The notes: generated by a model not told the origin, from the letters alone. A DNA stretch of 32,000 nucleotides from Copranaerobaculum intestinale (GCF_009831105.1 NZ_WUUQ01000001.1:420001-452000), one strand, 5' to 3'. Positions 1-32,000 are shown, counted from the stretch's first letter. Numbers and translations: made by a program.

Positions 1-2
1 AA

Positions 3-1073
3 GATAATGAAGCTTATACATTTTGTGTAAAGGAAATGATTGAAGGCTATGAATGTATCCGTACCAATAATATTGCGGCAAAATTTTTAAACCGCTTTGA
101 TCGTGATACCAAACAGCGAGAAGCGAGCCGACGTCGTTCAACTGCGCTGGAAATGAACAGCTTTAATACTTCCGGAATGCTGGGCGCCATATCCCAATGT
201 CTTTGCTTTCTGATTGGGGGTCTCTTGGTTATCCGCGGCGAGCTGACAGCGGGTATGCTGATGACAGCCGTTCAGCTGCTGAATTATGTAGTAAATCCGA
301 TTGCCAGCTTTTCCGAAATACTCACTTATATGAAAGGTGCAAAACCGATCATTGATAAAGTACAGACGTTCCTGCATCAAAATGAGGAGCGTGAAGACAA
401 GCAGCAGTCTCTGGATCTGGCCGATGAATGGAATCTCTCTTATCAAAATGTGTCTTTCGGATATACCGAACGGCCGGTCATTGAAAACTTTAGTGATACC
501 TTCAGTGCCGGTCAGAAATATGCCATCATCGGCACCAGCGGCTGCGGTAAATCAACCGTTACTCGTCTGCTGATGCAGTATTATCAAGATTATCAAGGAA
601 CCATTCAAATCGGTCATCAGTCAGCTTCCAGAATTCGTAAGCAGGATATCTATGATCTGATTTCAGTTGTTCACCAGAATACCTTTATTTTCAATGACAC
701 AATTTTAAACAATATCACAATGTACCGTGATTATGATGAACAGCTGGTACAGAGCGTGATTGATAAAGTAAATTTGACAGAACTCATGAAGGCCCATGGC
801 AATGAACCGATCGGGGATTTCGGACGAAGCATTTCCGGAGGTGAAAAGCAGCGCATTGCGATTGCCCGCGCCTTACTGAAGCAGTCCAGAGTGATTATCT
901 TTGATGAAGCATGTGCTTCTCTTGATCCCAATAATGCACATATGATCAATGATCTAATCTTCTCATTGCAGGATATTCTGTGTATTGTGGTAACCCATGA
1001 CTGGACACCGGCATTCCTTGAGCGTTTCCATCGAGTGATAAAGATGGATCAGGCTTGTCAGTCCATTGCGTAA
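3..1073 (+). CDS. ABC exporter, fused permease/ATP-binding protein (3' part; 5' end lies outside the window)
   Basis: The frame is open from the window edge, with no in-frame stop between nt 3 and the listed ATG at 36. NBD motifs present: GTSGCGKST (Walker A), ISGGEKQRIAIARAL (signature), VIIFDEA (Walker B), VVTHD (H-loop). The hydrophobic segment LCFLIGGLLVIRGELTAGMLM precedes the NBD, as in exporter TMDs. Confidence 0.85.
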   Translation, partial: DNEAYTFCVKEMIEGYECIRTNNIAAKFLNRFDRDTKQREASRRRSTALEMNSFNTSGMLGAISQCLCFLIGGLLVIRGELTAGMLMTAVQLLNYVVNPIASFSEILTYMKGAKPIIDKVQTFLHQNEEREDKQQSLDLADEWNLSYQNVSFGYTERPVIENFSDTFSAGQKYAIIGTSGCGKSTVTRLLMQYYQDYQGTIQIGHQSASRIRKQDIYDLISVVHQNTFIFNDTILNNITMYRDYDEQLVQSVIDKVNLTELMKAHGNEPIGDFGRSISGGEKQRIAIARALLKQSRVIIFDEACASLDPNNAHMINDLIFSLQDILCIVVTHDWTPAFLERFHRVIKMDQACQSIA

Positions 1074-1076
1074 AGA

Positions 1077-1100
1077 GAAAGCGGCGCTGCCGCTTTTTTT
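1077..1100 (+). terminator. Intrinsic terminator after the ABC exporter gene
   Basis: Hairpin AAAGCGGC-gct-GCCGCTTT followed by a T-run, starting 4 nt after the stop codon. Confidence 0.7.
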
Positions 1101-1109
1101 ATGCGGAGG

Positions 1110-1139
1110 CAGACAGAAAGCAGAACTTTGTAGTATAAT
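1110..1139 (+). promoter_or_regulatory. Candidate sigma-A promoter for the zinc-ribbon/RDD-PHP operon
   Basis: CAGACA (1110-1115), 18 nt spacer, TATAAT (1134-1139). It lies between the upstream terminator and the SD AGGAG at 1147-1151. Confidence 0.4.
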
Positions 1140-1160
1140 GATAAACAGGAGCGTGGTAGT

Positions 1161-1469
1161 GTGCCGAAAATTATGAAGTGTCCGTCCTGCGGATCAGATA
1201 TCAAAGCTTCTTTTGTCAAAGGCGCAGTCCATCTTCGCTGTAAAAACTGTGAAGCAAAGTATGAAATGACCCAGAGCAGTGTGAAAAAGCATATGGCTGT
1301 ACCGCTGCTTTCGGTAGGAATCAGCGTTGCTCTCAGCATGCAGATCTTTCCCCGTGATAATATCGATTTGAAATTTTTGTTTATCGTTGGTCTGTCCTTT
1401 CTGCTGGCGATGATCGCGGATTGTCTGCTGGTACGGTTTGGTATCATCACATATGAAAAAGAGAATTGA
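1161..1469 (+). CDS. Small zinc-ribbon membrane protein (hypothetical)
   Basis: GTG start 9 nt after AGGAG. The N-terminus has two CxxC pairs (CPSC ... CKNC). Two hydrophobic helices follow (AVPLLSVGISVALSM; FLFIVGLSFLLAMIADCLLV). The stop lies 9 nt before the next ATG. Confidence 0.6.
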   Translation: MPKIMKCPSCGSDIKASFVKGAVHLRCKNCEAKYEMTQSSVKKHMAVPLLSVGISVALSMQIFPRDNIDLKFLFIVGLSFLLAMIADCLLVRFGIITYEKEN

Positions 1470-1477
1470 GGTGCTTT

Positions 1478-3010
1478 ATGGAAAATTCAGGAATTGATAA
1501 CTATACATGGAAAGAGATTCTGACGATCTTCTTTAAACAGCGTTCTCGTCATTATGAAAAAGAGGGACGCTATTTTATCTCAAGAGTAACTTATAAAGAT
1601 ATCGGAAAACGTTTTGTCAGTGTACTGATCGACTGTTCCGTGATGTTTTTTCCGATCTATCTGTGGCTGATTGTCGTTTTATTGATTTTTTCTGATATTC
1701 TTCCGGCTTCCCTTTTGCCGGTCGTACAGATTATCGAGCTGGGTCTGATGATTGTATCCCTGCTGTTTTTCTATCCGCTGATGGTGGTGAAAATGAACGG
1801 TGAATCACTTGGTCGATATATGTGTAATTTTAAAATTGTGCGTAGAGATGGTCATGAAGCCAGCGGTAAAGTCCTCTATCTGCGTGAGGCAATCGGTAAA
1901 GGCCTTCCGATCTTTGTTTTGAGTATACTGCTGGGAGCGCTTGGTGTGTTCATCTGGCCTGCAGTTAATCTGCTGGTTATGCTGGTCGATCCCAATCATC
2001 GCAGCCTGGCTGATTTTTTCTTGGGAACACGTCCGGTTGTCTTGCTGGAGGTTCCCGCAAATGCGAAGATCAAGCAGGTAAAGGAAGCGATCAGACAGCC
2101 GGAGTCGCTGCTGAAAAAGAGCGTCAACAAAGTGGATCTCCACATGCATACTACCTTTAGTGATGACGGCGAATTCAATGTTGAGGAAATTTTTCAGTTG
2201 GCAAAGCGCCGTGGTGTAGAAACGATATCGATCACCGATCACAATAGCGCTAAGGCAAATGTGATTGCGGAGCGAATGTCAAAATTATATGATATTCGTT
2301 ATATACCTGGAATTGAAATCGACTGTGTGTACCATGGCAGGAATATGCATATGCTGGGCTACTACATTGATTATAAGAGTGAAATGTTTGCCAAGATCGA
2401 AAATCAGAATCTGAAACGCGAACGTGATGCAAGTATGAAGCGAGTCATGAACTTTGAAGAATACACCGGTATGAAGATCGATGTCGATGCTCTGCTGGCG
2501 AACAACCGTTTCCAGACCATTGCCGGCGAACAAATTGCCGAACAGGCAATGAACAACCCAAAATATCGAAACAACCCGTTATTTGATCCATATTTGCACG
2601 GAGATCGAAGTGACATGCCTTATGTAAATTTCTATTGGGATTATTTCTCGCAAGGTAAGCCGTGCTATGTTCCGATCCAGTATCCGGATGTGAAAGTAAT
2701 TATGCAGATGATCAAGGTGACTGGAGGATTATCAGTCATTGCTCATCCTTACTGTAACTTCAAGGATGATATTTCGGTTATCGAGGATTTGTTAGAGCTT
2801 GGGGCAGATGGTGTAGAGGTATTCAGTTCTTATCATACCAATCGTCAGATGTCCGAGCTGCTTCAAATTGCCCGGCGGCATGATGCTTATATAACTGCCG
2901 GAAGTGATTTCCATGGCAAGGTAAAGCCAAAAATTCAGATCGGTGATACCGGATGTCCGATCGACGGTGAAAAAATCTTGAACCGTTTTCTGCAATTTAA
3001 AGAAAAATAA
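1478..3010 (+). CDS. RDD-family membrane domain fused to a PHP-family phosphoesterase
   Basis: I prefer the ATG at 1478 (GAGG 7 nt upstream) over the TTG at 1466. The N-terminal half is RDD-like (IGKRFVSVLIDCSVMF ... FKIVRRDGHEASG ... DPNHRSLADFFLGTRPV) with several hydrophobic helices. The C-terminal half carries PHP motifs DLHMHT, ITDHNS, GIEID, IAHPY, GSDFHG. Confidence 0.8.
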   Translation: MENSGIDNYTWKEILTIFFKQRSRHYEKEGRYFISRVTYKDIGKRFVSVLIDCSVMFFPIYLWLIVVLLIFSDILPASLLPVVQIIELGLMIVSLLFFYPLMVVKMNGESLGRYMCNFKIVRRDGHEASGKVLYLREAIGKGLPIFVLSILLGALGVFIWPAVNLLVMLVDPNHRSLADFFLGTRPVVLLEVPANAKIKQVKEAIRQPESLLKKSVNKVDLHMHTTFSDDGEFNVEEIFQLAKRRGVETISITDHNSAKANVIAERMSKLYDIRYIPGIEIDCVYHGRNMHMLGYYIDYKSEMFAKIENQNLKRERDASMKRVMNFEEYTGMKIDVDALLANNRFQTIAGEQIAEQAMNNPKYRNNPLFDPYLHGDRSDMPYVNFYWDYFSQGKPCYVPIQYPDVKVIMQMIKVTGGLSVIAHPYCNFKDDISVIEDLLELGADGVEVFSSYHTNRQMSELLQIARRHDAYITAGSDFHGKVKPKIQIGDTGCPIDGEKILNRFLQFKEK

Positions 3011-3014
3011 TATT

Positions 3015-3082
3015 AAAAAACTGTGTAAGCGATAGACCTGTTGTCTTTTAACAAGGACGCTATCGAACCTGCACAGTTTTTT
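3015..3082. terminator. Long bidirectional terminator between convergent genes
   Basis: Outer arms AAAAAACTGTG (3015-3025) and CACAGTTTTTT (3072-3082) enclose further internal pairing (GCGATAG/CTATCG). There are A/T runs on both sides. Confidence 0.65.
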
Positions 3083-3206
3083 ATTTTCTAACCATCATAT
3101 CATTGAGTATTTCTTACTGAATAGTTTAAATCGGATGAATGAAACAGATGTTTTTTCGACAAAATCCTCGCAGAAACCCGATTATTATATGGGTAGGAAT
3201 GTTTCG

Positions 3207-3770
3207 TTATTCATCGTCAGGCTGATCCTGCCCGGTAATTGCGTAATGGAAAGCGGCATTGTCTTCGATGATGCGAAATGTTCCATCCTCTCCCTTTTCT
3301 AATAACACCGTAACTGTCTGAGTACGCTTATCCGCGTCTTTTAATAACTTTTTTGCTTTCTTCATGACCAGTCCGTTCAGGGTCGCGCTGTCTAGACCAA
3401 TATTGTTTGGATCAGCGATTACAGCAGCCTGTGCTGCTTGGAGAATGCTTTGGTAATCAGAGTTGGTAATGTTCACTTTTACCGCAGCTCGATGCTTACT
3501 GCTGTCATAGCTTTCACCACGAATGGCATATTTTAGATTGGAAAACATCAGTTTTTTTAAATCATCAGCGGTATATCCGGAGGCGGCGAAATTATCTTCA
3601 TCGTATACTTCACCGGTAATTTCAGCGGCGCCTTTCAGATCCAGCTTGCTTAATTTGGTGAGATAGTCATTGACTGTCTGCATTGCATTATATTCATTGT
3701 CCTCGCCGTGACAGCCGACAAGAGTAACGAGCATGAATAAACAGCAGAGAGCGGGTAATAATTTTTTCAT
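3207..3770 (-). CDS. Lipoprotein (hypothetical)
   Basis: The internal ATG at 3770 is preceded by GGAGGGATCTCC. The signal peptide plus lipobox is MKKLLPALCCLFMLVTLVGC. The longer ORF to 3854 has no SD and would overlap the divergent gene. Confidence 0.75.
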   Translation of the reverse strand: MKKLLPALCCLFMLVTLVGCHGEDNEYNAMQTVNDYLTKLSKLDLKGAAEITGEVYDEDNFAASGYTADDLKKLMFSNLKYAIRGESYDSSKHRAAVKVNITNSDYQSILQAAQAAVIADPNNIGLDSATLNGLVMKKAKKLLKDADKRTQTVTVLLEKGEDGTFRIIEDNAAFHYAITGQDQPDDE

Positions 3771-3831
3771 GGAGATCCCTCCTTGAGACCATTTTAGCAC
3801 AACTGATGTTTCAAAAAAAGAGGAGCAAATT

Positions 3832-4347
3832 ATGGAAGAAAAAAAGCAAAGCAATCATTCTCAGAAAATGATGATGATCTTAAATTATGTATATGATATG
3901 ATCGGTATCCTCATGCCCATCACGCTGTTTATCGATTCTTTCATTTTAGTGTTTGGCAATGTGATATCCTTTACGGTGCTGGAAATCATCATGTACTGGA
4001 TGTTTCCGGTATTGTTGATATCCCTGTTGGGATTTAACTTGTTTTTGATTATTCGCTATGGCGGTACCTGCGGTAATCTGCTGCTCCATCTATCCTTGTA
4101 TCAGGAAAATCAGATACCGGCATCAATAACCGTAAAATGTCGGAGAGAGCTGTTGGAAAAGGCAGTTCCGTTTGTGGGACTGTATCTGCTGTTTCATACA
4201 TTTGGTGTACTGCTGTATTTTTTCTTCTGTATCTTGTTTATCCTCGTCGATCGTCATCATCGCTCCTGGGTGGATGTTCTGCTGCATACCCGACTTTCCG
4301 GTAAAGTCCGTATAGAACAAGAAGAGCGCATTGTGATTCAGATTTAG
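3832..4347 (+). CDS. RDD-like polytopic membrane protein (hypothetical)
   Basis: SD GAGGAG lies 6 nt before the ATG. Multiple hydrophobic helices. RDD-like blocks IRYGGTCGNLLLHLSL, CRRELLEKAVPF and the C-terminal DRHHRSWVDVLLHTRL parallel DPNHRSLADFFLGTRP and DRKGRMLHDFIGSTKV in the two other RDD proteins of this window. Confidence 0.55.
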   Translation: MEEKKQSNHSQKMMMILNYVYDMIGILMPITLFIDSFILVFGNVISFTVLEIIMYWMFPVLLISLLGFNLFLIIRYGGTCGNLLLHLSLYQENQIPASITVKCRRELLEKAVPFVGLYLLFHTFGVLLYFFFCILFILVDRHHRSWVDVLLHTRLSGKVRIEQEERIVIQI

Positions 4348-4350
4348 TAC

Positions 4351-4379
4351 TTGTCAACTGCATGAGGATTCTATATAAT
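4351..4379 (+). promoter_or_regulatory. Sigma-A promoter of the metG leader
   Basis: TTGTCA (4351-4356), 17 nt spacer, TATAAT (4374-4379). Confidence 0.6.
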
Positions 4380-4384
4380 ATAGG

Positions 4385-4610
4385 CTGTAAAGGTTATGAA
4401 GGGAAGAGTAAGATCTATGTGCTTGACAGAGAGTCAGCAGCTGGTGGAAGCTGACAGGCGGCAGGATCAGAAAATGGACCCGGAACTGTTTATCCGATAC
4501 AGTAGGATAAAACGCACCTCAGCGTTAGCGAGTAAGATGCGTATTTGATTATGCATGAATAAAGGTGGTACCACGAGCTCTCGTCCTTTGCGGGAGCTTT
4601 TATTTATATA
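4385..4610 (+). promoter_or_regulatory. T-box riboswitch leader, Met (AUG) specifier
   Basis: Stem I elements GGGAAGAGTA, AGAGAG and GGTGGAA are present. The candidate specifier AUG is at 4474-4476 (GAAAATGGAC). The conserved T-box sequence AAAGGTGGTACCACG is at 4561-4575. A terminator hairpin AGCTCTCG...CGGGAGCT plus T-run sits just before the metG SD. Confidence 0.85.
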
Positions 4611-4622
4611 AGGAGGAATTTT

Positions 4623-6605
4623 ATGAGTGAAAAAGGAAATTATTACATCACAACCGCAATCGCCTATACATCGGGCCGTCCTCATATCGGAAATACATAT
4701 GAAATTATCCTGACAGACGCAATAGCCAGGTATCGCAGAGAACAGGGATATAATGTATTTTTTCAGACCGGTACCGATGAGCATGGTCAAAAGATCGAGG
4801 AAAAGGCAAAAGAAGCAGGAATCACACCAAAACAGTTCGTGGATGATATAGCGGGAAGTATCCGTAAAAATTTTGATATGATGAATACATCCTATGACTA
4901 TTTTGTCCGTACAACGGATGAGGGTCATGTGAAACAGGTACAGAAAATCTTTAAAAAGCTGTACGATCAGGGTGATATTTACAAAGGTAAATACGAAGGC
5001 ATGTACTGTACGCCTTGTGAATCCTTCTGGACAGAGAGTCAGCTGATTGATGGGAAATGTCCGGACTGTGGGCGTCCGGTGCAGAAGGCTAGTGAAGAAG
5101 CGTATTTCTTCAAAATGAATAAGTATACCGATCGTCTGATCAAACATATTGAGGACAATCCGGAATTCATTCAGCCGGAATCGCGTAAGAACGAAATGCT
5201 GAATAACTTTCTGAAGCCGGGGCTTCAGGATTTGTGTGTCAGCCGAACCTCCTTTACTTGGGGTATTCCGGTAGATTTTGATAATAAGCATGTGGTATAT
5301 GTGTGGATTGATGCGCTGTCCAACTATATCACTTCATTGGGCTATGATGCGGATGGAAATCACGGGGATAATTTTAAGAAATTCTGGCCTGCCGATGTGC
5401 ATATCATCGGGAAAGATATTTTACGCTTTCACACCATTTATTGGCCGATCATGCTGATGGCTCTTGATCTGCCGCTTCCGAAACAGGTATTCGGACATCC
5501 TTGGCTGCTGGTCGGGGACGGCAAAATGTCAAAGTCGAAGGGCAATGCGATTTATGCCGATGAGCTGGTTCATTACTTCGGGGTTGATGCAGTTCGTTAT
5601 TTCTGCCTGCATGAAATGCCGTTTGCCCAGGATGGGACGATTACCTGGGAATTGATGATTGAACGAATCAATTCTGATCTTGCCAATATATTGGGAAATT
5701 TGGTAAGCCGTACGCTGTCTATGCAGAATAAGTATTTTGACGGTGTTGTCAGCAATCCCAAGGCTTATGAGGCTATCGATCAAGAGTTGATTGACATAGC
5801 GAAGGATACTGTTAAGCGGGTTGATGAGAAGATGAATGAGCTGAGGGTCGGAGATGCGATTGATGAAATCTTTACCCTGTTACGAAGATCCAATAAGTAC
5901 ATTGATGAAACGACGCCGTGGGCGCTGGGTAAGGATGAATCAAAACAGGATCGTTTGGCAACAGTGCTGTATAATCTGTTGGAAAGTATCCGAATTGCGG
6001 CGGTGCTGCTGAAGAGCTTCATTCCGGAAACCGCTGAAAAGATTTTGAAGGAGCTGCATACCAATCAAACGGAACATGAGAGTATTCGTGAATTTGGCGC
6101 ATTGGAATGTGGTATAATAGTAGAAACGAAGCCGGAAATATTATTTGCCCGTATTGACGCAGCGAAAATGCTGGAACAGATTGAAAGTGATCACAGCCGC
6201 GCTGCTGAAGAAAAGGCAAAGGCAGAGGCAAAAAAAGCGAAGGAAACCAAACAGGAGGAAGAAACTATGGCGAAGGATTTGATTAAGATTGATGATTTTG
6301 ACAAAATTGAATTGAAGATTGGTAAAATTTTAAAATGTGAAAAACATCCGAATGCGGATCGTTTGTTAGTATTTCAGATTGATTTAGGAGAAGAACAGCG
6401 CCAGATCGTCTCCAGCATCGCAGAATTCTTTACATGCGAGGAACTGGTTGGCAAAAATGTGGTGGTTGTTACGAACCTGAAGCCGGCTAAATTCCGCGGT
6501 TTGGAATCAAACGGCATGCTGCTGTGCGCATCTACACCAAATGATGAACAGCTGGATCTGCTGACGATTGCACGTGATCTGCCGGCTGGGACAAACGTCG
6601 ATTAA
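4623..6605 (+). CDS. metG: Methionine--tRNA ligase with C-terminal tRNA-binding (Trbp111/EMAP-like) domain
   Basis: HIGH-type motif GRPHIGN, KMSKS motif, zinc knuckles CTPCE...CPDCG. The C-terminal block IDDFDKIELKIGKILKCEKHPNADRLLVFQIDLGE is typical of the appended tRNA-binding domain. AAGGAGG SD. Confidence 0.97.
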   Translation: MSEKGNYYITTAIAYTSGRPHIGNTYEIILTDAIARYRREQGYNVFFQTGTDEHGQKIEEKAKEAGITPKQFVDDIAGSIRKNFDMMNTSYDYFVRTTDEGHVKQVQKIFKKLYDQGDIYKGKYEGMYCTPCESFWTESQLIDGKCPDCGRPVQKASEEAYFFKMNKYTDRLIKHIEDNPEFIQPESRKNEMLNNFLKPGLQDLCVSRTSFTWGIPVDFDNKHVVYVWIDALSNYITSLGYDADGNHGDNFKKFWPADVHIIGKDILRFHTIYWPIMLMALDLPLPKQVFGHPWLLVGDGKMSKSKGNAIYADELVHYFGVDAVRYFCLHEMPFAQDGTITWELMIERINSDLANILGNLVSRTLSMQNKYFDGVVSNPKAYEAIDQELIDIAKDTVKRVDEKMNELRVGDAIDEIFTLLRRSNKYIDETTPWALGKDESKQDRLATVLYNLLESIRIAAVLLKSFIPETAEKILKELHTNQTEHESIREFGALECGIIVETKPEILFARIDAAKMLEQIESDHSRAAEEKAKAEAKKAKETKQEEETMAKDLIKIDDFDKIELKIGKILKCEKHPNADRLLVFQIDLGEEQRQIVSSIAEFFTCEELVGKNVVVVTNLKPAKFRGLESNGMLLCASTPNDEQLDLLTIARDLPAGTNVD

Positions 6606-6626
6606 ACGTTAGAAAGAGGCGATATT

Positions 6627-6827
6627 GTGAATAAGATTGTATTACGGAATATAGTGGTTTACATTGTCCTGATCGGAATCGGCTGTTATCTGCTAGTATG
6701 TGGTGCATCTCTGTCAAAACAATATCCATATGCGATGCCTGTGATCGGCGGTATTTTGATCGTCATGGGCATATTCAGAATTATCGTTTATCTGAAAATA
6801 GTAAAGCATGATGATTTAAATGAGTGA
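6627..6827 (+). CDS. Small two-helix membrane protein (hypothetical)
   Basis: GTG start preceded by AGAGG. Two hydrophobic helices. It lies between metG and the terminator at 6845, so it would be co-transcribed with metG. Confidence 0.45.
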   Translation: MNKIVLRNIVVYIVLIGIGCYLLVCGASLSKQYPYAMPVIGGILIVMGIFRIIVYLKIVKHDDLNE

Positions 6828-6844
6828 TACTTCTATGAGTAACG

Positions 6845-6875
6845 AAAAGATTTCGCTGATGCGGAGTCTTTTTTT
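6845..6875 (+). terminator. Intrinsic terminator of the metG unit
   Basis: Arms AAAAGATTTCGC and GCGGAGTCTTTT form 12 bp including 2 G-U pairs, with loop TGAT and a T-run. Confidence 0.65.
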
Positions 6876-6918
6876 CATAACTTGAAGTCGCGGGAAGCTT
6901 AGGAAATCGCAATCCATT

Positions 6919-6947
6919 TTGATAATTCTATCAGAAAGTAATATAAT
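6919..6947 (+). promoter_or_regulatory. Sigma-A promoter of the diguanylate cyclase gene
   Basis: TTGATA (6919-6924), exactly 17 nt spacer, TATAAT (6942-6947). Confidence 0.65.
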
Positions 6948-6992
6948 GATTATGATAATATGAAAAAGCAGAATTTATCTATCGGAGATTAT

Positions 6993-8807
6993 ATGAAAAG
7001 CAGAAAACGGGAATTTATGATTTTCACTTTCATTATACTTGCGGCAGGAGCCTTGATATGGGGCTCATTGTTTGAGTTTTCCTATCGTGTCAATGCGAAG
7101 CTGAAAAAGCACGCTTATCAAACCCTGGAGAATGCGGCAAAGGATCAAAGTGAAGCAGTAAATATGAGAATTGAAGGAAAATTTACACAGCTTAACGCGA
7201 TGGCAGATTTTCTCAGTGATAAGGCAGGCATCACACTGGAAGAAGTAAAGCAAATACTGACTTCTACGGTTAAGAAAGGGTCTTTCATTCGTATATCGGT
7301 GTCAGATATCGACGGGAAAAGCTATAGTACAGATAATCATGAGATTGATGCGAAAAGCAGAGAATATTTCCAAAATGCCATGAAAGGGGAGAACTACATC
7401 AGCGATCAGCTGGTTTCACAGGTAGACAAAGAGAAATGCATTATCCTTTCGGTTCCCGTGTACGATCCCAATGATCCTAATAAGATCAACGGTGTGCTGA
7501 ATGGTGTATTGCATGTGGAATCCATTCATCTTCAGCTCTTCGGTAAGGAAATGGATAATCATGATTATGTGATTTTGACTGATGGTAAAGGCAATGTCAT
7601 ATCCTCAGCTAATAATAAAGGACGTTTGGATCACAACAATATCCTAGTGGATATGAAGCAGTATGATGAAACACAAACAACCGTTTTGAAAAAGCAAATG
7701 AAGCTGGGGAAAAGCGGTAATTTCGCATTTGATCTGGCTGGTAAAACCCAATATCTAAATTATACGCCGCTGGGTATTCACGACTGGTATATCTTTACTC
7801 TCGTTCCAGAATCTGCGGTGCGTACACAGTTTCGTTTTATCTCTGATCAAGTGTATTTTTTGACGATTAAGCTTTTATCTATATTCCTTTTTCTGCTTGC
7901 CTTTTTCACGTTTATGGATCGCCGGCAAACAAAGCGGCTGAAAGAAGAAAAGGAGCGCCTGCGCCTGAGTGATGAACGTTATCGTATCCTGTCTGAAAAG
8001 AGCCGAGATATTTTGTTTGAAGCTGATTGTCAAAAAGGTACGATTGAAATCGGTGATAATTATATTGAGATATTTAATGATTTAAACGGTAAATTGATTC
8101 ATATGGATACGGGAAAGGCATGTATTCCCGAACCCGATTGGCAAAGGCTTCAGCAGGTTTATAAGGAAATGCTGAAAAGCGGACAGGATATTAATATGGA
8201 TTTTCAGATTCAGTCAAAAGATAAGCAATTTGTATGGATGCGCATTATTGCCAGTGTACTGTACGATGAGCAGGGACAACCAAATCGAATTATCGGTAAG
8301 CTGACAAATATCGATGAAGAAAAAAAGAAAAATAATGAATTGGTGAAAAAGGCGGAGCTGGATTCTTTGACCGGTATTTATAACCGCCGTACGGCTGAGA
8401 TTTCCATTAATCAATATTTAAGAGGAGAAGGTTCCAATGGCTGTCATGCTTTGTTGATCCTGGATGTAGATGATTTTAAAAACATTAATGATACGTGCGG
8501 TCATCTGGTCGGAGATCAAACGCTAATTGATCTGGTGGCGAATGTCAGAAGCAATATTCGGAAAAGTGATATTCTCGGACGGATCGGCGGTGACGAATTT
8601 GTTGTATTTTTGAAAGATACCGCAAATGATGAGCAGATTTCATCTATTTCAAGAAAAATTTCACAGGCAATACTTAACACGCAAGATATGCCGATTACTA
8701 TAAGTGTCGGAGCTGCCCGCTACCCTGGTGACGGCATTGATTTTCAACAGCTCTATGGTCATGCGGATTCTGCAATGTATCATGAAAAGCGCCGGAATCG
8801 CCGCTGA
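6993..8807 (+). CDS. Diguanylate cyclase with extracytoplasmic Cache-like sensor, PAS and GGDEF domains
   Basis: GGDEF motif in RIGGDEFVVF. An RxxD I-site, RKSD, lies 5 residues upstream. Architecture: N-terminal TM helix, periplasmic-type domain, second TM (FLTIKLLSIFLFLLAFFTF), then a PAS-like segment. I prefer the ATG at 6993 (GGAG SD) because the ATG at 6960 is only about 6 nt from the predicted TSS. 6960 remains an alternative start. Confidence 0.9.
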   Translation: MKSRKREFMIFTFIILAAGALIWGSLFEFSYRVNAKLKKHAYQTLENAAKDQSEAVNMRIEGKFTQLNAMADFLSDKAGITLEEVKQILTSTVKKGSFIRISVSDIDGKSYSTDNHEIDAKSREYFQNAMKGENYISDQLVSQVDKEKCIILSVPVYDPNDPNKINGVLNGVLHVESIHLQLFGKEMDNHDYVILTDGKGNVISSANNKGRLDHNNILVDMKQYDETQTTVLKKQMKLGKSGNFAFDLAGKTQYLNYTPLGIHDWYIFTLVPESAVRTQFRFISDQVYFLTIKLLSIFLFLLAFFTFMDRRQTKRLKEEKERLRLSDERYRILSEKSRDILFEADCQKGTIEIGDNYIEIFNDLNGKLIHMDTGKACIPEPDWQRLQQVYKEMLKSGQDINMDFQIQSKDKQFVWMRIIASVLYDEQGQPNRIIGKLTNIDEEKKKNNELVKKAELDSLTGIYNRRTAEISINQYLRGEGSNGCHALLILDVDDFKNINDTCGHLVGDQTLIDLVANVRSNIRKSDILGRIGGDEFVVFLKDTANDEQISSISRKISQAILNTQDMPITISVGAARYPGDGIDFQQLYGHADSAMYHEKRRNRR

Positions 8808-8820
8808 TACAATAATGTGC

Positions 8821-8866
8821 AAACAAAATAAAACTATCGGTTTGATCCGATAGTTTTATTTTGTTT
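8821..8866. terminator. Bidirectional terminator (perfect 20-bp palindrome arms)
   Basis: AAACAAAATAAAACTATCGG, loop tttgat, CCGATAGTTTTATTTTGTTT. It lies between the convergent DGC and MutS-like genes. Confidence 0.8.
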
Positions 8867-8899
8867 TCTTGAATAGCTTTCTAAATTTCTAGTCCTTTT

Positions 8900-10474
8900 T
8901 TAAGATGCGATGGTTTCCCATTCGCCTTGCTGTTCAAAATGATTCAAGCGTGATTTTGCCTGTTCGATCAAATCGCTTTGATAGCCCAGAATCTTTAACA
9001 GTGAGATCGCGTTGCGGGTTGTGGTAGGGCCGCGGTGAATTTTGTAATCAAACACCATTTTATCTTTTTCCATTTTTTCCGTAAAATGATAATTTTGATA
9101 ATCCTTTTCCAAAATATGCGTCAGTTCGATATCATGGGTTGCCCCCAGACAAATACAGTTGGACTGGGCAAACTGATGCAAAATGGCTGAGCTGGCAGCG
9201 ATCCGCTCCAGTGTGTTAGTACCGCGCAGGATCTCATCGACCATGCATAAGGCAGGGATATCATCATGGCAAAGCTCCAGCAGCGAATGAAGCGATTTCA
9301 CTTCCGCCACAAAGGTGCTTTCATTTTGAAACAGATCGTCGTGAAGCGTCATAGAGGTTGCGATCTTGAAATAGGAAGCGCGATATTGCTTTGCAAATGC
9401 AAAATGGAAGGATTGAGCGAAAATCGCATTGATGGCAATCATTTTGAGATAGGTAGATTTTCCCGTCGCATTGGAGCCGGTAATCAAACGATTTTCGTGT
9501 ATATCCACATGATTGGAAACAGGATTTTCAAGCAATGGATGGATCATATCTGTCGCGTCGATGAAGCGTCCTTCCTCTGATAGCAATACATTGTCAGATG
9601 CATGTGCATAATCTTGATAGGAAGCGGCAGCGATACAGGCATCAAGCGTACCAATCGTTTGAAAGATATCACGAACGATATCCTGTCGTTCATAGATTGC
9701 TTTAGCGTATTTATCATAGTAAATGGATTCACTTTGAAACAGGAAATTCAGGGTAGAGGAGCTCTTTTCAAAATAATCCAGAGAACGTCTGGCATGTACA
9801 TCGTGCATGGCTTCGCTGAGTTCTTCCAGATGCTTCTTTAATCCGGGTAATCCGGTGAAAGGTTCAGCGGCCAGCTGATGCACTGTTTCAATATGAGAAA
9901 GCATATAAACGAGGGAGTCCATCTCATTCTCGAGCTGTTTATGAAGAATGAAGGATCGAAAAATATTGTAGATCAACAGCACGCCGGCAATGACCGCAAA
10001 TGGCATCGGCATTAAAAATGCGAAAGCGGCAGATATAAACATACTGTAAACAAGTGCGCGAGAGCGGTACTGACGGGAAGAATTACTGTAATCATGCTGG
10101 AACGGCTGTTCTAAATCATCCTCATAGCGTTTGCCGGCTCCATATAAATGATGAATGACTGCATCACGCTCTTCGACTTCGTTACGAGCCCAGTTCATCA
10201 CAGTCAGCCGATGATGCAGGGATTCATTGGATAAGCAAGGCTGTCTGAGCATACCGTACAGCATGAAATCACCTGCTCCGCTGTAAGTCGCGTTCATATT
10301 TCGATAGATTGTATCCAGATCCAGGTCATTCCAAGTAATGTCATCCAGCGTATGCAGGCTTGTATCCAGGAAGGAACGATAATATTTGTGTACAGTTGAT
10401 ATTTCATCATCCTTGATTGGGAAGAGCGGTTCCATTCCAAATCTTCCATCCAGAAACAGAAATTTATTTTTCAT
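8900..10474 (-). CDS. MutS-related ABC ATPase (domain III/V only), membrane-anchored, paralog B
   Basis: Motifs GSNATGKSTYLKMIAIN (Walker A), MVDEILRGTNT (Walker B region), GATHDIELT. N-terminal DDITWNDLDLD followed by a domain-III-like SGAGDFMLYGMLRQP. Central hydrophobic stretch ALVYSMFISAAFAFLMPMPFAVIAGVLLIYNIF. SD GGGAGGTGA. Confidence 0.85.
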   Translation of the reverse strand: MKNKFLFLDGRFGMEPLFPIKDDEISTVHKYYRSFLDTSLHTLDDITWNDLDLDTIYRNMNATYSGAGDFMLYGMLRQPCLSNESLHHRLTVMNWARNEVEERDAVIHHLYGAGKRYEDDLEQPFQHDYSNSSRQYRSRALVYSMFISAAFAFLMPMPFAVIAGVLLIYNIFRSFILHKQLENEMDSLVYMLSHIETVHQLAAEPFTGLPGLKKHLEELSEAMHDVHARRSLDYFEKSSSTLNFLFQSESIYYDKYAKAIYERQDIVRDIFQTIGTLDACIAAASYQDYAHASDNVLLSEEGRFIDATDMIHPLLENPVSNHVDIHENRLITGSNATGKSTYLKMIAINAIFAQSFHFAFAKQYRASYFKIATSMTLHDDLFQNESTFVAEVKSLHSLLELCHDDIPALCMVDEILRGTNTLERIAASSAILHQFAQSNCICLGATHDIELTHILEKDYQNYHFTEKMEKDKMVFDYKIHRGPTTTRNAISLLKILGYQSDLIEQAKSRLNHFEQQGEWETIAS

Positions 10475-12140
10475 ATCCGCTCACCTCCCGCAATTTTTTC
10501 CAAACCCCGTTGGTTTCATAGTATTGAAGCTGTTCTTCTGCTTGCTTGACAACATTGCGGTCAAAATCCAGTCGGGTAAGCAATGCCAGCGCATTACGGC
10601 TGTGTGACGCTCCTTCATGGATATGATAATCAAACTGCATCTGATCATCCTGCAGAGATTCAGTAAAATGACGGTTCTGATAGTGATTAGAAAGGATACG
10701 GGTCAGTTCCAGATCGTGGGTAGCTGCCAGACATAACGCTTGGGAACGGCTCAGTGCCATCAGTACTTCACTCGCCGCCGCAATTCGCTCACCGGTGTTA
10801 GTACCGCGCAGAATTTCATCGATCATGCATAGAATCGGAATTTCATCGTGTATATGATCGAGGATACGCTTGATTGATTTGATTTCCGCAACGAAATAGC
10901 TGTCATTCGTTTCCAGAGAATCCCGCAGTGACATGGATGTATAAATCTGGAAGATGCACGCGCGGTAGGAAGCTGCCAAGGCAAAACCGAAGCTTTGGGC
11001 AAAGATGGTATTGATTGCGATCATTTTCAGGTAAGTTGATTTTCCGGACGCGTTAGAGCCGGATATCAAGATATTCTGATGCAGGTCGACATCATTGGGA
11101 ACGGGATTCTCAAGCAGTGGATGAATCATTGTTTTTGCTTCCAGAATATGATCGCTGACAAATTCTGCCGTACAGGTTTTCGTCAGTGTTTGATAATAGG
11201 AAGCCGTGCTGATCAAAGCATCCATCTCACCGATGATCGTAACGGCGGTTTCGATGTTTTTACGATGCTGAAACAGATGATCGCGAAGCCGATAATACGT
11301 AAATGCTTCACCAAGCAGTGCATTGCCGATAATCAGCAGAAAGAAACCGTCTCCACTGTGGATATCAGGAAATAAGGAACGCTTGATACTTCCTAATGCT
11401 TTTGCGGTTTTCTTCAGTGGGTACTGATCCTGGATAAACGGGGGGAGCGATGCTTTAGAAATTGCCTGCAAAGAGCGGGCATAGCTGTATAGGTATAACG
11501 CAGAGTCAAAATCATCTGCCATATTTTTACGTATGGAATTGGCCAGAAAGCAGTTAATGAAGCCGATTAAAAATGCGTAGGTCAGTATCGGCCAGTAAAA
11601 GATTCCGGCAATCAGAAAGAATACCGGTAGACCGGCTAGGATGTAGACCAGCGGCTGTGAAATCATTTTGACGTTTTTAGGCTTGGTATACAGTGCATCA
11701 ATCGCAATTTCACCTCGGCTGTCAGTCTTAATCAGGGCGCTGCGAATCAGATTTCTTCCGGCTTCATCATTCATTGCCCATTCCAGCATCGCATGGCGTT
11801 GCGTGATGGCAGCAGGATCGTACAGGGGATTTCTAAGCATATGGTAGAGCGCCTGATCACCAGCCGCACTTAAGCATTGATTCATCTGCTGATAAACAAT
11901 ATCCATATCCAGATCATTCCAGGTGATATCGTCTACTTGGAAGGGTTCATAATGTTCCTGCGTCTGTTCTTTTATAAAGGAAAGCTCGTCTTTACTGAAA
12001 GAACCTGAGGAGGAATGTTCGCCCCAATTTTGAAAAACGGCGGTTTGCTGCTGATGCTTGCTCCAGAAATGATAGATGGTATAGATAACCTCTATACCAA
12101 CCAAAACTCCTAAAGTTACGACTACGGCTGTAAAATCCAT
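10464..12140 (-). CDS. MutS-related ABC ATPase (domain III/V only), membrane-anchored, paralog A
   Basis: I prefer the ATG at 12140 (SD GGAAGGTGA) over 12221. N-terminal helix MDFTAVVVTLGVLVGIEVIYTIYHFW. Motifs DDITWNDLDMD, GSNASGKSTYLKMIAIN, MIDEILRGTNT, AATHDLELT. Central hydrophobic stretch PLVYILAGLPVFFLIAGIFYWPILTYAFLIGFINCFL. Confidence 0.85.
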   Translation of the reverse strand: MDFTAVVVTLGVLVGIEVIYTIYHFWSKHQQQTAVFQNWGEHSSSGSFSKDELSFIKEQTQEHYEPFQVDDITWNDLDMDIVYQQMNQCLSAAGDQALYHMLRNPLYDPAAITQRHAMLEWAMNDEAGRNLIRSALIKTDSRGEIAIDALYTKPKNVKMISQPLVYILAGLPVFFLIAGIFYWPILTYAFLIGFINCFLANSIRKNMADDFDSALYLYSYARSLQAISKASLPPFIQDQYPLKKTAKALGSIKRSLFPDIHSGDGFFLLIIGNALLGEAFTYYRLRDHLFQHRKNIETAVTIIGEMDALISTASYYQTLTKTCTAEFVSDHILEAKTMIHPLLENPVPNDVDLHQNILISGSNASGKSTYLKMIAINTIFAQSFGFALAASYRACIFQIYTSMSLRDSLETNDSYFVAEIKSIKRILDHIHDEIPILCMIDEILRGTNTGERIAAASEVLMALSRSQALCLAATHDLELTRILSNHYQNRHFTESLQDDQMQFDYHIHEGASHSRNALALLTRLDFDRNVVKQAEEQLQYYETNGVWKKLREVSGYEK

Positions 12141-12162
12141 AAGATCACCTTCCAATGATAAT

Positions 12163-12191
12163 AGAATAAGGAAATATCTGCGCTCTGTCAA
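12163..12191 (-). promoter_or_regulatory. Candidate sigma-A promoter of the MutS-like pair
   Basis: On the minus strand: TTGACA (12191-12186), 17 nt spacer, TATTCT (12168-12163). This is about 20 nt upstream of the SD and ATG at 12140. Confidence 0.5.
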
Positions 12192-12280
12192 CAAGCACCC
12201 TGATAAGGAACTGCTTTTCAATGCATAAACCGTTTTTTTCTGGGTATATTTTCTACATAGCAGATTGCTGGAGGTGTGTT

Positions 12281-12544
12281 ATGCGTTGCATGCGAAAATA
12301 TCAGATAAAGTCTCATCCCTGGCTATGCCGACTGTTGACCCTGGCGGCACTGATAATGCTTGGGCTTACCTGCTATTCGGGATATCAGAAAGCCTACAAA
12401 GATATGATATATTTGGGAATCCTCACCGGCATGCTGTTTCTTTCCGCTTGGATTTGTCATCATCGTAATACGGAAGCTTATAGATTGCAGGATATTCATC
12501 TCTATGATTTGTCAATGGAACTGCGCCGGCAGAAATCAAAATAA
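12281..12544 (+). CDS. Small membrane protein (hypothetical)
   Basis: The ATG at 12281 is preceded by GGAGG. Two hydrophobic helices (LCRLLTLAALIMLGLTCY; LGILTGMLFLSAWICH). No recognisable family. Confidence 0.45.
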   Translation: MRCMRKYQIKSHPWLCRLLTLAALIMLGLTCYSGYQKAYKDMIYLGILTGMLFLSAWICHHRNTEAYRLQDIHLYDLSMELRRQKSK

Positions 12545-12551
12545 ATACTGA

Positions 12552-12576
12552 AAAAGGGTACATCCCTTTTCTTTTT
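12552..12576 (+). terminator. Weak intrinsic terminator
   Basis: AAAAGGG, loop tacat, CCCTTTT, followed by CTTTTT. Confidence 0.4.
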
Positions 12577-12611
12577 GTATTATAATACACGTATTGAATA
12601 GGAGAATTACA

Positions 12612-14474
12612 ATGAGAGATGTTATAGTTATCGGCGGCGGTCATGCTGGAGTAGAAGCAGCATTGGCTTGCGCTCGATTAGGAAAAGATACCGTGTTATA
12701 TACAATGCATATTGATATGATAGCGACTATGCCCTGCAATCCCAGTGTCGGAGGCCCGGCGAAAGGAATTGTTGTACGTGAAATTGATGCTTTGGGGGGC
12801 GAAATGGGAAAAGCTGCAGATGCGACAGCACTGCAGTTTAAGATGCTGAACACGACAAAGGGCCCTGGGGTGCAAAGCCTGCGGGTACAGTCGGACAAAC
12901 TGGCATATGCACGCTACATGCAGGAGGTGCTCCTGCGACAGGAACATCTGGAAGTAAAAGAGATGATGATTGAACAGGTGATTTGTGATAAAGGAAAAGT
13001 GTGCGGGGTCAAGCTTGCTGACGGATTGGTGGAGCGAAGCAAAATTGTCATTATGACGACCGGAACGTTTATGACCAGTAAGGTAATGGTAGGTCATGAT
13101 TTTGTATACAGCGGTCCCGATCAGGAACCGACTACAGTGAATCTGTCACAATCGCTGCGTGATGCCGGACTCAAAACCTTTCGGTTAAAGACAGGTACAC
13201 CGGCGCGGGTGTATACAGACTCTATCGATTTTTCTAAAACTACGGTGCAGCCTGGTACTGATGCATTTGTGTGTTTCTCATATGAAACAAAGAAGATCAA
13301 GCCGTTTGCTGAGCAGGTTCTCTGTTATTTAACCTACACGACTCCCAAAACCCATAAAATTATCCGTGAAAATTTGGAGCGTTCCGCGATGTACTCCGGA
13401 TTGGTAGAGGGCGTTGGTCCTCGCTATTGTCCTTCCATTGAGGATAAACTTGTACGATTTGCTGATAAGGAGCGTCACCAGATTTTTCTGGAACCGGAAA
13501 GCAAGGAACTGGATACAACATATATTCAAGGGTTTTCCACATCCATGCCGCACGATATACAGGATCAGATGCTGCACAGTCTGCCGGGACTGGAAAACTG
13601 CCGCATCAAAAAATATGCATATGCGATCGAGTATGATGCGATCGATCCGCTGCAGTGCAAGCCTTCCCTGGAAAATAAACGGATTGAAAATCTATTTACC
13701 GCGGGACAGATCAACGGTACCAGCGGATATGAGGAAGCCGCAGCCCAGGGGCTGATCGCAGGCATAAATGCAGTGCATAAGCTGAATCATGAAGAACCGC
13801 TGGTGCTGCGCCGAGATGAAGCGTATATTGGGGTTATGATCGACGATCTGGTTACCAAAGGGACGAATGAACCATACCGCCTGCTTACTTCCCGAGCGGA
13901 ATATCGACTGCTGCTGCGCCATGATAACGCAGATGTGCGTTTGACTCAGTACGGATATGAAATCGGATTAATTTCTGATGCACGCTATCAGACCTATTGT
14001 GATAAGCAGCGAGCGGTTGCACAGGACATGGAACGATTAAAACAGGTGAAATTCTCCATTCATTCCGATGTGAATGAGTATATGCAGAAAATCGGATATC
14101 CGCCACTGAGTGAAGGTATGAGTGCTGCTGATCTGCTTCGCCGTCCCCATGTTACAGCGATGGGGCTAAGTCCTTATTTACCATTTGAAATGGATGAAGA
14201 TACTGTTAAGCAGCTGGAGATTGAACTGAAATATGAGGGCTATATCAAAAAAGCACGGCGTGATGCCCAGCATCTTCGTCAGCTAGAAAATGTGAAGCTT
14301 CCGGATGATTTGGATTATCAGGAGGTCATCCATTTATCATTAGAGGCTCGTCAGAAGCTGTCACAAATTCAGCCGCTTACTATGGGTCAGGCTTCCCGTA
14401 TATCCGGGGTCAACCCAGCAGATATCGCAGTACTTTCTATTTATCTGGAACAGCGCAAAAATCATCGGAGCTAA
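12612..14474 (+). CDS. mnmG: tRNA uridine-5-carboxymethylaminomethyl(34) synthesis enzyme MnmG (GidA)
   Basis: FAD-binding N-terminus MRDVIVIGGGHAGVEAALACARLG. Family-typical blocks include MLNTTKGPGVQSLRVQSDK, GPRYCPSIEDK, FTAGQINGTSGYEEAAAQG and SRAEYRLLLRHDNAD. The ATG at 12612 follows AGGAG. Confidence 0.95.
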   Translation: MRDVIVIGGGHAGVEAALACARLGKDTVLYTMHIDMIATMPCNPSVGGPAKGIVVREIDALGGEMGKAADATALQFKMLNTTKGPGVQSLRVQSDKLAYARYMQEVLLRQEHLEVKEMMIEQVICDKGKVCGVKLADGLVERSKIVIMTTGTFMTSKVMVGHDFVYSGPDQEPTTVNLSQSLRDAGLKTFRLKTGTPARVYTDSIDFSKTTVQPGTDAFVCFSYETKKIKPFAEQVLCYLTYTTPKTHKIIRENLERSAMYSGLVEGVGPRYCPSIEDKLVRFADKERHQIFLEPESKELDTTYIQGFSTSMPHDIQDQMLHSLPGLENCRIKKYAYAIEYDAIDPLQCKPSLENKRIENLFTAGQINGTSGYEEAAAQGLIAGINAVHKLNHEEPLVLRRDEAYIGVMIDDLVTKGTNEPYRLLTSRAEYRLLLRHDNADVRLTQYGYEIGLISDARYQTYCDKQRAVAQDMERLKQVKFSIHSDVNEYMQKIGYPPLSEGMSAADLLRRPHVTAMGLSPYLPFEMDEDTVKQLEIELKYEGYIKKARRDAQHLRQLENVKLPDDLDYQEVIHLSLEARQKLSQIQPLTMGQASRISGVNPADIAVLSIYLEQRKNHRS

Positions 14475-14501
14475 AGAATGCATTGTATGCATTCTTTTTT
14501 T
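14473..14501 (+). terminator. Intrinsic terminator of mnmG
   Basis: AAAGAATGCA, loop ttgta, TGCATTCTTT, then a T-run. The hairpin overlaps the stop codon. Confidence 0.75.
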
Positions 14502-14610
14502 GAAATTATGGATGCAGCTAGGTTAAAAACAATATGAATCTGAATAATCAGAGAATCATTTGGAAAGTATAAAAAGAAATCAGGATTCAGGATAAGGAAT
14601 GAGAACAAAA

Positions 14611-14644
14611 AAGCTGTAAAAAAATCACGATTACTCGTGATTTT
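14611..14644 (-). terminator. Intrinsic terminator of the regulator/ArsC-like operon (minus strand)
   Basis: AAAATCACGA, loop ttac, TCGTGATTTT overlaps the stop codon. On the minus-strand RNA it is followed by UUUUUUUAC. Confidence 0.65.
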
Positions 14645-15008
14645 GATAAGAATGATAAAAATTGCTGAGTTTTATAAAGGTTTCCTCACTTAATACATGT
14701 TCTATTTTACAGGCATCTTCCTCTGCCTGTGAAGCTTCTACTTTCAAAACCTCCAACAAAAACCCCCGCAGCGTGCGATGTCGGTTCAGTATATTTTCCG
14801 CCAGTGCTCTGCCATTTTCCGTAAGATGGATGTCACCATAGTTTTCCTGGGAAATAAAACCATATTCTTTCAGAACATTCATAGCTTTATTTACCGAAGG
14901 CTTTGATACATTCATTTTTTTGGCAACATCAACTGAACGGATTTTACCGTTTTCCTCCAGCATCAGCAAGCATTCCAGATAATCTTCCCGTGATTGTCCT
15001 AGTTCCAT
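14631..15008 (-). CDS. DtxR/MntR-family metal-dependent transcriptional regulator
   Basis: N-terminal winged-helix block SREDYLECLLMLEENGKIRSVDVAKKMNVSKPSVNKAMNVLKEYGFI and RHRTLRGFL are typical of the family. At 125 aa it is the short form, without an SH3-like domain. Confidence 0.85.
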   Translation of the reverse strand: MELGQSREDYLECLLMLEENGKIRSVDVAKKMNVSKPSVNKAMNVLKEYGFISQENYGDIHLTENGRALAENILNRHRTLRGFLLEVLKVEASQAEEDACKIEHVLSEETFIKLSNFYHSYQNHE

Positions 15009-15028
15009 AGCTTCACCCCTTTTTATTA

Positions 15029-15400
15029 TTATACAAAATCTTGACCGGAAAAGAAAGCATCGTATTTTTCAGCTGAATATCCGTTGATCATTCTATTTCC
15101 CTGAATCAGTATCGGTCTTTTGATCAGCATACCATTGCTCGACAGCAGCTGCAGCATTTCTTCTTCCCTCATTAAGTCCAGCTTCTCTTTCAGATTCAGC
15201 TGTTTATATACATTTCCGGATGTATTGAATAATTTACGAATGGGAAAGTCATTTTGAGATATCCAGTTTCGCAGCTCATCAGCAGTAGGTACTGCTTCAG
15301 TGATGTGGCGAAATTCATAATCAATAGCATGCGCTTTCAGATATTTTTCCGCATTGCGGCAGGTACTGCACTTCGGATACGCAATAAATATGGTTTTCAT
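15029..15400 (-). CDS. ArsC/Spx-superfamily protein (ArsC-like, CxxC type)
   Basis: YPKCSTCRNAEKYL near the N-terminus. FNTSGNVYKQL and GMLIKRPIL match the ArsC-like family pattern. Confidence 0.8.
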   Translation of the reverse strand: MKTIFIAYPKCSTCRNAEKYLKAHAIDYEFRHITEAVPTADELRNWISQNDFPIRKLFNTSGNVYKQLNLKEKLDLMREEEMLQLLSSNGMLIKRPILIQGNRMINGYSAEKYDAFFSGQDFV

Positions 15401-15535
15401 AACTTCACCTCATGTATAGTGTAGCTGAAAAACAGAAAAAAAGATAATCGTATGCATGAGAAAATTTTTAAATGGCATGAAGGATCTTTGAAAACGTAGT
15501 ATAATATAGGTAACAAAGGTAAGGAGGAATGTCTT

Positions 15536-16165
15536 ATGAAAAAGACGTTGATTACCATCAGCAGACAGTTTGGCAGCGGCGGTCGTGAAATCGGACAGAA
15601 ACTAGCGAAGGAATTGAATATACCGTTTTATGATAAGGAGCTGCTGGAATTGGCCGCAAAAGAAAGCGGCATTGATAAGGAGCTGTTTGAAACCGAGGGC
15701 GAAAGTACCAGCCGCGGATTTCATCTGTTGGCCGCAATGGGCTATACGCTGGGTTCACCAATCACTTCTATTAATGAAATGTCGCTGAACGATCGTATGT
15801 TCTTAGTACAGTCTGAGGTTATTGAGTCAATAGCTATGCAGGGTTCAGCCGTTATTGTCGGGCGTTGCGCAGATTATGTTTTAAAGGATCATCCGGAATG
15901 CATTAATGTGTTTATTCACGCTAACATGCGTTCCCGTATCGAGCGGGCAAGAACTTCTTATGAGGTTGATGGCGATAATCTTGAAAAGGAAATTGAGAAA
16001 ATCGATAAACGCCGTGCGAATTACTATAATTACTATACGGATAAGAAATGGGGCAAGGTTGAGAACTATCATGTTTCCTTAGATTCCAGCCGCTTTGGTG
16101 TTGATGAATGTGTAACCGTTATTAAACAGCTGGTGGAAGCGCAAAATAAAAAATTCGGTAATTAA
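15536..16165 (+). CDS. Cytidylate-kinase-like family protein (AAA/P-loop-like)
   Basis: ITISRQFGSGGREIGQKLAKELNIPFYDKELL is the characteristic N-terminus of the cytidylate_kin2-type family. AAGGAGG SD. Confidence 0.75.
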   Translation: MKKTLITISRQFGSGGREIGQKLAKELNIPFYDKELLELAAKESGIDKELFETEGESTSRGFHLLAAMGYTLGSPITSINEMSLNDRMFLVQSEVIESIAMQGSAVIVGRCADYVLKDHPECINVFIHANMRSRIERARTSYEVDGDNLEKEIEKIDKRRANYYNYYTDKKWGKVENYHVSLDSSRFGVDECVTVIKQLVEAQNKKFGN

Positions 16166-16177
16166 CCGAATTTTTTT
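16148..16177. terminator. Bidirectional terminator overlapping both convergent stop codons
   Basis: AAAAAATTCGGT, loop aatta, ACCGAATTTTTT (12-bp perfect arms). The two CDSs overlap by 4 nt (16162-16165) inside this hairpin. Confidence 0.6.
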
Positions 16178-18063
16178 ATCGAACGATAACTGATAACACA
16201 TAAAATTGATGTTATGGCGGACAAAATCATCACTGATGTCCATGAAATTGGATCAGTAGAATCATATGTGTTGGCTGAAGCTTTTGGGGAATCGGTATAA
16301 ACGATCGCATAGGTTGAGAAACGATCCGTTTCAAATGTTAATGTGTCAGAAGACTGACTGGTCGGAAGAACATCTGCTTTTCCGTCATGGTACCGAATAA
16401 TATAATAGGTTCGATTTGGCTTTATTAACTTCTTCGGAATTGAAATTGATATTTTGATCGGAGCCGGCAGCTCATGGATCGATCCTAATGGTTGTTCATC
16501 AGCCTCGATGTTTAAAGATATATCCAGATATTCGCCAAAGATGATAGTTTGGTTTTTCTGATTGAGCTTTTCTGCTGCTTTTGTAATTGATTTTTTTATA
16601 TCTGAATTGATTGTATTTGCTTTAAGCGGCTTAGCAGCAGGTAATACGGTAATTTTTTTACCAGCGGTAATGGCATTTTGTAAATTGGTTTTCGTAGCGG
16701 GATCCAAGCTGGAATTTGGATCGTTTATAGCCTGATCCAGAAATTGATAAATGATGTTTTTAGAAGCTTGATCTTTGATATTTGAAGATACAGAACCTGA
16801 TGTCGTTTCCTGACCTGGTACATCTAATTGATAGACTTGAATTTGACATTGAGCCTGCGCGGAAGCAGCCACAGCCTTGATGACAGCAGATCCTTTTTTA
16901 TGAGCTGTTATAGTACCGTTTTGATCGACGGATACAATGGAAGGATCACTGGAAGTCCAAGAAATAGTTTCAATCGTATCTGCCGGATCAATTACTGGAG
17001 AAAGGCTTCGTTTTGTATGAACGGAAACAGAAAGGGTTTCTGGCATCGTTATGGATGAAAGCTTTTTACCCACGGTAAACAAACCGTCGGCTTCTTTCAT
17101 GATAGCATTATCGGCTAAATAGGCAGATATATCAGAATTGAATGTACCACCAAGAATATATGGATTTTTACCTGTGATCGGGGCATATTGAACAGCTCCC
17201 TGATCCCCGTAAAAGGAACCTCCATAAATTTCAGTTGTCGCTTCTGCGTTGACTCCACCGTCACCATCGGTATTATCGTTGCCTACACTGACTGCATATT
17301 TAGGACTATAGAAATATCCGCCGTAGATTTCCCCGTGGGCTACATTGTATTCCCCGGCAACATAGAGTGCGTAAAAAGATTTCGGATTATCTTTTTCGGT
17401 CGCAAAGTAACCATCTTTAATTATGATATTTCCGGTGGCATTGGCTACTGCTCCCTGAACACCGGTTACTTTGGCATTATTGATGGTCATTGAGGCAGTT
17501 GGCAAATCCTTATTGGCTATACAGTAAGCAAAGAAAGTAGCACCGCTTGCAGTTTTATCTGTGTTTGATGATGAAGAGTGAAAGGTGCCCTGATTGATGA
17601 TGGCTTTTCCTTTATTATAGACAGCATAGCTGCGTGCTTCAACGGAAGCATCGTCGATCTGAAGATAGCTGTCTGCATTTGCGTTCAAGAAGACCGCCCC
17701 GCCCACTGTTTTTGTTTCATAAGAACCCCCGGCTATATATAAGCTGGCATTGTTGCGGATCAAAATAGTATTGTCAGTTAGAATTTTTCCGGTTGCTTTA
17801 CGATCTTGAATTGTTAATGATCCTTGATTGATTATGGATTTTTCCTGCAGCTGTATCGTATGACCGTTCAAATCCAATATGACTGCATCGGAAGCGGAAA
17901 TTTCGAGATTTTTGTCAGCTGTGATATCAGCCGTGAGGCGATATGATCCAGAACCGTTTATTTGCTGAAGGGATGTGATGTCTGCTGCTGATTTTGCTTC
18001 GGTGCGGGAAAGGAAGCAAAAGCACAAACTTAGTGAAAGAAATACGGATAAAAATTTTTTCAT
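16162..18063 (-). CDS. Secreted/cell-surface protein with beta-helix-like repeats, a Big_2 domain and a C-terminal membrane anchor
   Basis: Signal peptide MKKFLSVFLSLSLCFCFLSRTEA. Repetitive G/N/A-rich segments. Big_2-like block TISWTSSDPSIVSVDQNGTITAHKKGSAVIKAVA. C-terminal helix WTSVMILSAITSILCVISY followed by RSIKK. I see no LPXTG motif. Confidence 0.75.
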   Translation of the reverse strand: MKKFLSVFLSLSLCFCFLSRTEAKSAADITSLQQINGSGSYRLTADITADKNLEISASDAVILDLNGHTIQLQEKSIINQGSLTIQDRKATGKILTDNTILIRNNASLYIAGGSYETKTVGGAVFLNANADSYLQIDDASVEARSYAVYNKGKAIINQGTFHSSSSNTDKTASGATFFAYCIANKDLPTASMTINNAKVTGVQGAVANATGNIIIKDGYFATEKDNPKSFYALYVAGEYNVAHGEIYGGYFYSPKYAVSVGNDNTDGDGGVNAEATTEIYGGSFYGDQGAVQYAPITGKNPYILGGTFNSDISAYLADNAIMKEADGLFTVGKKLSSITMPETLSVSVHTKRSLSPVIDPADTIETISWTSSDPSIVSVDQNGTITAHKKGSAVIKAVAASAQAQCQIQVYQLDVPGQETTSGSVSSNIKDQASKNIIYQFLDQAINDPNSSLDPATKTNLQNAITAGKKITVLPAAKPLKANTINSDIKKSITKAAEKLNQKNQTIIFGEYLDISLNIEADEQPLGSIHELPAPIKISISIPKKLIKPNRTYYIIRYHDGKADVLPTSQSSDTLTFETDRFSTYAIVYTDSPKASANTYDSTDPISWTSVMILSAITSILCVISYRSIKKFG

Positions 18064-18145
18064 AAATGATCCTCCATTCTCGTCATTTTGTTTGAAATTG
18101 TCTACTTAAGGAAATATCAATTTATGATTGGGTAAAGTGTTTTTA

Positions 18146-18154
18146 TGCTATAAT
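18146..18154 (+). promoter_or_regulatory. Extended -10 element (TGcTATAAT), upstream copy
   Basis: TGCTATAAT at 18146-18154. What it drives is unclear (see findings). Confidence 0.35.
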
Positions 18155-18176
18155 ATGGGTGTCTGAATTTGATTAT

Positions 18177-18224
18177 TTGTCTACCTTTTATACTATTTAT
18201 AAAGGTAGACATTTGTGAACAAAT
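18177..18224. repeat. Nested inverted repeats (possible operator or short-transcript terminator)
   Basis: TGTCTACCTTT (18178-18188) pairs with AAAGGTAGACA (18201-18211). It is immediately followed by ATTTGT-ga-ACAAAT (18211-18224). A further direct copy of TTGTCTAC is at 18098-18105. Confidence 0.5.
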
Positions 18225-18302
18225 AGTATTTCTGTTTTTAAAGCGAATGGAAGTATATGCGATAATTTCACACAATAGTTCGATAAATTATGCCGATGTA
18301 AG

Positions 18303-18311
18303 TGCTATAAT
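18303..18311 (+). promoter_or_regulatory. Extended -10 promoter of the 18336 gene
   Basis: TGCTATAAT at 18303-18311. GGAGG at 18325-18329 and ATG at 18336 are at appropriate distances. Confidence 0.55.
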
Positions 18312-18335
18312 GCAAATAGAGAGCGGAGGTATTTC

Positions 18336-18905
18336 ATGGAAAAGAAATGGAAGCTCGTGCACGCACAGAATCGCGGCCTCATCGTGAATGAAAACGGGAA
18401 AACAATTGGTTATTTCCCGGGTTCCGGCATTCGCATCTTAGAATCAGATGGTTATGCTTTTAAGGATATGAATGATAATGGAATCATCGATGCTTTTGAA
18501 GATTGGAGACTGCCATTGTGTGTGCGGGCAAAAGATTTTGCTTTACAGTTTCATTTGACTCAGCATGGAGAATCTTTGTTTGTAGATGGAAAAGAAATTA
18601 ATTTCCCGCAAGAGTTTAATTTGGAACAGTTATATATGATGATCTGTGATCAGCATGTGTTGGAAGAATATCCATATTCCATGGATCATCTGAGTGAAGC
18701 TGAAAAACAGTATATAAATGATAATTACCTATTTATTCTGTTTATTCTTATGATTGATGACAGTCATGGAAATGATAATGACTACATGATTCAATTCTTC
18801 ATGCAGAGTACACATGAAGGAATAACTGCCCATATTAGTTATTCTATCGGAAAAGCTTTAAAAGAATTTATGGTTGGGTTATTAAAGGCACAGCCGGCAA
18901 TGTAG
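18336..18905 (+). CDS. Hypothetical protein with a GH3-like N-terminal DxNxNG..D..EDWRL motif
   Basis: Good SD, its own promoter and its own terminator. FKDMNDNGIIDAFEDWRLPLCVRAKDF resembles the N-terminal segment I recall from many clostridial and Bacteroides GH3 beta-glucosidases. The remainder is unrecognisable. Confidence 0.6.
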   Translation: MEKKWKLVHAQNRGLIVNENGKTIGYFPGSGIRILESDGYAFKDMNDNGIIDAFEDWRLPLCVRAKDFALQFHLTQHGESLFVDGKEINFPQEFNLEQLYMMICDQHVLEEYPYSMDHLSEAEKQYINDNYLFILFILMIDDSHGNDNDYMIQFFMQSTHEGITAHISYSIGKALKEFMVGLLKAQPAM

Positions 18906-18909
18906 AGAT

Positions 18910-18936
18910 AAAAGGCGATGGATTTCGCCTTTTTTG
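18910..18936 (+). terminator. Intrinsic terminator
   Basis: AAAAGGCGA, loop tggatt, TCGCCTTTT, then a T-run. Confidence 0.7.
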
Positions 18937-18987
18937 TTGAATCCTCAAAGGAATGGGACTACACTTTAGGAAAAGGGGGCTTATTCT

Positions 18988-20430
18988 ATGGAACAGCAGG
19001 ATTCACGATCCAGTGTAAAGATTAGTACAAAATCATTTCTTAGCTCATTGGCTATCTTGGTTATTTTGGTCTTGATCGCTGGAGCCATGACCCAGATCAT
19101 TCCTCAGGGAATGTTTGATCGAGTCATAAAAGATGGCCGAGAAGTAATTGTATCCGGCAGCTATCATGTGATTCATGAGGCTAAGTATCCTTTATGGCAT
19201 CTGATAACAGCACCTGTGGAAGTTCTTTTCAGTGAGGATGGACTGATGATTTCCATGATTATTCTGTTTATCTGTGCGATTGGCGGCTCGTTTGCGATAT
19301 TACAAAAGAGCGGTGTGCTGACCAGCACAATTGCCTTAATTGTGGAAAAAGTAAAAAATCACAAGTATCGGATCATTCCTTTGGTTATTTTGTTTTTTAT
19401 GATTCTTGGAGGGGTATTAGGAGTTTTTGAAGAGGCAATTCCGCTAGTGCCGATCATTGTAACGCTATCCTATTCACTTGGCTGGGATGCTATGGTGGGG
19501 CTTGGCATATCCCTGCTTGCTACAGCGTTTGGATTTTCCGCTGCGATGACAAATCCTTTCTCCATTGGGGTTGCCCAAAGCATTGCCGGACTGCCGGCCT
19601 TCAGTGGTCTTTTATATCGGTTATTGATCTTTGCGGTTGTCTATCTGATTCTAACCTCTTATATTCTTCATTATGCGAAAAAGATAGATAAAGACCCGAG
19701 CAAATCACTGCTTTACAATAGCGGAAGCAATCATGGTTCACAGTTGTTGGATATGGAAGATAATGAACAGCTGAAGAAAGCTCGCTATTTTCTGCTTGCT
19801 TCCTTTACAGTAATCTTCATTGTTATGCTTTCGGCATCTTTTGTTTCGGTTATTTCTGATCTTTCACTGCCCTTGGTAGGTTTATTATTCTTTTTAGCAG
19901 GAATCGGATGCGGGAAGATTGCCGGCCTGCGCTTTAAGGAGGTGCTGAAAGCATTCGCCGGTGGAATTGCCGGGATTGCTCCGGGTATCATTCTGATTTT
20001 ATTGGCAATGTCAGTAAAATTCATTATTTCTGAGGGTGGAATCATGGACACGATTCTCTATTCAGCCTCCTCACTGATCTCTTCATCGAATATTTACGCT
20101 GCGGGTATTTTTATTTTCTTCCTGGTATTGGCGCTGAATTTCTTTATTGGATCAGCTACCGCAAAAGCGTTCCTGGTAATGCCAATCATCACCCCGTTGG
20201 CGGATTTGGTGGGAATTACCCGTCAGACATCGGTACTTGCGTTCTGCTTTGGAGATGGTTTCTCAAACGTGATTTTCCCGACCAATCCGGTACTTTTGAT
20301 TGCTCTTGGTCTGACAATGGTCAGTTACGGAAAGTGGTTTCGCTTCACCTATAAGCTGCAGCTGATGCTGTTTGCGGTTTCTGTGATATTTATCATGCTG
20401 GCGACAGGTTTTGCGTATGGACCTTTCTAA
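18988..20430 (+). CDS. YfcC/DcuC-type (C4-dicarboxylate anaerobic carrier family) transporter
   Basis: 480-aa polytopic membrane protein. The N-terminus (ISTKSFLSSLAILVILVLIAGAMTQIIPQGMFDR) and overall pattern are typical of YfcC-family proteins. Confidence 0.8.
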   Translation: MEQQDSRSSVKISTKSFLSSLAILVILVLIAGAMTQIIPQGMFDRVIKDGREVIVSGSYHVIHEAKYPLWHLITAPVEVLFSEDGLMISMIILFICAIGGSFAILQKSGVLTSTIALIVEKVKNHKYRIIPLVILFFMILGGVLGVFEEAIPLVPIIVTLSYSLGWDAMVGLGISLLATAFGFSAAMTNPFSIGVAQSIAGLPAFSGLLYRLLIFAVVYLILTSYILHYAKKIDKDPSKSLLYNSGSNHGSQLLDMEDNEQLKKARYFLLASFTVIFIVMLSASFVSVISDLSLPLVGLLFFLAGIGCGKIAGLRFKEVLKAFAGGIAGIAPGIILILLAMSVKFIISEGGIMDTILYSASSLISSSNIYAAGIFIFFLVLALNFFIGSATAKAFLVMPIITPLADLVGITRQTSVLAFCFGDGFSNVIFPTNPVLLIALGLTMVSYGKWFRFTYKLQLMLFAVSVIFIMLATGFAYGPF

Positions 20431-21517
20431 CTTTAAAAGCGGTTTTGCTTCCGATTATGAAACAAGCCGGACAATGTTTCGTGAAGCATGCGGAAAACAA
20501 TATGGTAAAGTAAAGGCATTGCCGATCATTGATGACTGTACGATTGATCTATTTTGCCGTGAGGGAACAGACAAAAAGAAACTGCTGTTTATTACCAGCG
20601 GTCAGCACGGCATAGAGGGCTATGTAGGAGCAGGTCTGATTCAATGCTTTATCAAAGAGTATTTACCTAATCTGGATGCATCGATCGGAATCGTATTGAT
20701 CCATGGTATGAATTCCTGGGGCATGAAGCACTATCGGAAAACCAATGAGCACAATGTCGATCTGAACCGCAACTTCATGGTAGATTTCACAAAAGCAGCT
20801 GCGGATGCGAATCCTTTCTATTTGAAAGCTGCGAAACTGTTTCAGCCTGCCCGCGGTTACCGGCATGCATTTCTGGAAACGATTCGTTTTGTTGGATCGA
20901 CCGTGTCTTTACTAATGAAAATGGGAATGGGTAATATCGAAAAGGCGATGACGCTTGGACAGTTTGTATGTGATAAGGGACTGTATTACGGCGGCCATGA
21001 AGATGAACCGGCAACCGCAATCATGAAAGCTTTGTATCAGGAATATTTCACCAAGTATGAAGAAGTAATTCTGTTGGATATGCATACTGGATACGGACCG
21101 GCGAATCACATGAGTATTGTGAATTCGCGTTTTGAAAAACAGAGCTCAAAGGAAATGAAAGAAAATTTTCAATATCCTGATGTAGTGAAAAGTGACGCAC
21201 AGGAATTTTATGAAATTTATGGAGATGAAATTGATTATTTGTACCAGACATTTCCTGATAAGAAAATGTATGCAGCCACCTTTGAATTCGGAACTCTGGG
21301 CAATGATATCATGGGATATATTCGCACGCTGAAAGCCATTGTGAATGAAAATCAGGCATATTTTTATGGAACGGGCAATGAGCGGCAGAAACAGTCGATC
21401 AAAGAAGCTTATCAAAAACTATATCAGCCGATGGACGATGCGTTTTATCAGGCAATCTATCCGCAGTTTGTAAAAGCTATGGACGGTATTCTGAAATATT
21501 ATCAATATATAAAATGA
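20417..21517 (+). CDS. M14-like zinc carboxypeptidase family protein (DUF2817-type)
   Basis: HxxE in SGQHGIEG, NRNF, and a downstream His in LLDMHTGYG, in M14 order. The ATG at 20417 overlaps the transporter gene by 14 nt. Confidence 0.75.
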   Translation: MDLSNFKSGFASDYETSRTMFREACGKQYGKVKALPIIDDCTIDLFCREGTDKKKLLFITSGQHGIEGYVGAGLIQCFIKEYLPNLDASIGIVLIHGMNSWGMKHYRKTNEHNVDLNRNFMVDFTKAAADANPFYLKAAKLFQPARGYRHAFLETIRFVGSTVSLLMKMGMGNIEKAMTLGQFVCDKGLYYGGHEDEPATAIMKALYQEYFTKYEEVILLDMHTGYGPANHMSIVNSRFEKQSSKEMKENFQYPDVVKSDAQEFYEIYGDEIDYLYQTFPDKKMYAATFEFGTLGNDIMGYIRTLKAIVNENQAYFYGTGNERQKQSIKEAYQKLYQPMDDAFYQAIYPQFVKAMDGILKYYQYIK

Positions 21518-21546
21518 TGTTTCATTTTCTTGATGAAATAATCGTT

Positions 21547-21596
21547 AAGGAACCTTGAAATTTGGATGACCAAACGGAATGGTTCCTTTTATTTTG
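21547..21596 (+). terminator. Intrinsic terminator
   Basis: AAGGAACC ... GGTTCCTT with an inner stem TTTGG/CCAAA, followed by TTATTTT. Confidence 0.6.
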
Positions 21597-21601
21597 GTTT
21601 G

Positions 21602-21692
21602 ACAGGTTATTTCAGCTGTTTTATCTGCTGATTATTTCCTTCGATTGATGTAACAGGTTACTAAAAAAGACACAAAATTCTAAAACAGGTTA
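21602..21692 (+). promoter_or_regulatory. Three direct copies of ACAGGTTA upstream of the GH4/PTS promoter (candidate operator set)
   Basis: ACAGGTTA at 21602-21609, 21653-21660 and 21685-21692. The middle copy sits in GTAAC-ag-GTTAC and in a cre-like 14-mer, TGTAACAGGTTACT (21649-21662). Confidence 0.45.
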
Positions 21693-21697
21693 ACTTA

Positions 21698-21725
21698 TTT
21701 ACATTTGAGCTTTTCTTTTTATAAT
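21698..21725 (+). promoter_or_regulatory. Candidate sigma-A promoter of the GH4/PTS operon
   Basis: TTTACA (21698-21703), 16 nt spacer, TATAAT (21720-21725). Confidence 0.55.
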
Positions 21726-21786
21726 TTGTTTATAAGCTGTTTAATTACTTCGCGAAGTGTATTTATGCTGCTTAAAAGGAGAGCCT

Positions 21787-23193
21787 ATGAAAAAATATTC
21801 AGTTGTCATCTGTGGCGGGGGAAGCACATATACCCCGGACATGATGGAATTACTTTGTATGATGCAAAAAGACTTCCCATTGAAAAAAGTGGTGCTGTTT
21901 GACAATGATGAAGAACGGCAGAAGATCGTCGGGGAGTATGGAAGAATTATGTTTCAGGAATACTATCCGGAACTTGAATATTCGTATACTCTGGATAAAG
22001 AAGAAGCGTTTCAGGATATAGATTTTGCCTTTGTCCAAATTCGCGCAGGCGGTATGGATCAGCGCAATAACGATGAAAAGGTACCGTATCGGTACAACTG
22101 CATCGGTCAGGAAACCTGCGGACCGGGAGGGCTGGCATACGGGGTCAGAAGCGTCGTGCAAATGATTGATATGATTAAGGATATTCGCACCTATTCCAAG
22201 GATGCATGGATCATCAATTACTCTAATCCGGCTGCGATTGTGGCTGAGGCCACGAAGCGCTTGTTTCCGCATGATAAGAAATTGGTGAATATCTGTGATA
22301 TGCCAACATCGGTACTGGATGCTTATCTGCCCTTGATTCATGTAAAACGCTCACAGATATATCCGAAATTCTTCGGTTTGAATCACTTTGGATGGTTTAC
22401 CGGTCTTTACGATAAAAAGAGCGGACATGATTATCTGCCTGAGCTGCTTGCTTATGTAAAAGAGCATTATGATGAGGTTCATGAACAATTTACCGCAAAA
22501 ATCAAAGGGAAAGATGACCATTGGGGAATTACCTTCCTGCACCATCTGGAAATGCTTCATGATTTCCCGTATGCATTGCCGAATACCTACAACCTGTATT
22601 ATCTTTATCCAGATAAATGTCTAAAACATTATGATATCCGGCATACTCGGTATGATGAGGTCATTCAGGGCCGGGAAACGATGGTATTTGCATATTGTAA
22701 AGAAATCGCGGCGCTGGGTAAAATGAAGGGTACGAAATACGATATCAGCGCGAAAATTAATCCGGACTATAAAGTAGACAATCCGCAGGCAGCTTCGACT
22801 GTTTATGCGGACAACGATGTGCACGCGGCATATTTAGTAGAGTTGGTGCTTTCAATCATCAACAATGCGAATGAAATCGGTTTGGTAATGGTTAAGAATG
22901 ACGGTATTTGTCCAAATCTGGATGCCGGAATGATGCTGGAGGTAGCTTGCCGTATTGGTAAGGAGGAAATTGTTCCGCTGCATTACGGTCCGGTTCCGCA
23001 GTTTGAAAAGGGGCTGCTGGAGAATCAGTATGCGTGTGAAAAACTGCTGGTTGATGCCATTTTGGATAAGGATGACTTCAAGCTGCTGCAGGCGTTTACT
23101 GAAAACCGTATTGTCCGCGATGCTGATTTGGCAAAGCAACTGATTGCTGATTTTAAAGAAGTGAACGGTGATTTTTGGCCGCAATTTCAATAA
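21787..23193 (+). CDS. Glycoside hydrolase family 4, 6-phospho-glucosidase (NAD/Mn-dependent); anomer specificity uncertain
   Basis: The ATG at 21787 follows AAAGGAGAG. Motifs: MKKYSVVICGGGSTYTPDMM (NAD-binding), GQETCGPGGLAYG, NYSNPAAIVAEA, NICDMP. Confidence 0.9.
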   Translation: MKKYSVVICGGGSTYTPDMMELLCMMQKDFPLKKVVLFDNDEERQKIVGEYGRIMFQEYYPELEYSYTLDKEEAFQDIDFAFVQIRAGGMDQRNNDEKVPYRYNCIGQETCGPGGLAYGVRSVVQMIDMIKDIRTYSKDAWIINYSNPAAIVAEATKRLFPHDKKLVNICDMPTSVLDAYLPLIHVKRSQIYPKFFGLNHFGWFTGLYDKKSGHDYLPELLAYVKEHYDEVHEQFTAKIKGKDDHWGITFLHHLEMLHDFPYALPNTYNLYYLYPDKCLKHYDIRHTRYDEVIQGRETMVFAYCKEIAALGKMKGTKYDISAKINPDYKVDNPQAASTVYADNDVHAAYLVELVLSIINNANEIGLVMVKNDGICPNLDAGMMLEVACRIGKEEIVPLHYGPVPQFEKGLLENQYACEKLLVDAILDKDDFKLLQAFTENRIVRDADLAKQLIADFKEVNGDFWPQFQ

Positions 23194-23206
23194 ATAGGAG
23201 GATATT

Positions 23207-24520
23207 ATGGAAAAACTAACTGGATGGCTAGAAGAGAAAGTTTATCCGCTCGCAGCTTTTTTCGAACAAAACAAATATTTATCATCCATCCAATATGGAA
23301 TCATGCTGACTATTCCATTGCTGTTGGTAGGTGCGTTTGCCTGTATTATCAGCGATTTTCCATGGGATGGTTATCAAAATTTCATGATTTCAATTTTTGG
23401 AGAACAAGCTTGGGGGGAATGGAACTGGAGTGTATTGAATCCGGCAACGTTCGGTTTGATTGCGTTGGTGACAATGATCGGTACATCCTACGAGCTGTCA
23501 CGCAAAAATAAAGTATCACCGCTGCCCGGCATTGTTATGTCGCTGATGGGATATTTTATTCTGGTGCATGTCAATTCTGATTCCATGATTTCAATGAATG
23601 AATTTGGTGCTTCTTCCTTATTCTTATCGATCATCGTGGCGATTTTATCCGTTGAAATTTATACGCTGTGTCTGAAAAAGAATTTTGTTATCAAGATGCC
23701 GGACAGCATCCCATCGTTTGTTGTGGATCAATTCACTGCCTTGGTTCCGGCAGTTATTTGCGGTGTTATCTTTCTTGCAGCCCGCTATGTGATACAGATT
23801 ACTCCGTATACAACTGCTTACAATATGATTTACGGCTTGCTTCAAGCCCCGCTTACAACGATCGGCACAACCTTTGCCGGTACAATGGTTGTTACATTTC
23901 TGAATTCCTTTCTGTGGTTCTTTGGATTACATGGAACCAACGTAGTATCATCAGTAATGACCCCGTTATGGTATGCCGCGCGTGATGCGAATCTGTTGGT
24001 CTATCAGGCGGATCCAATGGCGCTCAGACCATATATTGTTACCAACGATTTCTCAAATATGATTATCTTTTTAGGCGGCACCGGATTGACATTGCCGCTG
24101 GCATTTGAAATGATCTTTATGTGTAAATCAGATCGGGTGCGTACGATTGGCAAGGGCGGCTTGATTCCGGGAATCTTCAATGTCAATGAACCGATTATCT
24201 TCGGCCTGCCGCTGGTTATGAATCCGGTCATGGTCATACCGTTTATTTTGGTTCCGATGGTCTGTACGGCAGTTGCCTTTTTCTCAATGGCATGGGGATT
24301 GGTACCGTTGCCAACCGGTGTAGCAGTGCCGTGGACAATGCCGTTCTTCTTTGGCGGCTGGCTGATGTGCAATGATATTCGCGGCGGTATCCTACAGCTG
24401 GTGATTTTGGTGATCGCAGCCGTTATTTACTACCCATTTATTAAAACGCTGGATAAGCAGTATATCAAAGAAGAGAAAGCAAAACAGGAAATGCTTGAAG
24501 ATACGAAAGAAGGATCATAA
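23207..24520 (+). CDS. PTS EIIC, lactose/cellobiose family
   Basis: 437-aa polytopic protein. The N-terminus (LEEKVYPLAAFFEQNKYLSSIQYGIMLTIPLLLVGAF) and the blocks GLHGTNV and NEPIIFGLPLVMNP are typical of Lac-family EIIC. Confidence 0.9.
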   Translation: MEKLTGWLEEKVYPLAAFFEQNKYLSSIQYGIMLTIPLLLVGAFACIISDFPWDGYQNFMISIFGEQAWGEWNWSVLNPATFGLIALVTMIGTSYELSRKNKVSPLPGIVMSLMGYFILVHVNSDSMISMNEFGASSLFLSIIVAILSVEIYTLCLKKNFVIKMPDSIPSFVVDQFTALVPAVICGVIFLAARYVIQITPYTTAYNMIYGLLQAPLTTIGTTFAGTMVVTFLNSFLWFFGLHGTNVVSSVMTPLWYAARDANLLVYQADPMALRPYIVTNDFSNMIIFLGGTGLTLPLAFEMIFMCKSDRVRTIGKGGLIPGIFNVNEPIIFGLPLVMNPVMVIPFILVPMVCTAVAFFSMAWGLVPLPTGVAVPWTMPFFFGGWLMCNDIRGGILQLVILVIAAVIYYPFIKTLDKQYIKEEKAKQEMLEDTKEGS

Positions 24521-24525
24521 AAGCT

Positions 24526-25050
24526 ATGAAAATTCGTAGAGCAATCGCATATTTTATCGACTGGTATCTCATCACTTTTTTGATGAATCTGCTGTTGGTC
24601 GCAGCCGACTATATGCAGACCGGGGAAATGACAACCAATGTCATGCCAATCACTCGTTTTCAGGCTGGTGAACAAGTGCTCCTGCTGATCATTTTGTTCT
24701 TTCTCCAAATTTTATACTTTTGTGTTATTCCGAAGTATTTATTGAAAGGACAGACACTAGGCAAGAAGCTGACAAAAATTAAAGTTGTCAATAAGGATGG
24801 AAGCGAGGTTTCCTTCTTGAATTTATGGAAGCGGGACATTTTAGGAATGATCGTGATCGAAGGATGCTTTATGCCCTTAAGCAATTATATACGCAATGTG
24901 CTGATGCTGGTGATCGGCAGATCGTTTACTCAATATTTCATCTATTTCTCATTCGCTGCCGGTTTTGTTTCGATTGCCTTTCTGCTGTTTGATCGTAAGG
25001 GCAGAATGCTTCATGATTTTATAGGCTCGACAAAAGTCGTTGTGGTATAA
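24526..25050 (+). CDS. RDD-family membrane protein
   Basis: MKIRRAIAYFIDWYLITF (R..A..ID), GQTLGKKLTKIKVV, WKRDILG, and the C-terminal DRKGRMLHDFIGSTKVVV. It starts 5 nt after the EIIC stop. Confidence 0.75.
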   Translation: MKIRRAIAYFIDWYLITFLMNLLLVAADYMQTGEMTTNVMPITRFQAGEQVLLLIILFFLQILYFCVIPKYLLKGQTLGKKLTKIKVVNKDGSEVSFLNLWKRDILGMIVIEGCFMPLSNYIRNVLMLVIGRSFTQYFIYFSFAAGFVSIAFLLFDRKGRMLHDFIGSTKVVVV

Positions 25051-25057
25051 TGAATCC

Positions 25058-25771
25058 ATGAATAGGAATGATCTGGCCCGACAAAATAACTTAACTGATA
25101 ATGAAGTAGCAGTTCTGGAAGCCATTCTTCAGCGGATGGATAAGGGTGTTTATAAAATACCGATCCGTGAAATTGCCAAAGCAGCGTTCGTATCCACGAC
25201 CAGTGTAGTACGCCTTGCCAAGAAAATGGGATATGACGGATACAGTGAAATGCTTTATGAGCTGAAGCTTCAATGCACTTCCGCTGTGGAATATCACGTA
25301 TCGGATATGACTCTATCGGTTTTGACAACGGAAAATTCGCTTTCGATTGTCGATGAACTGATTCATGATCTGGTTTCTTCAGCGTTTCATCGGGTTCATG
25401 TGATGGGAATTGGGTATTCCGATTATGCGGCAGCGTATTTTCGCGACAAGCTGCTGGAGATGGATTATTTCTGTACTACAAAAAGTCCGCTGGACTTCGA
25501 ATGCGATCTGCCTTCACTGGTAATTTTTATCAGCGAGAGCGGAGAAACGAGTGACCTGATTGCGATCGAGGAGCGGCTGAAACTGAAAAATTATAAAATG
25601 TATGCGTTGTCTTCGAATGAAAATAGTACCATATGTAAAAAAACAAAACGAAATATCATTATCAAAAAAGGCCGGAAGACCAAAAATAAATTCCCCAATT
25701 ATTTTATCGGGAACAGTATGAATTTGATTGAAAGCATCTTAGCGATTTTACAGGCTAACCGAAGGAGGTAA
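25058..25771 (+). CDS. RpiR/MurR-family transcriptional regulator (HTH + SIS)
   Basis: HTH_6-like region LTDNEVAVLEAIL...IREIAKAAFVSTTSVVRLAKKMGYDGYSEM. SIS-like segment VHVMGIGYSDYAAAYF...ISESGETSD. The start is uncertain: ATG 25058 or TTG 25040. Confidence 0.85.
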   Translation: MNRNDLARQNNLTDNEVAVLEAILQRMDKGVYKIPIREIAKAAFVSTTSVVRLAKKMGYDGYSEMLYELKLQCTSAVEYHVSDMTLSVLTTENSLSIVDELIHDLVSSAFHRVHVMGIGYSDYAAAYFRDKLLEMDYFCTTKSPLDFECDLPSLVIFISESGETSDLIAIEERLKLKNYKMYALSSNENSTICKKTKRNIIIKKGRKTKNKFPNYFIGNSMNLIESILAILQANRRR

Positions 25772-25775
25772 AGAT

Positions 25776-26075
25776 ATGATAAAAGTGCTGCTAATATGTT
25801 CGCAGGGAGCGTCCACGGCAATTATGTGTGATCGAATAAGGGCAGCGGCTCAGGAAGCTGATGTCGATATGGAAGTACGGGCAGTCGCTTTGGCGGTTGC
25901 GGACGATTATATGCAGGATGCTGATGTGATTTTGATCGGACCGCAGATTCGCTATATGCAGACTAAATTACAAAAGGAAGTACCGAATAAGCCATTGGCT
26001 GACATCGATATGTATACATATGGAACCATGAATGGTAAAGCGGTGTTTGAACAAATCATGGAGCTTGTAAAGTAA
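25776..26075 (+). CDS. PTS EIIB, lactose/cellobiose family
   Basis: MIKVLLICSQGASTAIM carries the active-site Cys context. About 100 aa. AGGAGG SD. Confidence 0.85.
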   Translation: MIKVLLICSQGASTAIMCDRIRAAAQEADVDMEVRAVALAVADDYMQDADVILIGPQIRYMQTKLQKEVPNKPLADIDMYTYGTMNGKAVFEQIMELVK

Positions 26076-26374
26076 TGGATATGCGGGAATACGAAGCGGT
26101 CTGTTTTCAGATTATATCGTTTGCGGGGACTGCAAAGAGCTGTTTTCTGGAGGCGATCGAATGCGCAAAGCAAAAGCAGGATTATGAAAATCTGCTGAAG
26201 GAAGGGAATCAAGCTTTTCAGGAAGCATCCAAGGCGCATCATCGGGCATTGTCGATGGAAGCGAATCGGGAGCTGCCGGTGGGTTTGCTGTTGGTTCATG
26301 CGGAAACGATCCTGTGCAGCGCGGAAACGATTCGCGATTTAAGTGTTACAATTATTGAATTAATAAATCAATGA
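26075..26374 (+). CDS. PTS EIIA, lactose/cellobiose family
   Basis: About 100-aa helical protein with the family pattern (IISFAGTAKSCFLEAIECAK ... LLLVHAE containing the candidate phospho-His). The ATG overlaps the EIIB stop (TAATG). Confidence 0.8.
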   Translation: MDMREYEAVCFQIISFAGTAKSCFLEAIECAKQKQDYENLLKEGNQAFQEASKAHHRALSMEANRELPVGLLLVHAETILCSAETIRDLSVTIIELINQ

Positions 26375-26394
26375 TTTTATAAAATGAAATATTT

Positions 26395-26432
26395 AAAAAA
26401 ACTATCTGCATGAGCTGGCGGATAGTTTTTTT
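26395..26432 (+). terminator. Intrinsic terminator of the PTS operon
   Basis: AAAAAAACTATCTGC ... GCGGATAG followed by a T7 run. Confidence 0.75.
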
Positions 26433-26814
26433 GTTGTTTAACCATTATTGTTTTTTAGGGGGTTGAAGATAAATGAATCAATTCAATGTAAGATATACAA
26501 GTTTTACTGAAATGACGATTTATTATATATAGGATATTTCAATTTTCCTTTAATAAACCAAAATAAGGAATTAAATAAAAAAACACATAATTTATTACAG
26601 CTAATGAAGAAAAAATCACTGAATTGAGTGAATTAAACTGCATTTTAAAGAACTTATCAATGGGTATTATTGAGTTGTTTAAAATTGTGTAGAAATGTGT
26701 ACATTTATATATATTAACAATCTGTAATAAAAAATGTGTTTATACTAAAAATACCGCTTTAATTATACACGTTTATCTCTCTTATTGTCAAAAAAATCCT
26801 TGTTTTTTTAATTG

Positions 26815-26820
26815 TATAAT
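26815..26820 (+). promoter_or_regulatory. Candidate -10 element for the capsule locus
   Basis: TATAAT at 26815-26820 inside the AT-rich leader. I found no convincing -35 at 16-18 nt. Many other A/T hexamers are nearby, so this is weak. Confidence 0.3.
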
Positions 26821-26834
26821 AGTACACTATTTGA

Positions 26835-26956
26835 GACAAAAGATTTACGTTTGTATGTCTGCTATGAGCATTTGTATTGAAATTGATCATAAGACAAACA
26901 CTTATGTCTGAGAAAATGTCACAGAAATGTAGGGTTCAATATTTCTATATATTAAC
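26835..26956 (+). repeat. Repeated short motifs and hairpins in the capsule-locus leader
   Basis: GACAAA...TATGTCTG occurs twice (26835-26861 and 26893-26910). Each copy contains an AGACA/TGTCT inverted pair. AGAAATGT...TATATATTAAC also occurs twice (26691-26718 and 26923-26956). Confidence 0.4.
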
Positions 26957-26983
26957 GTACTTACGAATAATTAAGGAGGGCCC

Positions 26984-27682
26984 ATGGAAGAAACAAATAA
27001 TGAACAGATTGAGATAAATTTGATTGATGTTTATAAAGCATTGAAAAAAAATTGGAAATTTATTGCAATTATGATTGTACTTTTTGCTGTAGTATTCTTT
27101 TTAATTTCCAATTTCTTTTTGGCAAAAAAATATGCAAGTGAATCGACGCTGCTTTTAACACCAAAAGTGACTGAGGGAAGTGCTGATTATTCTTCTGTTA
27201 CTGTAAACAATTCTTTGGCAGATAACTATGTGATACTGCTGAAGGGCAGTAATGTTCGTAATCGTGTGGTAGATCGTCTGAAAGGAACAAATCATGAAGT
27301 AACAGCAGCGGAATTATCTAAGGGATTAAGCGCGGTTCGTGAGGGTACATCGATGATTATTAAGGTTAGTGCTACTGCTGATTCTGCAGAAAAAGCAAAA
27401 GCGATCGTGCAAACGACAGTGAATGTCTTTACATCTGATTTGAAAGATATTTTGAATTTGGACAATGTTATTGTTAGTGATGAAGCTAACTTAAATAAGT
27501 CTCCTGTATCACCAAATGTTAAAACGAATTCTTTGATTGGCGCGTTTCTTGGCGGTGTACTATCCTGTGGTTTTATCGCTATCAAATCCATGCTTGATAA
27601 GCGGTTGAAAAATAAACAGGATGCAGAATCTTACTTAGGCATACCTGTATTGGTAGAAATTCCTTATTTTGAATCAAATTAA
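26984..27682 (+). CDS. Wzz/CpsC-type chain-length determinant (BY-kinase transmembrane modulator)
   Basis: N-terminal IDVYKALKKNWKFIAIMIVLFAVVFFLISNFFL (TM1), an extracytoplasmic loop, and a C-terminal TM helix SLIGAFLGGVLSCGFIAI. AAGGAGGG SD. Confidence 0.85.
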   Translation: MEETNNEQIEINLIDVYKALKKNWKFIAIMIVLFAVVFFLISNFFLAKKYASESTLLLTPKVTEGSADYSSVTVNNSLADNYVILLKGSNVRNRVVDRLKGTNHEVTAAELSKGLSAVREGTSMIIKVSATADSAEKAKAIVQTTVNVFTSDLKDILNLDNVIVSDEANLNKSPVSPNVKTNSLIGAFLGGVLSCGFIAIKSMLDKRLKNKQDAESYLGIPVLVEIPYFESN

Positions 27683-27691
27683 CGGTGAAAT

Positions 27692-28486
27692 ATGAGGGAA
27701 TATACAGATATACATAATCATATTGCATGGGATATCGATGATGGCATACCTAATAAGGATGATGCAATAGCATGCCTTCAGCAGGCGTATGCAGACGGCA
27801 TAAGAAATATTATATTTACTCCTCATATTATTCCTGGGCATCAATCAGATGATGAATTAACGCAGCTTGATGGTCGTGTACAAGAAGCAATCCAGCTAGC
27901 TAAGGAATACCAAATCAATGGTTATGCTGGCGGAGAAGTTTTCATAAATAGTTCCTACGATGTAATGATTGATAACGGCTGGCATCGAAATATGAATGGT
28001 ACATCTTATATGCTGGTTGAGTTTGATACGAGAATACAATTGCCTGACGAGTTACAAGTAGAAGATCGCCTTTATGAAATTGGGATTAAAGGATATACGC
28101 CGATCATCGCTCATGCGGAACGTTATTTCCCTCATGGAGTTGATATGAATAGAATTTATGAGTGGATTGATAATGGTTATTTTATACAGATAAATCGTTC
28201 AAGTTTAGTTGGCGGTCATGGAAAAATAAACGAGAAAAATGCATGGACAATTATTGAGAATGGTGCTGCACATATTGTTGCAAGCGATGTGCATAGAAAA
28301 AAAGGAAATCGTATTATTAAGCTTTCAGATGCTTATGAATTGATAAAAAATAGATGTGGAGAAGCAGCAGCAGAATTATTGTGTTGTGTGAATCCGTCTA
28401 GGGTTATTGAAGGTACACCGCTTTCTTCAATTTCGGTACGGAAACGATCCTTATTGAAGAAAATATTTGGAGGGAAAAATGATTAA
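27692..28486 (+). CDS. CpsB/YwqE-type PHP-family protein-tyrosine phosphatase
   Basis: Motifs DIHNHIAWDIDDG, FTPH, GGEV, IAHAERY, ASDVHR in the CpsB-typical order. Confidence 0.85.
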   Translation: MREYTDIHNHIAWDIDDGIPNKDDAIACLQQAYADGIRNIIFTPHIIPGHQSDDELTQLDGRVQEAIQLAKEYQINGYAGGEVFINSSYDVMIDNGWHRNMNGTSYMLVEFDTRIQLPDELQVEDRLYEIGIKGYTPIIAHAERYFPHGVDMNRIYEWIDNGYFIQINRSSLVGGHGKINEKNAWTIIENGAAHIVASDVHRKKGNRIIKLSDAYELIKNRCGEAAAELLCCVNPSRVIEGTPLSSISVRKRSLLKKIFGGKND

Positions 28487-29228
28487 GAAAAAAAATAATG
28501 AACGTAAAATGATACATGATTTAGATCATAAGAAAAAAACGGGGAAAAAGCAGCAAAAGCAGTTTGATTATTCGGAAATTTATCGACAGCTGCGTACGAA
28601 TTTAGAATTTGCTTCTTTGGATAAAGATGAGCTTCAGGTCATAAACTTGACCAGCACGAATCCGGCAGAGGGAAAATCTTCTGTATCTGCAAATTTAGCT
28701 CTTATTTATGCAGCTAAATATCCAAAAACACTGATTATTGATTGTGATTTAAGAAAACCTGTTATTCATAAGATTTTTCGGATTTCAAATAAAACTGGTT
28801 TATCAAATTTGTTGAAAGATGGTGTTGATGTGGCATCAATTGATATCAACTCATCTCCTTATTTTGAACGATTTAAAGATAAAGAGGATGATGGTAAGCT
28901 GTATGTTTTATCAGCTGGTAGCAAAGTGTATAACCCGTTAGAATTATTAGCCTCTGAAAAATTCTCAAATTTGATTGCTGAACTGCGAAAAAAATTCAAT
29001 ATGATCATCATGGATTGTCCGCCTGTTTCGGCAGTGAGCGATTCCATCTATGTATCGCATGTCAGTGATGGCACCATATTTGTTGTTTCTTCAAAGGATA
29101 CAGATAAAATTCAGGCAAAAACGGCGGTCACACAATTGAAACGCAACGGTGTTAATTTGTTAGGAGCCGTTTTGACAAAAGTGCAAGATTCAAATACGTT
29201 GAATTATTACAATTATTATTCAGATTAA
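28479..29228 (+). CDS. CpsD/YwqD-type bacterial tyrosine kinase (BY-kinase catalytic subunit)
   Basis: The ATG at 28479 follows GGAGGG. Walker A NPAEGKSS, Walker A' LIIDCDLRKP, Walker B IIMDCPP. C-terminal Tyr cluster LNYYNYYSD. Confidence 0.9.
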   Translation: MIKKKNNERKMIHDLDHKKKTGKKQQKQFDYSEIYRQLRTNLEFASLDKDELQVINLTSTNPAEGKSSVSANLALIYAAKYPKTLIIDCDLRKPVIHKIFRISNKTGLSNLLKDGVDVASIDINSSPYFERFKDKEDDGKLYVLSAGSKVYNPLELLASEKFSNLIAELRKKFNMIIMDCPPVSAVSDSIYVSHVSDGTIFVVSSKDTDKIQAKTAVTQLKRNGVNLLGAVLTKVQDSNTLNYYNYYSD

Positions 29229-29256
29229 GGATGAAGTTAAAGAAAGCAGGGATTAG

Positions 29257-31143
29257 ATGTTTGATCGTATTTTAGGGAATTCAATTTATCGAAAATATCG
29301 AGAAATGCTGTTATGTATTTTAGATTTGACGGTTGTGGCAGCGTCCTTTACTGTGGCAGTCTTATCAAAAGCCGAATTCGGTCTACTTCGCAATAAAGAT
29401 GTTATCCTGCTTGATATGATTCGTATTTTACCTATAGTGCTGTTGGTCTATCTCTTGTTTTTTCTAGTATTTAAAATTCAAAATTCATTATGGAAATATG
29501 TTGGCATCAAAGAGGTATTAAGAATTTGTGCATCGAGTGCATGTGCAACAATAGTTCTATTGATTGCTTGTTTGTTCGGTGGTCATCCAGGACATGATAT
29601 CGGTATTTACTTCACTGGAAGTTTATTGACGATCGTTATCATGCTGCTGATCAGATCCAGCTATCGTCTGCAAAGAAGGAAATCTGCTGATGATAAGAAA
29701 AAGCAGAATAAGCGTGCTATCATTGTGGGTGCTGGTGACGGCGGTTATCTTCTTATGAAAGAATTGGAGCAAAACAGTCAATTTGAAGGGCAGCTGGTCG
29801 GATTTATCGATGATTATAAAGTTGGAAAAATTGTGTCAGGTTTACCTGTATTAGGTAAAATAAATAATATACCAGAAATTGTGGAGAGTAAAAAAATAAG
29901 TGTAATTTACATTGCGATGCCTAGTGCTGGAAGAGAGAGAATTCGAAAAATTTGTGAAATTGCTCAGATGACAAATGCAGAAACAAAAATATTACGTTCT
30001 GAAGTACTTTCTAAAATATCAGAAAAACTACCTATTGCTGATGTATCAATAGAAGATTTACTAGGGCGAGGTGAAGTAAAACTTAACAAAGAAGAACTGA
30101 GATCTTACTTAGAAGGAAAGAAAGTTTTGGTTACAGGTGCAGCTGGCTCAATTGGTTCTGAATTGTGTCGCCAAATTGTTAAATTTAAACCCAAAATAAT
30201 ATACATGGTTGATATCAACGAGAATAATTTATATATGCTGGAGCAAGAATTTAATCGTGATATCGTTCATGGAAAGATGGATGAAACAATACAAATATAT
30301 TCCTACATAGCAAACATCCGAGAATATTCTACAATTCTGAAGCTGTTTCAAATGTGTAGGCCTGATGTGGTTTATCATGCGGCGGCACATAAGCATGTTC
30401 CTCTAATGGAAACAAGACCGGAAGAAGCAGTCAAAAATAATGTATTCGGAACTAATAATGTGATCAATGCTTGTATCAAATGCGAAATTCCTAGATTCAT
30501 TATGATCAGTACTGATAAAGCTGTAAATCCTACAAATATTATGGGAGCAACCAAAAGAATGACGGAATTGATTTTACAATCCCATCAGGATAACGGAGTC
30601 ACTAAACTTGCGGCTGTCCGTTTCGGGAATGTATTAGGAAGTGCTGGATCGGTAATACCAATTTTTAAAAAGCAAATTGCCGAAGGAGGTCCAGTGACAT
30701 TAACAAGCAGAGAAATAGTTCGCTATTTTATGACCATTCCTGAAGCTGCGCAATTAGTCTTGCAAGCTGGCTATTATGCAAATAAAGGAGAAATATTTGT
30801 TTTAGATATGGGAGAGCCGGTGAAGATATTGGATTTGGCCGAGAATTTGATTAAGCTCTCCGGATACCGACCATATAAAGATATCGACATCAAGGAAATA
30901 GGATTAAGGCCTGGAGAAAAGATGTTTGAAGAATTAAAATTGGATTGTGAAAATGTCAAAAAGACTGATAATGATCTTATCTTCGTAAATGATCGGATGT
31001 CAATAAGCCATAGTTTTATAAATAACGCTTTAGAGAAAATGGATGTGGCGTTAAGAAGTGATTTAGAAAATACTGAATGGAAAAAGCTGCTTTTGCAAGT
31101 GATTCATGACGAGCGTATTAATAATGGTTCTTATATAATATGA
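29257..31143 (+). CDS. Membrane-bound CapD/EpsC/PglF-type NDP-sugar 4,6-dehydratase
   Basis: Four N-terminal hydrophobic helices. Rossmann motifs IIVGAGDGG and VTGAAGSIGSEL. HAAAHKHVPLME and MISTDKAVNPTN are typical of the CapD family. Confidence 0.9.
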   Translation: MFDRILGNSIYRKYREMLLCILDLTVVAASFTVAVLSKAEFGLLRNKDVILLDMIRILPIVLLVYLLFFLVFKIQNSLWKYVGIKEVLRICASSACATIVLLIACLFGGHPGHDIGIYFTGSLLTIVIMLLIRSSYRLQRRKSADDKKKQNKRAIIVGAGDGGYLLMKELEQNSQFEGQLVGFIDDYKVGKIVSGLPVLGKINNIPEIVESKKISVIYIAMPSAGRERIRKICEIAQMTNAETKILRSEVLSKISEKLPIADVSIEDLLGRGEVKLNKEELRSYLEGKKVLVTGAAGSIGSELCRQIVKFKPKIIYMVDINENNLYMLEQEFNRDIVHGKMDETIQIYSYIANIREYSTILKLFQMCRPDVVYHAAAHKHVPLMETRPEEAVKNNVFGTNNVINACIKCEIPRFIMISTDKAVNPTNIMGATKRMTELILQSHQDNGVTKLAAVRFGNVLGSAGSVIPIFKKQIAEGGPVTLTSREIVRYFMTIPEAAQLVLQAGYYANKGEIFVLDMGEPVKILDLAENLIKLSGYRPYKDIDIKEIGLRPGEKMFEELKLDCENVKKTDNDLIFVNDRMSISHSFINNALEKMDVALRSDLENTEWKKLLLQVIHDERINNGSYII

Positions 31144-31646
31144 ACTGGTACGTGATTTTTGTAAGATCCAGTAAAGCGAATTATTTGGTAAACTTGCTGA
31201 ACAGTGAAAGCATGATTGCATTTATACCTCTCATGGAAAAGGTACATAAAAAGGATGGAAGGTATTATATGATCAAGACTCCTATATATCCAAATTACAT
31301 TTTTATCAAAACGGATTTAGATCATACTGCATTTGATTTATGGTTATACCAGTTCTGTCAAAATCATAACGGTATAGTAAAACAACTAAAAAATGATAAA
31401 GAAGGAACAAGTGCTTTATATCCCGAAGAGGCTGCCTTTCTTGAACAGCTTATGGATGAGAATTATACAGTAAGGCAATCATCGGGTATGATTGAAGGCA
31501 GTCGAATAGTAATTATTGATGGTCCGTTATGCGGGATGGAAAGCAGGATCGAGAAAATAGATCGGCATAAGAGGATTGCGTATTTGAAAAATGAATTACT
31601 TGGAAAATCAATTAAAATTAGTTTAGAAATACTGAAAAAGATATGA
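31140..31646 (+). CDS. NusG specialised paralog (LoaP/UpxY-like transcription antiterminator)
   Basis: NGN-like start MNWYVIFVRSSKANYLV ... PIYPNYIFIKT. KOW-like C-terminus GSRIVIIDGPLCGMESRIEKIDRHKRIAYL. The ATG overlaps the capD-like stop (ATGA). Confidence 0.7.
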   Translation: MNWYVIFVRSSKANYLVNLLNSESMIAFIPLMEKVHKKDGRYYMIKTPIYPNYIFIKTDLDHTAFDLWLYQFCQNHNGIVKQLKNDKEGTSALYPEEAAFLEQLMDENYTVRQSSGMIEGSRIVIIDGPLCGMESRIEKIDRHKRIAYLKNELLGKSIKISLEILKKI

Positions 31647-31686
31647 TTCTGAAATAATAGTTGCTTAGGCACTTTATGGATGATTC

Positions 31687-31748
31687 AAGGATATAGTTCA
31701 TTACCTGTAGAGGCTCTTTGGGTAAGGGGAGCTATATCCTTTTTTGTT
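31687..31748 (+). terminator. Intrinsic-terminator-like hairpin inside the capsule operon
   Basis: AAGGATATAG (31687-31696) pairs with CTATATCCTT (31732-31741), with an inner stem TTACC/GGTAA, followed by TTTTTGTT. Confidence 0.5.
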
Positions 31749-31779
31749 ATTATATGATTCATAATTTAGGAGGATCAGA

Positions 31780-32000
31780 ATGAAGAAAAAAAATATACCT
31801 TTCGCACCACCAGATGTGGGGGATGCTGAAATTGAGGAAGTTGTACAAGCATTAAGATCTGGTTGGATTACAACTGGTCCAAAAGTAAAAGCTTTTGAAA
31901 ATGAAATTGCGAAATACTGTCATGCTCAAAGGGCTGTGTGTCTTAACAGCGCAACCGCTTGTATGGAGCTGACATTGCGGTTATTTGGTATAGGACCGGG
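31780..32000 (+). CDS. DegT/DnrJ/EryC1/StrS-family PLP-dependent sugar aminotransferase (5' part; continues beyond the window)
   Basis: The ATG at 31780 follows AGGAGG. Translation MKKKNIPFAPPDVGDAEIEEVVQALRSGWITTGPKVKAFENEIAKYCHAQRAVCLNSATACMELTLRLFGIGP is typical of the family N-terminus. The frame is open to the window end. Confidence 0.85.
   Translation, partial: MKKKNIPFAPPDVGDAEIEEVVQALRSGWITTGPKVKAFENEIAKYCHAQRAVCLNSATACMELTLRLFGIGP

Follow-up and report, generated by a model that had tools for sequence, protein, structure and literature searches.

Overlapping tandem genes for predicted membrane-anchored MutS-family ATPases: an apparent lineage-specific duplication within a large Bacillota family

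Analysis of the window (the whole 32,000-nucleotide stretch of DNA) showed that two neighboring genes, A and B, encode MutS-family ABC ATPases cut down to domain III (the helical core) and domain V (the ATPase with its C-terminal dimerization helices); they have neither the mismatch-binding, connector, and clamp domains nor the Smr nuclease. Membrane anchoring of both proteins is supported by hydropathy and confident AF2 helices. This architecture marks out a large Bacillota family, uniform in build and as a rule single-copy, that is already catalogued by sequence; the A/B pair appears to be one tandem duplication in an Erysipelotrichaceae-like lineage whose products have stayed together and translationally coupled since. 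Our best guess for the function is a membrane-tethered, ATP-driven clamp on nucleic acid. As a whole, the explanation that we rank first, and put forward tentatively, is that A and B may form a heterodimer serving as a nonessential housekeeping ATP-gated nucleic acid clamp at the inner membrane face, outside mismatch repair.

The module and its putative signals are laid out as follows.

10464..12140, minus strand: gene A, the upstream paralog, a 558-aa predicted membrane-anchored MutS3-type ATPase (Pfam, NCBIfam, hydropathy, AF2, Foldseek, hhalign), built as TM1, domain III, TM hairpin, domain III, and domain V ATPase with C-terminal helix-turn-helix
8900..10474, minus strand: gene B, a 524-aa paralog without TM1 (Pfam, BLASTP, hydropathy, AF2), built as domain III, TM hairpin, domain III, and domain V ATPase
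10464..10489, minus strand: A/B junction, an 11-nt stop/start overlap with the Shine-Dalgarno sequence GGGAGGTGA inside the end of A
12163..12191, minus strand: sigma-70-like promoter candidate TTGACA-17-TATTCT, 5' of gene A (10 of 12 positions match; no better site in the region)
8821..8866, no strand assigned: inverted repeat of two perfectly paired, T-rich 20-bp arms around a 6-nt loop (dG -25.4 kcal/mol, z = -5.3)

Gene A is read from the ATG at 12140-12138; a mechanical ORF list starts it at a TTG at 12221, and the 558-aa form was preferred because it is the gene-caller length on near-identical contigs. The stop codon of A (TAA, 10466-10464) and the ATG of B (10474-10472) give the 11-nt overlap, and GGGAGGTGA, the Shine-Dalgarno sequence of B, lies 6 nt 5' of that ATG, so arranged that the junction is apparently one of translational coupling. 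An earlier sequence-only reading had described two overlapping same-strand genes with paralogous products; the codon coordinates confirm the overlap and add the strand (minus), which had gone unstated, and paralogy is borne out by 39% identity across 494 aa (BLASTP, E = 6e-112) and by 38 identical residues of 46 in the block IHPLLENPV...FAQSF. The palindromic terminator that it placed after B was likewise recovered: its arms (8821-8840 and 8847-8866) lie between the convergent genes B and GGDEF, so that as a putative bidirectional intrinsic terminator it can serve both. The promoter claimed for the pair fared less well, as the site is present and is the best in the region, but such sites are no commoner than in shuffled sequence (9 found versus 9.6 expected). 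The claim that the module is self-contained is supported, A and B being adjacent or overlapping, in that order, in 7/7 related contigs despite differing flanks; the promoter is a candidate only.

Both proteins carry Pfam MutS_V (PF00488) above the cut-off, with E values of 1e-27 in A and 5e-29 in B, whereas MutS_III (PF05192) passes its cut-off of 34.1 bits in A (35.6 bits, E 1.5e-8) and falls below it in B (17.6 bits, E 0.005). The same search of A and B returned no MutS_I (PF01624), MutS_II (PF05188), or MutS_IV (PF05190) and no Smr or KOW domain. The ATPase regions are these.

10506..11153, minus strand: A residues 330-545, MutS domain V ABC ATPase with C-terminal helix-turn-helix (Pfam, hhalign, alignment)
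8927..9577, minus strand: B residues 300-516, MutS domain V ABC ATPase with every catalytic motif intact (Pfam, BLASTP, alignment)

In A the motifs read Walker A GSNASGKST, Q-loop, signature SYFVAE, Walker B MIDEILRGTNT, and H-loop ATHD, and all five elements are invariant in the family alignments, which places the proteins among MutS family (sensu lato) ATPases. A helical core domain III precedes the ATPase, as found by Pfam in A, by hhalign of A, and by Foldseek. Profile alignment of A with E. coli MutS (hhalign probability 99.3-99.8) matched A residues 69-150 to MutS 267-353 and residues 262-320 to 495-567, and the clamp region, MutS 415-494, faces gaps. The AF2 models (pLDDT 90.6 and pTM 0.90 for A; 90.0 and 0.89 for B) are confident, and the top Foldseek matches of the A model are all MutS/MSH proteins (E about 1e-18 to 1e-15), covering 480-600 alignment columns. 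The sequence-only reading, which had itself proposed the Pfam run, had claimed MutS-type ATPases lacking mismatch-recognition and nuclease domains, and this proved correct; so did its arguments that domains I and II have too little room, with 69 residues before domain III in A and 43 in B, and that there is no Smr-like C-terminal extension, with each protein ending ~15-20 residues past the helix-turn-helix. Its DDITWNDLD opening is present in both proteins (from residue 70 in A and residue 44 in B) and does mark the start of domain III; it is the canonical MutS domain III start, aligning from E. coli MutS residue 267.

Hydropathy identified hydrophobic segments at residues 4-22 and 160-203 of A and 141-178 of B, corresponding to the following predicted membrane elements.

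12075..12131, minus strand: A residues 4-22, N-terminal TM helix TM1 (hydropathy 2.13; AF2 helix 3-37)
11523..11663, minus strand: A residues 160-206, two-helix TM hairpin within domain III (hydropathy, AF2, alignment)
9941..10081, minus strand: B residues 132-178, TM hairpin (hydropathy, AF2)

The long central hydrophobic stretch thought to anchor both proteins thus resolves into a two-helix hairpin, and the extra N-terminal helix ascribed to the upstream paralog is TM1; B lacks this helix, and the A clade and single-copy relatives keep it. In the AF2 models the hairpin of A comprises helices 162-179 and 185-206, the latter running on into helix 208-228, and the second helix of the B hairpin is unbroken to residue 202, forming a 47-residue helix. 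In A and B alike the hairpin interrupts MutS domain III midway; its position relative to the lever tips is deduced from secondary structure and from a profile alignment that is weak there. The outside loop spans 3-4 residues without an extracytoplasmic domain, and the positive-inside residues of A and B fit a cytoplasmic ATPase. The proline/glycine turn of the hairpin is conserved in the family, and Asn196 in TM3 of the A hairpin is a conserved residue of the A clade and of single-copy proteins that B has lost. A conserved polar Asn inside a membrane helix suggests that the membrane part may do more than anchor.

These conserved hairpin features, and the continuation of TM3 into a long core helix, would also fit a membrane-directed ABC mechanotransducer in which the MutS core would serve only as a rigid coupling arm and the substrate would lie in or at the membrane, be it a lipid, a partner membrane protein, or a membrane-active peptide; by analogy with MacB/FtsX-type ABC systems, such a machine could confer bacteriocin or antimicrobial peptide immunity or tolerance. 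Several plasmid and other copies point the same way. A family member on a C. perfringens plasmid of 12.15 kb lies between a C39-peptidase ABC exporter with its HlyD adaptor and the gene for a double-glycine, Blp-type bacteriocin, and no other immunity-like ORF follows the bacteriocin gene on that plasmid; S. epidermidis plasmids carry a second copy, 60% identical, beside the chromosomal one, with one plasmid copy near DUF1430 and ABC genes; and one C. estertheticum copy sits after a MerR regulator. Against this reading, a dimer would have only 5-6 membrane helices, the short outside loop bears no domain, and ABC transporter membrane domains (e.g., PF00664, PF02687, and PF12698) give only subthreshold matches in A and B (BPD_transp_1, E = 0.058). 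The bacteriocin link, moreover, is confined to one plasmid type, none of 80 chromosomal loci contains an HlyD or DUF1430 gene, and most family copies are stand-alone core chromosomal genes, with some on plasmids. We therefore consider a mechanotransducer unlikely, if still a serious contender.

The sequence-only reading had treated the module as unique, which it is not: a search with the N-terminal 330 aa alone returned representatives of 1171 clusters at 50% identity, nearly all of them 520-610 aa long. Among the genome loci of 80 relatives, both hydrophobic elements were present in 78, as was the N-terminal hydrophobic segment (78/80), and precomputed Pfam assignments gave PF00488 always and PF05192 in part of the matches. 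No second family member occurred within 8 kb in any of 80 Clostridia loci, and a canonical ~900-aa MutS1 gene lay 0.5-3 kb downstream in 4 of them. Databases name the family "MutS-related protein" (NCBI) or "MutS domain V protein" (S. aureus); we found no publication that assigns it a function, in agreement with what had been stated for this architecture.

In an NJ tree of this family, A and B form sister clades, and A immediately precedes B in all seven contigs examined, down to 43% identity and with at least four different flanks, the junctions being 1- to 14-nt overlaps or direct abutments; the expectation that the two paralogs would be conserved as neighbors was thus upheld. Every ATPase motif is kept in both clades, and only five positions, all conservative changes, are fixed differently between them. 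It is possible to read A and B as separate homodimers with subspecialized roles, adjacent only through coexpression, given that single-copy relatives must function as homodimers and that the ATPase and C-terminal dimerization regions are complete in both. The strict A-then-B order argues instead for equimolar coassembly, B alone was seen in no case, and the loss from B of TM1 and of the TM3 Asn is what is usually seen in a dependent subunit, so that we judge separate homodimers to be rather improbable. The same loss fits an obligate A/B heterodimer, which is plausible from the sister clades and the intact ATPase motifs.

The surroundings of A and B in the window are housekeeping genes, not defense genes: the flanks are metG, a GGDEF protein gene, and mnmG, and the G+C content of the module (0.44) is the same as that of the adjoining housekeeping genes. 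In staphylococci and Lachnospiraceae the gene belongs to the core genome and keeps its synteny, and SAOUHSC_02276, part of the S. aureus core genome, carries premature stops in natural isolates. The nonessential, housekeeping part of our reading rests on the G+C match, the metG and mnmG flanks, and these premature stops. Of the non-repair roles suggested earlier, DNA uptake found no backing, as nothing ties the pair to competence or DNA uptake. Nor did an antiphage or antiplasmid defense module, which we hold to be the least probable of the explanations considered. ABC ATPases are common in defense systems, some copies are on plasmids, and PADLOC gave matches to AbiLi, PtuA, and mad8; these matches are P-loop noise limited to the Walker A region (best AbiLi E = 6.5e-4), and there is no effector domain, partner gene, or defense-island neighbor. 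The core, syntenic position of the gene speaks against defense as well, and viral contigs all but lack the family outside host flanks, with only 6 full-length members, each near a contig end, among 2.9 million.

The only recurring partner is an RNase HI gene, found directly downstream on the same strand in 40/80 loci. Pairwise identity among the TM-MutS proteins linked to it is only about 42%, 14 gene families occur on their other flank, and such neighborhoods also carry nucleotide metabolism genes (PNP, cytidine deaminase, NrdD, and dUTPase). The linkage is confined to Lachnospiraceae-like genomes and is missing from this window, and neighbors vary in Clostridium, Peptostreptococcaceae, and Staphylococcus. 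The nucleic acid reading rests on these RNase HI and nucleotide metabolism neighbors, on the mutS gene downstream in four loci, and on the MutS1-like ATPase. Weighing against a nucleic acid clamp are the absence from A and B of both MutS DNA-binding domains, I and IV; the lineage-restricted RNase HI linkage and varied neighbors elsewhere; the capacity of MutS-family ATPases to act on proteins (KamC, by its NCBIfam name); the conserved TM3 Asn; and the copy in a bacteriocin export operon on one plasmid.

In MutS proteins the ATPase domains dimerize head to head, and in the MutS sliding clamp DNA is held in the cavity between the two cores. In the heterodimeric clamp that we favor, the heads of A and B would dimerize likewise, giving five membrane helices with the ATPase and core all cytoplasmic. 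The second hairpin helix would continue as a long cytoplasmic core helix, so that ATP binding and hydrolysis at the heads could be relayed to the membrane helices through a rigid connection, or signals could travel the other way, and the membrane, in place of clamp domains, would shut off one side of the cavity between the cores. That the clamp might hold or sense DNA or an RNA:DNA hybrid at the inner membrane face is the most speculative step. On a bolder view, the membrane-anchored MutS3-type proteins would be an unrecognized class of membrane machine in which the MutS core, normally a DNA clamp, acts as a lever from an ABC ATPase to a minimal bundle of 5-6 helices, and A/B would be a bacterial parallel to the MSH heterodimers of eukaryotes (MSH2-MSH6 and MSH2-MSH3, both formed by paralogs), with obligate asymmetry evolved independently. 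The joint reading, that of a new lever-type machine which either traps DNA or RNA:DNA hybrids topologically against the membrane or does mechanical work in it, as in bacteriocin immunity, with A/B as an MSH-like pair, is possible, if doubtful.

Compared with MutS1/MSH, the core and ATPase of A have the same fold (Foldseek; hhalign above 99) and all ATPase motifs are present, whereas A and B are embedded in the membrane by prediction and lack the mismatch-binding, connector, and clamp domains. NCBIfam MutS models score 117-133 bits on A and B against cut-offs of 480-642; identity with MutS1 was rejected (NF003810, 133 bits for A and 122 for B versus 480; domains I, II, and IV missing). The ATPase is nonetheless closest to MutS1, at 1e-38 versus 1e-28 for MutS2 (NCBIfam) and 1e-33 versus 2e-19 (PDB sequence matches). 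MutS2 (RqcU), which senses collided ribosomes, is likewise a MutS paralog without domain I and has a role outside mismatch repair; unlike it, A and B have TM helices and lack Smr and KOW, and identity with MutS2 was rejected (TIGR01069, 99.5 and 80 bits versus 400). By analogy, an anchored dimer might recognize ribosomes stalled at the membrane, a form of translation quality control that could draw on the ribosome-bound MutS2 structures (7qv3 and 8qpp) among the PDB sequence matches and on the staphylococcal gene, which adjoins an ABC-F gene and the tsaD-rimI-tsaB-tsaE operon. With these neighbors not conserved elsewhere, KOW and Smr absent, and A and B closer to MutS1 than to MutS2, we think it very unlikely.

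KamC (NF052383, named lysine 5,6-aminomutase reactivase by NCBIfam; 508-position model) is another short MutS-type ATPase without domains I, II, and IV and outside DNA repair. Its model matches A residues 284-537, that is, only the region C-terminal to the hairpin, and identity with KamC was rejected (90 and 87 bits versus 300; no aminomutase genes in the window). Type VII ABC systems (MacB, FtsEX, and LolCDE) transmit ATPase closure through long rigid helices to a small membrane helix bundle, with no channel required. The likeness of A and B to them, head closure passed by rigid helices to few TM helices, is a mechanistic analogy only, as the membrane part is not homologous, there is no periplasmic domain, and a single polypeptide carries both the helices and the ATPase, which is of the MutS clade.

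The membrane-anchored family is probably the MutS3 of Lin, Nei, and Ma, matched by that paper's description of an ATPase near the C terminus and a core domain detected in some members, with S. aureus listed among its hosts (Lin et al. 2007; PMC2190696). A and B share the C-terminal ATPase, the partly detected core, and the absence of domains I and II and of Smr; S. aureus WP_000106330 (SAOUHSC_02276, between abc-f and tsaD), a core protein, can be aligned with A residues 52-538 along 87% of its length, with 31% identity, and in S. epidermidis, the staphylococcus whose chromosomal ortholog was checked, TM1 and the hairpin are arranged as in A. MutS3A and MutS3B, however, are described as unlinked ancient paralogs with no mention of membrane segments (PMC2190696), whereas A and B are adjacent, overlapping, and apparently from a recent lineage-specific duplication. 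The gene arrangement most like theirs is that of MutS4A and MutS4B, adjacent paralogs of a separate subfamily in Thermoanaerobacter and Thermoplasma, in which the first stop overlaps the second start and a heterodimer has been suggested (PMC2190696). Because A and B nest inside the membrane-anchored family, the NJ tree, which was built without MutS4 sequences, argues for an independent duplication and for convergence of A/B on the overlapping stop/start arrangement of MutS4A/B.

Genes A (upstream) and B (downstream) encode paralogous proteins in which a MutS core and an ATPase with intact catalytic motifs are embedded in the membrane by a helical hairpin, without DNA-recognition modules; we consider this architecture highly probable. 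The pair and its candidate signals are located as follows:

10464-12140, minus strand: gene A, ATG at 12140, TAA at 10466-10464, 558 aa
8900-10474, minus strand: gene B, ATG at 10474, end at 8900, 524 aa
12191-12163, minus strand: promoter-like candidate TTGACA-17-TATTCT, the best such site in the region
8821-8866, both strands: perfect 20-bp inverted repeat with a 6-nt loop, dG -25 kcal/mol, z = -5.3

The sequence-only reading had described two same-strand genes overlapping by 11 nt, 38 identities among 46 residues in the block running from IHPLLENPV to FAQSF, a promoter of their own, and a terminator formed by a 20-bp perfect palindrome. The coordinates confirmed the overlap, and the count of identities was reproduced; across 494 residues, A and B are 39% identical (E = 6e-112). 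The palindrome was also found, between gene B and a convergent GGDEF gene, and its T-rich arms suggest that it could terminate transcription from either strand. The promoter fared less well: the candidate is the best in the region, but such sites are no more frequent there than in shuffled sequence. GGGAGGTGA lies 6 nt 5' of the gene B start. The gene A open frame extends 27 codons past its ATG to a TTG at 12221 (12141-12221, minus strand, in a mechanical ORF list), and a version started there would run over the predicted promoter; this longer form was set aside, since the ATG has its own ribosome-binding site (GGAAGGTGA) and fits the gene calls of related contigs, the 558-aa form being the choice of gene callers on near-identical contigs.

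Pfam searches detected MutS_V in both proteins (1e-27 and 5e-29), MutS_III above threshold in A and below threshold in B, and no MutS_I, II, IV, or Smr domain in either, which bears out the earlier view that mismatch-recognition and nuclease domains are absent. Matches to the NCBIfam MutS1, MutS2, and KamC models were confined to the C-terminal halves, with scores far under the cut-offs; domain content and these curated cut-offs rule out identity with classical MutS1, MutS2, or KamC. Hydropathy placed the hydrophobic segments as follows:

Residues 4-22 of A: N-terminal helix
Residues 160-203 of A: double-helix hydrophobic segment, roughly 40 residues
Residues 141-178 of B: double-helix hydrophobic segment, roughly 40 residues

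AlphaFold2 models built with family alignments (pLDDT 90.6 and pTM 0.90 for A; pLDDT 90.0 and pTM 0.89 for B) resolve the hairpin of A into helices 162-179 and 185-206, the second of which runs on into helix 208-228; its counterpart in B is one unbroken helix of 47 residues (156-202). The second hairpin helix is thus predicted to be continuous with a core helix. The cytoplasmic helix ends are flanked by Lys/Arg, which fits a putative orientation with the N-terminus outside the cell and the ATPase inside. Foldseek searches against the PDB returned only MutS, MSH2, MSH3, and MSH6 chains (E from 1e-18 to 1e-15, over 480-600 alignment columns). Profile alignment of A to E. coli MutS (probability 99.3-99.8) paired A 69-150 with MutS 267-353, A 262-320 with MutS 495-567, and the ATPase region with MutS 575-800. 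DDITWNDLD, which had been read as preceding a domain-III-like start, is therefore itself the canonical start of domain III. MutS 415-494, comprising the lever end and most of the clamp, lies opposite gaps; therefore, the clamp is missing and the hairpin falls in the middle of the core domain, where it may take the place of the lever tips.

The family extends well beyond this genome. A search with B retrieved more than 6600 relatives, among which the B type (about 520 aa, lacking the first helix) was confined to Erysipelotrichaceae-like assemblies. Longer relatives, of about 556-570 aa and possessing the first helix, are widespread in Clostridia, where they bear the NCBI names "MutS-related protein" or "MutS". 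The N-terminal 330 residues of A, which exclude the ATPase, retrieved 1171 cluster representatives at 50% identity, almost all 520-610 aa long (285 with E <=1e-10). A scan of GTDB genomes found nothing with a single-protein query; an alignment-based query yielded 80 Clostridia loci (Lachnospiraceae, Clostridium, Peptostreptococcaceae, Ruminiclostridium, and Christensenella), where the gene is single-copy within 8 kb and where nearly all members (78/80) combine an N-terminal helix with the central hairpin. Family members also occur on staphylococcal and clostridial plasmids. On staphylococcal chromosomes the member is a core gene flanked by abc-f and tsaD; that of S. aureus NCTC 8325, SAOUHSC_02276 ("MutS domain V protein"), is non-essential and carries a premature stop in some natural S. 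aureus isolates (PMC8440226). The family is very probably the MutS3 subfamily of Lin, Nei & Ma 2007, which has matching domain content and is listed for S. aureus (PMC2190696). Literature searches (MutS3/MutS4, membrane MutS, locus tags) turned up neither a functional study nor any mention of the membrane anchor, in line with the initial impression that no function had been assigned to this architecture. Membrane anchoring thus appears to be undescribed in the literature searched; the family is already catalogued by sequence, and the tandem A/B form is a new, probably heterodimeric, variant.

In a neighbor-joining tree, the A and B clades are sister groups, and the single-copy Clostridia proteins stand separately; the duplication is specific to this lineage, and its two copies have been maintained as a unit. 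An A-type gene lies immediately upstream of B, overlapping or abutting it, in all seven B-type contexts examined (7/7), over which B identity to the window copy falls from 99% to 43%. The flanks vary among mnmG, threonine and aspartate-semialdehyde genes, butyrate-pathway genes, and sugar-utilization genes (an RpiR-type HTH_6/SIS regulator and PTS), so that the module is self-contained, as had been proposed. The ATPase motifs (Walker A, Q-loop, signature, Walker B, and H-loop) are retained in both clades. Missing from the B clade are the first helix and the asparagine of the second hairpin helix (N196 of A), a residue that the A clade and the single-copy proteins conserve. MutS proteins dimerize via domain V. 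Because of translational coupling, strict coinheritance, and the one-sided losses in B, an A/B heterodimer is the most economical reading and would seem rather likely.

The window is ordinary chromosome: the surroundings hold an ABC exporter fragment, RDD/PHP proteins, metG, a dCache-PAS-GGDEF protein, mnmG, a metal-dependent repressor, an ArsC/Spx-like protein, and sugar-utilization genes, and the G+C content of the module (0.44) is in line with that of the adjoining metG and mnmG. PADLOC matches on the pair were limited to noise in the Walker A region, and only six full-length members, each near a contig end, were found in 2.9 million viral contigs (IMG/VR). The suggestion of a defense system was rejected on these results and on the neighbors. 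Phage carriage was also dismissed, since the "phage" database matches are host chromosome within phage-labeled records. MT880872.1 ("Staphylococcus phage PhiSepi-HH3"; L087) carries the host genes rex, tsaD, rimI, and ilvD; it and the 256-kb S. aureus "plasmid" NZ_CP077935.1 (L097) hold staphylococcal genes that are clearly chromosomal (rex, abc-f, tsaD-rimI-tsaB-tsaE, ilvD, and ilvB), and such matches are therefore no evidence of carriage by mobile elements.

Several neighbors were noted in their own right. The dCache-PAS-GGDEF diguanylate cyclase (6960-8807, plus strand; two membrane segments) converges on B and shares the hairpin at 8821-8866 with it as a putative bidirectional terminator. 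Two RDD-family membrane proteins are encoded at 1466-3010 and 3832-4347 (both plus strand), the first of which carries a fused PHP phosphoesterase domain; related contig L089 likewise has an RDD gene near metG. Between A and mnmG, divergent from A, is an 87-aa ORF with two hydrophobic segments (12281-12544, plus strand), for which near-identical contigs L001 and L002 have gene calls too; an ORF at the same position in related contig L101 weakly matches YtpI. The 87-aa ORF was discarded as a partner of A, since it has no Pfam match and is not kept beside the pair in other contexts.

RNase HI is the sole recurrent partner of the family. Its gene lies directly 3' of the family member, on the same strand, at 40 of the 80 loci (Lachnospiraceae loci L012-L082, e.g., L013 5241-5756); the linked family members have a median mutual identity of about 42%, and 14 different gene families occupy the opposite flank. 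Lachnospiraceae neighborhoods also hold PNP, cytidine deaminase, amidohydrolase, NrdD, and dUTPase genes, and a canonical mutS of ~900 aa lies 0.5-3 kb downstream in four loci (L021, 9643-12899; L026; L056; L057). The linkage is absent from the window and from the Clostridium, Peptostreptococcaceae, and Staphylococcus loci examined; outside Lachnospiraceae no conserved partner was found, the neighbors varying among 14 diverse loci. These associations offer moderate guilt-by-association support for a possible role with nucleic acids, which, as a part of our proposal, is tentative and somewhat doubtful. We propose that the ATPase heads would dimerize (A with B here, as homodimers elsewhere), that ATP-driven closure would shift the cores and hence the membrane helices, and that the membrane would cap the cavity between the cores; speculatively, this cavity might hold DNA or an RNA:DNA hybrid at the membrane. 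The composite of architecture, heterodimer, and nucleic-acid role at the membrane has, in our judgment, close to an even chance of being correct.

The plasmid copies bear on the main alternative, in which the protein is directed at the membrane itself, as a mechanotransducer or in immunity. On the 12.15-kb C. perfringens plasmid NZ_CP075915.1 (L084), a unidirectional gene row at 1-5514 encodes a C39-peptidase ABC exporter, an HlyD adaptor, a 559-aa family member, and a 62-aa double-glycine Blp-type bacteriocin, with no other immunity-like ORF downstream of it. Plasmids of S. epidermidis and S. capitis (L085, L095, and L096) hold an extra copy, 60% identical to the chromosomal one, adjoining replication initiator genes, Fst toxins, and recombinases. 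However, a search for HlyD, C39-ABC, and DUF1430 partners at the 80 chromosomal loci gave only scattered ABC genes, with no HlyD or DUF1430; therefore, the bacteriocin link is narrow, and a general one was rejected. We regard the membrane-directed alternative as unlikely. The C. perfringens operon is a possible handle on the family's function. On C. estertheticum pCF002-344 (L098, 5495-8458), the gene immediately upstream of the family member, on the same strand, encodes a 322-aa MerR-family regulator, and HTH regulators adjoin the family gene in L085 and L023 as well; gene order hints that expression may be stress responsive in some lineages.

Overall, the observation behind the sequence-only reading was confirmed and its interpretation partly supported. 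MutS proteins are a textbook family, of which a branch found across much of Bacillota, including S. aureus, S. epidermidis, C. perfringens, and dominant gut Lachnospiraceae, seems never to have been studied; its ATPase is fully intact and every DNA-reading module is replaced by membrane helices, raising the question of what a MutS engine does without its DNA sensors. This question is directly testable in tractable hosts, given the non-essential SAOUHSC_02276 and the copy on the C. perfringens 12-kb bacteriocin plasmid, and the tandem A/B pair is a natural asymmetric version for structural work. Given its wide distribution, its occurrence in model pathogens, and the scope for direct testing, we consider the family of moderate to high interest. 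Should the protein prove to be a membrane tether for nucleic acid, the chromosome-membrane or R-loop biology of Gram-positive bacteria would gain a new player; should it instead act on the membrane, it would represent a new type of ABC mechanotransducer. The division in staphylococci between a chromosomal member and plasmid copies resembles that seen among ABC-F proteins, which are similarly split into housekeeping and plasmid-borne variants.
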